In this document: positions 1-64,000 of the stretch, in pieces
Position numbering within the stretch: position 1 is the stretch's first letter
How the letters are laid out: each line of letters starts with the position of its first letter
Virus record (IMG/VR): IMGVR_UViG_3300002835_000135
Direction: 5' to 3' (one strand)
From: an uncultured virus (IMG/VR IMGVR_UViG_3300002835_000135)
Taxonomy: Duplodnaviria; Heunggongvirae; Uroviricota; Caudoviricetes
DNA: 64,000 nt
Made by a program: the position numbers and the translations under genes
The notes under the pieces: model-generated
The model's input: only the letters and a program-made list of their open reading frames with translations
Told to the model about the DNA's origin: nothing
Databases searched by the model: none

Positions 1-1
1 T

Positions 2-730
2 GATTGTGAAATATATAGTCAAGGAATAGACAATATTGGTTTTATTAATATTGAAAATCAAATTGGTACGATTTATCGTGAAAAGAAAAAAGAATATAAA
101 GAATTCAAAGAATTTCTATTAAAATCTCAACCAACCAATTCTCCAACCGAAAGAGCAATAAGGTATCATTTTGACATTACTAACTTGCAAAATTTTTTAA
201 AAATAAACGATATTAAATATCGATTTTTATTCTTTAATGCCTCATTAACTGGTTTTAATTTCGATAGGACAAGTACTCCCTTAAATGAGTTTGAAATCAA
301 AACGGTTGAAAAAATTGAAGGGGTTGAGAAAATTGAAGAAGTAGATAACACCAAATATATATTACCTAAAAAATGGAAAGATTCTATTTTGTACAACGAT
401 AAAAAGTGGTCAAAATATCGCAATCTAATTGATTGGGGTAATTTTATTTTATATAATAATGATAGAATTGAGTATGGTGGGATTGATGAATTTGCGTTAG
501 AAAATATCGGCACAATCGGGTACTTAACACATGGTGTTAAACCAGTATCCTTCGGAGATCATTTAAACCAATATGGTGACTTTAGATATGCTGTGGACTC
601 TGGTTTAATAGACCAAGTCAATAATGAATTCATAAAGGATTGGGATTATAAAAACAATAATTTTAAAGAAATAACAATTGATAATTATAAAAACTTAAAA
701 GAATATGGCGGCAAAGTTACACTTCTATGA
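2..730 (+). CDS. Hypothetical protein, 5'-truncated by the window edge
   Basis: Frame of ORF 185..730 is open back to position 2. Confidence 0.6.
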   Translation, partial: DCEIYSQGIDNIGFINIENQIGTIYREKKKEYKEFKEFLLKSQPTNSPTERAIRYHFDITNLQNFLKINDIKYRFLFFNASLTGFNFDRTSTPLNEFEIKTVEKIEGVEKIEEVDNTKYILPKKWKDSILYNDKKWSKYRNLIDWGNFILYNNDRIEYGGIDEFALENIGTIGYLTHGVKPVSFGDHLNQYGDFRYAVDSGLIDQVNNEFIKDWDYKNNNFKEITIDNYKNLKEYGGKVTLL

Positions 731-1991
731 AACCGAAGGGCATAATAGATTTATTGAAAAAGCAAAATACAATATTAATTCCCATAAATTTGTTGGGAAA
801 TTCAATCGTTTAATAGAATTGGGTTTAATTAAAAATCGAAACATTGCAAGTTATTTGGATAAATCAAATGACACTGTTATTATCTATAATCTAATGATTG
901 CTACAATGTTTACAGATAATGATATCACCCCTCCAGAAAGGTCAACAAATATGGAAGTGGCTATAGAAAAACTCATAAGTGAAGTTCCAGATGTAAATAA
1001 AATTATTTTTGAATTTTCATATATTGAATATTACAATCATGTATATCATGGAATATTGACTAAAATAATGGAAAAATATCCAAATATCAGATGGATTGTT
1101 TTTAGTTGTAATGCTCAATTAATTTGTGATTACCCACATAGAGTTTTCTTTTGGGATGATAAACCACATTCATACTGCCTAACACCAGACAATTTAAATT
1201 TCATACAATCTATGGTGTCAACAACTCAATTTAAAAAACAAAATAGATTTATATTTTTTAACCATCACCCCAAATTAACAAGATGGAGAGTTGTTAAGTT
1301 TATACACGAAAACGGTTTTGAAAATTTGGGTAAGATTTCTTTTCCGGATTTAAATATTTTTCCAGTAAACGAAACAGCAAAAATGTACAACTCGGATTAT
1401 GAGGTTGAATATATGTACAATCACCCATTTTCTAAAAAGTTTCCATTATTAATTGATTCAATGGCAGATGACGTAGTTGAAAAATCTGACACCGATTTTA
1501 TTGGAATGATGCGAGAAAGGGTAGAAAATAAACAAATTTTTACATTAAGACAAGTTGGTTTTCACACATCAAATCTTCCGTTGCAAATATCCACTTATTT
1601 TGAGATTTTTATTGAAACCTTTTTTGGGGTAAAAGATAGAACTTGGGTTAGTGAAAAGACCTGGAAACCACTTGCGTCATTCACACCTTTTTGTGGAATT
1701 AATAGTGAAAAATATTATCCATTTCTTAAAGAATCTGGATTTAGTTTTGATAACCCAATATATTTTAAGGATTATGAAAATAAAATTAAACATGTTGATC
1801 CATATGTTGAAAAAGAATATGTGTTATATTCATTTATGAATCACATAAAAAAATTATGTGAGTTAACTGATGATGAAATGCATAGTATGTATTTTTCAAA
1901 TTTTAAAGAAACATCACATAATACAGAACACTATCACCATAGGTTTGTTCCAACCATGACATTAAAACCATTTGAATTCATTGCAGAATAA
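705..1991 (+). CDS. Hypothetical protein, possibly glycosyltransferase-like
   Basis: 428-aa ORF; ET...SEKTWKPL..FTPF motif seen in phage sugar-modification clusters. Confidence 0.5.
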   Translation: MAAKLHFYETEGHNRFIEKAKYNINSHKFVGKFNRLIELGLIKNRNIASYLDKSNDTVIIYNLMIATMFTDNDITPPERSTNMEVAIEKLISEVPDVNKIIFEFSYIEYYNHVYHGILTKIMEKYPNIRWIVFSCNAQLICDYPHRVFFWDDKPHSYCLTPDNLNFIQSMVSTTQFKKQNRFIFFNHHPKLTRWRVVKFIHENGFENLGKISFPDLNIFPVNETAKMYNSDYEVEYMYNHPFSKKFPLLIDSMADDVVEKSDTDFIGMMRERVENKQIFTLRQVGFHTSNLPLQISTYFEIFIETFFGVKDRTWVSEKTWKPLASFTPFCGINSEKYYPFLKESGFSFDNPIYFKDYENKIKHVDPYVEKEYVLYSFMNHIKKLCELTDDEMHSMYFSNFKETSHNTEHYHHRFVPTMTLKPFEFIAE

Positions 1992-2727
1992 AATACTTTT
2001 TACTGGTTGTTCATATTCATGCGGAGATCCTAGTTTTCCACATGAATTTTCATTACTTGTTTATGACAAGACCTTAGGTGATTATTCTAAGGTTAAATCC
2101 TATGCATATCCAGGACAAAGTAATAATTTAATATTAAAAAAAATATATGACGCAATTAATCAAGAAGATTATAATAATTCGTTATTTATTTGTCAATTAA
2201 CTTTTTTACATAGAACAGGTGGATATCATGACATCATAAATTCTTGGGTTGATTATCAGCCAGAATTTATAAATTCAATCCCAATGATTAACGAATCAAG
2301 CGATGAATTAAAATTTCCTTTTCATATTGATTTTATTAAAAATGTTATACAATCAAGTTATGGTAAAATTGATAACAATATACCAGATGACATACTTAAT
2401 GAATTAAAAGTATCATATGAAACATACCTTAAATATGTTTTTAATGAACACGAATCTTTCATGTATCTAATGTATCAAATCGATGTGTTAAATGCATATG
2501 CTGAGAAATTTAATTCTAAAATTATTTTTATATATTGGCCAGAAATAAATAAAAATAAAGAATTATCCGAATTAAAAAAACGAGGGTTTTTCAATATTAA
2601 TGGGGATTATTCAATGCTTAAACATACTATTAAAAATAACTATTGCTTACCCACTGACTCTCATCTTTCGGTTTCGGGTATGAAGCATATCGCTAAAGAA
2701 TTACACAACTTTATCTATGTTAAATAA
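1972..2727 (+). CDS. SGNH/GDSL hydrolase-like protein
   Basis: N-terminal GCSYS, G-x-SN block, C-terminal DSH. Confidence 0.6.
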   Translation: MNSLQNKILFTGCSYSCGDPSFPHEFSLLVYDKTLGDYSKVKSYAYPGQSNNLILKKIYDAINQEDYNNSLFICQLTFLHRTGGYHDIINSWVDYQPEFINSIPMINESSDELKFPFHIDFIKNVIQSSYGKIDNNIPDDILNELKVSYETYLKYVFNEHESFMYLMYQIDVLNAYAEKFNSKIIFIYWPEINKNKELSELKKRGFFNINGDYSMLKHTIKNNYCLPTDSHLSVSGMKHIAKELHNFIYVK

Positions 2728-3487
2728 AAAATTTATTTTTGCTGGTGATTCATTTACTTGGGGACAAGGATTACAATACTATGGTGAATTTAACGATATT
2801 AAAATCATGCCATCAAATCATTATGTTAAAGAATTTTTAACCGATGAACATGTAGATTTTATAAAGAAAAATCGATATTCTAAAATTGTAGCTAATTACT
2901 TAAATAAAGTGGACATTGTTAAAGATGAGAATGGTGGTTCAGATTTCGAAAGTATTGAGTTTATAAAAAACAATATAGATGAAAATGTTGAATATGTATT
3001 ACTTCAAACAACACAACCATTTAGATCCCCATATCGTTATTTTTATAAAGGTGAAGAAAAATGGTTAGACGGGTCTAATTTACACGATAATAATCATAAA
3101 TTAAAAGAGTTTAAAGAATATCTAATTGAAGAAAAAATAAACATTGATGACTGGCTTTATGATCTTAAAAAACAAATAGTTTTAAATATAAAAGATTTGG
3201 CAATATATCTAGACAATAGAAATATAAAATTCAATATTATTTCTTGGACAAATGATTATCTTAATTTAATTAAAAATGATGAATTGTTATCTAAAAAATT
3301 TTTAAATTTAGAATATGGTGGATATACATTTAGTTGTTTTGACACGCTTTTTAGCATGTACCCATATATGACAATACATAAAGATTATGAATTTTTTGGT
3401 GAAGGTAAAACAATGCCAGATCACCATATGGGTTTAACTGGTCATAAGACGATTGCTGATATTATATTAAAAAATATTACCAGCTAA
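2717..3487 (+). CDS. SGNH/GDSL hydrolase-like protein
   Basis: GDSFTWG and C-terminal DHH...GHKTIA. Confidence 0.65.
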   Translation: MLNKKFIFAGDSFTWGQGLQYYGEFNDIKIMPSNHYVKEFLTDEHVDFIKKNRYSKIVANYLNKVDIVKDENGGSDFESIEFIKNNIDENVEYVLLQTTQPFRSPYRYFYKGEEKWLDGSNLHDNNHKLKEFKEYLIEEKINIDDWLYDLKKQIVLNIKDLAIYLDNRNIKFNIISWTNDYLNLIKNDELLSKKFLNLEYGGYTFSCFDTLFSMYPYMTIHKDYEFFGEGKTMPDHHMGLTGHKTIADIILKNITS

Positions 3488-3881
3488 TTTCCCAATCTTT
3501 GAAATCGGCAGCTAAACAATCTATTTTGTAATCTTTTCTACCGCCAACAATCTCTTGTATTTTATTTTTAGCGGTATTTCTAATACCATTAATTCCGTGG
3601 GTTAATTCTAGGTTATTACCGTCTTTAATACCTTTACGGTAATTTGATTCATTATGCCAAATGTGTAAATTCATTTGAGATAAAACAACAATCGCCCTAA
3701 TTGTTTCTGCGGTTATCGGTTGATCCGTATCATTTAAACACAACTGAATATCATGAACAATATCCTTTATTTCTTGTGAGTATTCCACTTTGTGTTCAGC
3801 TATAAACACCTCTTTTAATTGTGATATTGATAATCTATCAACTAATTCTGCTAAGGTTGGTAAATATTTTCTTTCTGTCAT
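3477..3881 (-). CDS. Hypothetical helical protein
   Basis: 134-aa ORF, last gene of the overlapping minus-strand run. Confidence 0.6.
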   Translation of the reverse strand: MTERKYLPTLAELVDRLSISQLKEVFIAEHKVEYSQEIKDIVHDIQLCLNDTDQPITAETIRAIVVLSQMNLHIWHNESNYRKGIKDGNNLELTHGINGIRNTAKNKIQEIVGGRKDYKIDCLAADFKDWEISW

Positions 3882-4249
3882 AATGTATTTCCTTTTTCTA
3901 TTCTATAACTATCACTATCGAAATGAGTTGTTGATACTTCAAAAATCTCACCATCTGTTAGTGCTATTAATTGGTGCGGTTGTCCTGGTCTTTGTCTAAC
4001 AACGTCACCTTTTTTTAAATTTATTTCTTTTGTTAATCCTTTTTCAGTATCGATAAATTTATAGATAAATTCCCCTGAATTAACATACCAAGTTTCATCC
4101 TTTAATAAATGATAATGCATTGAGAATCTACAACCGCTATTGAAAACTAAAATTTTACCGCAGTAAAGTTCATTATTCTCAATAATTAGTTCGTGCCCCC
4201 ATCCTTTTGGTATTTTACAACAATCAGTAATTTGTGGTTCTGGTAACAT
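3878..4249 (-). CDS. Cupin, mannose-6-phosphate isomerase-like
   Basis: KGWG, SMHYH..KDETWYV, PH, EVST cupin motifs. Confidence 0.8.
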   Translation of the reverse strand: MLPEPQITDCCKIPKGWGHELIIENNELYCGKILVFNSGCRFSMHYHLLKDETWYVNSGEFIYKFIDTEKGLTKEINLKKGDVVRQRPGQPHQLIALTDGEIFEVSTTHFDSDSYRIEKGNTL

Positions 4250-4640
4250 CGTTTTTACATTTATAAATTAAATTAGTGGTTGAGTACCCGTTAATTTTAT
4301 TAAAATATACAATTTCTTTTGCATATTGTGAACCAATTATTGGTTTATTCAGATAATCATCACCAATAATAAAATAATCTGGGTTATAATCCATAATTAA
4401 TTCAGATAATTCAATGTCTGAATTAAAAGATACTACCGAATCTACTCCATTGATATTAGATATAAACTCCATTCTATCCGATAGTGTGTTAAATGGTCTA
4501 AATAACCCTTTTTTTTCATTAATTCTTTTGTCTGTGTCCAAACCCACTCTTATAGAACCAAAGGATTTCCCAAAATTTATAAGACGTATGTGGCCAATAT
4601 GTAAAATATCAAATGACCCATTTATCCAAACTTTTTTCAT
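4224..4640 (-). CDS. rfaE2: Cytidylyl/adenylyltransferase, RfaE domain II (HldC)-like
   Basis: NGSFDILHIGH, KGLFRPFN...R, GDDY, GYSTT. Confidence 0.8.
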   Translation of the reverse strand: MKKVWINGSFDILHIGHIRLINFGKSFGSIRVGLDTDKRINEKKGLFRPFNTLSDRMEFISNINGVDSVVSFNSDIELSELIMDYNPDYFIIGDDYLNKPIIGSQYAKEIVYFNKINGYSTTNLIYKCKNDVTRTTNY

Positions 4641-5374
4641 AAAGTACTAACCCCTCTTTTTTGAATTACGATACCAGAACAATGATTGGCGAATCTAATT
4701 GAAACGTCTACGTCTTTATTTTTCACATATGAAACAACAAATGATGCCATAAAGGTATCTCCTGCACCACTAACATCCATTATAACTAATTCGTTTTCAG
4801 TTGGGTATGTTTTACCATTAAAAAAACAACCTTTACTAGATTTAGTGATAATTAGTTTTTCTTTCCAGTAGTTATAATCTAACCCTCCTTTTTCACAGTT
4901 TTGCCACTCAGTTTCGTTTATTTTTATGTATGAATATTTTATTGCCCAAGGACCTAATATTTTTTTCGTATCTAAAAATGTTAAATTATGTGAATTAGAT
5001 ATTAATTCCAAATCTTTAGTTGTCAAAAACCCCTTATCATAATCTGAAACAATAACTGCATCATATTTTTCAAAATCGATAGATTCAAACTTAAATGTGT
5101 TTTCAATAACATCATTATCGTCTACACGAATTAACATTTGATTTGATTTTTCATCAACATATCTAGTTTTCGTTATTTTTTCTTTATTTGATAGTAAATC
5201 AACTACCTCAACATCCAATGATAATAAATTATCATAGACATTACCAGCCATCCCTAAATTTCTAGTTACTTTTGTCGGTTTAAAAACCGGAACGGGTGCT
5301 TCAGGGCATAATCTTTCGCACACTCCGTAAATAAAAACGTCATCACAAACGTCTCCGATTACTAATATTTTCAT
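4637..5374 (-). CDS. rfaE1: PfkB-family kinase, RfaE domain I (heptose-7-P kinase, HldA)-like
   Basis: RLCPEAPVPV, GMAGNV, VSDYDKG, DVSGAGDTF; start moved to MKILVIGD. Confidence 0.8.
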   Translation of the reverse strand: MKILVIGDVCDDVFIYGVCERLCPEAPVPVFKPTKVTRNLGMAGNVYDNLLSLDVEVVDLLSNKEKITKTRYVDEKSNQMLIRVDDNDVIENTFKFESIDFEKYDAVIVSDYDKGFLTTKDLELISNSHNLTFLDTKKILGPWAIKYSYIKINETEWQNCEKGGLDYNYWKEKLIITKSSKGCFFNGKTYPTENELVIMDVSGAGDTFMASFVVSYVKNKDVDVSIRFANHCSGIVIQKRGVSTL

Positions 5375-5431
5375 ATTAATAATAATATTAAAAAAACACA
5401 AAAAAGTGAATTGTTTTAGATTAAAATAGCG

Positions 5432-6829
5432 TTATAATATAGCTCTAGTACCGATTAAGAAATTACTTAAGAATGGTGTTCCTGAAGCGGTATTTCCACT
5501 TAGTTTATAGTTAAAACTAAATCCAAACCTCTTACTAATTTTATAATCAAAGGAAGCACCTACCAAAAAGCCCATATGTCTATTTACCGTAGTTGTTCCA
5601 GCAACACTATTCCAAGATATTGGTGCAAACATCGTAAATAACTGAGGTGAAATGGTTAATTTTTTACTATACTGATATGGCTTGGTCCAAAATGCCACAA
5701 CAGAGGTTGACATGTTATAGTCATATGTGGTATCTGTCGATTTCAAAAATAAATTAATCAAACCTAAGTTATAACCAAAAACACCGTGTTTTGGGGTTGG
5801 TTTAATCCACGTATACCCCAATAAATTCATGTAATTACCATTCAAATAAGCAAATGCGCTTGAATACGAATGTATTGCGTTTAATTTGCCTCCATTGAAG
5901 TCCATCTTGGTATATCCACCGCTAACAATAAACGTCTTTAAATCGCTCATAATTACCGTATTTGCAGAATAACTTTTATCGCCACCTAACGATGATTTAG
6001 AAACACCAATAGTTGCTGATTGTAACCATCTACCGTCAGGCGATTCAATTGTTGACAAATCAGATGACAATAACATTGGATTAGTTACCGCCGCTTTTTC
6101 CTTTTTCTTTTCTTCCTTTTTTTCTTCTTTCTTTTCCTCTTTTTTCTCCTCTGATTTACTTTCTTCTTTCTTTTCTTCTTTAGTTTCTGATTTAGCTTCT
6201 TCTTTTTTCTCTTCAGATTTAGTTTCCGATTTTGATTCACTTTTACTTTCCGTCTTTGCTTCGGTTTTAGTTTCTGTTTTACTTTCCGATGATGATGACG
6301 ATGAACTACTAGAAGATGAACTACTAGAGGATGATGATCCACCACTTGTTGCAGGTGGTGTTGATGATGAACTTCCGCTTGATGGTGGTGGTGTCACTGG
6401 CGGTGGGGTTGACGCAGAACTAGCCGCGGCAGAACTTGCGGAACTACTAGCTGCGGAGCTTGCGGAACTACTAGCAGCGGAACTCGCAGCAGAACTAGCG
6501 GCTGAACTAGCAGCGGCGGATGCTGCCGAAGCCGCGGCGTTTGCTACAGCTTGTTGAACAACAGGGTTATTAATAACCGGACAAGTTAATGCTTCATATG
6601 TGGTTTTTGTTGTCAATAACCACGTTTGTACAACACCTGTTTGTACTTCTAATGGTGAAAAGGTTCTAACTTGATTGTAAAAAGACACTGTAGCATAACC
6701 ATTTATCATTGTTGTTGTGGCTATTTTTTTTTCACCACTACATTTATCGATAAATGTTTGACTGTATGTTTGCCCATACGATATTGAGGCAAAACAAAGA
6801 ATAATAAATAAAAAAATAATTTTTTTCAT
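5432..6829 (-). CDS. Secreted protein with Ala/Ser- and Glu/Lys-rich linker and probable C-terminal beta-barrel
   Basis: Signal peptide; low-complexity middle; amphipathic beta-strand C-terminal half. Confidence 0.6.
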   Translation of the reverse strand: MKKIIFLFIILCFASISYGQTYSQTFIDKCSGEKKIATTTMINGYATVSFYNQVRTFSPLEVQTGVVQTWLLTTKTTYEALTCPVINNPVVQQAVANAAASAASAAASSAASSAASSAASSSASSAASSSASSAAASSASTPPPVTPPPSSGSSSSTPPATSGGSSSSSSSSSSSSSSSSSESKTETKTEAKTESKSESKSETKSEEKKEEAKSETKEEKKEESKSEEKKEEKKEEKKEEKKKEKAAVTNPMLLSSDLSTIESPDGRWLQSATIGVSKSSLGGDKSYSANTVIMSDLKTFIVSGGYTKMDFNGGKLNAIHSYSSAFAYLNGNYMNLLGYTWIKPTPKHGVFGYNLGLINLFLKSTDTTYDYNMSTSVVAFWTKPYQYSKKLTISPQLFTMFAPISWNSVAGTTTVNRHMGFLVGASFDYKISKRFGFSFNYKLSGNTASGTPFLSNFLIGTRAIL

Positions 6830-6832
6830 TAA

Positions 6833-7684
6833 TTACTTATTATTAAGACCAATCGCTATTTGAGTGTATTTTCTTATTGGGTCGACGTCAAATTTGATAG
6901 TTAAAAAATTAAAATCTCTAATAACACCAATCTTGAATGTTGTAAAGTTTGTATTCGACTTTGGAAAAGATATTCCACCAATAGCATCTCTACCTTGATA
7001 TCTCAAAATTTCACGCCCAAAACCAATCATACCGTGAATTCCCAATTTGTTAATTCTTTTACCCGCGCCCAAATAAATTGCTGACTCTTTTTTAAAATCA
7101 TTATCACTAATTGGGAAGTCAGCTATAGCAATGTTGCCATATGGGTAATATTTATTTTGATCAATCTCATATGTCATCACATAATCTAAAATAAAATATC
7201 CCTTTTTACCTCCGACTGCTCCCCAATAAGACACTTGCTTATTATTGGTATGTCCAAAACCAAAAGTGGTATATGGCGATTCCTTTCTAATCGTGTCTCT
7301 TTTACCACTTTCATATATGTGAATTACACTTCTTTGTCTCCACCCTAAATCATCATACCAAATATATGGTAATGGTTGATACCACCCCCAATTACCCCAA
7401 TAATACCCAAATTGATTTTGCCTGTTCCAATTTTGAACACGTATTCTACCACGCGGGTCTGGATTAGGTTGTAATTGTTGTTGTGGTGGATTATTTCTCC
7501 AATTACTCACATCATTTCTTTGTGGGGCTGATTGTTGTGTTTTTGGTGTTTCAACTCTCGGTTGTGGTGTTGATTGTTGCGGTGGATTAGTTCTCCATGT
7601 TGATACCTGTCCGAACATTAAAGTTGGGAATAATAAAACTAAAAATAAAATTGTTTTCATACTGTTTTTTTTAAATTTTTTCAT
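6833..7684 (-). CDS. Secreted protein with Pro/Gln-rich N-region and probable beta-barrel
   Basis: Signal peptide; alternating beta-strand pattern at the C-terminus. Confidence 0.55.
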   Translation of the reverse strand: MKKFKKNSMKTILFLVLLFPTLMFGQVSTWRTNPPQQSTPQPRVETPKTQQSAPQRNDVSNWRNNPPQQQLQPNPDPRGRIRVQNWNRQNQFGYYWGNWGWYQPLPYIWYDDLGWRQRSVIHIYESGKRDTIRKESPYTTFGFGHTNNKQVSYWGAVGGKKGYFILDYVMTYEIDQNKYYPYGNIAIADFPISDNDFKKESAIYLGAGKRINKLGIHGMIGFGREILRYQGRDAIGGISFPKSNTNFTTFKIGVIRDFNFLTIKFDVDPIRKYTQIAIGLNNK

Positions 7685-7917
7685 AATATATTTTTTAAAA
7701 TAACTCTATCCAATTCTTCAGGTCTTAATGCTAAAGTTGATTCTACGTGACCACTTCCAGATAGAATATTAACCAAGTATAATCCTAACTTTTTTTCACT
7801 TATTTCAATTTGTTGCCCACATATAAAGCCCATCTCCATCATTTTTAACCTCAAACAAGGGACGCAATTTTCACAATCAACTTTTTGTGGTACATCTATA
7901 ACTTCACACACTCTCAT
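7681..7917 (-). CDS. FeoA (SH3-like) domain protein
   Basis: LRLKMMEMGF..GQQIEI...LALRPEE resembles FeoA. Confidence 0.65.
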   Translation of the reverse strand: MRVCEVIDVPQKVDCENCVPCLRLKMMEMGFICGQQIEISEKKLGLYLVNILSGSGHVESTLALRPEELDRVILKNIL

Positions 7918-7985
7918 ACTTATAAATATAAAAAAAAGGGGTTGTGGACCCCTTTTAATTTATTGTTAATTTCTTTTATTTTAAC

Positions 7986-8702
7986 TTATTCGGTAAAAAT
8001 CCCCTTTTTAATCATTCTATCTAGAATTCTTGCACAAGCAATGTCTAACGCTTTTTTTGTTGCAATTGAGATAGTTGACTGATTAAATTTAATCGGATCT
8101 ACTGTTGCGTCAGATAATAACGTTAATTGTCTATTTGTTACCGCCTCACCCAAACCAGACGCCCCGAATAATACTCCAGTTTCAGCGTCAGTGAATCTTA
8201 CCTGTAAACCAATACGTGTAACCATATTGTCTTTAACACCATCCTTTAAATTAACCGTTTCATCTTCAGAAATCGAATAATCATAACATTCTACTGTTAC
8301 AAAATACTTCGCTAGATTAATTTTACCCCTGCCATCTAGTTTGTTTTCTGATATCCCAGCTTGAGACGCCTGGAATTGTTTAACCATACGATTTTTTATT
8401 TCGGTCTTATCCTCAGTAAATTTGAATCTATTTAGGTTTTCAAGGTATTCCATTGTTATATTGGCAACGCCCAAACCAACTCTTTTTTCTTTAAGTTCTG
8501 GGTACATTTCGTACATTTCGTCACTGATACCCGCTTTAAGAATTTGTATTGGAATTTGCGGACCGTCGTAGTCCAAAAATTGACTTATGTCTATTTTTGT
8601 TTCAAAAGACGCTTTATAATTTTCCGTTTTAGTTGTGCCTATTGTTTGACTAAATGCCGTTATAGACACTAAAACTGCTAAAATTGTTAATATTAGTTTC
8701 AT
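7986..8702 (-). CDS. CsgG/HfaB-like secreted protein
   Basis: Signal peptide from MKLILTIL; L.NLNRFK..E, VRFTDAETG, KKALD pattern of the CsgG/TolB-N fold. Confidence 0.6.
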   Translation of the reverse strand: MKLILTILAVLVSITAFSQTIGTTKTENYKASFETKIDISQFLDYDGPQIPIQILKAGISDEMYEMYPELKEKRVGLGVANITMEYLENLNRFKFTEDKTEIKNRMVKQFQASQAGISENKLDGRGKINLAKYFVTVECYDYSISEDETVNLKDGVKDNMVTRIGLQVRFTDAETGVLFGASGLGEAVTNRQLTLLSDATVDPIKFNQSTISIATKKALDIACARILDRMIKKGIFTE

Positions 8703-8704
8703 GT

Positions 8705-8824
8705 TTAAATAATTGCCGTAATTGCTGCTGTTAATAATGTAAACCCACAATATAATATGAAGAAACCGAAACTCATGGCACCACATAATAATGAGAATTC
8801 GAAAATGTCTTGAAATTTTTTCAT
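8705..8824 (-). CDS. 39-aa hydrophobic membrane peptide (not in the ORF track)
   Basis: MKKFQDIFEFSLLCGAMSFGFFILYCGFTLLTAAITAII fills the gap between neighbours exactly. Confidence 0.5.
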   Translation of the reverse strand: MKKFQDIFEFSLLCGAMSFGFFILYCGFTLLTAAITAII

Positions 8825-8828
8825 TTTA

Positions 8829-9059
8829 TTATTTTTTTACTGGACCTTCGTACCAAATATTATCAGGATTATTTTTAAATGTTCCATCAATTTTCCAGTC
8901 AACTTCTTGACTTATTCGACTTGCCCTATCTTCTTGCCCGCTTAACATTAAGTAGACAAAAAATAATTGAACTGCTAGCGCGGTAAATATGAATAAACCC
9001 GCTAACATCAGGTATCCGGCAAAAATCTTTTCTCCTGCCTTTTTTAATGATATAACCAT
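8829..9059 (-). CDS. Small membrane protein
   Basis: One TM segment; upstream TATTTATA motif. Confidence 0.55.
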   Translation of the reverse strand: MVISLKKAGEKIFAGYLMLAGLFIFTALAVQLFFVYLMLSGQEDRASRISQEVDWKIDGTFKNNPDNIWYEGPVKK

Positions 9060-9193
9060 AACTTACTTTTATTATAAATATTGCCTTTTTAATAAAAAAA
9101 AAAGAGGAGTAAAACTCCCCTTTAAATTAACCTTATTTTTCTTCCATGTTGATATACAACTGCCATATCTATAAATGGTAAAAAAACATAATA

Positions 9194-9937
9194 TTAAGGA
9201 TTCCATTTATTTAATGCACTTATGTAATTACTTGTCATATGGTCTTTAACGGTCTGACCTGTAAAAACTGCTTTAAGATATTCAGTTACTCTTTTCGTAT
9301 CAATCATCCATTTTTTAATTTTACCCTCATCATCAATCCTTAATTCGGTATTAACGTGATAGTATCCAATATTTGGTGCGCGGGTAACCAAATCTAAATT
9401 ATGGACGATTCTTAAAGATTCAATTGATGATTTATCAAAGTTTTGTTTGAATATTTTATTTCCAACTCTTGGACTACCGATAGTACAACATATAATCTTA
9501 TTTGATTTATAAATTGAATAAATCTCATATGCGCATAAGGTAGAAACCGCGGCACCCAAACTGTGACCACAAACAATAATATTATCGACCTCACCTTCAC
9601 CACCTAACGTTGATAACGCCTTTTCAAATGCTTCGTATGTTTTGTCTTTTACAGAATCCCAAGACGATTTAAAACCAATATGAACTTTTTCACCATCTTG
9701 AACAAATGGTACTTTATCAATTGACGCGTCGTTTTGAAAATCTTTTTTAGATGAACTACCTCTCCAAACGATATAGATAGATTTGTCTTTTGTTGCAACA
9801 AACCCTTGTGTGTCTGATTTTTTATCCTCAATCCATTTAATTAATTTTAATCTTAGCGCTTTAAAATCAATGTCTTTTTCTTCTGAATATACTTTCTCGG
9901 TTAAACCAACATTGTATAGTATTTCGTTTTTTGTCAT
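9194..9937 (-). CDS. Lipase class 3 (alpha/beta hydrolase)
   Basis: VWRGS, VHIGF, GHSLGAA, GSPRVGN, DLV, DH. Confidence 0.9.
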   Translation of the reverse strand: MTKNEILYNVGLTEKVYSEEKDIDFKALRLKLIKWIEDKKSDTQGFVATKDKSIYIVWRGSSSKKDFQNDASIDKVPFVQDGEKVHIGFKSSWDSVKDKTYEAFEKALSTLGGEGEVDNIIVCGHSLGAAVSTLCAYEIYSIYKSNKIICCTIGSPRVGNKIFKQNFDKSSIESLRIVHNLDLVTRAPNIGYYHVNTELRIDDEGKIKKWMIDTKRVTEYLKAVFTGQTVKDHMTSNYISALNKWNP

Positions 9938-9991
9938 ATCTTATTTTATTATAAATACATAAAAAAAGGGAGTTAAAAACTCCCTTTCGTA

Positions 9992-10240
9992 TTAACCTTC
10001 TGTTTCTTCTTTCTTTTTATGAGAGAATTTATCCATTGTATCAGCACCCATTCCAATCCCTGTGATAATCATCACAGCATTCACCAATTCAGGTGATGGA
10101 GCAAATTCTGCGTGAGAGAACGAATTTAAGATCATAGTTACACATAGGAACATTGCCCCTACAAATGCTATAACTGGTTTTACTGAAATTGAACCTCTTT
10201 CGTCTTTGAAGAGTTCAATTGCCCATTGTTTGAAATTCAT
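9992..10240 (-). CDS. Small two-TM membrane protein (holin-like)
   Basis: Two hydrophobic helices, charged C-terminus. Confidence 0.55.
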   Translation of the reverse strand: MNFKQWAIELFKDERGSISVKPVIAFVGAMFLCVTMILNSFSHAEFAPSPELVNAVMIITGIGMGADTMDKFSHKKKEETEG

Positions 10241-10278
10241 AATTTTTGTTTTTGGTTTATATTGTTTATTTGGTCGTT

Positions 10279-10908
10279 TTATCCTTCCGCGGGCATTTCC
10301 GCGTAATCATCTCGAATTTTACCACATTTTAAACATTCTTCAGTACCGTCTCCGTCTAAGTCACCCCAAACGTGTTCACATTGTCTATGTGCAAAATACG
10401 CATCAATTTTACCATCACCATCAAAATCAATACCATCCATTATACCATCACCATCTTCATCAACTTCAATACCTGTTCTTGGTTGTGTAGTTGGTACTTG
10501 TTCAAACGTATCGTTTACCTTTTCTATTTTTGAGTTTTCAATAGCGTTTTGAAACGCTTCAGGTATGATTGGTGTGTTGTTTGGCGGAGTTACAGGTAAA
10601 TCTGCGGTATTGCTTAATGCAGTACCATCTTCCTCATCCATTTTTTGAACTAACATCTTATCCTTATCTGTATCACTAAACCAATAGTCGATTATTTTAC
10701 CATAACTACCGATAAATGCACCCAATAATAATAATAAAAGTTCTTTCCATTCTCCTTCGATTGCTGATTTATTTAATATAGCAAAGAACATTCCACCTAT
10801 AATAAACATAAATCCCCCCAATACCAATGCTGTGATGTACCATCTTCTGGCCATCATGTTACTTAATAAATCTTTAAAACCACTTGGTGGTTGCTTGTTT
10901 TCTACCAT
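10279..10908 (-). CDS. Two-TM membrane protein with DxDGDG calcium-binding-type motifs
   Basis: DEDGDG, DFDGDG, DLDGDG and a CxxC. Confidence 0.6.
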   Translation of the reverse strand: MVENKQPPSGFKDLLSNMMARRWYITALVLGGFMFIIGGMFFAILNKSAIEGEWKELLLLLLGAFIGSYGKIIDYWFSDTDKDKMLVQKMDEEDGTALSNTADLPVTPPNNTPIIPEAFQNAIENSKIEKVNDTFEQVPTTQPRTGIEVDEDGDGIMDGIDFDGDGKIDAYFAHRQCEHVWGDLDGDGTEECLKCGKIRDDYAEMPAEG

Positions 10909-10922
10909 TTTTTAATATGTTT

Positions 10923-11228
10923 TTACCACTTAGGTGCTTCTTCTTTAAATTCGTCACCCTCTTTTTTCTTAGGTTTAGGTGCTGGTGCTGAAGTTGCCCC
11001 TTTTTCTTTAATTATTACTGTTTTACCACCACCCGCTGCTTGTTGCTGTGTTTGTGAGTTGGTAATGTTAATTACAGGCGCCGCTTGTACGGGTGCCGGT
11101 TCTGCTTTGTCACCACCTAAAAGTGTTGATAACCATACTCCACCTGCCGTCACTAATGTAGTTGCAACCCCAACTATTGTCTTTTTTAAACCTGACCAGG
11201 TTCCATCTTGTTCTTGTTCTTCTGCCAT
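10923..11228 (-). CDS. Hypothetical single-TM protein
   Basis: 101-aa ORF. Confidence 0.6.
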   Translation of the reverse strand: MAEEQEQDGTWSGLKKTIVGVATTLVTAGGVWLSTLLGGDKAEPAPVQAAPVINITNSQTQQQAAGGGKTVIIKEKGATSAPAPKPKKKEGDEFKEEAPKW

Positions 11229-11266
11229 TGTATTTGTTTTTAGTTTTTTAGTTTATTTTGTTAACA

Positions 11267-11950
11267 TTATGCCCCAAACGCCTTAGTAAACCCTTCAGGA
11301 CAAGTTTTTTTACATATCAAATCTGCAATAACAGGTGCAAAAGCCGCCCCAATTGCAATACCAACTCCAGCCGGTGTTGCCCATAACGCCGCAGAATCTA
11401 AACTCTTTGCTAAACAATTTGAAATTATATTTTTTAATAGTGTGTGGTCAATACTATCACTAACATATGGCATTAGTAAAAATGCATCTTTTATAATTTC
11501 ACTCATTTCTCCCACTACCGCAACTTTAACCGCCATACTAGTGATGGTTGATGCCATTACCGATAAAGTTGTTGATGTTGCCACCGCTGTTGGATTTGCT
11601 GGTTCTGGCGTGAATGCGTAAACAATTCCAGCCGAGATTGCTGCCGTTACTGCTATATTGCAAGCATTTGCATCTGCCCAGTTGTACGCATCTATTACAC
11701 CCTCTTTTACTTCTTCATAAGTTTCTTTAAAAATTGGAACAACTTTATCATCCCACTCTCCACCCACGACATCTTCAATTCTGTGATTTATTTCAGGATG
11801 GTCGTGAATGTATCTTATTGCTTTATCGGTAAGTCCCCATGTTTCACATGTTGAACAAGGACCATCACCACCAAATCCATAAAATCTTACATAGTTATCT
11901 CCACAATCTGAGCGATGATATACTATTCCGTCTCCGTTTCTGTCTGCCAT
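11267..11950 (-). CDS. Hypothetical protein with hydrophobic helices
   Basis: 227-aa ORF. Confidence 0.6.
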   Translation of the reverse strand: MADRNGDGIVYHRSDCGDNYVRFYGFGGDGPCSTCETWGLTDKAIRYIHDHPEINHRIEDVVGGEWDDKVVPIFKETYEEVKEGVIDAYNWADANACNIAVTAAISAGIVYAFTPEPANPTAVATSTTLSVMASTITSMAVKVAVVGEMSEIIKDAFLLMPYVSDSIDHTLLKNIISNCLAKSLDSAALWATPAGVGIAIGAAFAPVIADLICKKTCPEGFTKAFGA

Positions 11951-11969
11951 AATATTTGTTTTTATATAA

Positions 11970-12347
11970 TTATTGTATTTTATTAAAATCGGTAATTCCT
12001 AATTGTTTTCCATTAGAATCAAATAATCCAATTCTATATGCTGATGATGGTAAAGCACTAGTGTATACCTTTAAAAGATTGTCGCCAGCAACCACGTTTA
12101 AGGTTTCTTTTGAAACAACCCTATTTCCTATATCGAATATTTTAACCGTAACCGAACCTGCTGTTTCAGTTTTAACATTCATTGCCACTTCCGAGGTAAC
12201 AAATGCCGTTTGTAACTTAATACCCACCGAACTTGTCATCTTAAGTTCTTCAGATACTGATTGTGGTGTTGGCATAATATCATCTTTATAACAACCTGTT
12301 AAAACCACACATAATAATACTATTGTGAGAATTTTTTTCATTTTCAT
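11970..12347 (-). CDS. Lipoprotein resembling a T9SS type-A C-terminal sorting domain
   Basis: Lipobox LTGC; VKIFDIGNRVV...SALPSSAYRI pattern. Confidence 0.55.
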   Translation of the reverse strand: MKMKKILTIVLLCVVLTGCYKDDIMPTPQSVSEELKMTSSVGIKLQTAFVTSEVAMNVKTETAGSVTVKIFDIGNRVVSKETLNVVAGDNLLKVYTSALPSSAYRIGLFDSNGKQLGITDFNKIQ

Positions 12348-12352
12348 TAATT

Positions 12353-12694
12353 TTAGTTTATAATTATTTTTGTCTTTTTTAATTGGTTTTTATCTACATC
12401 CTCAAGTACTAGATATAAATATCCTTTAGGTAAAGAATTGGTATAAATCTTCTTAATATTTTCACCATTTTGCCCAATAAATTTTTCTCGGCTAACTACT
12501 TGATTCGTCGTTGCATCAATTAAGGTTAACATATAGGTTCCGGATGATGGTAAATCAAAATATATTGATTGACCATTTGTTACCTTACTTTCATCCACAT
12601 TGAATATCTTTTCAACCGGCATATCTGGTGTTGGTATTTCCACTTTTGAACATCCAGCTAATAAAATCAATGATATTAATATTATCTTCTTCAT
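12353..12694 (-). CDS. Lipoprotein resembling a T9SS type-A C-terminal sorting domain (paralog)
   Basis: Lipobox LAGC; LTLID..NQVV...NSLPKGYLYL...KIIIN. Confidence 0.55.
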   Translation of the reverse strand: MKKIILISLILLAGCSKVEIPTPDMPVEKIFNVDESKVTNGQSIYFDLPSSGTYMLTLIDATTNQVVSREKFIGQNGENIKKIYTNSLPKGYLYLVLEDVDKNQLKKTKIIIN

Positions 12695-13587
12695 TAGAAT
12701 TGAAAATTTGTTCCAATCATAAACATTATTGGGTTACTCTTTTTATATCCAACCGATTCACTTAGTTTATCCCAAGTTGTGTTATATCTGATATTAGTAT
12801 TTAACACAAATCTTTTAGTTATCTTCCAGTCAATAGATGTTCCATAATACAAATCCAAATTGAAATCATTTAGATATGCTAAATCAGACGCCGTTCCGTC
12901 TTTAAATACTTTATAGATATCACTCATTGCAAATATCTGTGGTGAGATGTTTACCCTCTTTGTTTTCAATGTATATGTGTACATCACCATACCTCTATAA
13001 CTCATTTCACTAGATGCTGGCATTTGTGGATATATTAAATCTTTAAAATCACCATTTTCATCTACCGTATATTTTCCTTCCCACTTACCAGGGTAAGTCC
13101 CCCAAAAAGATTTTGATGCGGTTAAACTATAACCAAACGTACCCCACTTCTTAGTTCTAAACACATCAATAAACGATAAGGTTACATCTTTTTGAAAATC
13201 AAAATCGGTTGAGTAAAATGTTTGTATTGTAGTTGTTCTTTTTTCTGAATTTCTACTGAGGCCATATCCCACGCCATAATAATTCCATATAGGATTTATG
13301 GATGCCGCATATGTATGTCCCCATTGTCCGCTCATAGATGATTTATGATACCCCAAATTAAGAGTAGTAGACACTTGCTTTCCTATTACACCTACTGAAA
13401 GGTTTGACGACGAAAGTACATCTTTTGAAAAATTAACATACGATTGTAATATACTCACATCGTTCCAATCATCACTTTCTCCAAATAGTTCTTTTGCCGA
13501 TAGTTGTAATGTATCTGGTTTTACAATTTGTGCGTTTGTAACAAATGTTATCGAAATTAGTGACAGAATTATTATTAGTTTTTTCAT
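12694..13587 (-). CDS. Outer-membrane beta-barrel-like protein
   Basis: Signal peptide; C-terminal Phe (GTNFQF). Confidence 0.6.
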   Translation of the reverse strand: MKKLIIILSLISITFVTNAQIVKPDTLQLSAKELFGESDDWNDVSILQSYVNFSKDVLSSSNLSVGVIGKQVSTTLNLGYHKSSMSGQWGHTYAASINPIWNYYGVGYGLSRNSEKRTTTIQTFYSTDFDFQKDVTLSFIDVFRTKKWGTFGYSLTASKSFWGTYPGKWEGKYTVDENGDFKDLIYPQMPASSEMSYRGMVMYTYTLKTKRVNISPQIFAMSDIYKVFKDGTASDLAYLNDFNLDLYYGTSIDWKITKRFVLNTNIRYNTTWDKLSESVGYKKSNPIMFMIGTNFQF

Positions 13588-15881
13588 CAGTTTATTTTTA
13601 CTTTTAATTGTGTTCCATTTTTATTAACGGCATCTGTTGTTGATACCGACGTCAACCCCAGCGTACCATTTAATCCTATTACAGGTAAGAATGTTACTTT
13701 ATATTCCGTTGTTTTATCCAATGTAGTTGAGCCGTCAGTTATCAACGAACCTAATGTTATTGATGAACCCCTATTAGTTCCAAAATTAGTTGGATTACCT
13801 TTTGTGGTAAATTCTACCTTTTCAAACTTTAAAGCGGTATTATCGTAGTTTAAATTGAATTGTGTACCAACTAATTCTTGTTGTAATGGGTCTACTGATA
13901 TTGTTACAACCAACTTACCACCAACATTTTCACCCATTAGATACGCGTTAATTTGATTAGAAACTGAATTAGTTGATAAACTCATTGTTCTTATTGAGTT
14001 TGTAGTAACACTACTTTGAGTTTGTTTTGCCGAATGAGATAAGTTTATATCACCTATCCAGGTCACGTTCACATTATATGTGTTATTAAGTGTCCCAGTG
14101 TTTAAACTAAACGGAAATAAACTTCTTGTGTTATTAAATTGTGTGCCCCAATTAGTTTTAGTAATCGCGTCATAATCAGATTTACTATAAAGTTTCATCA
14201 AATAAGTTAATGCAGAATATTGTGTAAGTGGTTGGACACCTGTCAAATATTGTAATAATTTATATGTATCCGCCTCATTGAAAATCCCATTACCATCCAC
14301 GTCTGCGTTCATATATTGAATACCAGAGGTGAATTCATTCCCACTTTCATTTCCAAATAAACCACCACTCGATAATTCCTTAAAAGCTATGAATACATCC
14401 GATACGGTTACAACACTATTATATAAGGTGTTTAAATCTGTTTGATTGGTGTATGATAAATCTATTCCGTGTTGTTTGTAATTTTGGGTTTGCGCGAATG
14501 TGTATTCAACCCTAACACCATACCAGCTATCTTGTGCCCTTATTTTCGATTGGTTGGTGGAATTAGTTATGTTACTTGAAATATTACCAGGTATTAAATA
14601 AGTAATCCAACTGCCAGCAGATCCTTGTTTAAATTCCACGGGTCCGTTATAAATGTCCAATAACTGAAGTGATGTAATACTTGAATAAGAAACTCCTGTT
14701 CCATCAAATTCTCTACTATCTACCAATAAAGTATGCCCACCTAATGTTGCATTATAACTATACAATATACACCATTCTACTTCGCCACCAGTCGTTGATG
14801 CTTTATATCCACCACTAAGTATTTTAGTAGTATCTAAATCGTTTGTAATATCAACTTTACCCAATCCACTTATCGCTCTCGATGTATTAGTTGTTGTACT
14901 CCATAGATTATTTACATATCTGTTCGCTTTTGCTGAGAATTTAGTTTCATCTACATTACCACCGAAATCAAAATTGAATCTAGCAGTTAGGACTTCTCCA
15001 TTTGAGTGGGTTACTGAATTGGTATAAAACTCCGTAAATGTTGCATCATCAGGGTTAGACCAAGTTCCATATTCAATTACATACGGATTTGAAAAATGGT
15101 TTGGTAAATCATTCCATTGAGAACCACCGCCCCATTTAGTTACTGCGTAATCTTCATCACCACTATTGTTTGGTTCACCACCTGCCCAGTTATTATATTG
15201 ACCTGGAATATTTCCGTTTGTTTGTCCGTTATTTATTTTGATAAGAGTTCCTTTTTCAGGTCCAGCATCTATCGTCCATCTAGCTTCACTTGCTTCATCC
15301 GTTAATGCAAACCAAATATTACCTTGAGGGACATTCGCAAATATAAAAGCATCTTCATCTGCCGAAGTGATTGTTACTAAATAACCCGTCTGTCCTTTGA
15401 ATGTGGTTAATAAAGATGCGGCTCTTGCGTTTGTGTATGTTGCCGTTGTTGTTATTGGTCTGTAAAAGTGACCGTTTACACCATTGTAATAATATCCCGT
15501 CGGGTTTATCGTTGCGGCTACTGATAATGCAACATTACCTCTTATCGAACCTGTATTTACTTTTAGGGACGCTAATGCGGTGTTGATATTAGACATTGTG
15601 CCCGTTACCACCAAACGAGTTTTATTGCCACTTAAAGTAAATCCACTTGCAGCAGTTAAACCTGTTGTTGTGTTTAATACAAATGTAGTACCTGATGGTG
15701 GGTTTACTAAACTGATTGACGCTAATAGGGTTGATGTCGTGCTAAATCCACTTAATACGAATCCACTTGCGTCTTGTCCGGTTGTAGACGGTATAAATGA
15801 TTTAGAGTCCGGAGCAGATACACTCTGTCCGAACCCTAAAACTGAAATTAGTAAAAAATATATTACTAATAATTTCTTCAT
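13587..15881 (-). CDS. Secreted protein: C-type lectin + dockerin-like + cohesin-like domains
   Basis: NWAGGEPNN...WND (CTL); ADVDGNGIFNEADTYKLLQY (dockerin/EF); GTQFNLNYD..ALKF (cohesin). Confidence 0.7.
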   Translation of the reverse strand: MKKLLVIYFLLISVLGFGQSVSAPDSKSFIPSTTGQDASGFVLSGFSTTSTLLASISLVNPPSGTTFVLNTTTGLTAASGFTLSGNKTRLVVTGTMSNINTALASLKVNTGSIRGNVALSVAATINPTGYYYNGVNGHFYRPITTTATYTNARAASLLTTFKGQTGYLVTITSADEDAFIFANVPQGNIWFALTDEASEARWTIDAGPEKGTLIKINNGQTNGNIPGQYNNWAGGEPNNSGDEDYAVTKWGGGSQWNDLPNHFSNPYVIEYGTWSNPDDATFTEFYTNSVTHSNGEVLTARFNFDFGGNVDETKFSAKANRYVNNLWSTTTNTSRAISGLGKVDITNDLDTTKILSGGYKASTTGGEVEWCILYSYNATLGGHTLLVDSREFDGTGVSYSSITSLQLLDIYNGPVEFKQGSAGSWITYLIPGNISSNITNSTNQSKIRAQDSWYGVRVEYTFAQTQNYKQHGIDLSYTNQTDLNTLYNSVVTVSDVFIAFKELSSGGLFGNESGNEFTSGIQYMNADVDGNGIFNEADTYKLLQYLTGVQPLTQYSALTYLMKLYSKSDYDAITKTNWGTQFNNTRSLFPFSLNTGTLNNTYNVNVTWIGDINLSHSAKQTQSSVTTNSIRTMSLSTNSVSNQINAYLMGENVGGKLVVTISVDPLQQELVGTQFNLNYDNTALKFEKVEFTTKGNPTNFGTNRGSSITLGSLITDGSTTLDKTTEYKVTFLPVIGLNGTLGLTSVSTTDAVNKNGTQLKVKIN

Positions 15882-15882
15882 A

Positions 15883-17535
15883 TTATTCGACGATTAAATC
15901 AACTTTATTTCCTTTCGCGTCAACAGCATCAGATAAAACAAAGTAGAATAAACCGGCGGTATTTGTTAAAGTTGTTTTTGGTGTGAAAATTAATTTGTAC
16001 GGAGTACCAACTTTAATTCTAGCACTTTTTAATTGATCCATAGAACCAAATGTTAATCTACCATTTTCGTGTGTTGAAAAGTTAGTAACACTAGAGCCCG
16101 CATCAAATATTATGTTGTCTAATGTTAATTTAGATTCATCATAATTCATAATTACCTGTAAACCCGCCAATTCTGCTTTTGTTAATGTGGTTGTTAATAC
16201 AACTTTACCATTTTCTAATGCTGAAGATACTCCCAATTTAGCCGTTTCAACTGCTGCTGTTTGATATGCCATTTGTGTTGATATACTCATGGTTTTCAAT
16301 GCATTTACCTCACCATTTATTGAGTTAGTGTATATTCCAGAACTTATTCTACTAGCAATCACCGACGGATCTGATGAATGTGACCAGTTTAAGTCGCCAC
16401 CCCAGGCAAATACTGCGTGAACTTCTTTTATTGGAGTATCAATTAATACCCTATTCTTAACCACGCCATCTAACCAGCTCTGATTTAATAATCCACTATA
16501 CCACCTTACGGATGTTGAAGTATTGGTTGGAATCATTGCGGTTGTTGACATGTTTTGTCCCATTACATGTGCAAATAAAGCGTATGAATCTGCTTCACCA
16601 AATGCGTTTGTGTTAAGTGTAACCTTACCAACTTTCTTTTCTAATGCTGGTAATGTAAAATAATTTGCGGTTCCACTAATATCTGTTTGTGAATGCCCCA
16701 AGAATGCTTTATAAGCATCAGATACCGTTACAATGTTATTCATCCATGCTTTAGTCATTGCGGGGCTAACAAATACACCAACAGAATCACCCACTTTAAC
16801 TTGTGTGGTAAATAACACTTCACCACTAGCATCTAATGGTAATTGTGCAATAGGTTGTTGCGTCCAATCAATATCTCCGCTACCATCTGATTTTAATTTC
16901 ATCAATTGGATATTATGGTCGGTAATGGTATATCCTTGTGGAAAAAGAACTTTTACTTTAAATTGTGATGTGTTACCAACTACACCAGTTAGAGATGACC
17001 AACCACTACCATATATTGTTCCAACATTAGTACCGTCTGTGTCCGTACCTGTAGCTAAATCTAATCTAAAAATATTATTATAGCTGTTCTGATCCTTTAA
17101 TATGTATTTTTGAGTTGCAATTAAATCTGTGATTGAAGCATCTGCTCTTTGAACTGTCAACTGCCCAGCATTCCAATCAGCATTTGCCGAATAAGCCCAA
17201 GGTGTTAACCCATATTGAACGTTTAAATTGTTATCACTTGTGCCACTATTTGGTGTGAATTTATAGTTATTCCAACCAGTGTAGAATGTTTGTGATGATG
17301 TTCCTTGATTAAACACTGTTGAAACATATGTCAATGCTTTATTGTTGTGTTGATATCTAAACCAAAGATAACGAGGGTTCTTAATTACTGTTCCCTTTGT
17401 TAATGTATACTTAACAGTAATAGTATCACCAACCTTTAAACCAGATGCTGGGGTTAATGATTGACTGATTGTTAATTGACCAAAAGATGTAATAGCGACT
17501 AATAGGAAAATGCCGATAAATAATAGTTTTTTCAT
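15883..17535 (-). CDS. Secreted protein with degenerate dockerin and cohesin-like domain; partial paralog of the neighbour
   Basis: Shared VTVSD..AF, EAD.Y, W.GD.N.SHS; GLQVIMNYDESKL. Confidence 0.6.
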   Translation of the reverse strand: MKKLLFIGIFLLVAITSFGQLTISQSLTPASGLKVGDTITVKYTLTKGTVIKNPRYLWFRYQHNNKALTYVSTVFNQGTSSQTFYTGWNNYKFTPNSGTSDNNLNVQYGLTPWAYSANADWNAGQLTVQRADASITDLIATQKYILKDQNSYNNIFRLDLATGTDTDGTNVGTIYGSGWSSLTGVVGNTSQFKVKVLFPQGYTITDHNIQLMKLKSDGSGDIDWTQQPIAQLPLDASGEVLFTTQVKVGDSVGVFVSPAMTKAWMNNIVTVSDAYKAFLGHSQTDISGTANYFTLPALEKKVGKVTLNTNAFGEADSYALFAHVMGQNMSTTAMIPTNTSTSVRWYSGLLNQSWLDGVVKNRVLIDTPIKEVHAVFAWGGDLNWSHSSDPSVIASRISSGIYTNSINGEVNALKTMSISTQMAYQTAAVETAKLGVSSALENGKVVLTTTLTKAELAGLQVIMNYDESKLTLDNIIFDAGSSVTNFSTHENGRLTFGSMDQLKSARIKVGTPYKLIFTPKTTLTNTAGLFYFVLSDAVDAKGNKVDLIVE

Positions 17536-18071
17536 TTTTTAGTTGTTAATAATTTATTAATTAATGTTTCACAAGTTTTCTTAGTGGCGGAAGAAAGTGC
17601 TTGTTGATTTATTTTACCACTACCCTCATCAGTTATTAAAGTTGATGTTGATATTTCGGTGCTAGATTCCTCTGCGACCGCTTCTTTTATTTTTTTACCA
17701 TTTTTATCACTTAGTGTACCCCTCATAGTTACTAGAGTTTCCTCAACGTCCGAATGGAATACTGAAATGTTTCTTTTTGTTCTGTTTACATCAAAAAACA
17801 AAATTTCAACATTCAAAACATAATCAGCGTTTTCTAACGACTCAACAATCGCAAAATCTTTATCTTGTAAGATTTCTTGGAAAATGTTTTTACACCCAAA
17901 TGCCAAGTTTTTATTAGCCGTTAGTCGACCTATTTTAATTTTGTTCTCAACACTAGCTACATATACATTTTTTTGTTGTGGCGTTCTATTATCCGTAAAC
18001 GGGATTAATAACAAAAAAAGGCACAATAATGGTAGTAACGATACATACAAACTGCCGGAATTATATTTCAT
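17532..18071 (-). CDS. Membrane-anchored/secreted protein, CsgG/LptE-like fold possible
   Basis: N-terminal hydrophobic segment; ADYVLNVEI. Confidence 0.5.
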   Translation of the reverse strand: MKYNSGSLYVSLLPLLCLFLLLIPFTDNRTPQQKNVYVASVENKIKIGRLTANKNLAFGCKNIFQEILQDKDFAIVESLENADYVLNVEILFFDVNRTKRNISVFHSDVEETLVTMRGTLSDKNGKKIKEAVAEESSTEISTSTLITDEGSGKINQQALSSATKKTCETLINKLLTTKK

Positions 18072-18254
18072 ATCAATAAATACTCGGCAAGGCAACTTAG
18101 GTATATATATTGCCGGAAAATTGCCCGAAATATGTTATAATATAATATATGTTTAACACCCCTTATCAGACCTTATTGGGAATACTTTACACATTATTTG
18201 GTTTTTGCTTTACATTTTATAAAAATCGTTTTACCTTTAATAAAAAATAGAGAT

Positions 18255-19037
18255 ATGTCAAATTTTAAACATCTTAGTGACTTAGAAGTCCAGCAAATTA
18301 CATTTGACTGGAGACATCGCGGATTTACTGTTTTAGAGTTATTAACCGAGAATGAATGTGATGAAATAAACGAGGAATTGAATAGGTTAAGAAACGAAAG
18401 AACCGGTACCGAAGCGCCAGACGGTAAAACATGGGGCGAGTGGGACCCATTTGCTTATCCGCATAAACTTTCAGATAAATTGGCGAAACTATTTGCGCAC
18501 CCTAAAGTATTGGAAGCCGTGGAGTTTTTAATGGAAGGTGAAATCCAGGGTATGCAAAGTTGGTGTTATTTTAAACCGCCAGGACAATTAGGTAGAGACC
18601 AACATCAAAATGCGTTTTATACAAAATGTGGTCATAACGAAATTATTAACACTGCATTAGCATTAGATAATCATGACCCAGAAAATGGTGCTGTGTGGAA
18701 CTATGAGGGTTCTCATCGTTTACCAGTATTACCAATTGAGGTGGATGAGGAACGAACAAAAACAAACCCAGCGTTTTGGAGTAATGAAAGAGGTAAACCA
18801 TGTGTAATGCCTGAAGGACACGACTTCCGTAAGGTGGAAGGTTACTTAAGAAAAGGTCAAGTGGTGTTACTGCACTCGCATTGTGTTCACGGATCAGAAG
18901 CAAATAACTCAAATAGAATGAGAAGAAACTTCTTAGGTGGTTATCTTAAAAAAGGCGCTAATTTCTCAAAAGGTGGACATATGAAACGCGAACCAATTGA
19001 TATGTATGAATTAAGAAAAAACCACTGGGGTGAGTAA
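18255..19037 (+). CDS. Phytanoyl-CoA dioxygenase (PhyH)-family 2OG-Fe(II) oxygenase
   Basis: FKPPG, HQN, ALD...ENG...GSH, HGSEAN.S..RR; start moved to MSNF. Confidence 0.85.
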   Translation: MSNFKHLSDLEVQQITFDWRHRGFTVLELLTENECDEINEELNRLRNERTGTEAPDGKTWGEWDPFAYPHKLSDKLAKLFAHPKVLEAVEFLMEGEIQGMQSWCYFKPPGQLGRDQHQNAFYTKCGHNEIINTALALDNHDPENGAVWNYEGSHRLPVLPIEVDEERTKTNPAFWSNERGKPCVMPEGHDFRKVEGYLRKGQVVLLHSHCVHGSEANNSNRMRRNFLGGYLKKGANFSKGGHMKREPIDMYELRKNHWGE

Positions 19038-19074
19038 TTTTTAAACTTTTCTTTATTTTACGAATACTTATTAG

Positions 19075-19082
19075 TATCTTTG
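19075..19082 (+). promoter_or_regulatory. Bacteroidota-type -7 promoter element upstream of leader 1
   Basis: TATCTTTG matches TAnnTTTG. Confidence 0.6.
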
Positions 19083-19111
19083 CAAAAAGATTTAAACATT
19101 AAACAAATTCA

Positions 19112-19210
19112 ATGAGACAACAAAAACATACAATGTCGTTTATTATCTGCTCAAAATGGGCGGATGAGCGCGCTATGTCCATATGTCTCGATGATACTGA
19201 TGTCGGTTAA
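19112..19210 (+). CDS. Leader peptide 1 (32 aa), putative attenuator of tRNA array 1
   Basis: MRQQKHTMSFIICSKWADERAMSICLDDTDVG; codons match array-1 tRNAs; followed by a terminator. Confidence 0.8.
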   Translation: MRQQKHTMSFIICSKWADERAMSICLDDTDVG

Positions 19211-19235
19211 ATAAAAGTTTAACTTAAAATATTAG

Positions 19236-19266
19236 AAAACCTCGGGACAAAATCTCGGGGTTTTTT
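19236..19266 (+). terminator. Intrinsic terminator between leader 1 and tRNA array 1
   Basis: AAAACCTCGGGA-caaaa-TCTCGGGGTTTT + T run. Confidence 0.85.
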
Positions 19267-19349
19267 GTTTTATATGAGTTTTGGCTGGTTATAATTTTTT
19301 ATACTCAGCCAAAAGTGCCAAAAAATTAACGATTTGGCACAATATAAAT

Positions 19350-19419
19350 GGGCCGGATGTCAATGGCAGACCACCTGATTTGCAATCAGAGTGAAAGGGT
19401 TCGATTCCCTACGTGTCCA
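19350..19419 (+). tRNA. tRNA-Ala(UGC), acceptor stem imperfect
   Basis: Loop TT-TGC-AA, G3:U70, A73, GTTCGA; two acceptor mismatches. Confidence 0.65.
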
Positions 19420-19426
19420 CAGAAAT

Positions 19427-19500
19427 TGAAATATAGCTCAGTTGGTTAGAGCGTCATCCTGATACGGTGAATGTCGATGGTTCGAGTCCATCTATTTCAA
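19427..19500 (+). tRNA. tRNA-Ile(GAU)
   Basis: Cloverleaf, CT-GAT-AC. Confidence 0.9.
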
Positions 19501-19505
19501 CATTT

Positions 19506-19578
19506 GGAACTTTTGTATAGCTGGTGCGTACGTCGGACTGAAAATCCGAAGGAACAAGTTCGATTCTTGTAGGTTCCA
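19506..19578 (+). tRNA. tRNA-Phe(GAA)
   Basis: Cloverleaf, CT-GAA-AA. Confidence 0.9.
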
Positions 19579-19584
19579 CATAAT

Positions 19585-19658
19585 GACCTCGTAGCTCAGT
19601 TGGTTAGAGCACATCACTTTTAATGATGGGGCCGACAGTTCGAATCTGTCCGGGGTCA
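19585..19658 (+). tRNA. tRNA-Lys(UUU)
   Basis: Cloverleaf, CT-TTT-AA. Confidence 0.92.
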
Positions 19659-19663
19659 CACAC

Positions 19664-19734
19664 GCGGGTATGGTGCAACGGCAGCATACGGGTCTCCAAA
19701 ACCCTCGATGGGAGTTCGAATCTCTCTACCCGTG
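19664..19734 (+). tRNA. tRNA-Trp(CCA)
   Basis: Cloverleaf, CT-CCA-AA, G73. Confidence 0.9.
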
Positions 19735-19741
19735 CAAATAA

Positions 19742-19813
19742 GGTCTCTTGGTGTAACGGATAGCACGAAACACTACGGATGTTTTGGTAAAGGTTCGAAT
19801 CCTTTAGAGACCT
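19742..19813 (+). tRNA. tRNA-Arg(ACG)
   Basis: Cloverleaf, CT-ACG-GA. Confidence 0.9.
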
Positions 19814-19868
19814 CGATGTTCACAAAAGTTGCTTGTTCACGGTTCGTGAACAGAGAACAAAAGTGAAC

Positions 19869-19960
19869 AACACCGCCAAAGTCGGAAGTAAAACACCGCC
19901 AAAGTCGGAAGTAAAACACCGCCAAAGTCGGAAGTAAAACACCGCCAAAGTCGGAAGTAA
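19869..19960. repeat. Perfect tandem repeat, 4 x 23 bp
   Basis: AACACCGCCAAAGTCGGAAGTAA x4, no spacers. Confidence 0.95.
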
Positions 19961-19963
19961 TTA

Positions 19964-20034
19964 GTCAGGTTGGCCGAGTGGCTAGGCAGAGGTCTGCAAA
20001 ACCTCGTACATTGGTTCGAATCCAATACCTGACT
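19964..20034 (+). tRNA. tRNA-Cys(GCA)
   Basis: Cloverleaf, CT-GCA-AA, U73. Confidence 0.92.
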
Positions 20035-20036
20035 CT

Positions 20037-20113
20037 GTGATTGATGCTCGTATGGTAGAGCACTAGCTTGTGGCGCTAGAATAAAGCGAGTTCGAATCTC
20101 GTCAATCACCCCA
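20037..20113 (+). tRNA. tRNA-His(GUG)
   Basis: TT-GTG-GC loop, C73, encoded CCA. Confidence 0.88.
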
Positions 20114-20116
20114 TAT

Positions 20117-20184
20117 TGCGGGGAGAATGGTTTCCCACCGGTCTCATAAGCCGAGTGTTCCAGGTTCGACTCCTGGCCCCGCAA
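20117..20184 (+). tRNA. tRNA-Met(CAU) with shortened D arm
   Basis: TGCGGGG/CCCCGCA acceptor, CT-CAT-AA, GTTCGA. Confidence 0.75.
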
Positions 20185-20195
20185 CAAAAATGTAT

Positions 20196-20226
20196 TTTGA
20201 ATTTTAAAAAATTTAATTTATATTTG
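20196..20226 (+). promoter_or_regulatory. Bacteroidota-type promoter inside array 1
   Basis: TTTG-N19-TATATTTG. Confidence 0.6.
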
Positions 20227-20227
20227 T

Positions 20228-20416
20228 ATAACAGGTGACGACGGTGGTGAAACCCCACTGTCTATAAATCTCAACACCCGCCTTGATTCGCGGTATTATA
20301 GCGGTGAGAGTAGAGTTACTACAAGTCGGGAATAATTACCCCAATGACGAAAGTGTAGCCACCAACGTAGGGATATGTTGGTTATGATGTACGAATGGGT
20401 GCGAAAAACTTGTTAT
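20228..20416 (+). ncRNA. Unassigned structured RNA (~190 nt)
   Basis: Closing stem ATAACAGGT/ACTTGTTAT with several internal hairpins; no ORF. Confidence 0.5.
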
Positions 20417-20422
20417 TTTTTT

Positions 20423-20499
20423 TTGATACTAACTCAACGAGGACTTTGTCAACCAGAGCTATGACTCGGATGGTGCAACTTAAGGTGAGTTAGAATCAA
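20423..20499 (+). ncRNA. Unassigned structured RNA (~75 nt)
   Basis: Closing stem TTGATACTAACTCA/TGAGTTAGAATCAA. Confidence 0.4.
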
Positions 20500-20503
20500 T
20501 TTT

Positions 20504-20577
20504 GGATTGTTGGTGAAGTTGGTTATCATGCTACCCTGTCACGGTAGAGTTCACGGGTTCGAGTCCCGTACAGTCCG
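20504..20577 (+). tRNA. tRNA-Asp(GUC)
   Basis: Cloverleaf, CT-GTC-AC, G73. Confidence 0.92.
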
Positions 20578-20580
20578 CAA

Positions 20581-20671
20581 ATCATATCTTCAGGTACCCA
20601 TACAGCGGTGAGATGGGCTAAGTTAGATACAATTCCTCGGAGCTGGGAGTAGAATGTCTGTTTGATGTGAT
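20581..20671 (+). ncRNA. Unassigned structured RNA (~90 nt)
   Basis: Closing stem ATCATATC/GATGTGAT with two internal hairpins. Confidence 0.4.
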
Positions 20672-20676
20672 AATTT

Positions 20677-20762
20677 GGAGAGATGGCAGAGTTGGTCTAT
20701 CGCGTCGGTCTTGAAAACCGAAGTTCTGAAAGGAACCGTGGGTTCGAATCCTACTCTCTCCG
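20677..20762 (+). tRNA. tRNA-Ser(UGA)
   Basis: Long variable arm, CT-TGA-AA, G73. Confidence 0.93.
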
Positions 20763-20963
20763 CACGATTCGTTTAGTCGTCGAATAATATGCCCAATATG
20801 ATGAGAAACGGTTTGACAACCGTATGGGAACGTACATAGACGTATAGGAATAACGTCTGGGTTTATCAGCCCGACCTCGTGAGGACGAAATGATTATTCC
20901 TAACCTGACATTTGTCGGGGACAACTAAGGCACCTGTAAGCTGGATAAATTATGGTGTCACTT

Positions 20964-21035
20964 GCTCAGTTCGACTAAGGGTTAGGTCACCTCCCTTTCA
21001 CGGAGGTAATACGGGTTCGAATCCCGTACTGAGTA
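20964..21035 (+). tRNA. tRNA-Glu(UUC)
   Basis: Cloverleaf, CT-TTC-AC. Confidence 0.9.
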
Positions 21036-21113
21036 CAATCTTTTTATATATTAAACTATTGATTCCCAATATTTTATTTTGTATTTTTACCATATTATTA
21101 ATATTTATAATAT

Positions 21114-21416
21114 ATGATAGATAAAATCACATTATCGTTAATGTTATTTTTTAACACATTAACATCCTCTATCGACCCAAGTTTTTCCGACGAAAGAAAG
21201 ACCTACAATCAAATTAAAAAAGAGATTAAAGCTCTTGAAAGAAAAATTGAATGGGTTGAAGCAACAGATGATAATTACGCTAGCAGGGCCGTCAAAACCA
21301 AAGAAATCACGGACGAGATTACCAAATTGAATGGTAAAATTGTAAAGATTGAGAAGGTTGTTATTTTAAAAGATAAGTGGGCTAAGGAAGATTCCTTAAC
21401 CAAATCAAAAAAATGA
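21114..21416 (+). CDS. Hypothetical coiled-coil protein with N-terminal hydrophobic segment
   Basis: 100-aa ORF after TATTTATA. Confidence 0.6.
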   Translation: MIDKITLSLMLFFNTLTSSIDPSFSDERKTYNQIKKEIKALERKIEWVEATDDNYASRAVKTKEITDEITKLNGKIVKIEKVVILKDKWAKEDSLTKSKK

Positions 21417-21862
21417 AAAAAATTATTTTAATGCTAACGTTACTTTTGGGAGTGGAAGTCGTGGCAAATGGACAAGAGTGGTTTATAACCGCCACTCGAA
21501 AAGGTGGTCCATCAGATGGTTATATAACAGGTGCTTTTATGAAGAAAGGTTGGGGATTCTATGCTGGTCTTCCATATGGCGAATTGGGTGGTCAAAACGG
21601 TGGAATTGTAATTCCCCCTGGTGTCAACACCAAAACAGGAAACGTATCCGATAACATGAAGTTTGGTGTTCTTAGACAAGTAAAAGAGGACAAAGCGATT
21701 GTTGGGTTTGGATTACAACCAACACTTAATGGAAATAAACCTAATTTTCTTATAATGTACAATCCACTTAGACCAAGTAGTGTTATAAATCTATGGACAA
21801 TTGGAAATATAATTGGTGATGATTTCACATTAGGGCTTGGATTATCATATAAAGTGAAATAA
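21413..21862 (+). CDS. Secreted small beta-barrel-like protein
   Basis: Signal peptide; GLGLSYKVK end. Confidence 0.55.
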   Translation: MKKIILMLTLLLGVEVVANGQEWFITATRKGGPSDGYITGAFMKKGWGFYAGLPYGELGGQNGGIVIPPGVNTKTGNVSDNMKFGVLRQVKEDKAIVGFGLQPTLNGNKPNFLIMYNPLRPSSVINLWTIGNIIGDDFTLGLGLSYKVK

Positions 21863-21887
21863 TTTTATTAACTATTGATAATTTTAA

Positions 21888-21895
21888 TATATTTG
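21888..21895 (+). promoter_or_regulatory. Bacteroidota-type -7 promoter element upstream of leader 2
   Basis: TATATTTG. Confidence 0.6.
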
Positions 21896-21913
21896 CATAT
21901 ACTTATTAAAACG

Positions 21914-22021
21914 ATGAAGAATATAAATAACATATCAACGAGTACGAGACCCCTTAATAATGGTAATGGGTATGGTGTGCAACCGTTATGTTACATATGT
22001 TCGGATATCAATAAAGGATAA
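21914..22021 (+). CDS. Leader peptide 2 (35 aa), putative attenuator of tRNA array 2
   Basis: MKNINNISTSTRPLNNGNGYGVQPLCYICSDINKG; codons match array-2 tRNAs; followed by a terminator. Confidence 0.8.
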   Translation: MKNINNISTSTRPLNNGNGYGVQPLCYICSDINKG

Positions 22022-22044
22022 ATAAATTTTTTAAACTAATATCG

Positions 22045-22077
22045 AGACCCGAACAACTAAAAATGTTCGGGTTTTTT
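22045..22077 (+). terminator. Intrinsic terminator between leader 2 and tRNA array 2
   Basis: AGACCCGAACA-actaaaaa-TGTTCGGGTTT + T run. Confidence 0.88.
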
Positions 22078-22097
22078 GTTTTACAATTTATTATCTT

Positions 22098-22123
22098 TAT
22101 ATTTGAAAAGGAGTTCTTTGACA
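22098..22123 (+). promoter_or_regulatory. Possible -7 promoter element plus boxA-like antitermination site
   Basis: TATATTTG then GTTCTTTGACA. Confidence 0.5.
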
Positions 22124-22138
22124 TATTGAGAAAGAAAT

Positions 22139-22223
22139 GCTCGAGTGGTGTAATGGTAGCCACGAGGGACTTAAAATCCCTTGGACAGAAACGTCCGTGC
22201 CGGTTCGAGTCCGGCCTCGAGTA
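22139..22223 (+). tRNA. tRNA-Leu(UAA)
   Basis: Long variable arm, CT-TAA-AA. Confidence 0.93.
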
Positions 22224-22224
22224 C

Positions 22225-22334
22225 AATGTAATGACCTAGTAATAGGTGACGGAACAGACGCTATGTATGAAATGGAAACTTTTGAAGCGCGTACAAAGGT
22301 GCTGATTAGATACAAACCGTACAGACATTACATT
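22225..22334 (+). ncRNA. Unassigned structured RNA (~110 nt)
   Basis: Closing stem AATGTAATG/CATTACATT; internal ACCTA-gtaa-TAGGT hairpin. Confidence 0.45.
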
Positions 22335-22339
22335 AAATT

Positions 22340-22413
22340 GGTTCCATAGCTCAATTGGATAGAGCACAATCCTTCTAAGATTGGGGTTTCAGGTTCGATC
22401 CCTGATGGGATCA
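22340..22413 (+). tRNA. tRNA-Arg(UCU)
   Basis: Cloverleaf, CT-TCT-AA. Confidence 0.92.
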
Positions 22414-22421
22414 CAATAAAT

Positions 22422-22496
22422 AGGGTAATGGACTAATGGCTAAGTCACTTGCTTTGGGAGCAAGGCATCATGGAGGTTCGAGTCCTCTTTACCCTA
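22422..22496 (+). tRNA. tRNA-Pro(UGG)
   Basis: Cloverleaf, TT-TGG-GA. Confidence 0.9.
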
Positions 22497-22501
22497 CAAT
22501 C

Positions 22502-22574
22502 GCTTTCTTAGCTCAGTTGGTAGAGCACATCACTGTTAATGATGGAGTCGGGGGATCGTGACCCTCAGGGAGCG
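22502..22574 (+). tRNA. tRNA-Asn(GUU)
   Basis: Cloverleaf, CT-GTT-AA; variant T loop GATCG. Confidence 0.85.
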
Positions 22575-22581
22575 CAATAAT

Positions 22582-22662
22582 GGCCGAGTGGTGTAATGGG
22601 AGCCACGCTAGTTTTAGGCACTAGTGTCGAAAGACGTGAGAGTTCGAATCTCTCCTTGGTCA
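22582..22662 (+). tRNA. tRNA-Leu(UAG)
   Basis: Variable arm, TT-TAG-GC. Confidence 0.92.
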
Positions 22663-22667
22663 CATAT

Positions 22668-22748
22668 TGGGATATCGCATAGTGGCAATTGCGGCTGACT
22701 GTAAATCAGCTCTCTTTGAGTTCGGCGGTTCGAGTCCGTCTATCCCAA
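22668..22748 (+). tRNA. tRNA-Tyr(GUA)
   Basis: Variable arm, CT-GTA-AA. Confidence 0.92.
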
Positions 22749-22872
22749 CATAAAAATATGAATAGAGAACAATATTTACAAGAAACTTTTCCAACTAAAG
22801 ACGGAAAAACTTACATCCAATCATTAGATGAATTTAATTCAAAAAAAGAGGAAGATGTAAAAGAAGATACAT

Positions 22873-22986
22873 GCCGGAGTGGCGGAATAAACAACGATGC
22901 TGACGAGTAATGTTGAGACGTGTCGCATTCTAGAAGATGAGTACTCCGAAAGGACCTCGTGGAGGTAATCAATCCTTTCTCCGGCA
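22873..22986 (+). ncRNA. Enlarged tRNA-Leu-like RNA with D-loop hairpin insert and broken anticodon arm
   Basis: GCCGGAG/CTCCGGC-A acceptor, TGGCGGAA..AGACG D arm, variable hairpin, non-canonical T loop. Confidence 0.6.
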
Positions 22987-23041
22987 CCTATTAATCGTCA
23001 ATATAGACGATAACAGATTTTATCGTTAGATTAAACGATAT

Positions 23042-23115
23042 GGACTTATAGCTCAGATGGTTAGAGCAGGTCGCTCATAACGACAAGGTCACAGGTTCGA
23101 ATCCTGTTTGGTCCA
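23042..23115 (+). tRNA. tRNA-Ile2(CAU), lysidine type reading AUA
   Basis: CT-CAT-AA; GGACTTA-TAGCTCAG...GGTCC-A body resembles bacterial Ile2 rather than Met. Confidence 0.75.
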
Positions 23116-23120
23116 CACAT

Positions 23121-23193
23121 AGAAGATTAGCTCAGTTGGGAGAGCGCTTGTTTTACATGCAAGATGTCACTGGTTCGATTCCGGTATCTTCTA
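23121..23193 (+). tRNA. tRNA-Val(UAC)
   Basis: Cloverleaf, TT-TAC-AT. Confidence 0.9.
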
Positions 23194-23199
23194 CAATAA

Positions 23200-23271
23200 G
23201 CTCCTAAAGCATTGCAGGCGATGCGCATGACTTGTAATCATGATAACTTGGTTCGATTCCGAGTGGGAGCT
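23200..23271 (+). tRNA. tRNA-Thr(UGU)
   Basis: Cloverleaf, CT-TGT-AA. Confidence 0.88.
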
Positions 23272-23325
23272 CATGGGACTCCGATGGAAGTCCGCAAGAA
23301 GAATAGATGTTTTTCATCCATCAAA

Positions 23326-23398
23326 GCGAGTATAGTATAATGGCTTATTATGCCTTCCTTCCAAGTAGGATATGTCAGTTCGATTCTGACTACTCGCT
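23326..23398 (+). tRNA. tRNA-Gly(UCC)
   Basis: Cloverleaf, CT-TCC-AA, U73. Confidence 0.9.
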
Positions 23399-23461
23399 CA
23401 ATCATCAAAGAGACCGCTAAATCGAGTTAGTGAAAATCTACATTCTCAATGATGATTAAAT

Positions 23462-23532
23462 TGTCCTTTGGTGTAACGGTAGCACAACTGTTTTTGGTGC
23501 AGTTTGTTTAGGTTCGAATCCTAGAGGGACAA
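23462..23532 (+). tRNA. tRNA-Gln(UUG)
   Basis: U1:A72, TT-TTG-GT. Confidence 0.9.
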
Positions 23533-23536
23533 CAAT

Positions 23537-23622
23537 GGAGAGTTACCCAAGTTGGTGAAGGGGGCAGTTTGCTAAACTGTTAGGTCGTTTGCGGCGCAAG
23601 GGTTCGAGTCCCTTACTCTCCG
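23537..23622 (+). tRNA. tRNA-Ser(GCU)
   Basis: Long variable arm, TT-GCT-AA, G73. Confidence 0.92.
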
Positions 23623-23637
23623 CAGTAAAAGTACCCT

Positions 23638-24237
23638 ATGAAACACACAAAAAATGAAATGATTTTTCTTAATCATGTAAAGACATCATGTAAAATCTAT
23701 GGAATTAAATGTCTATTAAAAAAAACAAAAACAGTTAAAATGGACGACAACGTTAAATGTTCTGGTTATTTTGATGAAACTGGAAAAGTATTAGTTGTTG
23801 CAATGAATCGACCAGATTGGGTTGAAATTTTAGCGCATGAATATTCGCATTTAACTCAATGGGTTGAAAAAATACCAGTATGGTTAGACGCGGAAAACTC
23901 ATTAGGTAAGGTATGGGAATGGTTAGATGGTAAAAACGTTAGAAACATTGATACGCACATAGCGGTAGCGCGTGATTTAGAATTAGATAACGAAAAAAGG
24001 TCCGTAAAAGTCATTAAGAAATTTAATTTAAAAGTGGATCTTGAAAATTACGTGAGAAAAGCGAACGCGTATGTAATGTTTTACAATTGGCTTAGAAAAA
24101 CCAGAAAATGGTCAAGACCCAATAATAGCCCATATAAAAATAAAAATGTTAAATCTGCGATGTCGACAAAATTCAATATGAATTATAAAACGTTATCGCC
24201 TAGATTAGAAAAAATATTTAGAGAAGAAGACATCTAA
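23638..24237 (+). CDS. HExxH zinc metallopeptidase-like protein
   Basis: LAHEYSH, downstream ELDNE. Confidence 0.65.
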   Translation: MKHTKNEMIFLNHVKTSCKIYGIKCLLKKTKTVKMDDNVKCSGYFDETGKVLVVAMNRPDWVEILAHEYSHLTQWVEKIPVWLDAENSLGKVWEWLDGKNVRNIDTHIAVARDLELDNEKRSVKVIKKFNLKVDLENYVRKANAYVMFYNWLRKTRKWSRPNNSPYKNKNVKSAMSTKFNMNYKTLSPRLEKIFREEDI

Positions 24238-24243
24238 ATAAAT

Positions 24244-24414
24244 TGTCAGGTGTTGAAATTTGATTGGTACGCGTATCAATCTAGGCAGACAAGCGCTCCT
24301 GTCTCGAGCGTGGTGACAAAGAAATAGGTAATTAATATGGGGTAGACCACCAAGCCGGCCGGCAGATGTTAATTACTGAATCTCACCGTGGTGGTTCGAG
24401 TCCATCCCTGACAG
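24244..24414 (+). ncRNA. Giant (171 nt) tRNA-like RNA with expanded D loop and variable region
   Basis: TGTCAGG/CCTGACA-G acceptor; CGCTC-ctgtctc-GAGCG arm; GGTGG-TTCGAGT-CCATC T arm. Confidence 0.7.
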
Positions 24415-24444
24415 CTAAACAATAATTATAATAAATGAAATGAA

Positions 24445-24906
24445 ATGAAAAAATTTAGAACTCTCTATGGAACTCCAATTCCAGATGCTATTGAATACAT
24501 CAGAGAGTACATCTCAACAAGAGAGAATGTGGAAATTCTTATCGGTTCTGACTCACAATGTTACGGAAATAAAAAAACAATCTTTGGTGTTGTTGTTGCA
24601 TTATATACTAAAGGTAAAGGCGCTCACGTGTTATGTACGCGTGAAACATTACCTATGGAACATAACACACCTTCGCGTTTACTAGGTGAAGTTTGGAAAT
24701 CTTTAGAGATGGCTGAATTTTTAAAAGAAAATGGTTTACCTAAACCAACCTGGATTGATATAGACCTTAATCCAGACCCAAAATACAAATCAAACTCAGT
24801 TCTTAGACAAGCTGTTGGTATGGTTGAAGGTATGGGTTACAAGGTAAGGTATAAGCACGTTGGGGCATTAATGACTTATGCTGCAAATCATTTAGTTAGG
24901 TTATAG
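24445..24906 (+). CDS. RNase H-like YkuK (DUF458) family protein
   Basis: IGSDSQ, RL..EV.KS, IDIDLN, YAANH. Confidence 0.8.
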   Translation: MKKFRTLYGTPIPDAIEYIREYISTRENVEILIGSDSQCYGNKKTIFGVVVALYTKGKGAHVLCTRETLPMEHNTPSRLLGEVWKSLEMAEFLKENGLPKPTWIDIDLNPDPKYKSNSVLRQAVGMVEGMGYKVRYKHVGALMTYAANHLVRL

Positions 24907-24963
24907 TTTTTTTTTCGGATATTATTCATTATATTAGATAACAATTAAACATGGAGGTAAACT

Positions 24964-25185
24964 ATGAAATGTATTAAAGCAATCAAATCAACCAAAAACA
25001 CTGAGGTTGGTACTATGACAAGAATAAACGATGTTGATGCCGAATCTAAAGTTAAAACTGGATCATGGGCGTATATTCCAAAAACGGAATATAAATCGTG
25101 GAAAAATGGACAACCTAAAGCGGAAGTCACTAATGTTAGTCACGACATGGGCGGAAGCTATGAAGTGAAAAAACGTAAAAAATAA
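24964..25185 (+). CDS. Hypothetical protein
   Basis: 73-aa ORF. Confidence 0.6.
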   Translation: MKCIKAIKSTKNTEVGTMTRINDVDAESKVKTGSWAYIPKTEYKSWKNGQPKAEVTNVSHDMGGSYEVKKRKK

Positions 25186-25189
25186 TATT

Positions 25190-26011
25190 GTGTTAGGAAT
25201 ATATCTCCCAAAAAGAAATGTTGGGTTTATTATGACACATAGAAGTGGTTCGCGATTAATGCTTACCACTTTAAAATATTTCTTTGATATTATTAAAATG
25301 GAATATGAGTTTATCAATTATTATGATTTACTTAAATTTACCACAAAATATAAAAGAAGAAAATTTTTCATATTAACGCGCAATCCTATTGAAAGATTTG
25401 TTTCAGGGTATACTTGGTTGAAAAAAAATTTAGATAAAAGATATCTGGAATATTTTAAAACCTTTAATGTAAGGACAATTAGTGACTATGTAACAAATTA
25501 TGTTGAAATTTGTGACAAATTACCTGACGCACATTTCTTACCACAAACGCATGGTATATTAGGTCTAAACACTGAAGAAATTAATTTTGAAGGTTTCCAG
25601 GAGTTAAATTTTAGAAAAAGTTTTGATGAATTGTTTTACCATTACAAAATAATTCACGTTGAGGATATTGACTTGTTGGCAAAAAAAGATGAATTAGGTT
25701 CAACATCAAAGCACGTTGAAAATAGCGAGGGATTAATAAATTTGTATTGTAACGAAATGTTACATATCTTTGACGAGTTCTACGATTTAACTGATGAAGA
25801 AAAGATAACATTTAATTTTTCATACAACTATAGTAAACGATTATTAGATGGGTTTCATCACATTAATAAACGTGAAGAATTATCTGAAACCAATCTTTTG
25901 ACATTAAATGATATATTTAAAAAAGAATATCTTTTCTACGGATATGACATTAAAAAACCAAATATTGATGTTGTTAAACCGCCAGAAAAAATAAATTTAA
26001 GTTTAGTTTGA
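25190..26011 (+). CDS. Sulfotransferase family 2-like protein
   Basis: HRSGSR, RNPIERFVSGY, HFLPQ. Confidence 0.7.
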   Translation: MLGIYLPKRNVGFIMTHRSGSRLMLTTLKYFFDIIKMEYEFINYYDLLKFTTKYKRRKFFILTRNPIERFVSGYTWLKKNLDKRYLEYFKTFNVRTISDYVTNYVEICDKLPDAHFLPQTHGILGLNTEEINFEGFQELNFRKSFDELFYHYKIIHVEDIDLLAKKDELGSTSKHVENSEGLINLYCNEMLHIFDEFYDLTDEEKITFNFSYNYSKRLLDGFHHINKREELSETNLLTLNDIFKKEYLFYGYDIKKPNIDVVKPPEKINLSLV

Positions 26012-26042
26012 AAAAACACTTGATTTTTTGACAAACATTACT

Positions 26043-26075
26043 TATCTTTGCAAAAGAAATAAATTAGTTCTTTGA
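26043..26075 (+). promoter_or_regulatory. -7 promoter element and boxA-like site before the large ncRNA
   Basis: TATCTTTG (26043-50), GTTCTTTGA (26067-75). Confidence 0.55.
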
Positions 26076-26085
26076 TTTAAAAATA

Positions 26086-26885
26086 TTGGCCGCCTATGGT
26101 CAACAAAATAAACCATGAAAGTGGGATAAAGTGGTCTGGTTTGGTTAAATCAGATTGCGGTTTCAGCAATGGAACTTGAGTAGGCAAACAGAATATCATT
26201 GAACCTTAATTACTGAGGGTAACACTGTAGGGAAAGTGGTTCGATGATCAAGCAATCCGAGTTGTTTGGTTGAGGTGGGAACACCAATAAGAATAATCTG
26301 TAGAGTTATTACAAGAAGTAGGATTTCCAATCTTACAATTGTGTGATTCAATATGATGGGAATCTTAAAACCGAAAGGTATGGTGAAGTACGAGTGGTGT
26401 CGTTATCATCCTTAATTAAACTCTACCAAGGGTTTAGTTTTGAAGGGGTCCAAAAATATGGTAGCAGGGATGTTACAGAGAGTAGTTTAGTATCGGGTCG
26501 TTCAAAAGATGACTTGGCTGGCAGATGGGCCGCTACTTTCCAAATTCGGAACCAACTCAATTGTTAATTCAGGTTTAACAACTTAAAAAACAAGGAAAAG
26601 TGCCCATCAGTCGTTGGAGACAGGTGACTACACAGTCGAGAGGGGTTCTCGGCCATGAAGGGTCCCAAGCCCAACATGATTTTTAAGAAAGTTCTCTAAT
26701 CCCGCAAGGATGCGTTGGGGTGGCAACCTCGAAGAGTAATGAGTATTAAAAGAGTATTCGACGACTAAAGGATTGGTTAATCTAATTGACCGTCACTGAT
26801 TGGTACTACTCAAAAGGTAGTGGATAAGAGAAGAAAAGATAATGTCTCTAAAGTCAATCGCTAAATGGTGTAATCTCAGCCCTTT
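26086..26885 (+). ncRNA. Large structured ncRNA, probably GOLLD
   Basis: ~800 nt without a credible ORF, many GNRA-capped hairpins, tRNA-array context; 3' end ...GTAATCTCAG recalled from GOLLD RNAs. Confidence 0.7.
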
Positions 26886-26967
26886 TTAAAAACATTGTTT
26901 CCTGGTTTTGAAAAATCATGGTGGTGGAATCTCGGAAAAATTTTATTGAAAAACCAACGAGCCCCTT

Positions 26968-26995
26968 AGTCAGAAGAAATTCTGACTTTTTTTTT
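26968..26995 (+). terminator. Intrinsic terminator after the large ncRNA
   Basis: AGTCAGAA-gaaa-TTCTGACT + T run. Confidence 0.75.
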
Positions 26996-27027
26996 GTTTT
27001 TATAATAAATTTATTTATATTAGTTGA

Positions 27028-27780
27028 ATGAGAATAGTTTGTATATCTGACACACATAGTTTACATAAACTAATGGAACATGAGTTACCTAAAGGTGATG
27101 TATTAATCCATTCTGGCGATATTTCCAATAAAGGTGGTGAGGTTGATGTTACAAATTTTATATATTGGTTTCAAAACATACAAGGATTTGATGCTAAAAT
27201 ATTCATCGCCGGTAATCATGACTTTTGTTTTGAGAGAGTTAATCAACCACACCATAAAGGTGACTACAATTGGTTAAACAATCTAATGGCTCCTGAAAAT
27301 CTAGCACAATCTGATGTATATTATTTAGAGGATAATTTTATGATAATTGAACGTCCAGAGTTTTCTCGTCCAATTAAAATTTATGGATCTCCTTGGCAAC
27401 CTAACTTTTATGATTGGGCTTTTAACCTACCAAGAATGGGTGAGGAAATGAAAAGCAAATGGGATATGATTCCTGACGATACTGACGTTTTAATAACACA
27501 TGGACCGCCACATGAAATTAGAGATTTTGTGAGTAATTGGAGACAAGGAGATATGAATGTGGGCTGTGAATTATTAAGACATCAATTAGATGATAGAATT
27601 AAACCATCATTACACGTATTTGGACATATTCACGGAGCATACGGTGCTATGTATAATAAAGAAACTCTTTATGTAAATGCATCCACATGTACTGAACAAT
27701 ATAACCCGTCAAATAAACCAATCATTGTAGATTTAAACGAATACGATGGCCAAATTGTTGCAACCTATGTCGAAGAATAA
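27028..27780 (+). CDS. Calcineurin-like metallophosphoesterase (MPPED/239FB-like)
   Basis: SDTH, HSGD, AGNHD, THGPP, FGHIH. Confidence 0.9.
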   Translation: MRIVCISDTHSLHKLMEHELPKGDVLIHSGDISNKGGEVDVTNFIYWFQNIQGFDAKIFIAGNHDFCFERVNQPHHKGDYNWLNNLMAPENLAQSDVYYLEDNFMIIERPEFSRPIKIYGSPWQPNFYDWAFNLPRMGEEMKSKWDMIPDDTDVLITHGPPHEIRDFVSNWRQGDMNVGCELLRHQLDDRIKPSLHVFGHIHGAYGAMYNKETLYVNASTCTEQYNPSNKPIIVDLNEYDGQIVATYVEE

Positions 27781-28450
27781 TTACCCAGTAAGTGTTGTTA
27801 TATCAACAAGAAAAATTGATGATGAATATCTTAAACATGTTAGTAAGATGTTTTCACATCCAAAAACAGAAATCTTGGTTTATGAAAATGAAGGTGAATA
27901 TTCTTTACCTCAACTTTATAACGTTGGTTTAAGGGATTCTCAATATGATGATGTTGTTTTTATGCATGATGATTTAACAATTGAAACGGTTAATGTCACA
28001 AAAAAAATAACTAGGTTATTTGATAATAACCCTGAATTTGGAATCATTGGAATTGCTGGTACTAATAACTTAATTAGCGGTATGTGGTGGCAAGACAGAG
28101 CATCTATGTTCGGACAAGTAAAACACGAACATTTAGGTAAAATACATAGGAACAGTTATTCTGGATTATTAGGCGAAGATTTGAAAAAAGTGGTGATTGT
28201 TGATGGTTTGTTTTTCGCAGTTCGCAAATCGCGAATCGCGAACGGGTTTGATGAGGGTTTTCCAGGGTTTCACTTTTACGACATCCCATTCTGTGTGTCA
28301 AACTATTTGGCCGGTGTTAAAATAGGTGTAACGACTAAAATAACAGTTGTTCATAAATCAATTGGAATGGTAAATGAACAATGGAAACAAAATAAAGAAT
28401 TATTTGAAACTAAATTTGGGGCACATCTACCACTGGTAGCAATCCCCTGA
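27767..28450 (+). CDS. GT-A glycosyltransferase (GT2-like)
   Basis: YN.G, FMHDD, VDGLF, FDE.F.GFHFYD. Confidence 0.8.
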   Translation: MSKNNYPVSVVISTRKIDDEYLKHVSKMFSHPKTEILVYENEGEYSLPQLYNVGLRDSQYDDVVFMHDDLTIETVNVTKKITRLFDNNPEFGIIGIAGTNNLISGMWWQDRASMFGQVKHEHLGKIHRNSYSGLLGEDLKKVVIVDGLFFAVRKSRIANGFDEGFPGFHFYDIPFCVSNYLAGVKIGVTTKITVVHKSIGMVNEQWKQNKELFETKFGAHLPLVAIP

Positions 28451-28490
28451 TTTTCATAAAAATGCAAATATTTATATAAAAACGACTATC

Positions 28491-28685
28491 ATGAAAAAAA
28501 TTTTTGATCTTATTAAACAACTTTTAAGCGGTGGTAATGCGGCTCAAAAAGCAGTACAAATGAAACAATTAGAAGTTGAAGTGAAACAAGAAGTTGAAGC
28601 AGTAAAAGAAGTTGTTGCTGAAGTTAAATCTAAAGTTAAAAAAGCAACTACAAAGAAATCTGCAACAAAGAAACCAACAAAATAA
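28491..28685 (+). CDS. Small Lys-rich protein
   Basis: 64-aa ORF after TATTTATA. Confidence 0.55.
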   Translation: MKKIFDLIKQLLSGGNAAQKAVQMKQLEVEVKQEVEAVKEVVAEVKSKVKKATTKKSATKKPTK

Positions 28686-28765
28686 GAACAAACTTATTCT
28701 TTTATGTTAAAAGTGGGATTTTCTCACTTTTTTTGTCTAAATTTGTTTTAAGTTCTTTATCATAT

Positions 28766-29176
28766 GGGGGTGCCTGGCATTGATTTCAGGTATCGGGAAT
28801 AAATGGCACGTAGTCAGAATTCATCTATGACTTAAATCTACGGTGAAACAATTCAAACGGCAACGTTTACAACAACATGGAAATTGCAGGTTTACTTGCA
28901 ACTTCCAAAGTAGCTGCCTAACCAAGTTAGGTACTACAATCGGGTCGACGAGCATGTAACCTAGGAACAGAAGCTCTTAAGGTGTGATTTCTACCCAAAA
29001 AGAAATAAACGGTCTTGTTCAGAGGGCTACCGTAACAAAAGTGAACTCGACACAGTTGTTGGTAACGATGTCAAAATAGGAACCAAATATTTGTCAGTTG
29101 TGAACTAATTGAATAAACGTGTAGTCATTTATTGTTGAGCAGGAAAGACACGGGTTCGAGTCCCGTCACCTCCACC
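28766..29176 (+). ncRNA. ssrA: tmRNA; predicted tag (A)GNVYNNMEIAGLLATSKVAA
   Basis: GGGGGTG/CACCTCC-A acceptor with G3:U, T arm GGGTTCGAGTCCC, internal ORF 28859-28921 ending AA-stop. Confidence 0.92.
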
Positions 29177-29178
29177 TT

Positions 29179-29204
29179 AACCCATCTTCGGATGGGTTTT
29201 TTTT
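29179..29204 (+). terminator. Intrinsic terminator after tmRNA
   Basis: AACCCATC-ttcg-GATGGGTT + T run. Confidence 0.85.
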
Positions 29205-29330
29205 GGTACCTATATAAACGAGCAAAGAGGCCTTTAGAGCCCCTTTGTCGAGATTTAAATACCTCCTTTTCGTTTTGTAATCATTATCGTTTAATGGCGA
29301 CCAAACCATCAAACTCTATTAATAAATATC

Positions 29331-30311
29331 TTATTTAATCAGTTTATTCAAACCCTTCTTGATATTTTTTCTAATTTTTTCTTCACTTAATTGTAAATCA
29401 AAGTATTGTACTCTATTTCTTTCGCTACATTTCCATTGACCTATTTTATAATCACCGTTAGAAATGAATGTACCATTTTTTCTAAGATACATTTCACAAC
29501 TAAATGGTCCTTGTAAATCTAAGTCACAATCTTCAAACTTGAAAACACACGCTTCTTTTTTAATTTCATATCCTTTTTCGGTATTCTTAGCTAAAAAATC
29601 ATCGGCACCTGCTTGATCCTTAAAATATGTTACAGGAATATCTTTTTTATCCGTTATGATGTATATATTTTTTTGTTGTGTTCTTTGTACACATGCTGGC
29701 CATCCACTTATAGATCCTGTAATTTGTGAACCACTAGATGAACCACTAGATGCTTGAGGATTAATTGCTGGAACTGATGAACTACTGCTACCGCCACTAG
29801 TACTTGCGGTAACGCCAATCTTAGTAGCTTTCACTGATTGACCGCCAACTTCCGCAGTAAGGCCAATAACTTTACCAGATGAATCTCTTAAAAATTCGCA
29901 TCTTCCAGTTTGTCCAAATCCAGCAACATCAAAAAGATCTTTGCTGGTTTTTGTAAATTTAAATGATATTCCTTGAATATTGGCTTTTAAACCCGCTCCG
30001 TCTATTTTTATTTCAGATTCTTCCCCATTTTCTGATTTATACTTTCCAACATAATCGTTTAAATCGGTACTTACAGGTGCTGGGTTGGTAGTGGTGTTGG
30101 TGTTGGTATTGGTGTTGGTATTGGTTACAACTTTTGCTTTAGCTAAATAAACAATATTTGCCCCCGAACCAACTGTTTCATAATCAAATTTAGTTGGTTC
30201 AGAATTATATTTTCTAGTGGTAATTACCTCATAACCATTAGTTTTCAAATTTTCTAATTTAGATTTATCCCTAGTTGAAAGTTGTTCTAATATTAAGTTC
30301 TTGATTTTCAT
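29331..30311 (-). CDS. Hypothetical (probable virion) protein
   Basis: MKIKNLILEQ start; Thr/Asn and Ser-rich linkers. Confidence 0.6.
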   Translation of the reverse strand: MKIKNLILEQLSTRDKSKLENLKTNGYEVITTRKYNSEPTKFDYETVGSGANIVYLAKAKVVTNTNTNTNTNTTTNPAPVSTDLNDYVGKYKSENGEESEIKIDGAGLKANIQGISFKFTKTSKDLFDVAGFGQTGRCEFLRDSSGKVIGLTAEVGGQSVKATKIGVTASTSGGSSSSSVPAINPQASSGSSSGSQITGSISGWPACVQRTQQKNIYIITDKKDIPVTYFKDQAGADDFLAKNTEKGYEIKKEACVFKFEDCDLDLQGPFSCEMYLRKNGTFISNGDYKIGQWKCSERNRVQYFDLQLSEEKIRKNIKKGLNKLIK

Positions 30312-30315
30312 GTTA

Positions 30316-32223
30316 TTATTCTTTTCCATTTGATGTTATAGCTATTTCCCCACTAACTAATTTTGCGATGAATTTATAACCATCTTTGTCAATGCCGTCG
30401 TAACTATCCTTGTTATCTTCATTTGGTGTAAATCTTATAGGGGCAACATAGCCATGAGTACTACTAACCGCTTTTGCCTCAACTTCTGCCCTAGTCATCG
30501 TTGTTTTTACTACTGGTGCAGGCGCGGGTGCTGGTGTATTACCACCTGCGTTAGCATTGGCGTCTACAGCATCTGGTGGAATTGGTTGTCCTTTTTTCAT
30601 TGCAACCAATTGCTTATCTTTTATTCTTAAAGCATAATCACCAATGTTAACATCATCAATAAAAACAGTTCTTGAGTATTCCGCATATTTAGTATTTTGA
30701 GTAGCAATTTCCGCAACTCTTACTGTTGAAGTTGTTTTAATACCTAAGAGTTTTCTAACCTCATCTGTTGAAGGTTTTCTATATTCATTTAATAAAAAAT
30801 CACTACTAATATCAAACCCAACAAATATATGACCAATACCCGGTAAAATTGTTTTAATTAATGCTTTTGTTGGATGTAATAAATTTGCCGCTTTTTCCAT
30901 ATCACCATTTCCTGGTATATTGTCCCATCCAATATTTTCTTTATCATATAGGAGTTTCTTTGTTATTACGGCACCTTCGATAATAGCAGAAATACCAACA
31001 GCTTTTATATAATTGTAAAAAAATTGTTTTGGACCTGGATACACACCTGTTGATGGCACCTTACCAGTAAAATAATTTTCCCAGAACGCCACCGTATTCA
31101 TTCTAAACTTAGCCCCAAGTTCAGTTTTTGCTAACGCTTTTTGTACAAACTTAGCTTGTGCACTTGGGTTTGTTCCAATATTATTCCACATTTTTTCAAC
31201 TTTAGCAATAGCTGCTGGATCATTAAATGCCGCATCAATTTTTTTAGTTTCATCAGTAATTGCCTTATTATAGGTATTAACGAAATCCGCTTGAATCTCT
31301 CTAATCACAGCATCTTTTTTCTTCGCCGATAAAGACCTAAACAATCTAGATTCGTTTGCAACATTTTCTATAGATTGGGAAAAGGCCTTAGCAAGTTCTG
31401 GTTCAGGTTCAAGAGATTTTGTTAATGCATCATAATCAATGTCATCAATAATTTTCTCAACTTCAATATCTGGTACATCATTTGTGTTATAATCACTAAA
31501 ATCAAATTTAATATCATCCGGATTTGGTGCCTCTGAACCGTTAATATTAATTGGTTCGTCGGGGTTGAAAAAAGGTTCAGGTTCTGGCGTATTTGTGTCA
31601 TCAACCTTTGGTCCGTTAACATCGATATCATCAAAAGCGTTATCAACTTTTTTCATTTCAGTACTTTTCTTAACATACTGAACAGCTTCGTTATCTTTAC
31701 CAAATCTCAATTCTAATTGAGCAATCAAATCATCAGCCGCTTTTCTAACATCCGGAATAGTAAAATCTGCGCTAAGTAAGTTTTCAATCGTTTCACTTAC
31801 ACTAACACCATTGGATAAATTACCTAATCTATCAAAATAATCTACCACCGATTCTTTAGCCAAATCAGCTAAATCAGGATCTGTGAATACTTTTTTTCTA
31901 AATGCTTTAACAATGGATTTCTCAACATCGGTAGGTATTTTACGTGTTGCGGTACCAGCTTCGTCAAATAAATTCTTTTCTAACGTCTCAATTGAATTAA
32001 TTCCAAGTTTTTGTAAACGCTTCATAATTTGAGGTGCGTTTCCACCAAGCATGTCGCTTAACTTTGTTTCAGGCGCATTCCCAACAATCCACTTAATAAC
32101 ACGGTTAAGAAATGGTATTCTTTCCGCAGCTTCATTTAAAACAACAGGTTTTAATCCCATTAATTCTCTTTGTCTTCTAATTTCTGAAATTACCCTTGTT
32201 TCAATTATTAATCCTTTTTTCAT
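30316..32223 (-). CDS. Large hypothetical (probable virion/ejection) protein
   Basis: 635 aa; ISEIRRQRELMGL..LNE N-terminal motif. Confidence 0.6.
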   Translation of the reverse strand: MKKGLIIETRVISEIRRQRELMGLKPVVLNEAAERIPFLNRVIKWIVGNAPETKLSDMLGGNAPQIMKRLQKLGINSIETLEKNLFDEAGTATRKIPTDVEKSIVKAFRKKVFTDPDLADLAKESVVDYFDRLGNLSNGVSVSETIENLLSADFTIPDVRKAADDLIAQLELRFGKDNEAVQYVKKSTEMKKVDNAFDDIDVNGPKVDDTNTPEPEPFFNPDEPININGSEAPNPDDIKFDFSDYNTNDVPDIEVEKIIDDIDYDALTKSLEPEPELAKAFSQSIENVANESRLFRSLSAKKKDAVIREIQADFVNTYNKAITDETKKIDAAFNDPAAIAKVEKMWNNIGTNPSAQAKFVQKALAKTELGAKFRMNTVAFWENYFTGKVPSTGVYPGPKQFFYNYIKAVGISAIIEGAVITKKLLYDKENIGWDNIPGNGDMEKAANLLHPTKALIKTILPGIGHIFVGFDISSDFLLNEYRKPSTDEVRKLLGIKTTSTVRVAEIATQNTKYAEYSRTVFIDDVNIGDYALRIKDKQLVAMKKGQPIPPDAVDANANAGGNTPAPAPAPVVKTTMTRAEVEAKAVSSTHGYVAPIRFTPNEDNKDSYDGIDKDGYKFIAKLVSGEIAITSNGKE

Positions 32224-32250
32224 TGTAATTTTTATTTTATAAATATTTCG

Positions 32251-34509
32251 TTATTCTTTATTATCTATATTTTGTGATGGTGTTTGTTTATTTGTGCTCG
32301 GGTTTGCTTTATTCTTTTTGAAAATGTCATTATATGTTGCAACTTTTTTAGCCAATTCAGTATCATTTACAATCTCTTTTTTAACATCTTCTGTGGTTTT
32401 TGCGTTAATTTCCCTAGCGTGGTCATCAATTGATTCAACAATCGTATTAGTTGCTTCCTCAAATGTTTTCTTATTTTTAAGGTCATTTTTCAATTGAACA
32501 TCATCAAAAACAGCATTAGCTACCGCAATTTGTTTAACTTTAGTTTCCTCGTCTGTTTTACCTTTTATACTTTGTAAGTGCGCCTCAACCATTTTTCTAC
32601 TTTTGTCTAACGATTCTGCGTCCCACTCAATCATTGGTGTACTATCAACAATAAAACCTGTAAGTGTATTTGCAATTTGTGCGGCCGCCGGCACACCAAA
32701 CTCTAACCCCAATTCTTTTAAGAATGGTTTACCCCAAGTTTTAAATGATGTTTTAGCGATTTCGATACCTTCTTTAGCGGCAACAGCGTTTATATCCTTT
32801 AATATTAAATCAAAACCTTTTTGTATTTCTTCTTTAGGTAAAGACATAACGTTTCTAAAAATGTATCGTTCTTCTTCACTTAATAACGCAATAAAATTAC
32901 TTAAACTTTGTTTATCGGTCAATAAACCACTGGTATTACGTATTTTGGTAGCTAATTTTACAGCAGATTCTTGACTAATTTTACCTACGTTAAAACCATA
33001 CTTAGCAACTGGTAAAAACGCACATATAAACGATATTAATGCTTCAGAATCTTGCCCTCTATTTGCCTGATATGCGCCCACCAATGCGTTAAATGTCGCG
33101 TCAGCTACGGTTGGCGCTAATGCTCTAACAGCGCCTGCTGCTACACCTCTAAATATACCTGCAATACCACCACTAGCAACAACCAATCCAATATTTACAA
33201 CAATTTGAACTAATGTACCCCATTTATCCCACCACTCATCAAATGCTTTACCCAATACACTAGGTTTCCAATAATCGTAACCCCAAGTTGTTCTTAGTAG
33301 TTCATACTCTTGATTCCTTTTGGTTGTTAATTGATTTAGCTGTTCGCTTACTTCATCGTAATTAGCATCATATAATGGCATACCAGATAAATCATAACTA
33401 ACCATATTAGCTAATCTATCTTGCAACGCTCCAATTTGAGGGTCATATTTTTGGTCAAATTTAGCTTTCATTTTCATGAACGCCTCTCTTGATGCTGGAT
33501 CAATACCATAACTAAATTCAGGAACACCGCCCTCACCTAATGGGCTCATATATTGAGCATCCAATTGTGCCAACTGTTTATTTACCAATAATGCTGGGTT
33601 ATCTTGATTTTCGCTCTTGAGAATACGGTCTTTTTTATAAAGATATTCATCATATAAATTTGGATTCATTCCCTTAGGAACTTCCTTACCTGAGTACGAC
33701 ATTCTATCGAAATAACGTTTTACCTCATCCTCTTTCGTGTATTTTGTTTTTACAAAATCATCATATTCACCAGAAATTTTACTTCTAGTTATACCCATAA
33801 ACGATTCTGGTTCACCAAGAGGTGACCCGGACTCATTTTTTTGTGGATAATTAAGATATGCGTATTTTGGTATCCATTGATAATTTTCAGGGCTACTACT
33901 TTCAACACTAGTACCACCTAAATTATTACTTACCATCTTAGCATTTAAATCTCTCAATGAAAGGATTGAATGATATGTTTTGTTTGTTTTTAAATCTATT
34001 ATATATTGAATGGTATCATCTGGGAACACTTTTCTTAAGTAACCCTCAAGTGGGGCTTCTCTCTCGTATGTTTTACCACCTCTAGTTACTTCCCATTTAC
34101 CATTCGCATTTAAACCACCAAAAGCATCTATTCTACTAATCACAGGTGACCATAATGCAACTTTAAAATTTTCATTTGGAATTTCAATAGATTCGCCCCA
34201 GAATGTTTTGTATGTGGTATTACCGACTTTAGTACCAATAGGCGGTGCTGATTGCTCAGATAATGGGTTTGCTTTACCTCTTTTTAAGGTTGAACCAACA
34301 ATGTCTGACCATTTGGTCACACCAATTTGATTAGCTGGTCCTCTAGTTACTCCGCTTTCCCATTTTGTTGCGCCAGTTTTCTTTTCACCATCACCACTAG
34401 TACCAGTTTCTGGGGCACCAGTTCCTGGCTCATCCTCCATAAGTTCTTGGTTTTTTGCTAGTTTGGTGATAAGACCTTCTAACTGACTTTGCTTTAATAA
34501 TAACCGCAT
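32251..34509 (-). CDS. Large hypothetical (probable virion/ejection) protein with Gly/Ala-rich hydrophobic region
   Basis: 752 aa; LKQSQLEGLI N-terminal motif. Confidence 0.6.
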   Translation of the reverse strand: MRLLLKQSQLEGLITKLAKNQELMEDEPGTGAPETGTSGDGEKKTGATKWESGVTRGPANQIGVTKWSDIVGSTLKRGKANPLSEQSAPPIGTKVGNTTYKTFWGESIEIPNENFKVALWSPVISRIDAFGGLNANGKWEVTRGGKTYEREAPLEGYLRKVFPDDTIQYIIDLKTNKTYHSILSLRDLNAKMVSNNLGGTSVESSSPENYQWIPKYAYLNYPQKNESGSPLGEPESFMGITRSKISGEYDDFVKTKYTKEDEVKRYFDRMSYSGKEVPKGMNPNLYDEYLYKKDRILKSENQDNPALLVNKQLAQLDAQYMSPLGEGGVPEFSYGIDPASREAFMKMKAKFDQKYDPQIGALQDRLANMVSYDLSGMPLYDANYDEVSEQLNQLTTKRNQEYELLRTTWGYDYWKPSVLGKAFDEWWDKWGTLVQIVVNIGLVVASGGIAGIFRGVAAGAVRALAPTVADATFNALVGAYQANRGQDSEALISFICAFLPVAKYGFNVGKISQESAVKLATKIRNTSGLLTDKQSLSNFIALLSEEERYIFRNVMSLPKEEIQKGFDLILKDINAVAAKEGIEIAKTSFKTWGKPFLKELGLEFGVPAAAQIANTLTGFIVDSTPMIEWDAESLDKSRKMVEAHLQSIKGKTDEETKVKQIAVANAVFDDVQLKNDLKNKKTFEEATNTIVESIDDHAREINAKTTEDVKKEIVNDTELAKKVATYNDIFKKNKANPSTNKQTPSQNIDNKE

Positions 34510-34593
34510 AATAGATAAATATCAAAAAGTTTTGGTTTCTTTACCCGATAACAAGAAAATATCCCATTTTTATGGGACATTTTAAAGTGTAAA

Positions 34594-34962
34594 TTACTCG
34601 TCGTAGATTGTTTCGTCTAATTTTGAAAACATCTTGATAAATTGACCGGCTTTAGCATTCGCCTCATCTTCAATCTCACCACCGATATCTGGTGGTTTCA
34701 CTTTTAATCGACCCTGCTCATATTGTTTATGATGTACCAACTCGTGAGCGATACTTCTCATAACGTCAACTAACAACCTGTTTTTAGCTGTTACTTTAAT
34801 AACCTTAACCTCTAAGTTATAATTGTAATTTGCAGTCGTTTTAAGCCCATTACGATTGTTTTGAATAACAATCTTGGGTACTTGATCTAATTCAAGTTCA
34901 TCTTTAACAAATTTAACGAATTTGTTAAGTTTTTCCTTCTGTTCGTCTGTTAAAAAACTCAT
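34594..34962 (-). CDS. HExxH zinc metallopeptidase-like protein
   Basis: SIAHELVH...EDEANAKAG. Confidence 0.7.
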   Translation of the reverse strand: MSFLTDEQKEKLNKFVKFVKDELELDQVPKIVIQNNRNGLKTTANYNYNLEVKVIKVTAKNRLLVDVMRSIAHELVHHKQYEQGRLKVKPPDIGGEIEDEANAKAGQFIKMFSKLDETIYDE

Positions 34963-34973
34963 ATTAATAAATA

Positions 34974-35222
34974 TCACAAACTTTGTTCTTCGGGTAAATC
35001 ATTATCCTTCAAGTATTCAACAAGTATTTCTAATGTAAATTCCTCGTCAATTGTGTATAAATCATCCTCAGTTATTATTGTCGGAGAGTAGAATTCAATC
35101 TCCTCAATTGAGAGCCAAAGCCCGCGATAGTATTCATCACCGTCCTCATCAGTTGAAAATTCAACATATAAAGTCCTAGTATTCTCGTTAAAATTTAAGT
35201 TTCGTATTATCATTTTAAACAT
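34974..35222 (-). CDS. Acidic hypothetical protein
   Basis: 82-aa ORF. Confidence 0.55.
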   Translation of the reverse strand: MFKMIIRNLNFNENTRTLYVEFSTDEDGDEYYRGLWLSIEEIEFYSPTIITEDDLYTIDEEFTLEILVEYLKDNDLPEEQSL

Positions 35223-35318
35223 TTATAAGTATTATAATATTTTTCAAAAAACTAATTATTTTTTAATAAAAACAGGTTATTTATGGATAAAATAAAGAAC
35301 ATTTTTTATTTTATAGTT

Positions 35319-35648
35319 ATGTTAGATTGGTATACCATAAAGTATTTGTATCCATCCGCCTTTACTAGGTTTAGTGAAGTGATGTTCCCAAATATTGGAG
35401 TTGAGAGTGTTTCCACATTGGAATTGTATGATATTAAAAAGTTGTACCATTTCTTTGACAAAGAAGGTATTTTCCTAATCATAGAAATGTATTCAAAAAG
35501 TAACTGGGATTATTGTATCTCGTTAAGTAATGGTTTTAGTTTTGGACCATCCAAAGAAACTAAAAGAACCAGAGAAGAAATTGAATCGGATGGTTTTATT
35601 GAATGTTTTAGATTTTTAGATAAAAAAATCGGTGAGGTTGTTGTTTAG
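35319..35648 (+). CDS. Hypothetical protein
   Basis: ORF; start moved to MLDWY. Confidence 0.55.
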   Translation: MLDWYTIKYLYPSAFTRFSEVMFPNIGVESVSTLELYDIKKLYHFFDKEGIFLIIEMYSKSNWDYCISLSNGFSFGPSKETKRTREEIESDGFIECFRFLDKKIGEVVV

Positions 35649-35659
35649 TATTTATTAGT

Positions 35660-35950
35660 ATGTCTATTTCTTTTTTATTGCAAGCTACAAGAATTTTACA
35701 TAAAGGAAACTATGATGACAATGAGGTACACATGATATATGATTATCTCAAAAGCATTGACAATGAGACCTTATATGAGTATTATTGTACTTGTAGCGTT
35801 TTAAGTTACGACAATGATTTAGAACTTTTCATTGAAATACTTGGTACAGCAATTAAGGTATTAGAGGAAAAAGAAGAATATGAAAAATGCCAAGCATTAC
35901 AATTTAAAAAACTGGAATGTGAAGGAATAAAAAAACAAAAAACATTTTAA
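35660..35950 (+). CDS. Hypothetical protein with UVR-like EEYEKC motif
   Basis: 96-aa ORF. Confidence 0.55.
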   Translation: MSISFLLQATRILHKGNYDDNEVHMIYDYLKSIDNETLYEYYCTCSVLSYDNDLELFIEILGTAIKVLEEKEEYEKCQALQFKKLECEGIKKQKTF

Positions 35951-35951
35951 A

Positions 35952-36104
35952 ATGAACTCAATTTTTAGCATGTCTGAAGAAGACAAAAAAAGAATCCTCG
36001 ATAAACATAAAGAGGCAACAAAAGGTCACTACATCAAAAAAGATGAAACCAAGAAAGGTTTACAAAAACCAGAAGAAAAGTTAACGAAAAAGAAAAAGAA
36101 ATAA
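35952..36104 (+). CDS. 50-aa protein with SEEDKKRILDKH motif (not in the ORF track)
   Basis: Motif resembles TEEEKTRMRKLH of 59036..59734. Confidence 0.5.
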   Translation: MNSIFSMSEEDKKRILDKHKEATKGHYIKKDETKKGLQKPEEKLTKKKKK

Positions 36105-36117
36105 AAAAAACCCCAAA

Positions 36118-36360
36118 TTATGGGGTTTCTTTTTTATTTAAGTACTTGGTAAGTAATATATAAGAACACCAAAAACAAGCGGAAATTGAATAAAAAACGA
36201 TATCGGCAACCCAATACGAACCACTCAAATCCATTATTAATTTGAATAAGGCGTCGTACCCAAATGGGAGAAAGAACATCGCTAACATTAGAGACGTATC
36301 TTTGTAGAAAGTTATTCTTTTGTTTTTCTCTCTTAGAGATTTTATTTTTTTTATCACCAT
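36118..36360 (-). CDS. Small two-TM membrane protein
   Basis: Two hydrophobic helices. Confidence 0.55.
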   Translation of the reverse strand: MVIKKIKSLREKNKRITFYKDTSLMLAMFFLPFGYDALFKLIMDLSGSYWVADIVFYSISACFWCSYILLTKYLNKKETP

Positions 36361-36406
36361 CAGGGTCCATCTATGTCGCGTTTATCTGTTTATGTTTTTA
36401 AAATGG

Positions 36407-36646
36407 TTATTCAACCACTTCAGCAACTTCGTGAACCTGGAAGAAATCATATGCAACATCGTTGTGATGAAACCTTAAAGCCATATAATGCTCGTTAGTT
36501 TCTTCATTATCAAACATATCCCAAGTAAAATTCGTGGTTATATATGTATGAGCTTCATCTCTTGTTGCAAATGTTTGATCAATTGTTTCTTTGGTTAAAC
36601 CGCTTTCTTCTGAAGCGTTAATACCGATTACTTTAAATTGTGCCAT
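36407..36646 (-). CDS. Hypothetical protein
   Basis: 79-aa ORF after TATTTATA. Confidence 0.6.
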   Translation of the reverse strand: MAQFKVIGINASEESGLTKETIDQTFATRDEAHTYITTNFTWDMFDNEETNEHYMALRFHHNDVAYDFFQVHEVAEVVE

Positions 36647-36679
36647 AGTTTTTTTTTACATATAAATATCACGATATTT

Positions 36680-38365
36680 TCAATTCTCTCTTCTTTCTGT
36701 TCCAGGATAAAATTCAAATCTATCATGTTTAATTGGTGAAAGCAGTAAAACCGCGGATTTTATTTTATTATCTTTTTGCATTTGAAACACATTACTCATC
36801 CAAGTTTGTTCAAATGGGTGATTCCATTTGGTTTCCAAAAACAATTTATTATTACCATCTCTAGATACCCATAGTGGCCAATTACAATAATGAACCTCAC
36901 CTTCCAAATATGTAACGTCTTGGTATTTTTTCATTAAAGAAAAATTGGTTCTAGGCGCATCTGGGTCAAAACCCTTCAATGGTAATCTTCTTTTCTCTGG
37001 AAAATACTTATCCCTAATATTTTGTGGAATATTATACCATGCCCATTGAACCATATTGTCACCAAAGAATTCTGAAAATGATAACTTTAAATAATCGTAT
37101 TCATTTTCATATATGATTCTAACTGACTTACTAAATAAATTTTCTTTATATCTTGAAAACCCTGAACCACAAACTTCATTTGTTTTTGGGTGTAGATTCA
37201 TATCATCCTCAAAAAATATATAGTAATCAGAATCACTGGCTTCAAAATCTTCAGCAACCCATTGTCTACCACCGCATATGCCTATGTTATCTTTTTTAAC
37301 TTCTTCAAACCCATATTTCTCACATAACATTCTATAATCTTCATCAGTAGTTCTATCGATTGAATTATTTAATAAAACTTTTCTTGGTTTAGACAAAAAA
37401 TCATGATCAACTTCCTCAAATGATTTAATTAATGTTTCAAATTGTTTTGGCGAATTATATGTCAACACATAAAGAGTTGTTTTCACATCTGAAAATGGTT
37501 TCAAACCTCTTTTAGTTTTCTTTACAGTTTCTCTAATTGTTTTTAGATTCTCAAAAAATGGCCACACTAAACCATTACCTTCAATTTCAAACCTATGGAT
37601 TATATCTGGATGTCTATGACAAAGTATTGTAAATAAACATTCATCAGCACCCATATAACCCGACTTAATGGTTGTTTCTAAAACACTATAATACAAGCCA
37701 TTCATTTGAGATATTATGGACTTTCTACCCCCAAAGAAACCACCTCTTGCAACGTAATCAACAAAGTCAACACCGCAATATTCGGCCATCTTTTTTCTTT
37801 CAAACCCATGTATTTCATCGTTTGCGGTATATGGGTATGTTATGTGAACAAACTTTTCAGTTAACTCACAATAGTAATCTAGATTATCTAATACGTTATC
37901 TTTTGTGAAATATCCTTTAGGTACTGTTGATGTTAAACCGCCATCAATCCAAAAGAAATAATCAGATGCAAATGGATCAAAGATTGTTGTGTCGTTTAAC
38001 ATAAACATCTTTGTCATCATCATTGGGTTATAAAACTCCAACGCCGCTTGTGGTGATTCTGGTAACCATCCAGCAAAATTTCTCCATTCCTCATTTGTTC
38101 TTATTTTTTGTAATTCATTAAAAAATGGAAACCAAGTTTTAAAATCTTCAACTTCTTTTATGTAAACTCGTGTATTTTCTTTATTTCGAATTTTCCAAAC
38201 ATCTTCTTCTAAATCTTTTGGTATCCAAATAACCATATTGGCATCTGTTTCTAATAATTCAAAAAACTTTGTTTTATACTGTTGAAAATCTCTTTTAGCC
38301 CATCCATCAATTGAGCCCCTTCCAAGGTCCCATAATCCTGTTACTATTGTTACGTTTCGATTCAT
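36680..38365 (-). CDS. HtrL/WlaTC-like glycosyltransferase fused to a second GT-A domain
   Basis: TIVTGLWDLGR, FFWIDGG, GGFFGG; then FFEDD. Confidence 0.75.
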   Translation of the reverse strand: MNRNVTIVTGLWDLGRGSIDGWAKRDFQQYKTKFFELLETDANMVIWIPKDLEEDVWKIRNKENTRVYIKEVEDFKTWFPFFNELQKIRTNEEWRNFAGWLPESPQAALEFYNPMMMTKMFMLNDTTIFDPFASDYFFWIDGGLTSTVPKGYFTKDNVLDNLDYYCELTEKFVHITYPYTANDEIHGFERKKMAEYCGVDFVDYVARGGFFGGRKSIISQMNGLYYSVLETTIKSGYMGADECLFTILCHRHPDIIHRFEIEGNGLVWPFFENLKTIRETVKKTKRGLKPFSDVKTTLYVLTYNSPKQFETLIKSFEEVDHDFLSKPRKVLLNNSIDRTTDEDYRMLCEKYGFEEVKKDNIGICGGRQWVAEDFEASDSDYYIFFEDDMNLHPKTNEVCGSGFSRYKENLFSKSVRIIYENEYDYLKLSFSEFFGDNMVQWAWYNIPQNIRDKYFPEKRRLPLKGFDPDAPRTNFSLMKKYQDVTYLEGEVHYCNWPLWVSRDGNNKLFLETKWNHPFEQTWMSNVFQMQKDNKIKSAVLLLSPIKHDRFEFYPGTERREN

Positions 38366-38367
38366 AT

Positions 38368-39327
38368 TTAAAACTTAAAATTTAGTGTCATTCCTTCATT
38401 TGTGCCAATTTTAAAAATTTTTTCAGGTTCACTTTCTGGCGAAAATTCCAGCATTAAAAACTTTTTTGTCATATAAATTGGGTCACCGCCCATAATGTCA
38501 TTATTTACGTGGATATTAAATTGTAAATTATTTTCTTTTTCAAGTAAACCTTTTACAATTTCAGTTACATCCTTTGCTATATCAAGAACTGAATTAGTAT
38601 AACCCTCATCTATTTCAAATGATGGTGTGCCGTATATTGCTTTATGAAGAATAATTTTTTGTCCTTTGTAAATTGCTTCCTCTTTATACCATGATTCGTC
38701 AATATTTGTAACGTATGGGTGGTAAGTGAATTTAAAAAATTCATAATTCTTCACATCATTAACACCTTCATTTAACCACGCCTCATATGCCCATCTAGTT
38801 CCCGCAGTAACTTCATTTGTTCTTTGAAGATGTTTTGTTTGTGTCCACCAAAAATTACCCCAAAACCATCCGTTAATACATGTAACACCAACGTTATCAT
38901 ATTCATCTAATTTTTCAACTGATTCTTCCCATTTATCTATTAGATAATATTCCAAACATTCTTTCCATGCAAGTATGTTGTTAATTTTATCTGTAGATGT
39001 TTCTTTTGATGAGTATTTTGAATAAGTGTTACTTACTCCTTTAGCATGGAAATATAAAATTTTTACATCTTTTGATAATCCAATTTCTCTTACCTTTTTA
39101 ACCGCAGGATACTCTGCTGCATTATTGGTAAAAAATTCTTTATTTAATTTATCATATTCTTTTGTGACTTCATTAAATTCATCTTCTGTTCCCTCAGAAA
39201 GATTTATCGTCACGTATATAGATTCGGCAGCGTCATATAACCCCGATTTTTTTAATCTCAATAATTGATTGGAAACAATGTGTTTCCAATTACCAACCAA
39301 ATAACAATGGTAAACTATATTAATCAT
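38368..39327 (-). CDS. Putative glycosyltransferase-like protein
   Basis: ILYFHAKG, GNFWW motifs, GT cluster context. Confidence 0.5.
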   Translation of the reverse strand: MINIVYHCYLVGNWKHIVSNQLLRLKKSGLYDAAESIYVTINLSEGTEDEFNEVTKEYDKLNKEFFTNNAAEYPAVKKVREIGLSKDVKILYFHAKGVSNTYSKYSSKETSTDKINNILAWKECLEYYLIDKWEESVEKLDEYDNVGVTCINGWFWGNFWWTQTKHLQRTNEVTAGTRWAYEAWLNEGVNDVKNYEFFKFTYHPYVTNIDESWYKEEAIYKGQKIILHKAIYGTPSFEIDEGYTNSVLDIAKDVTEIVKGLLEKENNLQFNIHVNNDIMGGDPIYMTKKFLMLEFSPESEPEKIFKIGTNEGMTLNFKF

Positions 39328-40650
39328 TTATTTCTTTTTTATAACACTTGTAATGCTCCAATCTGGTTTTGATTGGTATATCTCAACACTTTCAATATTA
39401 TTATTTAGATAGTTCATTTCATCTTCTGTCATATAATCTGAAATAATTTTACCATTACGTTGGTATTCCTTTAACATATCTAAGGTGATTGTTTTATTTG
39501 GGTCTCCCCACCCGCACCAATTCTTTTCCGGATTCACCGCTTCTAAACTAGTATGTAAATCTTCGATTATGAAAATTCCACCAGGTTTTAATGATTTAAA
39601 CATTTTAGCAAAAGTGATTTGTTGGTCATACATTCTATGTGAACCATCATCTAAAATAATATCAATATCATTATGGGTCAATGAAAATGAATCAACGTTA
39701 TCAGCATTTGATTGGTCCATTTTAATTAATGTCAACCTATCTCTATTTGTTGAAACTAATTTATTGTCGGCGTTTTCAGGATTAATATCCAAACCATAGA
39801 TTTCTGCATTGGTAAAATAATCTAACCACAATCTAATAGATTCGCCGTCATACATCCCAATCTCAACAAACTTTTTAACATCATTCCTTAACGGTTTAAA
39901 CAGTTCGCTATAAATTAAATTGAAGAAGTCGTGCTCATGATGTTTATCCGTCATGTAGTGGTCAATCATGTCAATTATTTCAACGCCCTCAGGTTTAGTA
40001 ATATTAAAAATTGAATAGTATGCGGTGTCTAATGTTCTATTTTTAACTAAACCATATGAGAACGCATGGAAAATAAAGTTCTTATTTTGTAGGTCTCTAA
40101 AAACTCTACCATTTAAAACTTTGTTACCAATTATTTTTATCTTAGAATTATATCCCTCGTTGTCGTATAGATACCCAAAACAGGTTTGGTCGTGCCACAA
40201 ACCATTATTATAATACCCTTTTGCTTGATTATTTGGTCCCGTTAATTCTTCACTAACATCCCACCACCTTTGTAAGAATTCTTTTGTCCATTCGGAATTT
40301 TTAAAAAGTAAAACACCTGCATTCATTCTACTTGGACCGTAGTCCATAGTAACAACACAATCATAGTCCTTATCAATAAAATCTTCTATTCTGTATGAAT
40401 CATCACTAACAATAGCATCTGCGTCTAAAAATAGGATATAATCGGGATTATGATTCTCAATTATATCTAAAATGAATTTAGGTTTATACCAAGTAAGGGA
40501 TCTTCCAACAATAGAACTTTTTATTTTATCATCATCATCTTCAACCTGATAGATATAGTTCTGTTCGTTGCAATATTTTTCATTAATTGCTTTTGTGTAT
40601 TTTGCATAGGACAAATTTTTTGTCCAAAATTGTGCAACAACAATCTTCAT
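39328..40650 (-). CDS. GT34-like glycosyltransferase fused to class I SAM methyltransferase
   Basis: FLDADA, NAGV, DQ; VEIG, GLDI, DDGSH, LKPGGIFIIED. Confidence 0.8.
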   Translation of the reverse strand: MKIVVAQFWTKNLSYAKYTKAINEKYCNEQNYIYQVEDDDDKIKSSIVGRSLTWYKPKFILDIIENHNPDYILFLDADAIVSDDSYRIEDFIDKDYDCVVTMDYGPSRMNAGVLLFKNSEWTKEFLQRWWDVSEELTGPNNQAKGYYNNGLWHDQTCFGYLYDNEGYNSKIKIIGNKVLNGRVFRDLQNKNFIFHAFSYGLVKNRTLDTAYYSIFNITKPEGVEIIDMIDHYMTDKHHEHDFFNLIYSELFKPLRNDVKKFVEIGMYDGESIRLWLDYFTNAEIYGLDINPENADNKLVSTNRDRLTLIKMDQSNADNVDSFSLTHNDIDIILDDGSHRMYDQQITFAKMFKSLKPGGIFIIEDLHTSLEAVNPEKNWCGWGDPNKTITLDMLKEYQRNGKIISDYMTEDEMNYLNNNIESVEIYQSKPDWSITSVIKKK

Positions 40651-40664
40651 ATATTTTTTTATTA

Positions 40665-41918
40665 TTATAAATTACCTTCAAATCTATCACACCAATCCTT
40701 AGATTCTGAATGTGGCCAGATTACCCATTTTACAGGTTTTTCTTTTATGTTAAATGTTCTCCATACTTTATAATAACCATCGGGGTCATTCTTTAATCTA
40801 GCGATTTCATTTTTATCCGCATCTTGTCTAAAAATGGTTTCACCTTTACTGTTTTCAAACGCAACTACCCAGAAGTCATAATCCTCAAAAGGTACTTGAG
40901 TTGGGAACACATCTATACAATGTTTAAATATGCTTAAAAACGATTCTTCGTACTCTTTAGGGTCATCAATAATTGGGTTAGGTGCGTAGTTTCTATCTAA
41001 GGTATGTTGTTGTATTGCCCTCTTTTTAAATGAAATACCAGCATATCTTTCGTAATCTTCAAGCGTTCTAACCGAACCAAAGTCATAAACACCAAAATCA
41101 ATATCTCTCACTTCACCGTCCATCTCAAATAACTTTCTATTTCTTTTGTGTGATTCGACATTCTTAGTTACCCATGCTCTATCATCATCCCATTGTTTTT
41201 TTCTACCCTTTCTAGTGTATTCATGCCAAACAACTACTTTGTGTGGGTGAAATAAATCATATCCCCAAGTATACGCCCTAACAGCAATTGAAATTTCCTC
41301 ACCATGAAAATAATAATTTGGGTCATGTGGAACTTCTTTAACGAAATCACCAGTAGTAAACGCGAAGTGCGCCGAATAAAATCTAGATGGTACTGGCGCT
41401 GTTAATTCTTTGTAATTATCGATAGATGCTGGTAAAAAGAAGATAGCACCTTCAGGGATAAATCTATCAAAGTCCATTTTCCAAGGAATCGCATGTCTTT
41501 CTTCCGGATCTTTTTCTGGATTAAAAGATGACACATAACCAGTAAGTAATGGTTTTGCGTGCCCCATAGCTTGCAGTTGCTTATACATTGAAATCAACTC
41601 AACGTCCCAATCCTTAATAAATCTATGATGTGAATCTAACTGTAATGTGTATTGTTCACCGTTATATTGTTGTTGTAACTGATTCCTAGCCCAACAAGCG
41701 CCTCTAGAATCTTCATAATTGATATCTACTATCTTAAAACGTTTATCTTTCTTATAAAGCGATAAATCGTCCCAGACATCATCTTTTGAATGTTGCCAAG
41801 CAATTGAGAAAACTAAATTTTTAGGGTACTTTGCATTTGCGATACAATTCTCAATTGTTGGAATTAATTGAGGATCTCGATACGACGCAATTTGAATGAA
41901 AATCTTTGAATTAGCCAT
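40665..41918 (-). CDS. GT60-like polypeptide GlcNAc transferase
   Basis: IFIQIASYRD, GACWAR, LQLDSHHRF, FHGEE. Confidence 0.8.
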   Translation of the reverse strand: MANSKIFIQIASYRDPQLIPTIENCIANAKYPKNLVFSIAWQHSKDDVWDDLSLYKKDKRFKIVDINYEDSRGACWARNQLQQQYNGEQYTLQLDSHHRFIKDWDVELISMYKQLQAMGHAKPLLTGYVSSFNPEKDPEERHAIPWKMDFDRFIPEGAIFFLPASIDNYKELTAPVPSRFYSAHFAFTTGDFVKEVPHDPNYYFHGEEISIAVRAYTWGYDLFHPHKVVVWHEYTRKGRKKQWDDDRAWVTKNVESHKRNRKLFEMDGEVRDIDFGVYDFGSVRTLEDYERYAGISFKKRAIQQHTLDRNYAPNPIIDDPKEYEESFLSIFKHCIDVFPTQVPFEDYDFWVVAFENSKGETIFRQDADKNEIARLKNDPDGYYKVWRTFNIKEKPVKWVIWPHSESKDWCDRFEGNL

Positions 41919-42011
41919 ATTTTTTCTTTTGACTAATATAAGTAAATAATTCTTATTTTTGAACCCTTTTCATTATGCTTTTTTTTACTTATATTGTTAA
42001 AAAATAGATGA

Positions 42012-42392
42012 ATGTCAAAAATTACGTATCAACCAATTGTAATTGAAAAAGCGAATGTTATAATAGATGAATTAATATATTCAAATTTTTTTAAGGATAA
42101 TGAAATAATGGATATTAGTTTTGCTATTAAAACGATTTCGGATAAATTAACCGAAAAGTTCATAAATGGGGAACTAGAGAATGAGGATTTATTCGTAAGT
42201 GGTGAATTTGTGGGTATGCTCCAAATGATTATAGCTGAAAACGTGCTTCGAGAATTACAAAAGAAAGGATTAATCACTTCTTATGAAGACGAAAATACAG
42301 AAGAAGTATTTTTTTTAACTGAACTTGGTAAACAAGTTAAAGACATAGAAGCAATGGAAGAAATTAATACTTTAAGTGGAAAAACTAACTAG
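42012..42392 (+). CDS. Hypothetical protein with winged-helix-like C-terminus
   Basis: LRELQKKGLI...FLTELGK. Confidence 0.55.
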   Translation: MSKITYQPIVIEKANVIIDELIYSNFFKDNEIMDISFAIKTISDKLTEKFINGELENEDLFVSGEFVGMLQMIIAENVLRELQKKGLITSYEDENTEEVFFLTELGKQVKDIEAMEEINTLSGKTN

Positions 42393-42715
42393 TTCTTGTT
42401 TTTCTTTTCATCAACTTGTTGAGCAAAAGCCCCTCTTTTTAAGGTTTTAACTTTTTCTTTAACTGATGATATTGTTTTTTGTGAGGTTGTTAAAGTATTC
42501 ATTAATGTGGATAACTTACCACCAATAGAACCCTTTAGCCCCGTTGGTAGTGAATCTTCAACTTTTCTCAATTCTTTAATAGTTTCATTTAACGAACTAC
42601 TAAAATCATCTAATTTAAATTGTACACGGTTATATTCCTGTCTAGACACTTTTTCCTCATTTAGTATCTTAGATAGGATTTCCTTGATTTTTTCTTCGCT
42701 AATTATATTGTGCAT
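42389..42715 (-). CDS. Hypothetical coiled-coil protein
   Basis: ISEEKIKEILSKILNE motif. Confidence 0.6.
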   Translation of the reverse strand: MHNIISEEKIKEILSKILNEEKVSRQEYNRVQFKLDDFSSSLNETIKELRKVEDSLPTGLKGSIGGKLSTLMNTLTTSQKTISSVKEKVKTLKRGAFAQQVDEKKNKN

Positions 42716-42797
42716 ATTTTAACTATTCTATTGTGCATATTTTAACTATTCTATTGTGCATATTTTAACTATTCTATTGTGCATATTTTAACTATTC
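42706..42797. repeat. Perfect tandem repeat, 4 x 23 bp, at a stop/start junction
   Basis: TATTGTGCATATTTTAACTATTC x4. Confidence 0.95.
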
Positions 42798-43043
42798 GAT
42801 GTTAAAATCTTTGTATTCTTGATCTGAAAGTTCTTTATCTCTTTTCATACCCTCTTTAATGTAACCTCTAATTAACTTAGATACTGTCACATCTTTCTTA
42901 TCTGCAACCTTCTCAATTTCCTTAAAATACGCCGGAACGACTCTAAATGATAACATTTGGATTAATTGCTTATGCTTTGGTTTGTCCGAGCCGATATTAT
43001 CTTTTCGGTTTTTTTGCATTTCTTGATATTTTTTGGAAGCCAT
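42792..43043 (-). CDS. Ribbon-helix-helix-like DNA-binding protein
   Basis: MLSFRV...EIEKVA...TVSKLIR. Confidence 0.55.
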   Translation of the reverse strand: MASKKYQEMQKNRKDNIGSDKPKHKQLIQMLSFRVVPAYFKEIEKVADKKDVTVSKLIRGYIKEGMKRDKELSDQEYKDFNIE

Positions 43044-43116
43044 TTTAAATCTTGATTTATTATAAATATTTGGTATTTTCCTTTTTTTTGTTTATTTTAG
43101 TTAAAAACACAAATAT

Positions 43117-43467
43117 ATGTCAGAAGAAAAACCATCAGTCATTAAACAATGCGAAGAAAAGTACCCAGAAACCACCGCAGAGTTCAAAAAAATCTTAAAA
43201 GAACAGTACGAGATTTTTTGTAGAAAACAGTTAAATTACGGCCCAGATAACATATCTGTTGGTACAAGATTGGAAACCCCAGAGGAAGTTAAATTATCGC
43301 AAACTGGACTTTGGTTCAGAATGAACGATAAGGTTCAACGTTTAAAACAATTAGTTTTATTAGGTAAACCAGATACTGTTGGTGAAGCAATCGAAGATAC
43401 GTATCAAGATTTATCTGTATATAACATTATAGCACAAATTGTTATTAGAGGAAAATGGGCTAAGTAA
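43117..43467 (+). CDS. DUF1599 / nucleotide-modification-associated domain 1 protein
   Basis: K..NYG, RMNDKVQRL, EDT..DL.VY.II. Confidence 0.75.
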   Translation: MSEEKPSVIKQCEEKYPETTAEFKKILKEQYEIFCRKQLNYGPDNISVGTRLETPEEVKLSQTGLWFRMNDKVQRLKQLVLLGKPDTVGEAIEDTYQDLSVYNIIAQIVIRGKWAK

Positions 43468-43508
43468 AAAACAAGGTTTGGGTGTATTTATCTTAAACGT
43501 ATTCCCAA

Positions 43509-43865
43509 ATGAATTTAAATACGAATCACCCATCGATAATTAGATTTTTAATTGAAGTTTCAGACCATATTCTTGGTAATATTTCAGTTGAACATTATTT
43601 TGGGTTACCTAACGAAAAGCGGACGGCGGTTCTTTATGCGGTTTTTAAACTCATAAAATCTTCCACCGCTTTTCATGTTAAATTAAGCGATGACGAATTA
43701 AGGGCGTTTATTGTTGCATTATGGAAAAAAAATGAGGAAATTGAGAACTATGAATTTGCTGGTATATTAAAGGACATATCAAATAACTTTGATTCCATTA
43801 ATGATATCACCAAGCCAACTAAAAGGGTAAAAAAAGAAATAAAAAAAGAGAGAAAAAGTGAATAA
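43509..43865 (+). CDS. Hypothetical protein
   Basis: 118-aa ORF. Confidence 0.55.
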   Translation: MNLNTNHPSIIRFLIEVSDHILGNISVEHYFGLPNEKRTAVLYAVFKLIKSSTAFHVKLSDDELRAFIVALWKKNEEIENYEFAGILKDISNNFDSINDITKPTKRVKKEIKKERKSE

Positions 43866-44248
43866 TGGCACGCCGAGTAATGGATATCGAATCTAAGAAG
43901 TGGTATGCACAACAGACCTTCAAATGGTGTAAAAAATTTTTGGGTACAAACCTGAGAAAGAAAAAGCCAATCAAACTCTCATTAATCAAACAGGATAAAG
44001 ATAATTTTGGGTCTTACGACGCGGAAAAGAATAAGATAATAATATATCATGAGAATTGTCTTACGGTCAAAGACATTGTTTCAACGGTAATTCACGAATA
44101 CACCCATTATTTACAATCAAATAAAGGTTATTTTATGTTTATGGAGTATTATGACTACCAAAGTCATCCATTTGAACAAGAAGCCAGGATAAACGAACAA
44201 AAATACACAAATCGTTGCGTTAGATATATAAGACGATATTTATTATAA
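43865..44248 (+). CDS. HExxH zinc metallopeptidase-like protein
   Basis: VIHEYTHYLQ...PFEQEA. Confidence 0.7.
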   Translation: MARRVMDIESKKWYAQQTFKWCKKFLGTNLRKKKPIKLSLIKQDKDNFGSYDAEKNKIIIYHENCLTVKDIVSTVIHEYTHYLQSNKGYFMFMEYYDYQSHPFEQEARINEQKYTNRCVRYIRRYLL

Positions 44249-44260
44249 AATACTAAAATC

Positions 44261-44782
44261 ATGTTACTAGAAGATTTAATCAAAAGAGAATTAAAAAACC
44301 TAATCGAAGCTAAAGAAGCCAAAGGTAGTGTTGCTAAACATTTAGATGAATTCTCAGCAATTCATGAGCAATTAACTAAATTGAAAGCGCAAGTAAAAGC
44401 CCTTGAAAATGACCCAAAATACAAAGCAAGTAAAGAAAAAGTTACTGAAATTATGGAGGAATTAAAAGCGACTGGTGAAAAAACAATTGAAACTAAGAAA
44501 TTTATTGTATCCGTTACAAGATCAGGTAGCCAAAGTGAAACAGTTAGGTATACCGCGGTATTAGAGGAATTTCTACCTAAAGTATCAATTAGGTTAAGAG
44601 AGGTGTTTGATAAATTAAAAGCCGCTCATTCATCAATTAAGACCGTTAGTCCATCAATCGAAGTTAGTAAGAAAGAAGTTAAAGAAAGCGGAAAAGCCGC
44701 GCCATCGTTATCAGGTGTTTTATCTGGTATTAAAAGTGTTGGTTCAATGATGGATAGATTAAAATCTAAATTTAGCAAATAA
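44261..44782 (+). CDS. Hypothetical coiled-coil protein
   Basis: 173-aa ORF. Confidence 0.6.
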   Translation: MLLEDLIKRELKNLIEAKEAKGSVAKHLDEFSAIHEQLTKLKAQVKALENDPKYKASKEKVTEIMEELKATGEKTIETKKFIVSVTRSGSQSETVRYTAVLEEFLPKVSIRLREVFDKLKAAHSSIKTVSPSIEVSKKEVKESGKAAPSLSGVLSGIKSVGSMMDRLKSKFSK

Positions 44783-44972
44783 CCTCAGCATCACTTATTT
44801 CCCTTAGAAATAAAAAAACCTCACCTTGTGGGGTTTTTTGTTTTAACACAATATCACAATACCAGAATTCTTTTAAATCCTGAATACGTTCCTCAATAAC
44901 TTGTCCTTGATTTACTTTACGATATGTCCAATATAATCTATCTTGATATTTTACAAAATCTCTAGGTATCAT
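44772..44972 (-). CDS. Hypothetical protein
   Basis: 66-aa ORF. Confidence 0.55.
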   Translation of the reverse strand: MIPRDFVKYQDRLYWTYRKVNQGQVIEERIQDLKEFWYCDIVLKQKTPQGEVFLFLREISDAEVIC

Positions 44973-44977
44973 TTAGG

Positions 44978-45610
44978 TTATTTAAATTTAAAACCCGTAA
45001 GTTTCTCAATATCAGCAAGTTCAACTTTATTATTATTCAAACCATCTGCTTTGGTTGTGTTGTTATCAAAAATAAACGCCATCCACTCATTTGATTTTTT
45101 AGCGTACACAACCTTCCAGCACTGTATTGGAACCGCTGTTGTCCCTATACGCTTTGCAACACCAATTGAACCAGCCCAAATGTGAACTGAATCTTCTTTG
45201 ATAGCGATTTCACGTGACCACATCTCTAATTCCTTCCAATCACCTCTATTTAATGCTGGGTACTGAGCTGTCATATTACTAAAAAAGAAAGATTCTTCGT
45301 TTGCCACTTTGTCACAAGATGCATCTGCCGCTGGAAAATTATGTCCACGATCAAAGCCAGAGCCGGTATAATCCGCCTGTAAACTTGTCTCAGAAGGTAA
45401 CTTTGGGTCAGGAATAAACTTGTCTCCACGTTTAACTTTAACAGCGCACGTTAACCCTGCTTTGGTAATCCACCACTCTACCATTACTGGATAATGCTTA
45501 GATTTACTATAATGGGTGGTAAATGCTTTGTGTGTTAATTTAACGACGTCTTGACCGTTAACTGTTAATGTGAATAGAAATAATGTAATAAATAATAAAA
45601 ATTTTCTCAT
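44978..45610 (-). CDS. Secreted DNA/RNA non-specific endonuclease (NucA-like)
   Basis: Signal peptide; DRGH, SNM..Q...LN.G.W..LE. Confidence 0.9.
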   Translation of the reverse strand: MRKFLLFITLFLFTLTVNGQDVVKLTHKAFTTHYSKSKHYPVMVEWWITKAGLTCAVKVKRGDKFIPDPKLPSETSLQADYTGSGFDRGHNFPAADASCDKVANEESFFFSNMTAQYPALNRGDWKELEMWSREIAIKEDSVHIWAGSIGVAKRIGTTAVPIQCWKVVYAKKSNEWMAFIFDNNTTKADGLNNNKVELADIEKLTGFKFK

Positions 45611-46161
45611 AAATTGTTTTGCTTTATATAGTTAAATATCTCCATAGGAGTATTATCACTAATAGCAAACTCAATAAAGGGAATATTATTGGTTATTAAT
45701 TTATTCTTAATCTCCTCGTCAATTTCTTTGGATTCATTTAGATTTTGAAATCTACCATTACCATCATAAGATTCATCATCTCTTTTAAGTAAAACATTTA
45801 AACTATTGTATTTTTTAAAAAGGTTTAGAATGAATAAGTCAAAGGTGTCATCGTAAAACATTCCAGGATATTCAGGTGTGTCATTGTATCTTTCTTTATA
45901 CACGGTTCCAAGGATAATTGGGGAGTCAACTATGATATATTTTACTTTACCATATAAACGACTAATGTTTCTATGTTGATTAGCTGTAATGTAGAACTGA
46001 TCCTTGACCGCCGAGTAGTTTTCCTCCCAAGCCATAATTTTAGGAAATTCATATGTCAATTCAACATCCATATGATTTTTTTTCATCTCGGTAAACAAAC
46101 CGGCCGATTGTGTAGATTTACCAATACTTGGTCCCCCAAAAAAATTAACGATTATGCTCAT
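45607..46161 (-). CDS. P-loop NTPase/kinase (NadR/AAA_28-like)
   Basis: GGPSIGKST, IVDSP, GRFQ. Confidence 0.75.
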   Translation of the reverse strand: MSIIVNFFGGPSIGKSTQSAGLFTEMKKNHMDVELTYEFPKIMAWEENYSAVKDQFYITANQHRNISRLYGKVKYIIVDSPIILGTVYKERYNDTPEYPGMFYDDTFDLFILNLFKKYNSLNVLLKRDDESYDGNGRFQNLNESKEIDEEIKNKLITNNIPFIEFAISDNTPMEIFNYIKQNNL

Positions 46162-46242
46162 ACCTCTAATATACTAAAAAAACGGGATTTTAAGAAATAC
46201 ACCTCAATTTTTTTTATTATAAACGTTGTATTTATATAACAT

Positions 46243-46575
46243 ATGGATAGCGTATCGATTTATACAGTTTTAATAACAGCATTAACGGTTTTGGGTTCAA
46301 CTGGCGCTTGGCGTTTTTATGAAAAGAGAGCCATAAATAAAGAGAAATCTGAAAATTTCATGAAAGACGAATGTCGAGAGCGTATTGTTAAATTAGAGGT
46401 CTTATTAGAAAGATCATCTAAAGAAAAAGACGAGATGAGACAAGAAATCTTAAAACTTACTAGTGAGGTTTCAGAATTGAGAGTTAAAGTTGATTTTTTT
46501 CAAAAAGAAAACGACGACTTAGCAGCTAATAAAAGAAAACCTAGAACACCTAGAACAACAACAAAAACAAAGTAA
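46243..46575 (+). CDS. TM + coiled-coil protein (possible holin/lysis accessory)
   Basis: N-terminal TM then heptads. Confidence 0.5.
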   Translation: MDSVSIYTVLITALTVLGSTGAWRFYEKRAINKEKSENFMKDECRERIVKLEVLLERSSKEKDEMRQEILKLTSEVSELRVKVDFFQKENDDLAANKRKPRTPRTTTKTK

Positions 46576-46578
46576 TAT

Positions 46579-46989
46579 ATGAAAAAATATGTATTAACCG
46601 AATCACAGGTTAAAAGAGTAATTGACCAGTTAATCAACGAACAATTTAGCGGAACAGATTCACCAGAAGATATGCACTGGATTCAACAAGCATTGAACAA
46701 ATATTTTAAAGCAAAGAATATTAGAGGTGTTTGGTCGGATTATGAATTCAAATTAAGCCCTAACGCACCAGTTATCATCATTAGTGCTGACGGGGCTTGG
46801 AAAGAAAAATCATCTGCTGCGTTAAAGATATTCCAAAAAAATAACGGATTAAATGTTGATGGTATGGTTGGATGTTGCTCTACAAATAAATTAGTTAGAA
46901 TGGGTTATTTGGGTCGCGATTTGTTTGATAGCTTCTTAAGTTTATTTGGTTGGGAACCAAATTGTGGTGATGACTGCGCTAGCAAGTAG
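46579..46989 (+). CDS. Peptidoglycan-binding-domain protein
   Basis: IQQALN...ALKIFQKNNGLNVDGMVG. Confidence 0.75.
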   Translation: MKKYVLTESQVKRVIDQLINEQFSGTDSPEDMHWIQQALNKYFKAKNIRGVWSDYEFKLSPNAPVIIISADGAWKEKSSAALKIFQKNNGLNVDGMVGCCSTNKLVRMGYLGRDLFDSFLSLFGWEPNCGDDCASK

Positions 46990-47551
46990 ATGATATTTTA
47001 TCAAAAATTTTAATTATATCATCTAACCCAGTGTAATCAAAACATTCAGAATAACCAGAAAAAGATTCCATAAGAGGTCTGTATTTTTTTACAGACCTTT
47101 TTTTATTTAACAACTCTTTAATTTCTGTTTCATATTTTTCAGCGTCAGGGGTGTCAACTCGCCTTAATATTGATTCTAAAATGTATCCATCATAACCGTA
47201 TGCTTTACTAAACCTGCGCATAATAAATCTCTTTGAGGTTATCCCAACCTTAACAAATGTTTTACCAGAAGCGACTTCTTTTATCAGCACCAAATACAAT
47301 GATTTTGGTAAGGTTTTTAGTATATCCTCTTTCCTCTTTTTTTGTTTTATTAGTTTTAAACCAACGTATTCTTTTGCTTTTTCTAGTGTTTTAAAGGTTT
47401 TCTTATCTCGGTATGGGTTTACGATATACTTCTTAAATCTCGCAACGAACAGATATTGACCGCTATCAACTTCATATTTTATAACTGCTTTTTCGGTTAT
47501 TTTATTGATTTCATAATAACCTTTTTTTAACACCAGCTCCTTTTTACTCAT
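46979..47551 (-). CDS. GIY-YIG/T5orf172-like nuclease domain protein
   Basis: LYLV...KVGIT...RRF...GYSECF. Confidence 0.55.
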   Translation of the reverse strand: MSKKELVLKKGYYEINKITEKAVIKYEVDSGQYLFVARFKKYIVNPYRDKKTFKTLEKAKEYVGLKLIKQKKRKEDILKTLPKSLYLVLIKEVASGKTFVKVGITSKRFIMRRFSKAYGYDGYILESILRRVDTPDAEKYETEIKELLNKKRSVKKYRPLMESFSGYSECFDYTGLDDIIKIFDKISSTC

Positions 47552-47644
47552 AACTAATTGATTATCAATCTACTTTACTTTTTTTGATGAAAAGTTTTTT
47601 TTTATGATTTTATAATTTATCTTTGCATCCATAAATAAATAACT

Positions 47645-47974
47645 ATGGCGAATATCGAAGAAAAACAATGTGCAGGGTGTAAAGACCCAAAAACCCAAAA
47701 TGAGTTTTATAAGAATAAAGCTAATGGGGATGGATTAAGTACCTATTGTAAAGAATGTACCAAATTAAACGCTAAAAAATCTTATCAGAAGAAATTGATA
47801 AAAGCGGTTAAAAAGGAGACCATCTTACGAAAAAACCTAAAATCCGTTAATGTTTCGGCGCCAAGTACGTCTGGTATTGAAACGTCGTTAAAAATTGCTT
47901 TAATGGAGCGACATTTAGCCACAGCGTTAAATTTACTACAAGAGTATAAACAAGAGCGAGAGCTTTTTGGCTAA
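47645..47974 (+). CDS. Zinc-finger protein
   Basis: CAGC...FYKNK...DGL..YCKEC. Confidence 0.65.
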   Translation: MANIEEKQCAGCKDPKTQNEFYKNKANGDGLSTYCKECTKLNAKKSYQKKLIKAVKKETILRKNLKSVNVSAPSTSGIETSLKIALMERHLATALNLLQEYKQERELFG

Positions 47975-48069
47975 TAAAATTGGTCAAGCATATATATAAA
48001 CCAAGCCCCATTTTATTAATTAATTTGGGGCTTTTATTTTATCTTCAATATTTATATATAAAAATTACA

Positions 48070-49218
48070 ATGAGGTTTAAGTCCATTTTAACGGATGTTT
48101 TAGTTGAAGCACAAAAACACGAGACAATACAAAAGGTTTTTGGATTTTCAAGTCAATGGGCTGAAGAGTTCGTGTCTGTTAATGAAAAGTTATCTATATG
48201 GATTGCTAATAGTTTTATAAACGATTTAATAACGAAACAACCAACTAAAAAGAAAGAAGATATTGTTGCTAAATTAAACCGTATGGCTTTGCATGGTTAT
48301 GCCCCATGGTTAAATGTTTATAAACCAAGGTATGTTTATATTTTTGAATGGTTAAGAAACGTTGCAAACGCACAAAATTTAAATTTTAAAACTTTATCAT
48401 ATCAAGAGGCACTTAACCAAGCTGAGGAATGGCACGATAGTTTAGAATCTAAAAAAAGCGAGAACTATCAAGAAAAAAATGAGATAGTGATTGACTATCG
48501 AGTTGATGGTGTTGGGTTTTATTGGGCAAACTTAAATGCTTCTACATCTGAAGAAGAAAAAACGAGAATGGGTCACTGCGGATCAAAATATGGTACAACG
48601 TTATTCTCATTAAGAAAAATACACCCTAATGGCGACGGTGAATCATATGTTACCTTAGCTAGAACTCCTGAAGGTATTGTTAGTGAAGTACATGGTAAAA
48701 GAAATAGTAAACCCAAACAAATATATCGTCAATATATTATCGACTTTTTATTAAACAAAAAATATTCAGTTAAAGGGTTAACACTTCAAGGTGTTTATAA
48801 ACCAGAAGATAATTTTCAATTAGAGGATTTAACACCTGAAGAATTGAAAATGTTGTTTGATAAAAATAGAGAAATTAAATTTAATTATATTTTTGGTGAT
48901 ACTCAAATAGTGGCTTACCTAGAAGATTCTAATGACACTATCGCTTTGGCTGTTAGAAAAAAGATGTACGGTTTAGTTAATTTAGAAACAATTGAATTGG
49001 TTAAACCAATTAAATATAAAATGGATTATGATAGTGTATATACCGAGTTTGTCACAATTGATGATGATTACTTAATAATGAGACATTACAAGGATGATGA
49101 AGGTAATGGTTTCATTACTGTGGGGGATTTTAACATGAAAAATCCTAAACAATATTTTAAAATAATACCACTAGATACAGCAAAAAAATTAATAGAAAAT
49201 GAAAATGGGGGCGATTAA
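48070..49218 (+). CDS. Hypothetical protein with PcfJ-like domain; paralog of 52488..54047
   Basis: WHDSL, RMGHCG, FSLR, G..NSKPK. Confidence 0.55.
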   Translation: MRFKSILTDVLVEAQKHETIQKVFGFSSQWAEEFVSVNEKLSIWIANSFINDLITKQPTKKKEDIVAKLNRMALHGYAPWLNVYKPRYVYIFEWLRNVANAQNLNFKTLSYQEALNQAEEWHDSLESKKSENYQEKNEIVIDYRVDGVGFYWANLNASTSEEEKTRMGHCGSKYGTTLFSLRKIHPNGDGESYVTLARTPEGIVSEVHGKRNSKPKQIYRQYIIDFLLNKKYSVKGLTLQGVYKPEDNFQLEDLTPEELKMLFDKNREIKFNYIFGDTQIVAYLEDSNDTIALAVRKKMYGLVNLETIELVKPIKYKMDYDSVYTEFVTIDDDYLIMRHYKDDEGNGFITVGDFNMKNPKQYFKIIPLDTAKKLIENENGGD

Positions 49219-49228
49219 CCCCCATTTT

Positions 49229-50071
49229 TTATGCTAGTAAAGAATAATATTCTTTAAAGTGTTTGATACGATCCGGTAGTCCAATTGTTCCACCATTTAC
49301 TCTTTTAGTGATTTTAGTTACCACAACATCACTTGAACCCTCATCAGCTATTTTATGTAATCCGTTTTTACTGAAGAACCAAGCGGCGGATAATAACGCA
49401 TAATTTGATGCAACTTTATCTGGATTAGATAATATATCTTCGTTTATTGATTTACCAAATGCGGTGTAGTTTTCTTTTCCTGTTAATTGAATATAACCAC
49501 GTCCACAAAACTTTGCGCCTTCTCCTGACGATTCAGGTCCATTACCCATTCTTCCACCATATACTTTATTCGCAATTTTATCAGGTTTTCTCTCATAAGG
49601 AATTGCGGATTCAAGTGTTGGAAAATATTTCTTAAATGTACCATTCAATCCTTTAGCTGAATAGTTTAAATTTTCTTTTGTTAATCTAAATCCACCACTC
49701 TCATGTCCACATTGTGCCAAGAAATGGGCTAACCTTAACGGGGTGTCTATTTGAAACTTAGCCGCGGTATCAGGAATCATAGAGATGACACTATCTGGAA
49801 TATGACCTTTTAATTTTTCTAATTTTAACCCACCAACACTCTTAACTGGCGCTGGTTCGGTTATTACTGTTGGTGCAGAAACAACACCCTCATTGAACAT
49901 TTTAGCCCATGTAGCGTCCCCAACAATTCCATCTGCCGTTAAACCATTCGCCGATTGCCACGCCTTTACCGCAATATCGGTTTTTGGTCCAAACTTACCT
50001 ATTGGGTCAACACCCAATTTAACCTGGAGTTTTTTAACATCTTCTCCTTCAGATCCTATTTTTAATAACAT
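49229..50071 (-). CDS. Endolysin: PG-binding domain + GH19
   Basis: LAHFLAQCGHESGGF, ENLNYS, GRGYIQLTG, VNGG..GL.DR. Confidence 0.92.
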   Translation of the reverse strand: MLLKIGSEGEDVKKLQVKLGVDPIGKFGPKTDIAVKAWQSANGLTADGIVGDATWAKMFNEGVVSAPTVITEPAPVKSVGGLKLEKLKGHIPDSVISMIPDTAAKFQIDTPLRLAHFLAQCGHESGGFRLTKENLNYSAKGLNGTFKKYFPTLESAIPYERKPDKIANKVYGGRMGNGPESSGEGAKFCGRGYIQLTGKENYTAFGKSINEDILSNPDKVASNYALLSAAWFFSKNGLHKIADEGSSDVVVTKITKRVNGGTIGLPDRIKHFKEYYSLLA

Positions 50072-50153
50072 ATTTTATATTTTTTTTTGTTTATTATTCT
50101 TAAATAAATATTACGACTTCTTGCCATGTAAACCTCTTTTTTGGTTTTGTTTT

Positions 50154-50708
50154 CTAGAAGCGTTGGATATTTTTTTGAGTTTCTTCTTTTTTTCTTTTGA
50201 TTGATTCTTCATATTGGTCAATTGCTTTAATCATTTTAGGGTTATTACCACGATACTCCACATTAATAATATATCTATGTAAATTTGGAATTCTATCCGT
50301 CATTACCCTTTCTTCAAATTCCTTATTCTTTGTTATAGGGATTCCATGATACTTGTCTAAAGCATCGTAATTAAATGGTTCAATTTTATATTTGGATTTT
50401 AATTTATCCGAATTCAAGACAAATATTACATTTAAATTGTCACCCCAGGCGTCAGGGTCCTCATCCTGTGGCTTATTAGCCAAGTTTAACCCTTTGGTAT
50501 TCAATAACTTATCTCTAGTTAAAGATATCGCGTTTCTTGATTTAGAGGCACCTAGTCGTTTATCTAATTGTAAATAATATTCATTCTTTTCACCAGCCAG
50601 CATTTCATCCATTTCCATGATTTTCAATGCGTTAGCTTCCGTAGTGAAATGGTATAATTTTGGGGCGTACTCCCTAATCATCGCCTCAATAATTGAAATT
50701 AATTTCAT
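50154..50708 (-). CDS. ADP-ribosyltransferase-fold-like protein
   Basis: LYHFT...ISLTRD...EFEE pattern. Confidence 0.5.
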   Translation of the reverse strand: MKLISIIEAMIREYAPKLYHFTTEANALKIMEMDEMLAGEKNEYYLQLDKRLGASKSRNAISLTRDKLLNTKGLNLANKPQDEDPDAWGDNLNVIFVLNSDKLKSKYKIEPFNYDALDKYHGIPITKNKEFEERVMTDRIPNLHRYIINVEYRGNNPKMIKAIDQYEESIKRKKEETQKNIQRF

Positions 50709-50783
50709 ACTAATAAATATAAAATAAAAATTAATTTTTGATTTCAATAAAATATCCTATTTTCGCTGTCTAAATCATAAAAA

Positions 50784-51179
50784 ATGAAAAAAACATTAAT
50801 GTTATTATCTACGGTGTTCTTCGTATCTGTTGCATTTTCGCAAACTTGGATAGCACCTGCTGACACTTCTTTTGGTTCTGATTTTGGTCGAAAAGATTTT
50901 TACTATTATTTAACAAATACCGATAAAGAACTTTTCTTGGGTGGCTTAAAAAAACTAGGTATAGATACGTTGAATTGTAATGTGGTGGAGTCGGGCTCTG
51001 TTGGGTATCATGATATTATAAAAGCGCCACACACAACCTATTTCATTGAAAGTATAAATGGAAATGTTGTTGAAGGTTTAAAATGTGGTAAAGGGATATA
51101 TACAAAAAAAACAACCCTATACATTACTTATTGGAAAAGCAACGATAGGGTTCAGTTTTATTTTTATTTTAAAGATTGA
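50784..51179 (+). CDS. Secreted hypothetical protein
   Basis: Signal peptide AFS-Q. Confidence 0.55.
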   Translation: MKKTLMLLSTVFFVSVAFSQTWIAPADTSFGSDFGRKDFYYYLTNTDKELFLGGLKKLGIDTLNCNVVESGSVGYHDIIKAPHTTYFIESINGNVVEGLKCGKGIYTKKTTLYITYWKSNDRVQFYFYFKD

Positions 51180-52409
51180 TTACTTGTCTAAAATCAAATC
51201 AACCTTTCTATAGTTTGAGTAGTTTGCGGCATCTGGAGCCATACCAGGTTTCCATTCGTCTCCGATAGAACCTAAAGCGATTAACTCGTGTGGTACACTT
51301 TTTAATTGCGGGAATATGTTTAACAATTCTAGATATAAGTTATATGCTCTAGCTTTTGTTAATTGTAAGTTACCTGTTTTATCATCGTTGTTACCAACGG
51401 CTGCGGTATCATAATTTTTATTGTCACGCCATAAACCGCTGTTCTTGTCGTTCTCAACAGATCCGGCTGGAACTTTTGACGCTGACGCCTTAATTGTTAT
51501 TTTCTTCAATGTACCACCAGCATTAAAGAATTCAGTTAATTTCTTAACAAACTCAGAACTTGTTGGTACTTTAATCGCTGAAACGTTGTTCGGGAAATAT
51601 TCACCAAATGGAACAACTTCTGGTAATTTAGGTATTGGTTTTTTATTACAGTTTTGTCTTGCTTCCGCGGCTGTCTTGTATGGGCCAGTTCCAGATTTAA
51701 TGACCTCATTGTGTGTTGGGTCTTTAGCCCCTACAAAATCCTCTACGTTAACTTTTTCGTTTGGTTCATATTCTGCTGATACGACCGTATTTTTACCACC
51801 TTCTGTTTGAACGCAGAAATAATATCTCGTTACCTTATTACCTCCATCATCTTCAGACGGAACATAATCTCCATCTAATATAAATTGACCCGAAATTGCA
51901 TAGTTCTCACTTCTAGTTTTTCCAGCAATAATTTCTGAACCATTTTTTTCACTAACCATTTGTAATTCATCAAGTTTAAATGGCATACCATCAGAAGGTA
52001 ATACGTTTATTTTCATAAAATATGGTAAATTATATTTAATATCATCCCAACAAACAACATAAAAACCCAAACCACCATACTTTTGATAATTAAACCCTAG
52101 TTCAGTTAAGTACTCAGCCAATTCAATTCCAAATCTTGTATTATCATCAGGTACTGGCTTTTTATTTTTATTTATGATAATTTTAATCTCACTCAACCTT
52201 ACCAATTCCTCTAATTCTTTAGTTTCAGGATTAATAACGTAAGGTTGACCATTCTTATAAAGCACACCAAGTGAGCCATTATATCCGTTAAAAGAATAAC
52301 GACGTTCTTTAGTATTATCTGCACTATTTGGGTCTGCAACATTTTGTTCGTTAATGATTAAACCAACTAGTTTCTTTGCTTGTTCCTCGGTAATTACTAT
52401 TTTTTTCAT
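51180..52409 (-). CDS. Protein with C-terminal OmpA-like domain
   Basis: F..N, NLQLTKARA, YRKVDL. Confidence 0.55.
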   Translation of the reverse strand: MKKIVITEEQAKKLVGLIINEQNVADPNSADNTKERRYSFNGYNGSLGVLYKNGQPYVINPETKELEELVRLSEIKIIINKNKKPVPDDNTRFGIELAEYLTELGFNYQKYGGLGFYVVCWDDIKYNLPYFMKINVLPSDGMPFKLDELQMVSEKNGSEIIAGKTRSENYAISGQFILDGDYVPSEDDGGNKVTRYYFCVQTEGGKNTVVSAEYEPNEKVNVEDFVGAKDPTHNEVIKSGTGPYKTAAEARQNCNKKPIPKLPEVVPFGEYFPNNVSAIKVPTSSEFVKKLTEFFNAGGTLKKITIKASASKVPAGSVENDKNSGLWRDNKNYDTAAVGNNDDKTGNLQLTKARAYNLYLELLNIFPQLKSVPHELIALGSIGDEWKPGMAPDAANYSNYRKVDLILDK

Positions 52410-52487
52410 ATATCCTGTATAATATTGTTTCTATAAATATTTATAACTTAAGAATGTTACCATTTTTTGGTATATTAGTAAAGAAAT

Positions 52488-54047
52488 ATGAAATTTAAAT
52501 CCCTAGTTCAGACCATTTTAGTTGAAGCGAGCAAAAAAGACGTGCTAATGAATAAATTAGGGGTTGAGGAAAGTGCTGCGGATGAACTAGTATCTCTATG
52601 TGGACCTTTAGCTGTTTTTATGGCCAATAAACTTATAGAAGCTCAAATGGCGATATATAAAAGTTGGGAAGGGGAAGTCGGACGACCAATTCATACTAAA
52701 AAAGATGCGGTTGAAAATTTATTTAAATTAGTTGGTCACAAAAAAAATGAGATTACCTCAATAATGGACTGGGTTAGGGTTGGTTTAAACGGTAATGTCA
52801 AAGAGTATGAGAATCAACCATTTGTGGGGTTATATCGTTTATCTAAAGATTGGCACGACAGTTTAGGTGTTGGTGAAGGACAATTGAATTATATTGAGGA
52901 AAGTGAAATTATAATAGATTTTAGAAAAGACGGTATTGGTCTTTATTGGGTTAATTTAGACACAAACTATTCACCAGAAGAATGTGATAGAATGGGTCAT
53001 TGTGGTAGAACTAATAATAGTAATAACATATTCTCACTTAGGGAAACTAAGCGTCTAAATGACAAGTACACATTAAACAAAAGTCACCTAACTGCAGCTG
53101 TTGGTATTGAAGATAAAAAAATGTACCAACTAAAAGGACCTAAAAATTCAAAACCTAAAACAGAGTATCATCAATTTATTATACCATTCCTATTAACAGA
53201 ATACGTTGAAGGTTTTGGTTCGGAATATCAATCTGCAAATGATTTTAAAATTGGTGATTTAACACTAGATGAAGTTAAATCGTTGTATGAACAAAAACCT
53301 ATTTTATTTGAAGGGTTTGGTGAACGTCGTTTTCTATGGCAAAACAAAATCATTGAAAAACCAGAAATGAATTTTACATTAACATTCGATAGATATGATT
53401 TAGATAGATACGTGGATGGTGACTATGTAATCCGTCAATTTAAAAATGAACAAACTGGTCAAACAAAAAAATACTATATGTTTGATGCCATTCTTGATGG
53501 TGATACTTGGGAGTTATGGGATTCACATTCATATGATGGTGATTGGGAAACTGGTATAAAATACCACACCAACAAGAATACTGAGGATAGGTTATGGGCA
53601 ATGATTAAAGAGTGGGCTGAAAAAGACGGTATTGAATTAGATGATAATATTGATTTAGTTCAAGCAATAGAAGAGGTGGATAGAAATGGTGAAATACAAT
53701 CTGCTATAAGAAGCGCGCTAAGTGATTGTGAATCTGATTCATACGCAAGTTATTTATACAATGAGTTAAAAGATGCGGCATCTGAATTGGGTATTGTTAG
53801 TGGGTGGGGTGAAAACAATATCAACATTGATATTGACTTAGAGGAAATGGTTATCGAACATACAACATGGGATACTTATGAAGAAGCGTTAGAAAGGTGT
53901 GAGGGTGATTTTTCATGTACATTCGATGAATTGATTTCTAATGGTGATATTGAAAAACCAAAGTTTGATCCTGATGAAAGATTCACACCAGATGTTGATG
54001 ATAATTTGTTTAACGAAATATTAATTGATAGATTAAATGAAATTTAG
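52488..54047 (+). CDS. Hypothetical protein with PcfJ-like domain and acidic C-terminus
   Basis: WHDSL, RMGHCG, FSLR, KG.KNSKPK. Confidence 0.55.
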   Translation: MKFKSLVQTILVEASKKDVLMNKLGVEESAADELVSLCGPLAVFMANKLIEAQMAIYKSWEGEVGRPIHTKKDAVENLFKLVGHKKNEITSIMDWVRVGLNGNVKEYENQPFVGLYRLSKDWHDSLGVGEGQLNYIEESEIIIDFRKDGIGLYWVNLDTNYSPEECDRMGHCGRTNNSNNIFSLRETKRLNDKYTLNKSHLTAAVGIEDKKMYQLKGPKNSKPKTEYHQFIIPFLLTEYVEGFGSEYQSANDFKIGDLTLDEVKSLYEQKPILFEGFGERRFLWQNKIIEKPEMNFTLTFDRYDLDRYVDGDYVIRQFKNEQTGQTKKYYMFDAILDGDTWELWDSHSYDGDWETGIKYHTNKNTEDRLWAMIKEWAEKDGIELDDNIDLVQAIEEVDRNGEIQSAIRSALSDCESDSYASYLYNELKDAASELGIVSGWGENNINIDIDLEEMVIEHTTWDTYEEALERCEGDFSCTFDELISNGDIEKPKFDPDERFTPDVDDNLFNEILIDRLNEI

Positions 54048-55902
54048 AGAAATAATTAATGGATTATTAAACGAAGCAACACCTGATGAAATATATATAA
54101 AATATTATTCAGATATTGACCCAACAACATTTTATAGGGTTGTTACGTTAGATCCAAAAACGCAAACTAGTTTTGATAAAATAACTAGAATAGGTAAGTA
54201 CGCAAAAGTGTTATTGAAACTTCATAAGTTAAATCAATTAAAAAGTGAAGATTACCCAAAGGCAACTGAATATTTAAATTACGCATACAATCATCAAATC
54301 CCGATTGTTGACACAACGATTAATAGTTTAGGTGATTTATACAACGCAATCAAACATAAAATAGCTAATGCAAGTCAACCATTAAATACCATATTGGAAT
54401 TATTGACTAAAGAAGAATATGAGTTCGTACTTAACGGTGAAAATTGGTTAATCTACATACCTAAAACAGAAAAAGCCGCGGCGTACATTGGCGTTAACAC
54501 TCAATGGTGTACCACTTGGGGTGAATTCTCGTTAAACCCATCATACAAAGATAGATCATCTCATTTTAACTCACATAATAGAAAGGGATCACTTTACATT
54601 ATAATAAATAAAAAGGATGAAAGTGATAAGTACCAATTTCATTTTGAGAGCAAACAATTCATGGACCCCGCAGATAGAAGAATTGATACTGCGTCTTTCT
54701 TAGATAAGAATCAAGAAATTGAAAGTTTCTTTTTCCCCGCATTATACAATGAAAATGCAACAATAAGACAATTCGATGATGCTATTGCTAAATCATTTGT
54801 TTTAAATGGTAATAAAACAAATTTATTAATTTCAAAATATATTGATGTTAGCATTGACACGCCAAGCGACGCCAATCGGTTAGCACAATTAATCGTTAAA
54901 ACACCTTCCACATGGCGCGAAAGACCAGAATTTATTGGCATTATAAATGACGATTCACTTGATGATTTAATTATTACAAATGAACACATTGAATTTGATT
55001 TAAAAAACCCAGGCGGTGAATTAAATAAGGTCGAGGATTTAATTAATTCATATGAACGTGCAGTTGAATATTCATATGAAAATGTAAAAGATAACGCCTT
55101 TTATGATAGAGAATATTCCACCGAAGCCATAAAAGAAATGTTGGGGGAATATTATGATCAAGAAAAAGATTTAATGGTTAAGTGGTTTGGTAAAACCGCA
55201 AAAACTAAAGAGTTATTTTTGCACTGGTATTCTAAACATATTCTAGATAATGATAAGGTTTTTGAAAAATATGTTGACGTATATTCCGACGCAACATCAA
55301 CCGAATTAGAAAATGCATATCGTTCTGAAATCGACGATATTAAAAAATACATTGATTTTGATGGTTATAGCGGTGGAAATAAAACTGTAAAAGTTTCTAA
55401 AGTTTATTTCATCTTATTCATATTAAGAAAAAATATTAGTACAATTGGTGAAGGTTATCGACATGAATATGTTGAGGATGTTATTAATCTATATATTGAT
55501 GAATACAATATCCCAACCGATTATGACGAAGAACCTGAATATGATTACATATACCCAGTATTAAAAGATATGGAGGGTATTTTCAGTGATGTGTTAGGTG
55601 ATTTAGCACCAAGTGAAGACGATGATGAACACAATGAATGTCTTAAGAAGAAAAAAGAACTTCAAGATATCCTTGGAGAATATTTTGACGAAAATTTTAA
55701 ATTTGAAAACGATAATGTATATGTTGAGGTTAAAAGACCTTGGCTAGAGAATTTTGATTGTGAAAAAGGTATTGAGATTGGTTTTAAAAACAAACAAAAA
55801 AACACGTCATACTTTGGATATGTTCAAGTAGAGAATCTTGTAAAATACATTACAAATTATGATTTGTTTGAATCGGTATTAAAAATCAAGAACCGTCTTT
55901 AA
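54037..55902 (+). CDS. Large hypothetical protein
   Basis: 621 aa; TQWCTT, LYIII, KYQFHF motifs. Confidence 0.6.
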   Translation: MKFREIINGLLNEATPDEIYIKYYSDIDPTTFYRVVTLDPKTQTSFDKITRIGKYAKVLLKLHKLNQLKSEDYPKATEYLNYAYNHQIPIVDTTINSLGDLYNAIKHKIANASQPLNTILELLTKEEYEFVLNGENWLIYIPKTEKAAAYIGVNTQWCTTWGEFSLNPSYKDRSSHFNSHNRKGSLYIIINKKDESDKYQFHFESKQFMDPADRRIDTASFLDKNQEIESFFFPALYNENATIRQFDDAIAKSFVLNGNKTNLLISKYIDVSIDTPSDANRLAQLIVKTPSTWRERPEFIGIINDDSLDDLIITNEHIEFDLKNPGGELNKVEDLINSYERAVEYSYENVKDNAFYDREYSTEAIKEMLGEYYDQEKDLMVKWFGKTAKTKELFLHWYSKHILDNDKVFEKYVDVYSDATSTELENAYRSEIDDIKKYIDFDGYSGGNKTVKVSKVYFILFILRKNISTIGEGYRHEYVEDVINLYIDEYNIPTDYDEEPEYDYIYPVLKDMEGIFSDVLGDLAPSEDDDEHNECLKKKKELQDILGEYFDENFKFENDNVYVEVKRPWLENFDCEKGIEIGFKNKQKNTSYFGYVQVENLVKYITNYDLFESVLKIKNRL

Positions 55903-56801
55903 ACCTGGAATATATTAATATCATATTCTGGGCGATTCATTTTAAATTCTTTGAAACGAATTATCTGGTCATCCATGTCGTCAAAAATATTAATAGTTTT
56001 AATTGACGGGTTATTCTTAAGAATTTCTAAAATCCTATCTGGTTTTTCTCTCCCATCATTTTTAAAATCATAGCTATCAAATTTCGGGTAGTACGGCGCC
56101 AATTTTTCTTTGACCACTTTTTCAAACTTTGCAATTCTATTTGTCATTATAACATTTAAGGAATTTGGAATGCTTGAATATTCAATGTACAATTCCCTAT
56201 TCTTTTCAATAGGTTTCACGTGAAACGGCGCTAAACTATCTAATTGACCCCACCACCCTCTATGTGGCCATTCACCGCCAGTCATTTCTTTATACATCTC
56301 CTTTCCTAGTTCTGGCATCGGGGAGTCCATTAATGTTCCGTCAAAATCAAAAACGTTTAACACGGTAGAATTCTTATCCGATTTAAATGATGGTTTAAAC
56401 ATCACCTCTTCAATCCTACCTTTTACCGTAAAAGTTTCTTCTAGTGGAACCCATTCGCTAATCTCGTTAGAATCCTTCGGTTTAGCCCCGTTTAAGGCGT
56501 TAATTGCCACGGTGATATGTGGAATAGCATTCTGTGATAAAGGTGTCTCTACACCCACCGCAATGGCTTTATCCGACTTACCTAGTTTAGTTACCTGTAG
56601 AGTAACTGTGTGTCCAATCTTTTCTTTAAGATTTTCGGGTAATTCACCCATTTTAATGGTCATATGATGACATATAACTTTCCAGTCATTAGGAATCGCT
56701 AAGTGGTTAAGAATACGCTCTCTAGAGCCGTTATCTAAAACAACTGCGCTGTACGATACCTTATAATCGGTATTTTCTCTAATAATGTCAAAAAATTTCA
56801 T
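55899..56801 (-). CDS. 2H phosphoesterase + HAD phosphatase fusion (RNA end-healing type)
   Basis: HMT and HIT 2H motifs; FDFDGTL...WW, MTNR, FDD. Confidence 0.75.
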   Translation of the reverse strand: MKFFDIIRENTDYKVSYSAVVLDNGSRERILNHLAIPNDWKVICHHMTIKMGELPENLKEKIGHTVTLQVTKLGKSDKAIAVGVETPLSQNAIPHITVAINALNGAKPKDSNEISEWVPLEETFTVKGRIEEVMFKPSFKSDKNSTVLNVFDFDGTLMDSPMPELGKEMYKEMTGGEWPHRGWWGQLDSLAPFHVKPIEKNRELYIEYSSIPNSLNVIMTNRIAKFEKVVKEKLAPYYPKFDSYDFKNDGREKPDRILEILKNNPSIKTINIFDDMDDQIIRFKEFKMNRPEYDINIFQV

Positions 56802-56822
56802 AATTGCAAATATAGAATAAAA

Positions 56823-57728
56823 TTATAACTTTATGATTTTTAACCAAAATTCATTTACTCCGGATTGGATTAAAATATTATAACCACCTACGCCTTCGGC
56901 GGTTTTTTTGTCAAGAATTATGGCTGTTTCATTCGCTTTAAATAATGGTTTACCGTCTTCATTGTACAACATAACCATCGTATTTCCAGGGGAACTTGAT
57001 AAAACTTTCATACCATATATTATTCCTTTATCGCTTTTAACAAAATAACCACCAACCACTAATTCGGGACCAGTATTTTTAGTCACTTCTTTCTTTGTTT
57101 CTTCCCCTTTCTTAACAACTTCTTTTTTGGGTTCTTCTTTCTTTGGTTCTTCCGCTTTCTTAACAACTTCTTTATTTGAACTTGTTTTAATAGGGTAATC
57201 TTGTAAATTTCTCCAACAAAAGAAATATTCAGTCATATCGGAAAGACCTGTAGATTTCAAGGTTTCGGTATAAAACATTGGTCTAGTTTTAGCACTATTG
57301 AATTCCGTTGTATCAATTCCACCTTCACCGCCACCCATACTACCTCTTTGATTAATACTAGTAATGGCTTTATCTTCTGTTGTTTTTTCTAATGGAATTG
57401 AAATTTTATAATAATTCTTTTTTCTTTCCAATGTTACACCTTTTAAGTTTGGTCTAACATATGTCCCTGCTTTATATAATTCCTTAAGATATGGTCCACA
57501 TTCATGGAAAACAGTTATTCCCGCTAATTGATGGACACTATCACCTTTATTTCCTTCAGCACTTTGAATACAAAATCCGGATTCTGGTCCTTCATATGTG
57601 CCAGTAACCTTAGTTTCAGTTTTTTCAATTGTAATCTTTGGTGTTTTTACGCCATCACCATTTACAAAGGTATTATCTTTCCATTGACTACAGGCGGTGG
57701 CTTCAGTTATTAAATTGTATAATTTCAT
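56823..57728 (-). CDS. Hypothetical protein
   Basis: 301 aa, MKLYNLITEA start. Confidence 0.6.
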   Translation of the reverse strand: MKLYNLITEATACSQWKDNTFVNGDGVKTPKITIEKTETKVTGTYEGPESGFCIQSAEGNKGDSVHQLAGITVFHECGPYLKELYKAGTYVRPNLKGVTLERKKNYYKISIPLEKTTEDKAITSINQRGSMGGGEGGIDTTEFNSAKTRPMFYTETLKSTGLSDMTEYFFCWRNLQDYPIKTSSNKEVVKKAEEPKKEEPKKEVVKKGEETKKEVTKNTGPELVVGGYFVKSDKGIIYGMKVLSSSPGNTMVMLYNEDGKPLFKANETAIILDKKTAEGVGGYNILIQSGVNEFWLKIIKL

Positions 57729-57737
57729 AATATTTTG

Positions 57738-57989
57738 TTAGTTATGTTTACCGCACCAAGGACAAATTGGTAGTGATTTCTTTTTCTTATATGTTGTTTG
57801 AGTGTATAGTTTCCTACACGCACCACATTTTAAAAATTTCGCATCTTTATTTAAATCGTCAATACTTTTAATCTGTTTGTCGGTCAAAGTTGTGTAAACG
57901 TCTTTTCTCTCCACATCATCCTCTTTAACATCTTTTTGTTTAGATTTGATGATATTTTTTAATTGGGTCTCGGTAACGACTAATTTCAT
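57738..57989 (-). CDS. Small zinc-ribbon protein
   Basis: CGAC...CPWC; VTETQLKNII motif. Confidence 0.6.
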   Translation of the reverse strand: MKLVVTETQLKNIIKSKQKDVKEDDVERKDVYTTLTDKQIKSIDDLNKDAKFLKCGACRKLYTQTTYKKKKSLPICPWCGKHN

Positions 57990-58081
57990 ATAGATAAATA
58001 TTATAGTTGTGTTAAACGGTGCAAATATATAAAAAAACCCCCGATTTCTCGAGGGTTCTTAGGTATATGTGATTTTGCGTT

Positions 58082-59005
58082 TTATTTTGCTCTAAGATTG
58101 ATGCTGATTTTGTCACCAACAACTCTAACAGTTCCTTTTTGTAATTCAGATCTTCTACATGCTTCATCTAAACTATCGGCTATTGAATGTAGTGTGTCCA
58201 TGTCGTCAAATAATTGAGAGTTTAAAAAACCTTCTAAACTACTAAATCTAGGGTCTCTTTGTGCCGCAATAGCATCATTTAAGTCAATGATGTCAGAATA
58301 TGTCTTAATAGCCATAAGCGCCCTTTCAATTCTATCTTCATCAACTAAATCCAAAAATCCAGTGTTAATAATACTTGATGCAGCGTTTAATTCACCTTGC
58401 ACATTTTGAATATCTTTAGTGTCTAATCCCATAACCTCTACTTGGAACAATGTTACACGTGCAAATCTTAATTTCGCATCCTCTGGGACTTTTGTTGGGT
58501 CTTTTAAATTTCTGTTTACTTTTGCTGGTTGGTAATCTGATTTACTATTACCCACAACAAATCGTTTAGCCATATCGGCACGATATCCGCCTTTTATAAA
58601 AGCATCTTCAATAAGTTTTGTAAAGTAATCTATTCTACCTTGACCTACAGATGCATTTTCAGCATCGCTACCAGTAGCATCTGTTCCAACATTAATTTTA
58701 ATGAATACTGGTAATTTATTTACATCATCATCAAAGAATTTTTCAATTGCTTGAAAGTTATAATCAATAATTTCAGAAACCGCTTGCACTAAATTTTTTC
58801 TTACCGCCTCACTTACTTTTTGACCATTCCACATATTAGGTACTGTGGCGCCTTTATCAAAGTAAAAAGTTCCAGTTCCGATAGGACCTCTAAGAATTGG
58901 TTCCTTACCTACAGCGTCCTCATTTATTAAGTTCTTTTTCGCCTTGATAACTTTGTTAACAATTTTCAAAAGATCAGATTCATTTAATTTAATAATTTTT
59001 CTCAT
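58082..59005 (-). CDS. Hypothetical protein, degenerate OmpA-like region
   Basis: LNESDLLKIV motif; FDKG...TDATGS..EN..VG..R. Confidence 0.55.
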   Translation of the reverse strand: MRKIIKLNESDLLKIVNKVIKAKKNLINEDAVGKEPILRGPIGTGTFYFDKGATVPNMWNGQKVSEAVRKNLVQAVSEIIDYNFQAIEKFFDDDVNKLPVFIKINVGTDATGSDAENASVGQGRIDYFTKLIEDAFIKGGYRADMAKRFVVGNSKSDYQPAKVNRNLKDPTKVPEDAKLRFARVTLFQVEVMGLDTKDIQNVQGELNAASSIINTGFLDLVDEDRIERALMAIKTYSDIIDLNDAIAAQRDPRFSSLEGFLNSQLFDDMDTLHSIADSLDEACRRSELQKGTVRVVGDKISINLRAK

Positions 59006-59035
59006 TTCCGAATGTTTAGTATATAAATATGTTTA

Positions 59036-59734
59036 TTATGTTAAATTTCCTGCTATTGGTCTAACAACGTCAAAATATTGTTTAGATTCTTGTAATAGCA
59101 TCTCAAGTTCATTTAATCCCTTTTGAATTTCTTTTACTTTCACCTTTGACTTTAATAATCTAATTTTATTAATAATAGCCGGTATTACTTCAATAATCTC
59201 ACTTCCCACAATTCTAGACATCGCCAAAAAGAAATTATATTTCCACCCGCTCTTGCTTAGTAATATTAATGTTTTTTCGTAAATCCCTAATCTTTTAGCC
59301 ATTAGTAAAATCTCTACTGGGGTGTGTCTAATTATTCTTTTAATACCTTGTCTAGCTACAATATTAATTGAATTTCCAGCCATTGGTAGTGAACTAGTTG
59401 CAAATGTTAAAATAGCCAAACAAGCGTATTCAACTTTCTTATCCTCATCTTCTTCGAAAAAAAATCTAACAGCATAAGCCGAAGCGTGTGTAACATCAAT
59501 ACCCGCTGATACCACTTGACCAATACCTGGAATACCGTCTATTAAACCAGATATAACATCTATTGTGTCATCAATCGTGAGTGATGATGCCAAATCTCTA
59601 AGTTCTCTATTAAATTTTTGGGCTTTATCGGGATCAGAATATATTGTGTTATAGCGATTACCATCTAATGAACTTTGTTCAAGATGTAATTTTCGCATTC
59701 TAGTTTTTTCTTCTTCGGTTATTATAAATCTCAT
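59036..59734 (-). CDS. Hypothetical protein with hydrophobic helical region
   Basis: ITEEEKTRMRKLH motif; IPGIG..VSAGID. Confidence 0.6.
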   Translation of the reverse strand: MRFIITEEEKTRMRKLHLEQSSLDGNRYNTIYSDPDKAQKFNRELRDLASSLTIDDTIDVISGLIDGIPGIGQVVSAGIDVTHASAYAVRFFFEEDEDKKVEYACLAILTFATSSLPMAGNSINIVARQGIKRIIRHTPVEILLMAKRLGIYEKTLILLSKSGWKYNFFLAMSRIVGSEIIEVIPAIINKIRLLKSKVKVKEIQKGLNELEMLLQESKQYFDVVRPIAGNLT

Positions 59735-59737
59735 TGT

Positions 59738-60280
59738 TTAACTTTTTTCTAATATAACAAAATATTGTATTGTCCCATTTGGGTGATCACAATATGTTAT
59801 ATCAATCAATTCACTTCCAAAACTAGCGTTATTTTTTTTCAATTTTTTTAATATAATAGTTCTAGCGGCCATTTCAGCCATTTGTTGTGCTATATTATCA
59901 TCTTTACTAGTACCAGTCCCAAACCCCTTGAAGTTTGTCATATCAGTGTTTACAGCGGACCATTCTTTCATTAATGCTTCAACTTGTTCTGGTTGAATAC
60001 AATTAACATACGGATGTCTACATTTTTTTTGTGTTGGGGTTGTTTGCTGTTGTTGCTCAGGTTTTTTTGTCATATCAGCAATTTTTTGACTTGCATTATG
60101 AACCCCTGTTTGAACAGCGTTACCAACCTTTTGGGCTGTCGGTTTTACTTTGTTTTTCCAAAAGTCACCCAATTTGTCTTTAACTGTTTGTTCCTGAAGA
60201 CCCATTATAACACGCATTCTATTCACCTCTTCGTTTACAACGCTAGGTTTATTATTGTGTTCGTATTTTACTTTTTTCAT
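59738..60280 (-). CDS. Hypothetical protein
   Basis: VNEEVNRMRVIMGL motif. Confidence 0.55.
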   Translation of the reverse strand: MKKVKYEHNNKPSVVNEEVNRMRVIMGLQEQTVKDKLGDFWKNKVKPTAQKVGNAVQTGVHNASQKIADMTKKPEQQQQTTPTQKKCRHPYVNCIQPEQVEALMKEWSAVNTDMTNFKGFGTGTSKDDNIAQQMAEMAARTIILKKLKKNNASFGSELIDITYCDHPNGTIQYFVILEKS

Positions 60281-60281
60281 A

Positions 60282-60749
60282 TTAATAATCGTCGCGCTCG
60301 TATTCGTAATCCTCAGTTGAATCATAGTCGCCTGCGCTTTCGCCTAATTTTTCGTCAATACACATCATTATTTTTTCGTCGTGTGTAAATGCTAGCATTT
60401 CACTATCAGTTAACTTACGATTCTCTTCACCAACAGTTACGCCTCCAATGTAATCATAAGTCAAATCTGGACCACTAGGTGGGTCATAGTATGAACCACT
60501 ATCACCTGGGGTATAACGATAATTCATTAGTAATTCATATTCCTTGTAATCATCTGCTTCATTGTCAAAATATAATACAACATTTGCATATGCTCTTGAG
60601 CCAGATGAAACTGTTACATCACATTCAAAATCAACATAGTTTAATTCTTCAGGTTCTGGTTGTACGGGTCTGTCAATGTCTTCATTAACAAGTTTCTTCA
60701 TTAAATCTTTAATGCGTTCAACACCCTCATTGATTTGTTTTTTTTCCAT
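60282..60749 (-). CDS. Acidic hypothetical protein
   Basis: INEGVERIKDLM motif. Confidence 0.6.
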   Translation of the reverse strand: MEKKQINEGVERIKDLMKKLVNEDIDRPVQPEPEELNYVDFECDVTVSSGSRAYANVVLYFDNEADDYKEYELLMNYRYTPGDSGSYYDPPSGPDLTYDYIGGVTVGEENRKLTDSEMLAFTHDEKIMMCIDEKLGESAGDYDSTEDYEYERDDY

Positions 60750-60766
60750 TTGTTTAATATAATGTT

Positions 60767-61054
60767 TTATAAAAATCTTTTAAATTGTTCTTTGATTTTT
60801 TCTTTTTGTTCGTATATGTCATGCCAATGATCTTGAGAATGTACTGGTTCATCTGGTGCATACATTGGGTCAGATGGTTTTGGTGGTAATCTTAATCTTT
60901 CTTTAGATAATATTGGAGCTAAATCCTGTATATGGTCATCAGGGTATATTACCTTTATTCTATCATCCTTAATTACTACGTGTGTTAAGCCAGCGTCAAC
61001 TGCTTTTTGCAATCTAGTTATAAGGTTTTTAATTCTCATTTGATTTTGTCCCAT
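60767..61054 (-). CDS. Hypothetical protein
   Basis: ORF; start moved to MGQNQ. Confidence 0.5.
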   Translation of the reverse strand: MGQNQMRIKNLITRLQKAVDAGLTHVVIKDDRIKVIYPDDHIQDLAPILSKERLRLPPKPSDPMYAPDEPVHSQDHWHDIYEQKEKIKEQFKRFL

Positions 61055-61175
61055 GACTAAAAATTGTGTTTTTATATAAATATAAGAAAAAAGGGATGTG
61101 AGTAGCGAATTCACATCCCAACGGGATTAGTAACTAGTCCCGGCCCTAAGTCCGGTCTTCAAACCGGAGGTATCT

Positions 61176-61712
61176 TTAATCTCTTCCAAATCTAACACTA
61201 TAACCTACTGATTTTCTACCAGTACACCAATCGGTTACGTTCCTTATAATATGGATTCCAAATATTGAAAGAATTCCGTTTAAAATCAATAAGAATAAAA
61301 ACCCATAAAGAAAAATTACAAATCCAAGTGGCATTTGAATTCCTATTACAGTGTATAAGGTTCCAGTAAACGCTTGTTCGTTCTGTTGTTGTTTTGACTG
61401 ATTCTTTAAATCTTTAAGTTGTTTTTTTGCTTGTTTTAAACCATCTATGTCTCTAGCTTTTACCATTTCCTTTACCTTTACTTTAAACTCTTCAAACTTT
61501 TGTTTGTGTTCGTTAGTGGTATCTGTTGGTAATTCTATACTATCTGGGCTAGTACACGCAACTTCTTGAAGTTCATCAGGCGTAAGGTCTTCTTCCGCTT
61601 TCTCATTAAATTCTTGAGTTGCTTGTTGCAACATAGCCATTTGTTGATCATCTTCATTGATGTTCATCATTGACTTAATTCTACCGATTTGTTCGTTAAG
61701 AGTTTGTTTCAT
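61176..61712 (-). CDS. Hypothetical protein with C-terminal TM
   Basis: MKQTLNEQIGRIKSMM start. Confidence 0.6.
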   Translation of the reverse strand: MKQTLNEQIGRIKSMMNINEDDQQMAMLQQATQEFNEKAEEDLTPDELQEVACTSPDSIELPTDTTNEHKQKFEEFKVKVKEMVKARDIDGLKQAKKQLKDLKNQSKQQQNEQAFTGTLYTVIGIQMPLGFVIFLYGFLFLLILNGILSIFGIHIIRNVTDWCTGRKSVGYSVRFGRD

Positions 61713-62289
61713 TTTCTTCTTCTTTTTCTTTTTTTCTTCTTGCCATGACAATGTCATATGTTAAGTTTGCTTTTTCTTTTTCATATTCAACAAACTTAGG
61801 GTTTATATCTTCAACAGCAATTATTTCAATATTATCTAGGTATACGGATAATTCTTTATAATTATACCCCATATCACTACTGCGCCAAAAATCTGATTTA
61901 TCGATTTCCTCGGTTTTCATATGCACATATGGTCTCGGTGGTTCATCTTGTGAGTAATGTATATAAGGAAATAACCAACCAATCTCTCCAGCATTTTCAG
62001 CATCCCTTTTTGATGGTTGACCTTGAGCATCCACATTCTTAACACGAACCTTAGTTTCCATAAACCCAAATGTCCCACCGTTTTGTTTGTACCATTCTAT
62101 TGGTGTAATTCTGTCAGTATCATTAACCATAATGTCCAATGATATTTTTTCTTTTGCTGGAAGGTCATTATAATGTGCCCCTTGATCTAATTTAGATAGC
62201 GCTGAATCTAAATATTGATTTTCAGTATCTTCATTCAAACCCATCATGGATTTGATTCTAGATACCTGCTCGTTAAGGGTTTGCTTCAT
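61696..62289 (-). CDS. Hypothetical protein
   Basis: MKQTLNEQVSRIKSMMGL start. Confidence 0.6.
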   Translation of the reverse strand: MKQTLNEQVSRIKSMMGLNEDTENQYLDSALSKLDQGAHYNDLPAKEKISLDIMVNDTDRITPIEWYKQNGGTFGFMETKVRVKNVDAQGQPSKRDAENAGEIGWLFPYIHYSQDEPPRPYVHMKTEEIDKSDFWRSSDMGYNYKELSVYLDNIEIIAVEDINPKFVEYEKEKANLTYDIVMARRKKEKEEENETNS

Positions 62290-62350
62290 GTTAAATAAAT
62301 ATCTTTATATAAATAAAAACCCCGATATCGCTATCAGGGTTTAGGTTATT

Positions 62351-63265
62351 TTAGTATTTCTTTGCTTTTATAAATTTATTACCTTGGTCCGTAGGGTCGT
62401 CGAATGAAACTTGATCCTGTGACAAACCAAAACGTTCTCTAACTTTTTGAACCATATATGAATTATACCCTTGTCTTCTTGCTTTGGGGTTAACGGTCAT
62501 CATATCAATATAAACAATGTTCTTTTCCTCATCGTACCAACCCTTAATAACTCCGATTAAATGTTCGGAACCTTTATGTCGTTTTTGATAATCTTTTGAC
62601 CATATTTTGGTTAATAGATTCTGACCGCCAATTCTCATGGGTCCGCTCGGTGGAAAAAACACGGCATCAAATTCTCTGTTGTTTAATTTCTCCTGTGCAT
62701 CTGGAATATCATAAAGCCAAGCGTATACGGTTCCCTTTTCAAATATAAAACTTCTATCACTTTCTTCAACATAAATGATAGGTTGTTGCATAACATTTTC
62801 AGATATGAGTTTTCTCTCGGTAATATGTTCGTCGTTCCATTTACCGTGTTTATGGTGTGTATAAATTTCGTCAAGTATCTCGGTAATCCTATTATTGATG
62901 TATTTGTCGTTGGTAAACATATCAATGAACATTTCATCCAACGGTTTCTCTTCTGGATATAATTGAACGATTTTATCAATGTACCAATTCTCAACCCATC
63001 CAAGATCCTCAACATAATGTCCGTTTTCAGAATCTCTATTATCCCCGCCGGTGGTGAAATCAACGTACATCATGAACTCGTTTCTATTAGGACTTTCAAT
63101 ATCACCATCTTCGCTGGTTATCATCATCACTTCTGTGGATGCGCCATCTGGCATGTGCCACTCAACATCATCTGTGTCATAAATGAATTCTGTCGCATAT
63201 TCTGACTTCTCCTCATTTTCGACCAATAACTTTTTTAACTGTGACTCGGTTATTACTATTTTCAT
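62351..63265 (-). CDS. Protein with C-terminal GNAT-like domain
   Basis: IDMMTVNPKARRQG. Confidence 0.55.
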   Translation of the reverse strand: MKIVITESQLKKLLVENEEKSEYATEFIYDTDDVEWHMPDGASTEVMMITSEDGDIESPNRNEFMMYVDFTTGGDNRDSENGHYVEDLGWVENWYIDKIVQLYPEEKPLDEMFIDMFTNDKYINNRITEILDEIYTHHKHGKWNDEHITERKLISENVMQQPIIYVEESDRSFIFEKGTVYAWLYDIPDAQEKLNNREFDAVFFPPSGPMRIGGQNLLTKIWSKDYQKRHKGSEHLIGVIKGWYDEEKNIVYIDMMTVNPKARRQGYNSYMVQKVRERFGLSQDQVSFDDPTDQGNKFIKAKKY

Positions 63266-63996
63266 ATTAAATTAAATCTTTGTTTAAGGTATTGCATAAC
63301 ATCACCAAACTTATCGAATGATTCTCTTTCTTCTTCGCCAAGATCATAGAAACTTAATTCCAACTGATACATTTTATACCCATGGTCGTGATATAAGTCA
63401 AGATATACAACACCAAATTCTGTATTTGCTATCGCGTCTGTTGACCCATTTAAACCACCGTATTCATCAATCTCAAATGCTCTATCCCATCTCCAATAAT
63501 CATTCTCATCACTATCGTTGTTAACCACCTCTAGGAAATCAAGCATAATCTCTTTCATATCCTTATTGTTATCAAACACTTCAGGATATATGGTTTTCAT
63601 ATAAACCTCAATATTACCGAATCTATCCTTGTCAAAATTTGCATCAGGATATTTGTTGTTTAAGAATCTGAAATAAGTTTTCATTCTGATTGGATCGATG
63701 AATGGTAGGTTGCTATCCGTTTCACCTCTCGCGCCACTGAATACGATTTTCTTAATTCTGTATTTAACAACCGCTTCTTTAACAATTGCGTCAACGGTAT
63801 ATAGAACGGTATTCAAATGCTTTACATCTTTTCCTGTTCTATAAGTGGAGTCGTTTTCGCCAGCAACACCAAAGCCAAGTTCATACACTTGTTTATCTTC
63901 GGTTCCAAGTAGTGTCACGACGTATTCAATATCGCCAACATTAAAAGAATAATCTAGTCGACTACCTCTTTCGGTTGTCAGTGTATAGGGTTGCAC
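63262..63996 (-). CDS. Hypothetical protein, probably 5'-truncated by the window edge
   Basis: ORF runs to the window end. Confidence 0.55.
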   Translation of the reverse strand: MQPYTLTTERGSRLDYSFNVGDIEYVVTLLGTEDKQVYELGFGVAGENDSTYRTGKDVKHLNTVLYTVDAIVKEAVVKYRIKKIVFSGARGETDSNLPFIDPIRMKTYFRFLNNKYPDANFDKDRFGNIEVYMKTIYPEVFDNNKDMKEIMLDFLEVVNNDSDENDYWRWDRAFEIDEYGGLNGSTDAIANTEFGVVYLDLYHDHGYKMYQLELSFYDLGEEERESFDKFGDVMQYLKQRFNLI

Positions 63997-64000
63997 CTCA

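What the first reader, a model, noticed from the sequence alone, without database searches (positions are those of the whole stretch)
19075..23622. Codon-matched leader-peptide attenuators gating two phage tRNA arrays: a candidate sensor of tRNA depletion
Seen: both arrays share the layout TAnnTTTG promoter -> 32/35-codon ORF -> intrinsic terminator -> 12 tRNAs. Each leader's central block contains codons for all 12 tRNA specificities of its own array: 18/19 codons in leader 1 and 22/23 in leader 2 fall in own-array codon families. The split holds for isoacceptors: leader 1 uses Ser UCN, Arg CGC, Ile AUU/AUC (array 1 has Ser-UGA, Arg-ACG, Ile-GAU); leader 2 uses Ser AGU, Arg AGA, Ile AUA, Leu CUU/UUA (array 2 has Ser-GCU, Arg-UCU, Ile2-CAU, Leu-UAG/UAA). 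In both, the 3' part of the leader (starting in a shared CATATGT) is complementary to the 5' arm of the terminator. Established: trp/his-type attenuation couples ribosome stalling to antitermination, and host defences such as PrrC and PARIS AriB cleave tRNAs, which phage tRNAs can offset. Inference: a stall at any sensor codon leaves the antiterminator strand free, so the array holding the missing tRNA is transcribed, whereas fast translation allows termination. That would be a 12-input OR gate for tRNA supply. I know of no description of this for phage tRNA arrays, but I could not search the literature.
Basis: partly seen in the sequence, partly recalled or inferred. Interest (0 to 1): 0.97.

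Follow-up and report, generated by a model that had tools for sequence, protein, structure and literature searches.

The report
Leader-peptide attenuators gating phage tRNA arrays
In this large lake phage each of two blocks of tRNA genes sits behind a tiny reading frame spelled in the codons that block decodes and wired to a switchable transcription stop, so the phage probably makes a tRNA set when ribosomes read its codons slowly, a control known for amino-acid operons that I could not find described for tRNA genes.

Summary
Two ORFs (19112-19210, 21914-22021) each follow a TAnnTTTG box and precede the only two + strand terminators of the region. Each ORF has codons for all 12 tRNAs of its own array.

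In 97 metagenomic loci the flanks of leader 1 are kept, while the central block is re-coded together with the array (SFIICSKWADER before Ala/Ile/Phe/Lys/Arg/Cys arrays, SPMNQQNWNEQP before Pro/Asn/Gln arrays). No swap of arrays among 20,000 reached the observed match.

In both leaders a short stretch near the ORF's 3' end copies the terminator's 3' arm and can pair with its 5' arm. An unrelated cultured phage, Cellulophaga phage phi4:1, has the same design twice.

Best reading (0.65): ribosome-stalling attenuators of tRNA genes. No experiment supports it yet.

Caveats:
- One CAU tRNA's Ile2 identity is unproven.
- Candidate promoters lie downstream of terminator 2 and inside array 1.
- Tracking is imperfect after recent tRNA deletions.
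- The host-defence rationale is speculative.

This scan noted the same kind of element, and this same leader family, on other DNA before. Seven literature searches found no published account.

The parts
19075..19082 (+). -7 box TATCTTTG of the leader-1 promoter (Bacteroidota type TAnnTTTG)
   Evidence: Read. ATCTTTG is 90-100% conserved in 45 distinct relatives.
19112..19210 (+). Leader 1 ORF, 32 codons plus stop
   Evidence: There are 42 distinct homologous ORFs in 97 loci, all open and 31 or 32 codons long, with start and stop in the same place.
19115..19120 (+). Region 1 of leader 1 (GAGACA), pairs with region 2
   Evidence: Minimum-energy fold, z = -5.95. Helix 2 is 95.1% paired.
19136..19174 (+). 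Sensor block of leader 1, codons 9-21 (SFIICSKWADERA): 13 of 13 codons in array-1 families
   Evidence: P = 8.5e-5 from codon usage. This is the part re-coded between array classes in relatives.
19185..19191 (+). Region 2 of leader 1 (GUCUCGA, ORF nt 74-80): copies the terminator's 3' arm and can pair with region 1 or region 3
   Evidence: The core helix with region 3 is 100% paired in 45 sequences.
19197..19235 (+). Middle hairpin that holds the stop codon in its 5' arm and is enclosed by the antiterminator
   Evidence: Its two helices are 98.7% and 91.9% paired.
19233..19275 (+). Intrinsic terminator 1 with U tract; region 3 (UCGGGACA) is 19242-19249
   Evidence: 99.4% paired in 45 sequences.
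19350..21036 (+). tRNA array 1: Ala-UGC, Ile-GAU, Phe, Lys, Trp, Arg-ACG, Cys, His, CAU, Asp, Ser-UGA, Glu
20196..20226 (+). Candidate internal promoter TTTG-N19-TATATTTG ahead of a 270-nt structured element and tRNAs Asp, Ser and Glu
   Evidence: This is one of 3 such sites in the window, which is no more than chance gives (mean 4.0).
21888..21895 (+). -7 box TATATTTG of the leader-2 promoter
   Evidence: ATTT is kept in 19 distinct relatives.
21914..22021 (+). Leader 2 ORF, 35 codons plus stop
   Evidence: About 18 distinct homologues, all open; the tail and the stop position vary.
21920..21988 (+). Sensor block of leader 2, codons 3-25: 22 of 23 codons in array-2 families if ATA is counted
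   Evidence: P = 5e-6.
21998..22004 (+). Region 2 of leader 2 (UGUUCGG, ORF nt 85-91)
   Evidence: Invariant in 19 sequences and 99.2% paired with region 3. Its pairing with region 1 (21919-21925) shows compensatory changes.
22044..22083 (+). Intrinsic terminator 2; region 3 (CCGAACA) is 22049-22055
   Evidence: 97.8% paired. Homologous to the plain gene terminator of relatives that lack leader 2.
22075..22121 (+). Candidate promoter of array 2, downstream of terminator 2: TTTG (inside the U tract), N19, TATATTTG, then GTTCTTTGA
   Evidence: Present in relatives with and without leader 2.
22139..23623 (+). tRNA array 2: Leu-UAA, Arg-UCU, Pro, Asn, Leu-UAG, Tyr, CAU, Val, Thr, Gly, Gln, Ser-GCU

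Best explanation
Each unit is a ribosome-mediated transcription attenuator placed in front of tRNA genes. A Bacteroidota-type promoter starts a short transcript. Its small ORF holds one or two codons for every tRNA specificity encoded downstream.

Three states are proposed:
- No ribosome, or a ribosome that runs to the stop codon: the start of the ORF (region 1) pairs with a 7-nt stretch near the ORF's 3' end (region 2). The terminator (regions 3 and 4) forms and transcription ends before the array.
- A ribosome waiting at any codon of the central block: it melts the long leader hairpin but stops short of region 2. Region 2 then pairs with the terminator's 5' arm as soon as that arm is made. 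In leader 1 this helix encloses the hairpin that carries the stop codon.
- In that case the polymerase runs on into the array.

The unit would thus be an OR gate over about 12 tRNA supplies that raises production of the very tRNAs that are short.

Shown: the anatomy, the codon match, its co-variation with array content, the alternative pairings and their conservation. Inferred: translation, stalling, and read-through as the regulated step. More speculative: what is sensed is tRNA loss during infection (host shut-off, or tRNA-cleaving defences) and not amino-acid starvation. More tRNA would not cure amino-acid starvation.
For: 1. Codon match in the window. Each leader covers 12 of 12 own tRNAs. 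Own-array codons are 22 of 31 and 26 of 34 (Fisher p = 1.7e-4). Blocks are 13 of 13 (P = 8.5e-5) and 22 of 23 (P = 5e-6). Isoacceptors split as claimed: leader 1 uses CGC, although CGN is only 20% of this phage's Arg codons, and leader 2 uses AGA.

2. Co-variation. 97 loci give 42 distinct leader-1 ORFs.
- Arrays starting Ala Ile Phe Lys Trp Arg-ACG Cys His have the block SFIICSKWADER.
- Arrays starting Pro Asn Trp (Leu-UAG) Gln have S[PFT][MS]NQ[QLP]NWNEQP.
- The flanks are the same.
- Over 23 distinct block/array pairs with a complete first array the mean match is 0.883. In 20,000 swaps of arrays none reached it (swap mean 0.640, highest 0.816). Within-class swaps gave p = 0.026 and 0.023.
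- Array tRNAs are represented in the leader's variable part in 225 of 226 cases (class A) and 85 of 94 (class B).
- CTN in the block against the Leu-UAG tRNA: 6, 0, 1, 3 for both, codon only, tRNA only, neither.

3. Leader 2 is present in 15 of 15 distinct class-A upstream regions of tRNA-Leu-UAA and in 0 of 6 class-B ones. In class B, Pro, Asn, Gln, Thr and Leu tRNAs sit behind leader 1 instead.

4. Switch.
- Folds have z = -5.95 and -4.43.
- Antiterminator folds are -18.8 and -12.1 kcal/mol before the 3' arm exists. The terminator states are -24.5 and -21.2.
- The region 2-3 helix is 100% (45 sequences) and 99.2% (19 sequences) paired, against at most 57% when slid.
- At one region 2-3 position the window has G:C, L123 has G.U and L151/L191 have A:U.
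- The leader-2 hairpin has 13 pairs with changes on both sides, against 6.3 +/- 1.6 in shuffles (0 of 500 shuffles reached it).

5. No promoter room. 49 of 49 distinct leader-1 loci have a tRNA within 330 nt of the ATG. The gap from the U tract to the first tRNA is 5-14 nt in 41 of 46 measured.

6. Geometry. The blocks end 10-13 nt before region 2.

7. Independent replicate in Cellulophaga phage phi4:1.
- MKIQRLHLQELEQPIISGGTGV plus a terminator precedes Pro Glu Gln His Leu-UAG Leu-UAA Arg-ACG: 11 of 11 contiguous codons, P about 2e-7.
- VQLTKTGITVIDKTKGARAYLGDTVIG plus a terminator precedes Ala Lys Ile Gly CAU Asp Thr Val Arg-UCU CAU Tyr: 17 of 17, P about 4e-5.
- Both have 3' parts complementary to their terminator's 5' arm (my reading).
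Against: - There is no experimental evidence of translation, stalling or regulated read-through.
- The antiterminator helices are almost invariant, so they show only one-sided, pair-keeping changes. Shuffle controls are not exceeded (284 of 500 and 500 of 500 shuffles reach the observed values).
- A conserved promoter-like site and the GTTCTTTGA motif lie between terminator 2 and array 2. A promoter-like site also lies inside array 1. Part of each array may therefore be made without read-through.
- Tracking is imperfect:
  - Loci that lost the Ala/Ile/Phe/Lys tRNAs (L161/L190, L184/L189, L177, L197) mostly keep those codons.
  - L197 keeps leader 2 although ARAGORN finds only 3 tRNAs behind it.
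  - Class-B leaders carry Phe codons without a Phe tRNA (6 of 10) and often His.
  - Many class-A blocks carry a Thr codon although Thr-UGU is in array 2 (19 of 20).
- Each specificity has only one or two codons, which gives low sensitivity by the standard of his or thr leaders.
- The stop codon lies 17 nt past region 2, so a ribosome at the stop does not cover region 2 as it does in trpL.
- The block also forms an apical hairpin in both classes, so some codon choices may be structural.
- The identities of the CAU tRNAs are unresolved.
Confidence: 0.65

Rival explanations
1. The ORF and its codon match are functional, but the regulated step is not termination. Ribosome speed on the leader would set processing, stability or folding of the precursor (for example access of RNase P or RNase E to the first tRNAs). 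The hairpin with its U tract would be a leaky, constitutive stop or a 5' stabiliser.
For: Arrays start 5-14 nt after the U tract in 41 of 46 measured loci, so tRNAs must be made by read-through even in the ground state. The terminator state is thermodynamically favoured by 5.7-9 kcal/mol. Covariation does not single out the antiterminator.
Against: In two unrelated terminators, and in two more in phi4:1, a stretch of the ORF copies the 3' arm. That is what an antiterminator needs and a processing signal does not. Region 2 is invariant, as expected of a strand with two partners.
Confidence: 0.13
2. The leaders are separate small genes (a peptide or a small RNA) with their own terminators. The arrays are transcribed from other promoters, and the codon match has another cause, such as shared descent.
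For: Promoter-like sites lie downstream of terminator 2 and inside array 1. In relatives terminator 2 is simply the terminator of the preceding protein gene. The C-terminal MSICLDDTDVG is well conserved. One other short ORF in the window (22937-23029) also covers all 12 array-2 families.
Against: The block, not the tail, is replaced wholesale together with the array, which does not fit a conserved peptide. The conserved tail coincides with region 2 and the middle hairpin. Leader-1-type arrays have no room for a promoter. Both arrays' tRNAs would be available to any mRNA, so general codon adaptation cannot explain an array-specific split. The design recurs in phi4:1 with no sequence likeness.
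Confidence: 0.1
3. The leader RNA binds tRNAs directly, without a ribosome, using the block's codons as specifiers in the manner of a T-box. Uncharged or intact tRNA would stabilise one conformation.
For: The block is displayed at the apex of a long hairpin in both classes. The element controls translation-related genes through a terminator/antiterminator choice, as T-boxes do.
Against: No T-box or other Rfam cis-regulatory family matches at E up to 1. The reading frame, start and stop are kept in 42 distinct variants, and length changes are whole codons. Twelve specifiers in a row have no precedent. No element to read a tRNA 3' end is evident.
Confidence: 0.05
4. Chance: two AT-rich short ORFs happen to match.
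For: The block limits were chosen after seeing the data. Coverage of all 12 array-2 families has P of about 1% per ORF, and one unrelated ORF reaches it.
Against: Joint probabilities are far below the number of ORFs looked at. The swap test gave 0 of 20,000. Class B and phi4:1 are independent replicates.
Confidence: 0.02

Closest known systems
Multivalent leader-peptide attenuators of enterobacterial amino-acid operons (ilvGMEDA leader: Ile/Leu/Val; thr leader: Thr/Ile; also trpL, hisL, leuL, pheL). Recalled textbook knowledge. I saw only the abstract starts of PMC1183508 and PMC3082878 in search listings.
   Same: Promoter, short ORF with regulatory codons, 1:2 / 2:3 / 3:4 alternative pairings, an intrinsic terminator, and the logic that a slow ribosome gives read-through.
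   Different: The regulated genes are tRNAs, not enzymes. There are about 12 input specificities with one or two codons each, instead of runs of one to three amino acids. Region 1 lies at the ORF's start and the sensor codons sit in the hairpin's apex. The stop codon lies 17 nt beyond region 2, inside a further hairpin. The element is encoded by a phage, and its content is re-coded when the array changes.
pheM leader of the pheST operon: a leader-peptide attenuator controlling a gene of the translation apparatus (recalled, no paper read).
   Same: Attenuation by a leader peptide applied to a component of tRNA charging.
   Different: It has a single amino-acid input and its product is a synthetase, not the tRNAs themselves.
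Cysteine-rich short ORFs of mycobacteria that act as Cys-responsive attenuators and are engaged when the VapC4 toxin cuts tRNA-Cys. I saw the abstract start of bioRxiv 10.1101/834739. Barth et al. 2021 PNAS I saw only as a title in the reference list of PMC10264068.
   Same: A short ORF senses loss of a tRNA species through ribosome stalling and switches downstream genes.
   Different: Single specificity, cellular stress genes as the output, and no feedback on tRNA supply.
T-box riboswitches (Rfam RF00230)
   Same: They sense tRNA status and choose between terminator and antiterminator ahead of translation-related genes.
   Different: They bind tRNA directly, read one specifier codon and need no ribosome. 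There is no Rfam match here.
Phage tRNA arrays as replacements for host tRNAs lost to defence nucleases or host shut-off. I saw the abstract start and reference list of PMC10264068, eLife 2023. Yang et al. 2021 I saw only as a reference title. The PARIS work is recalled.
   Same: It supplies the biological reason why a phage might want tRNAs on demand.
   Different: In the passages I searched for promoter, terminator and transcription terms, that paper says nothing on how arrays are regulated.

Membership tests
Leader-peptide (ribosome-mediated) transcription attenuator | Short ORF with a start codon in the 5' leader, kept open in relatives | tested here: met
   42 distinct leader-1 ORFs in 97 loci are all open, with 31 or 32 codons, an invariant ATG and a fixed stop. 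Length differences are whole codons. About 18 distinct leader-2 ORFs are open.
Leader-peptide (ribosome-mediated) transcription attenuator | Regulatory codons cognate to what the operon supplies | tested here: met
   12 of 12 own specificities in both leaders. Swap test 0 of 20,000. 225 of 226 and 85 of 94 array tRNAs are represented in the leader. The codons here match tRNA genes, not biosynthetic enzymes.
Leader-peptide (ribosome-mediated) transcription attenuator | Intrinsic terminator between the ORF and the regulated genes | tested here: met
   (the only two on the + strand in 18000-24500). 99.4% and 97.8% paired in relatives.
Leader-peptide (ribosome-mediated) transcription attenuator | Mutually exclusive antiterminator (2:3) and terminator (3:4), and an anti-antiterminator (1:2) | tested here: met
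   2:3 is 100% and 99.2% paired. 1:2 is supported by compensatory changes in leader 2. 2:3 shows no change on both sides.
Leader-peptide (ribosome-mediated) transcription attenuator | Geometry: a ribosome stalled at the control codons frees region 2, and a ribosome at the stop prevents 2:3 | tested here: inconclusive
   The blocks end 10-13 nt before region 2, which fits. The stop lies 17 nt past region 2, so the ribosome would sit between regions 2 and 3 instead of on region 2. That differs from trpL.
Leader-peptide (ribosome-mediated) transcription attenuator | Leader is translated; read-through rises on stalling; transcription and translation are coupled | not testable with these tools
   The RNA-library contigs laid on the region were uninformative.
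T-box riboswitch | Stem I with a specifier loop and the conserved T-box sequence in the antiterminator | tested here: not met
   No match to RF00230, or to any cis-regulatory family apart from chance-level hits, at E up to 1 in 18900-23900.

The most novel reading that the evidence does not exclude
Phages of Bacteroidota carry an inducible counter-measure to tRNA loss. Each tRNA array is headed by a 'barcode' ORF that lists the array's own anticodon specificities and turns the array on when any one of those tRNAs becomes limiting, for instance after attack by a host anticodon nuclease or after host shut-off. The barcode is rewritten whenever tRNA genes move between arrays. The design arose more than once: in this lake-phage family and in Cellulophaga phage phi4:1.
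Probability: 0.3. Interest if true: 0.95.

Novelty: new variant of a known kind. Interest (0 to 1): 0.88.

Why it matters
Why phages carry tRNAs, and when they use them, has been argued for decades. If arrays are switched on by slow decoding of their own codons, phage tRNAs are a regulated response to tRNA shortage and not a constant codon supplement.

It would also extend leader-peptide attenuation in two ways. The regulated genes would be tRNAs themselves, and the sensor would read about a dozen inputs at once.

The leaders give a readable prediction of which tRNAs each array is meant to replace. Cellulophaga phage phi4:1 has a cultured host, so the idea can be tested at the bench.

For annotation, short ORFs inside phage tRNA regions should be read as candidate leaders. 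An example is gp075 of phi4:1, now annotated as a hypothetical protein.

Tried and rejected
- Named phage collection: 1144 records matched 18900-23900, but only over single tRNAs. None covered 80% of the query, so there is no close named relative.
- The window's own assembly is not held.
- Loci around relatives of the upstream PhyH-like protein: 72 of 80 have no tRNA in the fetched DNA. This route gave few informative relatives, so I used DNA patterns instead. 16 of 42 and 5 of 7 exact-pattern matches were true leaders; the rest were chance.
- Rfam on 38 of the 97 leader-1 loci. The output lists only the best 150 rows, so weak tRNAs could not be read from it. I used only the totals: 167 and 331 tRNA hits, against 165 and 317 from ARAGORN. 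I then ran ARAGORN with lowered thresholds and kept only + strand hits inside arrays with anticodons already seen in this family.
- Public RNA runs. There were five holders with small shares (0.05-0.08), all kept as contigs. Most pieces are conserved tRNA fragments of other organisms. They say nothing on starts, ends or read-through, and absence of cover over leader 1 in X1 is not a finding.
- Identity of the CAU tRNAs. BLAST to annotated E. coli genomes was ambiguous for 23042-23116 and gave no match for 20117-20187. Clustering shows three types, but I cannot say which is elongator Met and which is Ile2.
- Covariation as proof of the antiterminator: the helix is too conserved.
- The third ORF covering all array-2 families (22937-23029) has no terminator behind it and fits chance, so I did not count it as a leader.
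- gp076 of phi4:1 looks like a mis-called tRNA-like stretch, not a leader (my reading).
- One within-class permutation sorted leaders by length. That placed L137, a Pro/Asn-type leader with one extra codon, in class A. One search sorts by peptide motif instead.

Full report
**What is there**

The window is 33% G+C and carries Bacteroidota-type TAnnTTTG boxes. Between 19075 and 23623 it holds 24 tRNA genes in two groups of 12.
- ARAGORN finds 22 of them.
- Rfam adds 19350-19419 (29.7 bits) and 20117-20184 (33.4 bits), both just above the tRNA threshold of 29.
- With lowered thresholds ARAGORN folds the first as tRNA-Ala(UGC) with a G3.U70 pair. It folds the second as a CAU tRNA with a reduced D arm.

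Each group is preceded by the same series of features:
- a TAnnTTTG box (19075-19082 and 21888-21895);
- a short ORF (19112-19210 with 32 codons; 21914-22021 with 35 codons);
- a G+C-rich hairpin with a U tract (19233-19267 and 22044-22075).

These two hairpins are the only + strand terminator-like sites in 18000-24500.

**The codon match is real**

I assigned every sense codon to the tRNA family that reads it.
- Leader 1 has 22 of 31 codons in array-1 families. Leader 2 has 26 of 34 in array-2 families (Fisher p = 1.7e-4).
- Each leader covers all 12 of its own specificities, but only 7 and 5 of the other array's.

Against chance:
- A random ORF drawn from this phage's codon usage (45 long ORFs, 14,518 codons) covers all 12 own families with P = 3.6e-4 (leader 1) and 1.0e-2 (leader 2).
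- The blocks score 13 of 13 (8.5e-5) and 22 of 23 (5e-6).
- Of 111 ATG ORFs of 28-38 codons in the window, only leader 1 covers all array-1 families.
- Leader 2 and one other ORF (22937-23029) cover all array-2 families, which is about what chance predicts.

The split holds for isoacceptors. Leader 1's block uses CGC although CGN is only 20% of Arg codons here, and it uses UCN for Ser. Leader 2 uses AGA, AGU, CUU and UUA.

One weak point is the CAU tRNAs. Leaving ATG and ATA out gives p = 6.6e-4. Swapping the two CAU identities gives 6.3e-3.

**Relatives: the block is re-coded with the array**

No named phage is close. Relatives of the upstream PhyH-like protein are common, but 72 of 80 fetched loci hold no tRNA. 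The arrays are therefore an insert in this lineage.

Patterns taken from the conserved leader flanks found 97 loci with a leader-1 homologue. These give 42 distinct ORFs, all open and 31 or 32 codons long. They fall into two classes with the same flanks (ATGAGACAA at the 5' end, ATGTCCATATGTCTCGATGATACTGATGTNGGTTAA at the 3' end) and different central blocks.

| | Block | Array behind leader 1 | Leader 2 |
|---|---|---|---|
| Class A (includes the window) | SFIICSKWADER | Ala Ile Phe Lys Trp Arg-ACG Cys His CAU Asp Ser-UGA Glu | present, before array 2 |
| Class B | S[PFT][MS]NQ[QLP]NWNEQP | Pro Asn Trp (Leu-UAG) Gln (CAU) Thr Asp Ser-UGA Glu | absent |

The residues special to class A (F, I, C, K, A, R) are exactly the tRNAs special to its array. 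The same is true of class B (P, N, Q). Residues common to both classes (S, W, E, M, and D in some leaders) correspond to shared tRNAs.

Leader 2 is present in 15 of 15 distinct class-A upstream regions of tRNA-Leu-UAA and in 0 of 6 class-B ones. In class A, Pro, Asn, Gln, Thr and Leu-UAG sit in array 2, and leader 2 carries their codons.

Quantitative tests:
- Over 23 distinct block/array pairs with a complete first array, the mean match is 0.883.
- None of 20,000 random re-assignments of arrays reached it (swap mean 0.640, highest 0.816).
- Within-class re-assignments gave p = 0.026 and 0.023. That run sorted one Pro/Asn-type leader, L137, into class A by its length.
- Array tRNAs have a codon in the leader's variable part in 225 of 226 (class A) and 85 of 94 (class B) cases. 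These cells are not independent, so I give the counts and no probability.

Small-scale examples:
- CTN in the block goes with a Leu-UAG tRNA (6 with both, 0 codon only, 1 tRNA only, 3 neither).
- The only class-B block with Cys (L152) has the only class-B Cys tRNA.
- L188, which has Thr-UGU in array 1, has Thr in block 1.

**Results against tight tracking**

- Loci that lost the first tRNAs (L161/L190, L184/L189, L177, L197) mostly keep the F, I, K and A codons. Their matches are 7-8 of 13.
- L197 keeps a typical leader 2 although only three tRNAs are found behind it.
- 6 of 10 class-B leaders have a Phe codon without a Phe tRNA.
- 19 of 20 class-A leaders have a Thr codon although Thr-UGU sits in array 2.

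I read these as lag after recent deletions, plus structural constraint on some positions. They do show that the match is not absolute.

**The switch**

Both leader transcripts fold far better than shuffles (z = -5.95 and -4.43). Each forms three elements: a long hairpin in which the ORF's start pairs with a stretch near its 3' end, a middle hairpin, and the terminator.

That 3' stretch (region 2) is GUCUCGA at ORF nt 74-80 in leader 1 and UGUUCGG at nt 85-91 in leader 2. It repeats the 3' arm of its own terminator, so it can pair with the 5' arm. The two terminators differ in sequence, and each leader matches its own.

When the 3' arm is left out, the 2:3 helix is the minimum-energy fold.
- Leader 1: -18.8 kcal/mol, enclosing the hairpin that holds the stop codon.
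- Leader 2: -12.1 kcal/mol.
- With the 3' arm present, the terminator states are -24.5 and -21.2.

Conservation in relatives:
- The 2:3 core is paired in 100% of cells in 45 distinct leader-1 sequences and 99.2% in 19 distinct leader-2 sequences. Slid controls reach at most 57%.
- It is nearly invariant, so changes are one-sided and the shuffle controls are not exceeded.
- The best series is at one position: G:C in the window, G.U in L123, A:U in L151/L191. The terminator's own partner changes in step.
- The 1:2 hairpin of leader 2 does show covariation. It has 13 pairs with changes on both sides against 6.3 +/- 1.6 in shuffles (0 of 500 reached it), including UA/UG/CG at columns 58:137.
- For leader 1 the figure is 7 against 4.2 +/- 1.2 (13 of 500 shuffles reached it).

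The blocks end 10-13 nt before region 2. That is about the distance a stalled ribosome protects.

**Where transcripts can start**

In 49 of 49 distinct leader-1 loci a tRNA begins within 330 nt of the ATG. The gap from the U tract to the first tRNA is 5-14 nt in 41 of 46 measured. The window has a 75-nt spacer with two hairpins and no TAnnTTTG. The first tRNAs of these arrays can therefore only be made by transcription through the terminator.

Array 2 is different. A TTTG-N19-TATATTTG site lies at 22075-22105, with its TTTG inside the U tract, followed by GTTCTTTGA at 22113-22121. The site is conserved in all relatives, including those without leader 2. The same TAnnTTTG-plus-GTTCTTTGA pair stands ahead of the GOLLD RNA region.

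A further promoter-like site at 20196-20226 precedes a structured 270-nt element and tRNAs Asp, Ser and Glu. Three such sites in the window is no more than chance gives (mean 4.0). Their weight comes from position and, for the array-2 site, from conservation.

In relatives, terminator 2 is simply the terminator of the preceding protein gene. Leader 2, with a region 2 fitted to that terminator, was added upstream of it in the lineage whose array 2 grew from 3 to 12-13 tRNAs.

**An independent replicate in a cultured phage**

Cellulophaga phage phi4:1 (NC_021788.1) shares only tRNA-level likeness with the window. In its tRNA region a 37-nt promoter stretch occurs twice, each time followed by a short ORF, a terminator and an array.
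- MKIQRLHLQELEQPIISGGTGV precedes Pro, Glu, Gln, His, Leu-UAG, Leu-UAA and Arg-ACG. Eleven contiguous codons are all in-array, with CGU, UUA and CUA matching the isoacceptors (P about 2e-7).
- VQLTKTGITVIDKTKGARAYLGDTVIG lies inside the annotated hypothetical gp075. It precedes Ala, Lys, Ile, Gly, CAU, Asp, Thr, Val, Arg-UCU, CAU and Tyr. Seventeen contiguous codons are all in-array, with AGA for Arg-UCU (P about 4e-5).

Both transcripts fold well (z = -4.89 and -3.49). In both, a stretch near the ORF's end (GGGAGG; CUAGGGG) is complementary to the terminator's 5' arm. That last point is my reading.

**Interpretation**

The simplest account of all this is leader-peptide attenuation applied to tRNA genes. 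I give it 0.65.

Because each specificity has only one or two codons, the device should respond to a collapse of a tRNA species more than to mild limitation. More tRNA also does not help when the amino acid itself is missing. Both points make tRNA loss during infection a better candidate signal than starvation, but that is inference.

Rivals:
- control of processing or stability rather than termination (0.13);
- separate small genes with arrays driven by other promoters (0.10);
- direct RNA-tRNA sensing (0.05);
- chance (0.02).

**What is known**

Seven full-text searches returned no paper that describes a leader peptide or attenuator in front of tRNA genes or phage tRNA arrays. The pair 'tRNA array' and 'leader peptide' returned 0 papers.

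In PMC10264068 I looked for promoter, terminator and transcription terms and found none in the main text apart from reference titles. I read no supplements. Subscription journals are largely outside the library.

Earlier notes of this scan describe the same kind of element in other phages, and this same leader family on another genome. They are not independent evidence. One of them speaks of matched mutations in the antiterminator, whereas my counts show only one-sided changes there.

Noticed in passing
window 26478-26882 (+): GOLLD RNA (RF02032, 318 bits), also present in 9 of the 38 related loci scanned. A TATCTTTG box plus GTTCTTTGA stands about 400 nt upstream, at 26036-26075.
   Followed up: partly
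window 28766-29177 (+): Phage-encoded tmRNA (RF00023, 83.9 bits against a threshold of 47), missed by ARAGORN. A ribosome-rescue RNA beside 24 tRNAs and stalling-based leaders is worth a look.
   Followed up: no
window 20230-20503 (+): A conserved, structured element of about 270 nt between the CAU tRNA and tRNA-Asp. It has blastn hits in 84 loci of both array classes. RNAalifold on 24 of 27 distinct copies gives 64 pairs, 12 of them with compensatory changes. There is no Rfam match at E up to 1. Near-identical pieces (20252-20442) occur in contigs of an RNA library. It is a candidate new RNA class tied to phage tRNA arrays.
   Followed up: partly
window 19868-19960 (+): A 24-nt tandem repeat (AACACCGCCAAAGTCGGAAGTAAA, about 4 copies) between tRNA-Arg and tRNA-Cys. 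The closest relatives align over only 100 of this stretch's 149 nt, so they appear to have fewer copies.
   Followed up: no
window 22113, 26067, 38819, 60787 (+): The motif GTTCTTTGA occurs 4 times, all on the + strand (1.08 expected; 3 of 100 shuffles reach 4). It is nearly invariant ahead of tRNA-Leu-UAA in all relatives and also flanks tRNAs in the leaderless relatives L013 and L052. It may be part of a phage promoter or of a 5' processing signal.
   Followed up: partly
window 22937-23029 (+): A 30-codon ORF (MSTPKGPRGGNQSFLRHLLIVNIDDNRFYR) inside array 2 covers all 12 array-2 families but has no terminator behind it. This fits chance. The same gap gives a weak manA-RNA-like hit (22854-22988, 21.9 bits against a threshold of 55.2).
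   Followed up: no
window 20117-20184 and 23042-23116; loci L163, L185, L161, L159: This phage family has three types of CAU tRNA. One is initiator-like with a C1 x A72 mismatch (absent from the window). One has a reduced D arm and a GCGGGG acceptor stem (window 20117). One is an ordinary elongator type (window 23042). Which is Met and which is Ile2 is open.
   Followed up: partly
L013-L015 and L052 (relatives of the upstream protein): These relatives have small tRNA sets (5 and 4) without any leader ORF. The tRNAs are scattered among small genes and an HNH endonuclease gene. Leaders therefore go with the larger arrays, not with tRNAs as such.
   Followed up: no
L218 6996-7097 (Cellulophaga phage phi4:1 gp076): The annotated 33-aa protein overlaps a sequence that looks like a degenerate tRNA-Ser anticodon arm. 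It is probably a mis-called tRNA remnant. ARAGORN also reports an implausible permuted tmRNA at 6798-7459.
   Followed up: no

Follow-up and report, generated by a model that had tools for sequence, protein, structure and literature searches.

Within the 64-kb window (the whole stretch of viral DNA that was analysed), ARAGORN detects 22 tRNA genes and the Rfam model RF00005, applied at its gathering score, gives 24, the additional two being Ala-TGC at 19350–19419 (29.7 bits) and Met-CAT at 20117–20184 (33.4 bits). All 24 genes are on the + strand between 19350 and 23623, where ARAGORN and Rfam place them in two blocks (start positions in parentheses):

19350–21036, + strand: tRNA block 1, 12 genes, namely Ala-TGC (19350), Ile-GAT (19427), Phe (19506), Lys-TTT (19585), Trp (19664), Arg-ACG (19742), Cys (19964), His (20037), Met-CAT (20117), Asp (20504), Ser-TGA (20677) and Glu-TTC (20964)
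22139–23623, + strand: tRNA block 2, 12 genes, namely Leu-TAA (22139), Arg-TCT (22340), Pro-TGG (22422), Asn (22502), Leu-TAG (22582), Tyr (22668), Ile2-CAT (23042), Val-TAC (23121), Thr-TGT (23200), Gly-TCC (23326), Gln-TTG (23462) and Ser-GCT (23537)

The first-pass annotation had described a near-minimal, non-redundant set of 24 tRNAs split 12+12, and the split is borne out by the two programs together, as are the coverage of all 20 amino acids, with two genes each for Arg, Leu, Ser and Ile, and the use of a U34 tRNA only in all seven non-Arg four-fold boxes (TGC, TCC, TGG, TGT, TAC, TAG, TGA). Non-redundancy holds for the decoding families, which are all distinct, but not for the anticodons as written in DNA, where CAT occurs twice (20117 and 23042). 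The two CAT tRNAs would be distinct only if the gene at 23042 encodes a lysidine-modified Ile2 tRNA, an identity suggested by its resemblance to a third class of CAT tRNA seen in relatives and in a Bacteroidota genome, and by the presence of ATA without an internal ATG in the leader of block 2 (see below). With this putative Ile2, the window contains one tRNA per two-fold box, Arg-ACG, Trp, Ile-GAT and Ile2-CAT. A Bacteroidota genome with 39 tRNA genes served for a comparison with chance: random draws of 24 of its genes gave 24 different decoding families in 4 of 500,000 cases.

Mycoplasma and organelle minimal sets are kindred to this set. Animal-mitochondrial sets have a changed code and 22 tRNAs. 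The superwobble minimum of 25 species was defined in tobacco plastids, according to the available text of that study (PMC3499367), and the window holds 24 of these species, which supports a near-minimal, non-redundant composition. Both sets share U34 in the seven four-fold boxes and the pairs Arg-ACG/Arg-TCT, Ile-GAT/Ile2-CAT, Leu-TAA/Leu-TAG and Ser-TGA/Ser-GCT, whereas the plastid minimum has an initiator and an elongator Met tRNA and the window has one Met tRNA (PMC3499367). Unlike a minimal set, the phage set acts inside a host with a fuller tRNA set and modification enzymes. Such a composition is by itself ordinary, as phages T5 and phi4:1 come close to it too.

The methionine gene has features of both tRNA-Met types:

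20117–20184, + strand: single tRNA-Met with an initiator-like acceptor stem, but a paired U1-A72, and a short D arm

This tRNA is best read from its sequence as an elongator. An internal ATG is present in every block-1 leader, and an initiator with the C1-A72 mismatch lies about 130 nt behind the same Met gene in four relatives (L004, L008, L010, L030). Neither the window nor the 72.8-kb G001 has a second Met tRNA that would complete an initiator/elongator pair. Outside the cluster, no tRNA scores above the cut-off in relatives G002 and G005, and at least one does in G003, G004 and G006. It is rather unlikely, in our estimate, that the single U1-A72 tRNA serves both initiation and elongation, so that the 24 genes and the tmRNA would together suffice for decoding.

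Several other structured RNAs lie among and behind the tRNA genes:

20229–20414, + strand: structured spacer RNA of 186 nt with a closing stem, conserved in 11 aligned copies
22873–22988, + strand: tRNA-shaped RNA with a Leu-like acceptor and D arm and an inserted hairpin, 10 aligned copies
24244–24414, + strand: tRNA-shaped RNA of 171 nt with a near-invariant GTCT loop and a long conserved extra arm, 29 aligned copies
26085–26882, + strand: GOLLD RNA, consisting of an Rfam match (26478–26882) and a conserved upstream half
28766–29177, + strand: tmRNA (Rfam, 83.9 bits)

The spacer RNA at 20229–20414 belongs to no Rfam family, has its own promoter-like motif at 20219 and is represented by an RNA contig in a relative. 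The RNA at 22873–22988 has a weak manA match (21.9 of 55.2 bits); that at 24244–24414 is kept even where relatives carry just 5–8 tRNAs, and is found in RNA contigs from close relatives. Both are excluded from the tRNA count because their loops are not canonical anticodon loops. The blocks and the DNA immediately behind them contain further conserved spacer RNAs, and an RNA-repair-like gene is also in the window. RNA contigs cover the tRNAs and spacers of relatives, but such contigs cannot reveal read-through. A clustered, co-oriented, near-complete set with interspersed stable RNAs is likewise the arrangement in T5 (NC_005859), which has 25 annotated tRNA genes with 22 of the 24 window types, and interspersed stable and tRNA-like RNAs without known function. 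T5 differs in lacking Leu-TAA and Arg-ACG, in adding fMet, Ser-GGA and a Gln-CTG pseudogene, and in having many promoters.

Each block is preceded by a short ORF and by candidate control elements:

19075–19082, + strand: promoter −7 motif TAnnTTTG of leader 1 (motif match)
19112–19210, + strand: leader ORF 1, 32 codons, with codons for all 12 block-1 tRNAs
19184–19191, + strand: antiterminator strand 1, codons 25–27 (−18.8 kcal/mol, z −4.5)
19233–19270, + strand: intrinsic terminator 1
21888–21895, + strand: promoter −7 motif of leader 2 (motif match)
21914–22021, + strand: leader ORF 2, 35 codons, with codons for all 12 block-2 tRNAs
21998–22004, + strand: antiterminator strand 2, codons 29–31 (−12.1 kcal/mol, z −3.1)
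22044–22078, + strand: intrinsic terminator 2
22098–22121, + strand: second promoter-like motif and a presumed boxA-like element, 3′ of terminator 2

The promoter label relies on TAnnTTTG, which we take to be the Bacteroidota-type −7 consensus. This motif is by itself common (58 matches on the + strand of the window). Relatives were compared in a set of 25 full loci with 38 leaders, comprising 13 two-block loci (the window and 12 relatives) and 12 one-leader loci. In 10 of the 13 two-block loci, leader 1 has the −7 motif 34–40 nt ahead of it; behind terminator 2, the promoter-like motif occurs in 9 and the boxA-like element in 11 of the 13. Promoter-like motifs are also present inside several one-leader arrays. 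Judging from these motifs, the switch could be bypassed at such sites, and block 2 could be driven without attenuation.

In computed folds, antiterminator strand 1 pairs with the 5′ arm of the terminator when exposed, and with codons 1–3 when no ribosome is bound; the alternative partner of strand 2 is codons 2–4. Sequestration of the antiterminator by an upstream strand is predicted in 31 of the 38 leaders. The three mutually exclusive folds fit the his-attenuator scheme as outlined in the available text of PMC11805395. In the fully transcribed RNA, a stalled ribosome does not overturn the computed preference for the terminator, so any switching would have to be kinetic. A short ORF between promoter and genes is found for all 38 leaders of the 25 loci, and the two units of the window have codon enrichment, a terminator after the leader and, in the computed folds, an exclusive antiterminator. 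The best match to an Rfam leader family is His_leader (21.5 of 49 bits, E 7.6).

The codons of the leaders correspond to the tRNAs of their own blocks. Of the 42 leader codons in the window, 36 are read by tRNAs of the same block and 6 by those of the other; shuffled partitions give a mean of 21.0 own-read codons and reach 36 in 0 of 100,000 cases. The leaders cover 23 of the 24 tRNA types, or all 24 with a 3-codon ribosome margin. Where an amino acid is split between the blocks, the codons follow the isoacceptor: leader 1 has TCN for Ser, ATY for Ile, CGC for Arg and an internal ATG, whereas leader 2 has AGT, ATA and AGA, together with CTT and TTA for Leu, and no internal ATG. In all 12 two-block relatives, shuffles match as well in at most 1 of 10,000 cases. 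Leaders also vary with block membership: L094, with its Gln gene in block 1, has a leader 2 free of Gln codons, and where the Thr and Val genes sit in block 1 (L030, L036, L037 and L042), Thr codons are absent from leader 2 and a Val codon has been added to leader 1.

Departures from this matching include relic codons. Leader 1 contains a Thr codon (codon 7) and Gln codons (codons 3–4), although block 2 holds the Thr and Gln tRNA genes. In the window's leaders, the four off-block codons at positions 2–4 lie in or adjoin the strand that pairs with the antiterminator strand. Elsewhere, the Thr codon stays in leader 2 of L006 although the Thr gene has moved, Val at codon 5 persists in leader 2 of the L030 group, and codons are kept for absent tRNAs in L024 (Val) and L015/L016 (Phe). 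Each tRNA has 1–5 scattered test codons, and the leaders lack tandem control-codon runs dedicated to one, two or three amino acids. Sensor sensitivity may therefore be low, as long hisL-like runs are missing, and scattered codons for 12 tRNAs mark the element as an attenuator variant rather than a member of the his, trp, thr or ilv families.

The same layout occurs in the Cellulophaga phages phi4:1, phi17:2 and phi38:1 (NC_021788, NC_021798, NC_021796); in phi4:1, each block stands behind a promoter, a leader with matched codons and a terminator, and the leaders have no regulatory annotation. Phi4:1 has 24 tRNAs, including 23 of the window's types and a single Met tRNA, but in three blocks (7+10+7) with other membership, and phi38:1 has 10+7+6 in the stretch examined. 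The Met tRNA of phi4:1 is of the initiator type, and the matching leader has no internal ATG. The three phi4:1 leaders have 38 of 45 codons own-read and cover 23 of 23 types (0 of 100,000 shuffles).

We consider it probable (about 0.72) that the region is a spare tRNA kit in blocks, each under ribosome-mediated transcription attenuation, a reading that draws on the genes present, on the codon matching, on the computed alternative folds, on conservation and on the variable partitions. Also in its favour, U34 is retained for Gly, Val and Leu-CTN even though the phage's commonest codons for them end in T, a pattern that speaks for breadth of coverage more than for adjustment to codon usage, and the RNA-repair-like gene is consistent with it. 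Host RNA polymerase would start at the Bacteroidota-type promoter, the host presumably being of that phylum, and a ribosome would translate the short leader. A ribosome that runs on past the test codons, or the absence of any ribosome, would let the terminator form and leave the block mostly off. If a matching tRNA is scarce or cut, the ribosome would stall upstream of the antiterminator strand, the antiterminator would form and the block would be transcribed, so that tRNA supply would regulate each block and host tRNA destruction may be the trigger. Shortage of any one tRNA of a block would suffice to switch that block on, which would make its leader an OR gate. Most likely, the kit supplements host tRNAs that infection depletes, rather than standing in for all of them.

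Replacement of almost the whole host pool by a superwobbling minimal set, with two blocks because one attenuator senses about 12 codon types, was the proposal of the first-pass annotation, and we regard it as improbable. The 24 of 25 minimal species, the 14 types found in 25 of 25 loci and the tmRNA accord with it. Near-total replacement is called into question by the lack of a canonical initiator, by the 2352 of 14,518 codons (16%) that would need U34 superwobble and by the addition of Gly-GCC in 16 of 25 loci. The leader codons of two-block forms also mostly end in purines (purine/pyrimidine: Thr 41/5, Ser-TCN 34/1, Val 20/4, in related and hence not independent sequences), and all seven boxes are served by G34 isoacceptors in a Bacteroidota genome, where modification of U34 by host enzymes would thus be tolerable.

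A limit of about 12 codon types per attenuator fails as a hard limit, given the one-leader loci, the variable partitions and phi4:1. In the 12 one-leader relatives, 22–26 tRNAs stand behind one leader of 38–53 codons specifying 19–20 amino acids; two of them (L051, L055) have exactly the window's 24 types, and the single leader of L045 covers 23 of 23. The 12+12 partition occurs in 0 of the 12 two-block relatives, and block sizes range from 6 to 26 genes over all layouts. A softer trade-off retains some support: two leaders cover 317 of 318 tRNA types (1 missed), the three of phi4:1 cover 23 of 23 and one leader covers 265 of 285 (20 missed), and the sensing windows of single leaders are all at most 40 codons. 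The two-block form, however, is a single clade (support 100/99) with one-leader forms on deeper branches, so this difference is one independent contrast, and it shrinks further because at least 3 of the types missed by single leaders are Met tRNAs, possibly initiators, and others are preceded by promoter motifs within the array. The best explanation is that block number is an evolved layout (one, two or three), with leader length growing with block size, and not a capacity limit.

There is a similarly small chance that the leaders are general sensors of translation speed or coupling, or infection timers, with codon matching as a by-product and internal promoters mainly driving the blocks. The few codons per tRNA, the internal promoter-like motifs and the relic codons would fit, as would L031–L035, where leader 2 persists after most tRNAs are lost (4 remain, and two of its amino-acid sets are unmatched). 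A general sensor would not need block- and isoacceptor-specific codons, and the matching holds across three different partitions, with shuffle counts of 0–1 in 10,000–100,000. Codon compensation for an AT-rich phage genome, with completeness as a side effect of whole-cassette acquisition, is very improbable. It is in line with U34 anticodons that suit the commonest codon of Ala, Pro, Thr, Ser, Lys, Glu, Gln, Leu-TTA and Arg-AGA, and with reduced clusters, which arose at least 4 times in relatives, usually retain Arg-TCT, Leu-TAA and Ile2, and indicate that the full set is dispensable in some lineages (10 kb on each side covered). Against it, the Gly, Val and Leu-CTN anticodons do not suit the commonest codon, none of the 25 full loci lacks Trp, Cys, His or Arg-ACG (CGN makes up 97 of 14,518 codons), and leaders listing every tRNA are left unexplained.

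Known leader-peptide attenuators include trpL, pheM–pheST and the multivalent thrL and ilvL. The attenuation proposed here differs in sensing 12 tRNAs to the isoacceptor level, in targeting tRNA genes instead of biosynthesis or synthetase genes, and in its location in a phage. With hisL, as described in the available text of PMC11805395, it shares a short leader ORF, an antiterminator that excludes an intrinsic terminator, and default termination without a ribosome. L-arrays such as the Anabaena trn operon carry about two dozen spare tRNA genes that are induced when translation is impaired (available text of PMC8421152). There, the repressor TrcR acts, and the available text of PMC8421152 on L-array expression mentions neither attenuation nor a leader; control in the window appears to be in cis, by the ribosome, and phylum and layout differ. 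No leader–terminator unit was found in the scanned stretches of T5, S-SKS1, Gundel_1 and DAC19, so tRNA clusters do not need one. Phage tRNAs have been described as counter-defence against anticodon nucleases (PMC10264068, PMC13015707), and restoring tRNAs cut by host defences is likely the shared purpose; the available text of these accounts describes no sensor that switches phage tRNAs on. In the literature searched, no published account of leader attenuators gating phage tRNA blocks was found.

More tentatively, and at somewhat less than even odds, Bacteroidota phages with genomes of 70 kb to 300 kb may carry a modular tRNA-rescue cassette, in which each block has an inventory list read by the ribosome, a stall reports tRNAs removed by an anticodon nuclease or host shut-off, and only the replacement block is transcribed; splitting would then trade one all-amino-acid sensor for complete block-specific sensing. 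The attenuation switch itself looks real. Why phages carry tRNAs has been an open question for decades, as stated in the available text of PMC10264068. By listing its own block's codons, a leader leaves a genomic record of what the phage monitors, and such lists argue for on-demand replenishment over static codon tuning. Cultured phages of Cellulophaga baltica share the layout, which makes the switch testable in the laboratory, and the series of one-, two- and three-block forms is a natural experiment on how many inputs one attenuator can integrate.

In the window, Rfam recognizes 24 tRNA genes and ARAGORN 22, all on the + strand. They form two blocks, each preceded by a short ORF (leader 1 and leader 2), and two protein genes separate the blocks. 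GOLLD and tmRNA lie at most 6 kb behind the blocks, and two oversize tRNA-shaped RNAs and other conserved spacer RNAs are found within or behind them.

Features of the tRNA region
18198-19037, PhyH-family dioxygenase gene, ahead of leader 1
19112-19210, leader 1
19350-21036, + strand, block 1, 12 tRNA genes (ARAGORN/Rfam)
20229-20414, 186-nt multibranch RNA with a promoter-like motif of its own
21914-22021, leader 2
22139-23623, + strand, block 2, 12 tRNA genes (ARAGORN/Rfam)
22873-22988, second tRNA-shaped RNA, directly ahead of Ile2 (10 aligned copies)
24244-24414, 171-nt tRNA-shaped RNA with a near-invariant GTCT loop and a conserved long extra arm (29 aligned copies)
24445-24906, RNase H-like (PF04308) gene behind block 2, adjoining the tRNA cluster in most relatives
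26085-26882, GOLLD, Rfam match plus 390 nt upstream conserved in 36 loci

The content and 12+12 split described in the first-pass annotation are borne out by the Rfam calls. Its statement that no anticodon is repeated probably holds for decoding but not for the DNA, in which CAT occurs twice, assigned once to Met (the single Met tRNA) and once to Ile2. When 24 genes were drawn from the 39 tRNA genes (34 anticodons) of the Bacteroidota genome G008, 24 different decoding families were obtained in 4 of 500,000 trials, and the non-redundancy of the set is thus not due to chance. Ala-TGC (19350-19419) is atypical in that it keeps G3-U70 and has two acceptor-stem mismatches; a similar gene, without annotation, heads a block of the cultured Cellulophaga phage phi38:1. 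Between Arg-ACG and Cys (19868-19960), a 23-nt unit is present four times, and this stretch is 46 nt shorter in the near-identical locus L001.

The window shares 96.5-97.8% identity with a 286,845-base IMG/VR contig, which, together with related contigs of up to 310-334 kb, indicates a large phage. Its host is probably a member of the Bacteroidota: of 24 cellular matches to the RNase H-like gene, 21 are labelled as Bacteroidota and three are unnamed, and TAnnTTTG motifs, the Bacteroidota promoter consensus, lie upstream of both leaders. A Sigma-70 promoter scan gave no signal (39 sites, 39.1 expected). Comparisons were made across 25 loci (the window and 24 relatives, from 87 fetched and two refetched) that had a whole cluster and a detectable leader and were not near-duplicates; duplicates, truncated clusters, clusters of 2-8 tRNAs, L038 (leader 2 not found) and L095 (leader not found) were left out. 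About 40 doubtful tRNA calls were struck by eye, so that duplicates in relatives are undercounted; most were relaxed-threshold calls and some were above it (e.g., the second Lys-TTT, second Ser-TGA and long-armed Met-CAT of L094, and Asp-ATC and a second Pro in L060/L065).

The minimum is given as 25 tRNA species including the initiator in a passage of PMC3499367, and the window holds 24 of these. The acceptor stem of its Met tRNA resembles that of an initiator, but U1-A72 is paired. According to passages of the cited papers, a 1-72 mismatch is usual in bacterial initiators (PMC3413147), a weak 1-72 pair occurs in 1.5% of them (PMC1635315), and U1-A72 probably strengthens EF-Tu binding without preventing initiation (PMC11822699). 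In four relatives (L004, L008, L010, L030) the same U1-A72 gene is followed by a C1-A72 initiator, and every leader 1 contains an internal ATG codon; the window's Met tRNA is therefore best read as an elongator, the initiator having been lost or lying elsewhere. Less probably, this U1-A72 tRNA may serve both functions. In L036 and L038 the second Met tRNA is of the C1-A72-initiator class with another first base, and L051 (1483) and L055 (2061) carry, outside the array, a C1-A72 Met tRNA that otherwise has the same sequence type as the window's; position 1 thus seems to alternate between the initiator and elongator states in this lineage. An initiator-pattern scan of viral contigs gave at least 118 stretches (80 among the matches listed), which have no bearing on the window's phage.

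Across the 25 loci, 14 tRNA types occur in all and the other ten in 20-24; the extras are Gly-GCC (16 loci), Ile-TAT (7) and an in-array initiator (5). G001, the closest record (72.8 kb, 22% complete), carries this set of 24, and nothing further in it passes the cut-off. All 26 matches of the related genome G002 (324 kb, 97% complete) are inside the cluster, and in G005 no match outside it passes the cut-off, whereas one or more strong tRNAs lie outside in each of G003, G004 and G006. Reduced clusters have at least four origins on the tree and mostly retain Arg-TCT, Leu-TAA and Ile2. The minimal-set composition is an already known pattern: 22 of the 24 types are among the 25 tRNA genes annotated in T5, where tRNA-like stable RNAs are interspersed, and 23, plus an initiator, occur in the Cellulophaga phage phi4:1. 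Unusual tRNAs were also seen among relatives. L094 (in G003) has long-variable-arm tRNAs with Lys-TTT, Gln-TTG and Met-CAT anticodons (1002, 2494, 2823), of which the CAT tRNA, whose body is of Ser/Leu type, might cause mistranslation. Two-fold boxes with A34 anticodons also occur (Asn-ATT in L012/L013/L015, Ser-ACT in L043/L044, Asp-ATC in L060/L061/L063/L065); such tRNAs could misread codons or escape anticodon nucleases.

That the set can replace almost the whole host pool had been proposed. Pyrimidine-ending codons in boxes served only by U34 make up 2352 of 14,518 sense codons (16%) in 45 long ORFs of the window and include the commonest Gly, Val and Leu-CTN codons; U34 being kept for these suggests that coverage is favoured over codon tuning, and superwobble would then be required. 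In plastids, loss of Gly-GCC caused one of the strongest defects, according to a passage of PMC3499367, and Gly-GCC is the commonest extra tRNA among the 25 loci. Purine- and pyrimidine-ending leader codons number 41/5 (Thr), 34/1 (Ser-TCN) and 20/4 (Val) in two-block loci and 32/11, 15/0 and 15/0 in one-block loci, and leader Leu-CTN codons are mostly CTT (12/14) while Gly codons are mixed; all these counts come from homologous, non-independent positions. The evidence leans toward a phage that monitors and restores U34 isoacceptors rather than one with full autonomy. A protein encoded at 55899-56801 (- strand) matches tRNA-ligase phosphodiesterase and HAD RNA-repair domains, which fits counter-defence against tRNA cleavage.

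Six sequencing runs contained 5-7% of the words, and four were examined for contigs. In these four, RNA contigs of relatives cover tRNAs, spacer RNAs, GOLLD and tmRNA; starts, ends and read-through are not readable from contigs, and sparse leader coverage is evidence neither way. The 171-nt RNA has no Rfam family, is also present in relatives retaining only 5-8 tRNAs, and is matched with 1-4 differences by RNA contigs from two river metatranscriptome runs; a relaxed ARAGORN 'Asn-GTT' at about 24336 belongs to it and was rejected. The 22873-22988 RNA resembles annotated tRNA-like RNAs of T5, and its manA match is weak and below the Rfam gathering score. An amber suppressor or third Leu tRNA at this site was rejected, as the central loop is variable and a canonical anticodon arm is absent in the 10 copies. 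In one RNA contig from a relative, position 20414 runs directly on into 20229, which may reflect either a circular molecule or an error of assembly. Spacers at 20582-20672, 20768-20958, 22228-22336, 23276-23322 and 23402-23458 are kept in 3-10 related loci; some adjoin different tRNAs in relatives, so that these segments are probably independent small RNAs. Relatives' RNA contigs deeply cover the 390 nt ahead of the GOLLD Rfam match, a stretch that fits the less conserved 5' half of an 800-nt GOLLD.

Both leaders end about 25 nt upstream of intrinsic terminators. Leader codons were counted from codon 2 to five before the antiterminator strand (alternatively, with a three-codon margin), the strand being placed automatically but set by motif in nine leaders. 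The tRNAs of a leader's own block read 36 of 42 codons and those of the other block six; none of 100,000 random 12+12 partitions reached 36 (mean 21.0). The leaders cover 23 of 24 types (24 with the three-codon margin), and their Ser, Ile and Arg codons match the isoacceptor of their own block. In constrained folds, the first codons are predicted to pair with the antiterminator strand when the ribosome is absent, allowing terminator formation. A ribosome placed at codon 15 would let the antiterminator strand capture the terminator 5' arm before the 3' arm is transcribed, and with the ribosome at the stop codon the terminator would form again. This three-state scheme resembles that of the his attenuator, as outlined in part of PMC11805395, but the window's leaders lack the his tandem codons. 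Two points count against strict gating: a second promoter-like motif lies behind terminator 2 in 9 of 13 two-block loci, and the finished terminator is computed to beat the antiterminator at equilibrium.

A putative block-matched attenuator on phage tRNA genes, as read from sequence, stands as a form of a known attenuation mechanism. Among the matches listed from open-licence PMC and bioRxiv texts, none describes such leader-peptide control of tRNA genes in phages, and the tRNA passages of the phi38:1 transcriptome paper (PMC5335546) do not mention leaders. The closest functional precedent is the Anabaena trn operon, which is itself under repressor control according to a passage of PMC8421152. 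No Rfam leader family matched the window at gathering score. A leader-terminator scan of stretches of T5, S-SKS1, Gundel_1 and DAC19 found none, but it was strict and also missed one unit each of the cultured Cellulophaga phages phi17:2 and phi38:1, the latter found by eye.

The split had been tentatively attributed to the number of codon types that one attenuator can sense. As a fixed limit this fails, since 12 one-leader loci, in three gene orders, place a leader of 38-53 codons and 19-20 amino acids ahead of 22-26 tRNAs, two of them (L051, L055) having exactly the window's 24 types. The 12+12 partition is incidental, occurring in none of the 12 two-block relatives (13+13 in three, 14+12 in five, and 15+11, 12+11, 9+13 and 8+13). 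Leader codons often follow moved genes: in L094, Gln is in block 1 and leader 2 has no Gln codon; in one clade (L030, L036, L037, L042), Thr and Val have moved, leader 2 lacks a Thr codon and leader 1 has gained Val. L006 and L024 retain relic codons. The three units of phi4:1 (7+10+7) have leaders 22, 27 and 32 codons long; 38 of 45 codons are own-read, and all 23 elongator types are covered (32/39 and 18/23 with the five-codon margin; 0 of 100,000 shuffles); phi38:1 has 10+7+6 within the stretch seen.

Leader windows span 11-15 codons in three-block, 18-24 in two-block and 26-40 in one-block loci, and thus grow with load. With the three-codon margin, type coverage is 317/318 in two-block versus 265/285 in one-block loci (309/318 versus 253/285 with the five-codon margin), some one-block misses being doubtful Met calls; this difference allows a soft trade-off between one leader and split leaders. 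Against this, several one-block arrays contain internal promoter-like motifs. On a tree of a 153-residue neighbour protein (43 rows; root weak), all two-block loci form a single clade (100/99) and one-block loci branch more deeply; as the two-block form has one origin, the cause of the split cannot be established. The natural one-, two- and three-block series, together with the cultured phages, offers material on which the putative block-matched attenuator may be tested.

What the first reader, a model, noticed from the sequence alone, without database searches (positions are those of the whole stretch)
21914..22077. Leader 2: codons 3-25 cover all 12 array-2 tRNAs, with a duplicated terminator arm
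Codons 3-25 are AAT ATA AAT AAC ATA TCA ACG AGT ACG AGA CCC CTT AAT AAT GGT AAT GGG TAT GGT GTG CAA CCG TTA. Array 2 is Leu-UAA, Arg-UCU, Pro, Asn, Leu-UAG, Tyr, Ile2, Val, Thr, Gly, Gln, Ser-GCU; only TCA is foreign. TGTTCGG (21998-22004) is an exact copy of the terminator 3' arm (22064-70), so it competes for CCGAACA (22049-55); GATAT/ATATC can extend the helix. Several sensor codons end in G or C (ACG, CCC, GGG, GTG, CCG), unusual in this AT-rich genome and possibly chosen as slow, sensitive codons (inference). Apart from CATATGT the leader shows no clear similarity to leader 1, yet follows the same logic.
Basis: partly seen in the sequence, partly recalled or inferred. Interest (0 to 1): 0.9.

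Follow-up and report, generated by a model that had tools for sequence, protein, structure and literature searches.

The report
Codon-matched leader attenuator before phage tRNAs
A 35-codon mini-gene in a giant lake phage is spelled almost only in the codons read by the 12 tRNA genes downstream and ends in a switchable transcription stop, so the phage probably transcribes more of those tRNAs when ribosomes decode their codons slowly.

Summary
The ORF at 21914-22021 is real. Its codons 3-25 cover all 12 array-2 tRNAs with one foreign codon (TCA). TGTTCGG (21998-22004) copies the terminator's 3' arm.

This is the shortest array-2-covering codon window in all six frames of the 64 kb. Leader 1 is likewise the shortest for array 1.

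- **Family evidence:** I found 28 further distinct leader-2 ORFs in viral and metagenome contigs. ATG, stop and frame are kept, synonymous changes are in excess, and most replacements stay within the array-2 codon set.
- **Natural swap:** relatives that carry Pro/Asn/Leu/Gln tRNAs behind leader 1 carry those codons in leader 1.
- **Switch:** folding and one three-way compensatory lineage support a 1:2 / 2:3 / 3:4 switch.

Best reading (about 0.65): a ribosome-stalling attenuator that feeds tRNA supply back on tRNA transcription.

The main caveat is a promoter-like box plus a GTTCTTTGA motif between terminator and array. It is conserved even in relatives that lack leader 2, so the leader probably boosts array 2 and does not solely gate it. 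No expression data were usable.

I found no paper on such control. This scan has noted the same idea before on other DNA, in at least 54 genomes, including leader-1 relatives.

The parts
21875..21903 (+). Promoter-like region in front of leader 2. It holds TTGATA, a 17-nt spacer and TATACT, and overlaps a Bacteroidota-type TAnnTTTG box (TATATTTG, 21888-21895).
   Evidence: scores it 10 of 12. TATACTTAT is invariant in 27 of 27 relatives. That it functions as a promoter is inferred.
21914..22021 (+). Leader 2 ORF, 35 codons: MKNINNISTSTRPLNNGNGYGVQPLCYICSDINKG.
   Evidence: ATG, stop and frame are kept in 23 complete distinct ORFs plus 5 divergent ones. The gaps MAFFT placed inside the ORF are 3 nt long.
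21920..21988 (+). Sensor codons 3-25. 22 of 23 are read by array-2 tRNAs and all 12 tRNAs are covered.
21919..21934 (+). Region 1: 5' arm of the 1:2 hairpin (the anti-antiterminator).
   Evidence: hairpin -20.8 kcal/mol. In one search the helix is 96.3% paired, with 2 pairs changed on both sides.
21987..22002 (+). 3' arm of the 1:2 hairpin. It overlaps region 2.
21998..22004 (+). Region 2: TGTTCGG, the antiterminator strand and an exact copy of the terminator's 3' arm.
22044..22055 (+). Region 3: terminator 5' arm. CCGAACA at 22049-22055 pairs either with region 2 or with region 4.
22064..22077 (+). Region 4: terminator 3' arm followed by the T-run.
22098..22105 (+). TATATTTG, a second promoter-like box (P2) between terminator and array.
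   Evidence: A TAnnTTTG box stands here in 20 of 32 leader-bearing regions and in 5 of 5 leaderless relatives.
22113..22121 (+). GTTCTTTGA motif. It is invariant in relatives and recurs after a promoter upstream of the GOLLD RNA. It resembles boxA, but that comparison is recalled and untested.
22139..23623 (+). tRNA array 2, 12 tRNAs.
19112..19267 (+). Sister element: leader 1 ORF (19112-19210) and its terminator (19233-19267). It precedes array 1 (19350-21036, 12 tRNAs including Ala-tgc and a CAT tRNA).

Best explanation
Leader 2 is a translated leader-peptide transcription attenuator. Its sensor is a panel of codons, roughly one or more for each tRNA of the array downstream.

Proposed working (all steps inferred):
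1. Transcription starts at the promoter near 21890, or reads in from the upstream gene.
2. If ribosomes run through the ORF unhindered, or do not translate it at all, the ORF's 5' part pairs with its 3' part (the 1:2 hairpin), or the terminating ribosome sits against TGTTCGG. Either way CCGAACA is left free to pair with the downstream TGTTCGGG, and RNA polymerase stops at the T-run (22072-22077).
3. If a ribosome stalls with its A site on any of codons 2 to about 25, because the matching charged tRNA is scarce, the 1:2 hairpin cannot form while TGTTCGG stays uncovered. TGTTCGG then pairs with CCGAACA, the terminator cannot form, and transcription runs on through the GTTCTTTGA motif into the 12 tRNA genes.
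4. Newly made tRNAs speed up decoding of the leader and close the loop.

A separate promoter-like box sits after the terminator, so this input most likely adds to a basal expression of array 2 and is not its only source.

Shown here: the sequence anatomy, the codon match, the conservation pattern and the predicted folds. Not shown: translation, termination, and any response to stalling.
For: 1. **Codon match.** The leader holds the top-ranked covering window of 416 in six frames, and 594 of 2,000,000 random strings do as well. The window's two leaders have opposite codon sets (Fisher test: sensor parts p=4e-9, whole ORFs p=4e-4).
2. **Family of 23 complete distinct leader-2 ORFs**. 20 have no out-of-set codon from codon 3 to the TTA codon, and 3 have one. 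L143/L152 have 27 in-set codons in a row.
3. **Signs of translation.** ATG and stop are kept. MAFFT places 3-nt gaps inside the ORF but gaps of varied length in the spacer. Of 28 variant codon states in the sensor, 16 are synonymous against 19% expected (p=8e-6). Of the 12 replacements, 10 stay in-set against 43% expected (p=0.005).
4. **Natural swap.** Homologous leader-1 frames share the same ends and terminator but have different middles that follow their arrays. SFIICSKWADERA goes with Ala-Ile-Phe-Lys-Trp-Arg-Cys-His. NQLNWNEQP goes with Pro-Asn-Trp-Leu-Gln. KHTTSSTVCTTWHQECD goes with Cys-Trp-His-Thr. Match to own array is 0.67 against about 0.47 for other arrays (permutation p=5e-5).
5. 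**No room for a promoter in leader-1 relatives.** The first tRNA begins within about 5-15 nt of the terminator's T-run (read off the printed sequences), so those arrays can only be made by readthrough.
6. **Switch.**
   - Unmasked, the transcript up to 22063 folds as the 1:2 hairpin with region 3 free; with the ORF masked, TGTTCGG pairs with CCGAACA.
   - In the stall scan, P(antiterminator) is at least 0.85 for A-site codons 2-16 and 22-25 and 0 from codon 27 on. The end of the sensor therefore coincides with the point where a ribosome would cover region 2.
   - The antiterminator is 99.4% paired in 24 sequences. L192/L195, found through the sensor motif and not through region 2, changed regions 2, 3 and 4 together: AGTTCGG / CCGAACT / AGTTCGG.
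   - The terminator is 98.6% paired with 2 compensatory pairs. The 1:2 helix has 2 compensatory pairs.
7. **Stop-codon spacing.** The stop codon stays 11-14 nt after region 2 in all variants (read off).
Against: 1. **A second promoter is likely.** TATATTTG plus GTTCTTTGA lie between terminator and tRNA-Leu. The same pair follows the homologous terminator in 5 of 5 relatives that lack leader 2, where that terminator simply ends the upstream gene. Array 2 therefore very likely has its own promoter, and terminator 2 is older than the leader.
2. **No usable expression data.** RNA-library contigs are short, of low depth, unstranded, and come from relatives.
3. **Covariation is thin.** For the antiterminator there is one compensatory lineage and one counter-example (L191 loses the end pair). 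Region 2 was fixed by my search pattern in most sequences.
4. **The 1:2 hairpin does not dominate.** At equilibrium, without a ribosome, the truncated transcript splits 0.57 antiterminator to 0.44 hairpin. The argument needs co-transcriptional order.
5. **Mid-sensor stalls.** For codons 17-21 the simple mask model gives only 0.57. A steric argument has to be added.
6. **A recurring foreign codon.** An out-of-set TCN Ser codon recurs near codons 8-11 in the window, L174, L190, L191 and L192.
7. **The CAT tRNA is only assumed to be Ile2**.
8. **Non-independent tests.** The sequences are related, so the permutation and binomial tests overstate independence.
Confidence: 0.65

Rival explanations
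1. The terminator merely ends the upstream gene or a small standalone transcript, and array 2 is expressed only from the promoter-like box at 22098. The ORF is a small protein gene or is not functional, and its codon make-up is a by-product of an Asn/Gly/Thr-rich peptide in an AT-rich genome.
For: Relatives without leader 2 have the same terminator directly after the upstream gene and the same TATATTTG/GTTCTTTGA pair before tRNA-Leu. The in-set run of 17 is not exceptional in the window. There are no expression data.
Against: It does not explain several results:
- The leader is the top-ranked covering window for its own array.
- Replacements stay within the array's codon set while residues are reshuffled, for example TSTRPL versus TLTSRPV or TLSTRPV.
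- Leader 1 rewrites its middle together with its array.
- An exact copy of the terminator arm sits in the ORF and co-varies in L192.
Confidence: 0.12
2. The leader does sense decoding of array-2 codons, but its output is not extra tRNA transcription. Readthrough might interfere with or prime the downstream promoter, or the terminated short RNA or peptide might be the active product.
For: A probable promoter lies only about 20 nt after the T-run, and the T-run's TTTG could double as its upstream element. The leader cassette was added to an existing terminator-promoter arrangement.
Against: In the sister family (leader 1) tRNAs follow the terminator directly, so readthrough is the only route to them. 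12 of 32 leader-bearing regions have lost the TAnnTTTG box against 0 of 5 leaderless ones. That is not significant, but it points to the leader promoter taking over.
Confidence: 0.13
3. The logic is reversed: brisk translation of the leader melts or prevents the terminator, so that plentiful tRNA raises tRNA transcription (positive feedback).
For: Coupled ribosomes can suppress terminators in general (recalled; PMC5021804 was seen only as a listing in one search).
Against: The stop codon lies 22 nt before the terminator stem (22021 versus 22044), out of reach of a terminating ribosome. A ribosome on codons 27-35 covers the antiterminator strand, not the terminator.
Confidence: 0.05

Closest known systems
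Leader-peptide transcription attenuators of amino-acid operons (trpL, hisL, leuL, thrL, pheL, and the multivalent ilv leaders). Named from established knowledge; no paper was read beyond listings.
   Same: A short translated ORF on the same transcript, regulatory codons, three alternative helices (1:2, 2:3, 3:4), an intrinsic terminator, and a stop codon placed so that a finishing ribosome blocks region 2.
   Different: The genes behind it are tRNAs, not enzymes. The sensor is a panel of up to 12 different tRNA species, mostly one to three codons each, and not a run of one amino acid. It is carried by a phage and is rewritten when tRNA genes move between arrays. Here a second promoter probably lies behind the terminator.
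pheST (pheM leader) attenuator of phenylalanyl-tRNA synthetase (recalled).
   Same: Leader-peptide attenuation applied to a component of the decoding machinery.
   Different: It controls a synthetase through one amino acid. It does not control tRNA genes through a multi-tRNA panel.
T-box riboswitches.
   Same: tRNA status decides between a terminator and an antiterminator.
   Different: T-boxes bind one uncharged tRNA directly and have no ORF. No T-box match appeared in 18500-24500 at E up to 1.
Codon-matched leaders before phage tRNA arrays noted earlier in this scan (e1-2978539, e1-5886956, e1-5943215, e1-5699919, e1-5699930 and others).
   Same: The same architecture and the same reading. 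e1-5699919 and e1-5699930 share words with leader 1 of this window.
   Different: Leader 2's sequence had no look-alike among earlier notes. It is a separate sequence family, inserted in front of an older gene terminator, and it has a promoter-like box behind it.

Membership tests
Leader-peptide transcription attenuator | Short ORF with conserved start, stop and frame upstream of the regulated genes on the same strand. | tested here: met
Leader-peptide transcription attenuator | Regulatory codons that correspond to what is regulated. | tested here: met
   22 of 23 codons are in-set and all 12 tRNAs are covered. The match is kept in relatives.
Leader-peptide transcription attenuator | Intrinsic terminator between leader and regulated genes. 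| tested here: met
   (-16.4 kcal/mol, T-run).
Leader-peptide transcription attenuator | Antiterminator helix that excludes the terminator and uses the 3' part of the ORF. | tested here: met
   The helix is 7 bp and 99.4% paired, with one compensatory lineage. Covariation is thin.
Leader-peptide transcription attenuator | Anti-antiterminator (1:2) that a stalled ribosome disrupts. | tested here: inconclusive
   The hairpin is predicted (-20.8 kcal/mol) with 2 compensatory pairs. At equilibrium it only ties with the antiterminator.
Leader-peptide transcription attenuator | The regulated genes depend on readthrough, with no promoter between terminator and genes. | tested here: not met
   TATATTTG plus GTTCTTTGA are conserved behind terminator 2 and are present in leaderless relatives. 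The feature is met in the leader-1 family.
Leader-peptide transcription attenuator | Readthrough rises when the cognate charged tRNA is scarce. | not testable with these tools
   This needs reporter or infection experiments.
T-box riboswitch | Match to the T-box leader model (specifier loop, T-box sequence). | tested here: not met
   No T-box row among the 38 matches at E up to 1 in 18500-24500.
boxA-type antitermination site (for GTTCTTTGA) | Sequence likeness to host rRNA-leader boxA and a position just after a stable-RNA promoter. | not tested
   The likeness is recalled. Text searches found nothing. The position after promoter-like boxes before array 2 and upstream of the GOLLD RNA was seen.

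The most novel reading that the evidence does not exclude
Large phages carry rewritable 'codon-panel' attenuators. Each tRNA array is headed by a mini-gene listing the codons of exactly the tRNAs it controls. The list is edited whenever tRNA genes move between arrays, so a shortage or cleavage of any one of up to a dozen host tRNAs (for instance by anticodon-nuclease defences) switches on the matching spare set. This would be a general tRNA-supply sensor, found in several unrelated sequence families (leaders 1 and 2 here, and others noted by this scan).
Probability: 0.5. Interest if true: 0.9.

Novelty: new variant of a known kind. Interest (0 to 1): 0.8.

Why it matters
Why phages carry tRNA genes, and how they time their expression, is an open question. 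The suggested answers are codon-usage compensation, replacement of degraded host tRNAs, and escape from tRNA-cleaving defences; these are recalled from the literature and were not read here.

A sensor written in the array's own codons would make that question directly testable. It predicts which shortage induces which array. It also offers a natural multi-input attenuator design, and it would extend leader-peptide attenuation from metabolism to the decoding machinery itself.

For annotation, such leaders predict the content of truncated arrays and the identity of ambiguous CAT tRNAs.

Tried and rejected
- **RNA evidence.** One search listed 11 runs, all with word shares of 0.09 or less. I laid four metatranscriptome runs. 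They gave only short contigs of relatives at low depth, without strand. Some span the terminator (X6 record 12, 21941-22106; X7 record 20, 21946-22083) or the gene-leader junction (X6 record 11). DNA carry-over cannot be excluded, so nothing is concluded from them.
- **Cultured relatives.** Megablast of 19000-24000 hit one unrelated tRNA. blastn of the leader region gave only 52-nt AT-rich matches at E 6e-3. tblastn of the PhyH-like neighbour found nothing.
- **The window's own assembly** is not held. G001 is the same virus, 100% identical, and so is not independent.
- **Relatives found through the neighbouring PhyH-like gene.** One search found 231 stretches and kept 80. Apart from the window's own virus, only L017, L026-28 and L065 had tRNAs nearby. 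L026 and L065 have no leader.
- **False pattern hits were dropped:** L105; L114 and L117; L122, L125, L133, L137, L142 and L144.
- **In-set run length as a statistic** was rejected, because 17 is matched elsewhere in the window.
- **The second-best array-2 covering window** (20298-20363) lies inside a conserved structured RNA with no ATG start. I treated it as chance.
- **boxA.** Two text searches gave no relevant paper, so the likeness stays a recollection.
- **P2 decay.** 12 of 32 leader-bearing regions have lost the box against 0 of 5 leaderless ones. This is suggestive only.
- **Met or Ile2 identity of the CAT tRNAs** could not be settled.

Full report
**Setting**

The window is AT-rich (33% G+C) and belongs to a very large uncultured virus. 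Identical or near-identical IMG/VR contigs reach 287 kb, and relatives reach 251-334 kb.

It carries two tRNA arrays on the + strand. ARAGORN at default settings finds 22 tRNAs. At a relaxed threshold it adds Ala-tgc at 19350 and a CAT tRNA at 20117. Rfam scores both just above its gathering score, at 29.7 and 33.4 bits.
- Array 1 (19350-21036) therefore holds Ala, Ile-gat, Phe, Lys, Trp, Arg-acg, Cys, His, CAT, Asp, Ser-tga and Glu.
- Array 2 (22139-23623) holds Leu-taa, Arg-tct, Pro, Asn, Leu-tag, Tyr, CAT, Val, Thr, Gly, Gln and Ser-gct.

Together the two arrays split almost the whole code. In the window's 45 ORFs of 150 aa or more, 46.5% of codons belong to array 1 (counted there without ATG) and 51.2% to array 2.

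**The observation**

- The ORF runs from ATG 21914 to TAA 22019-22021.
- Codons 3-25 are as written.
- TGTTCGG stands at 21998-22004 and again at 22064-22070.
- CCGAACA stands at 22049-22055.
- TATATTTG stands at 22098-22105.
- The terminator scan finds only two + strand terminators in 18000-25000, at 19233-19267 and 22044-22075. Each lies just upstream of an array.

The GATAT/ATATC pairing exists only across an internal loop. The listed G/C-ending codons are rare synonymous choices here, at 4-12%.

**Is the codon match more than chance?**

I scanned every stop-free stretch in all six frames of the 64 kb for the shortest run of codons that covers every tRNA of a set.
- For array 2, the minimum is 19 codons at 21932-21988, inside leader 2. 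It is the shortest of 416 minimal windows, and the next independent one is 22.
- For array 1, the minimum is 15 codons at 19127-19171, inside leader 1. It is the shortest of 123, and the next is 27.
- Random strings with the phage's codon usage reach these values in 594 of 2,000,000 trials (leader 2) and 2 of 2,000,000 trials (leader 1).
- The two leaders use opposite sets. Sensor parts count 16:1 against 1:22 (Fisher p=4e-9). Whole ORFs count 20:9 against 8:26 (p=4e-4).

One result goes against over-reading the match. A run of 17 in-set codons is not unusual on its own.

**Relatives of leader 2**

Exact-motif scans gave the following.
- Viral contigs: 7 stretches and 6 stretches.
- Metagenome contigs: 36 stretches.
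- A scan with a motif from the sensor itself: 15 stretches.
- After removing copies of the window's own virus and two chance hits (L114, L117), this leaves 24 distinct ORFs, one of them cut at a contig end, in 27 distinct regions.
- The sensor-motif scan added five more divergent ORFs: L190, L191, L192, L196 and L201.

All keep the ATG, the frame and a stop 11-14 nt after region 2. MAFFT places 3-nt gaps inside the ORF, while the spacer after the stop has gaps of varied length.

Of the 23 complete ORFs, 20 have no out-of-set codon between codon 3 and the TTA codon, and 3 have one: TCA in the window, and ATT in two others. L143/L152 have 27 in-set codons in a row.

Variant codon states in the sensor number 16 synonymous, 10 in-set replacements and 2 out-of-set. 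From single-base neighbours, 19% synonymous is expected, and 43% in-set among replacements. The p-values are 8e-6 and 0.005.

Residues are reshuffled (TSTRPL, TLTSRPV, TLSTRPV, QLLSNRPL), which does not look like a peptide selected for its own sequence.

Some results count against a perfect match. A TCN serine codon, which belongs to array 1, recurs near codons 8-11 in the window, L174, L190, L191 and L192. The tests also treat related sequences as independent.

**The natural swap (leader 1 family)**

Motif scans gave 27 distinct groups carrying the terminator anchor. 21 of them hold a leader-1-type ORF (two are the window's own virus). 6 are chance hits without tRNAs.

These leaders share the promoter, the first codons, the last ten codons and the terminator, but the middle differs with the array.
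- Class A: SFIICSKWADER(A/S) in the window, L124 and L143, and the related SFTICSKWADETR / SFTICTKWAEIRD in L136, L140 and L145, with Ala-Ile-Phe-Lys-Trp-Arg-Cys-His.
- Class B: NQLNWNEQP and variants with Pro-Asn-Trp-Leu-tag-Gln.
- L135: KHTTSSTVCTTWHQECD with Cys-Trp-His-Thr.
- L100 lacks both Leu-tag and the CTA codon.

So Pro, Asn, Leu-tag and Gln tRNAs sit behind leader 1 in class B, and their codons sit in leader 1. In the window they sit behind leader 2, and their codons sit in leader 2.

Across 17 loci, the middle codons match their own array at 0.67 and other arrays at about 0.47 (permutation p=5e-5). Low values come mostly from truncated arrays. The match is not perfect; for example, His or Trp codons occur without the tRNA in L098, L104 and L099.

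In most of these relatives the first tRNA starts within about 5-15 nt of the T-run (read off the printed sequences). That leaves no room for a promoter, so those arrays can only be made by reading through the terminator.

**The switch**
- The 21900-22085 RNA folds better than all 200 shuffles (z=-4.45).
- Up to 22063, before the 3' arm exists, the unmasked transcript forms a long hairpin between the ORF's 5' part (21919-21934) and its 3' part (21987-22002). Region 3 stays free.
- With the ORF masked, TGTTCGG pairs with CCGAACA.
- Energies: terminator -16.4, 1:2 hairpin -20.8, antiterminator duplex about -11.7 kcal/mol. The whole transcript scores -43.6 in the terminator state and -30.6 in the antiterminator state.

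I scanned a 28-nt ribosome mask along the ORF.

| A-site codon | P(antiterminator) |
|---|---|
| 2-16 | at least 0.92 |
| 17-21 | about 0.57-0.61 |
| 22-24 | 0.97 |
| 25 | 0.85 |
| 26 | 0.30 |
| 27 onward | 0 |

The mid-range value arises because the model lets a helix close around the masked loop, which a real ribosome would prevent. That correction is an inference. The in-set stretch therefore ends where a ribosome begins to cover region 2.

On alignments:
- The 1:2 helix is 96.3% paired with two pairs changed on both sides.
- The terminator is 98.6-100% paired with two compensatory pairs.
- The antiterminator is 99.4% paired.
- L192/L195, found through the sensor motif, changed regions 2, 3 and 4 together (AGTTCGG, CCGAACT, AGTTCGG). 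L191 changed region 2 alone and loses the end pair.
- Most other sequences were collected with a pattern that contains region 2, so their invariance there carries no weight.
- Without a ribosome, the truncated transcript is split at equilibrium, 0.57 to 0.44. The model therefore relies on the order of folding.

**The second promoter**

Five class-B relatives have no leader 2 at all. In them, the homologue of the 149-aa gene (21413-21862) is followed directly by a homologous terminator, then TATATTTG or TATGTTTG, then GTTCTTTGA, then tRNA-Leu-taa.

It follows that terminator 2 is older than the leader. The leader cassette (promoter plus ORF) was inserted between the gene and its terminator. The box at 22098 is very likely a working promoter.

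The box is kept in 20 of 32 leader-bearing regions and in 5 of 5 leaderless ones. GTTCTTTGA is nearly invariant (GTTCATTGA once). The same motif follows a promoter-like box at 26067, upstream of a GOLLD RNA. From memory it resembles boxA antitermination sites of rRNA operons, but I could not test this.

Leader 2 more probably adds a stall-inducible input, from its own promoter and from the upstream gene, to a basal expression of array 2.

**What is known**

The mechanism class is the classical leader-peptide attenuator (recalled). Four full-text searches turned up no paper that applies it to tRNA genes or to phage tRNA arrays. I saw only listings and the starts of abstracts.

No T-box match is present.

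This scan has noted the same idea before in at least 54 other genomes. These include relatives of leader 1 (e1-5699919 and e1-5699930). One note, e1-2978539, is marked as standing after a later check. None resembles leader 2's sequence. Those notes are not independent evidence, and I reached my reading before seeing them.

**Verdict**

The codon-matched, translated leader with a terminator/antiterminator switch is well supported by comparative data. Its regulatory output on array 2 is inferred, and is probably shared with a separate promoter. I rate it a new variant of a known kind of control, of high interest, still unpublished as far as my searches reach.

Noticed in passing
window 26478-26882 (+), with a promoter-like box and GTTCTTTGA at 26040-26075: A GOLLD RNA (Rfam RF02032, 318 bits) lies about 3 kb downstream of the tRNA arrays. 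About 400 nt upstream of it stands the same TAnnTTTG-plus-GTTCTTTGA pair that precedes array 2.
   Followed up: partly
window 28766-29177 (+): A phage-borne tmRNA (Rfam RF00023, 83.9 bits, full length). ARAGORN did not report it.
   Followed up: no
window 20185-20503 (+); L065 about 7555-7900: The 318-nt gap inside array 1 holds a strongly folded RNA (-86.6 kcal/mol). Its two ends are nearly identical to a stretch after tRNA-Thr in the distant relative L065. Rfam has no match. It also contains the second-best array-2 covering window, which I take as chance.
   Followed up: partly
window 22750-23041 (+): The 292-nt gap inside array 2 has a weak, sub-threshold match to the manA RNA motif (21.9 bits, E 0.017) and a 73-aa TTG-start ORF running in from tRNA-Tyr (22689-22910). 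Its nature is unknown.
   Followed up: no
window 19268-19349 (+): Between terminator 1 and tRNA-Ala the window has about 80 nt forming two hairpins (-26.9 kcal/mol). Relatives lack this stretch; in them the tRNA follows the T-run within about 5-15 nt.
   Followed up: partly
window 22113-22121; 26067-26075; L026 and L065: GTTCTTTGA(C/A)A follows promoter-like boxes before stable-RNA genes and some ORFs in this phage group. From memory it resembles boxA. It could recruit host antitermination factors.
   Followed up: partly
leader 1 (19112-19210) and the class-B leaders in L095 and others: Neighbouring codons sometimes mirror neighbouring tRNA genes: AAA TGG with Lys-Trp in the window, and AAT TGG with Asn-Trp in class B. 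This may be chance.
   Followed up: no
window about 24336 (+): ARAGORN at a relaxed threshold calls an extra Asn-gtt tRNA 712 nt after Ser-gct. Neither the default run nor Rfam reports it, so it is probably false.
   Followed up: no
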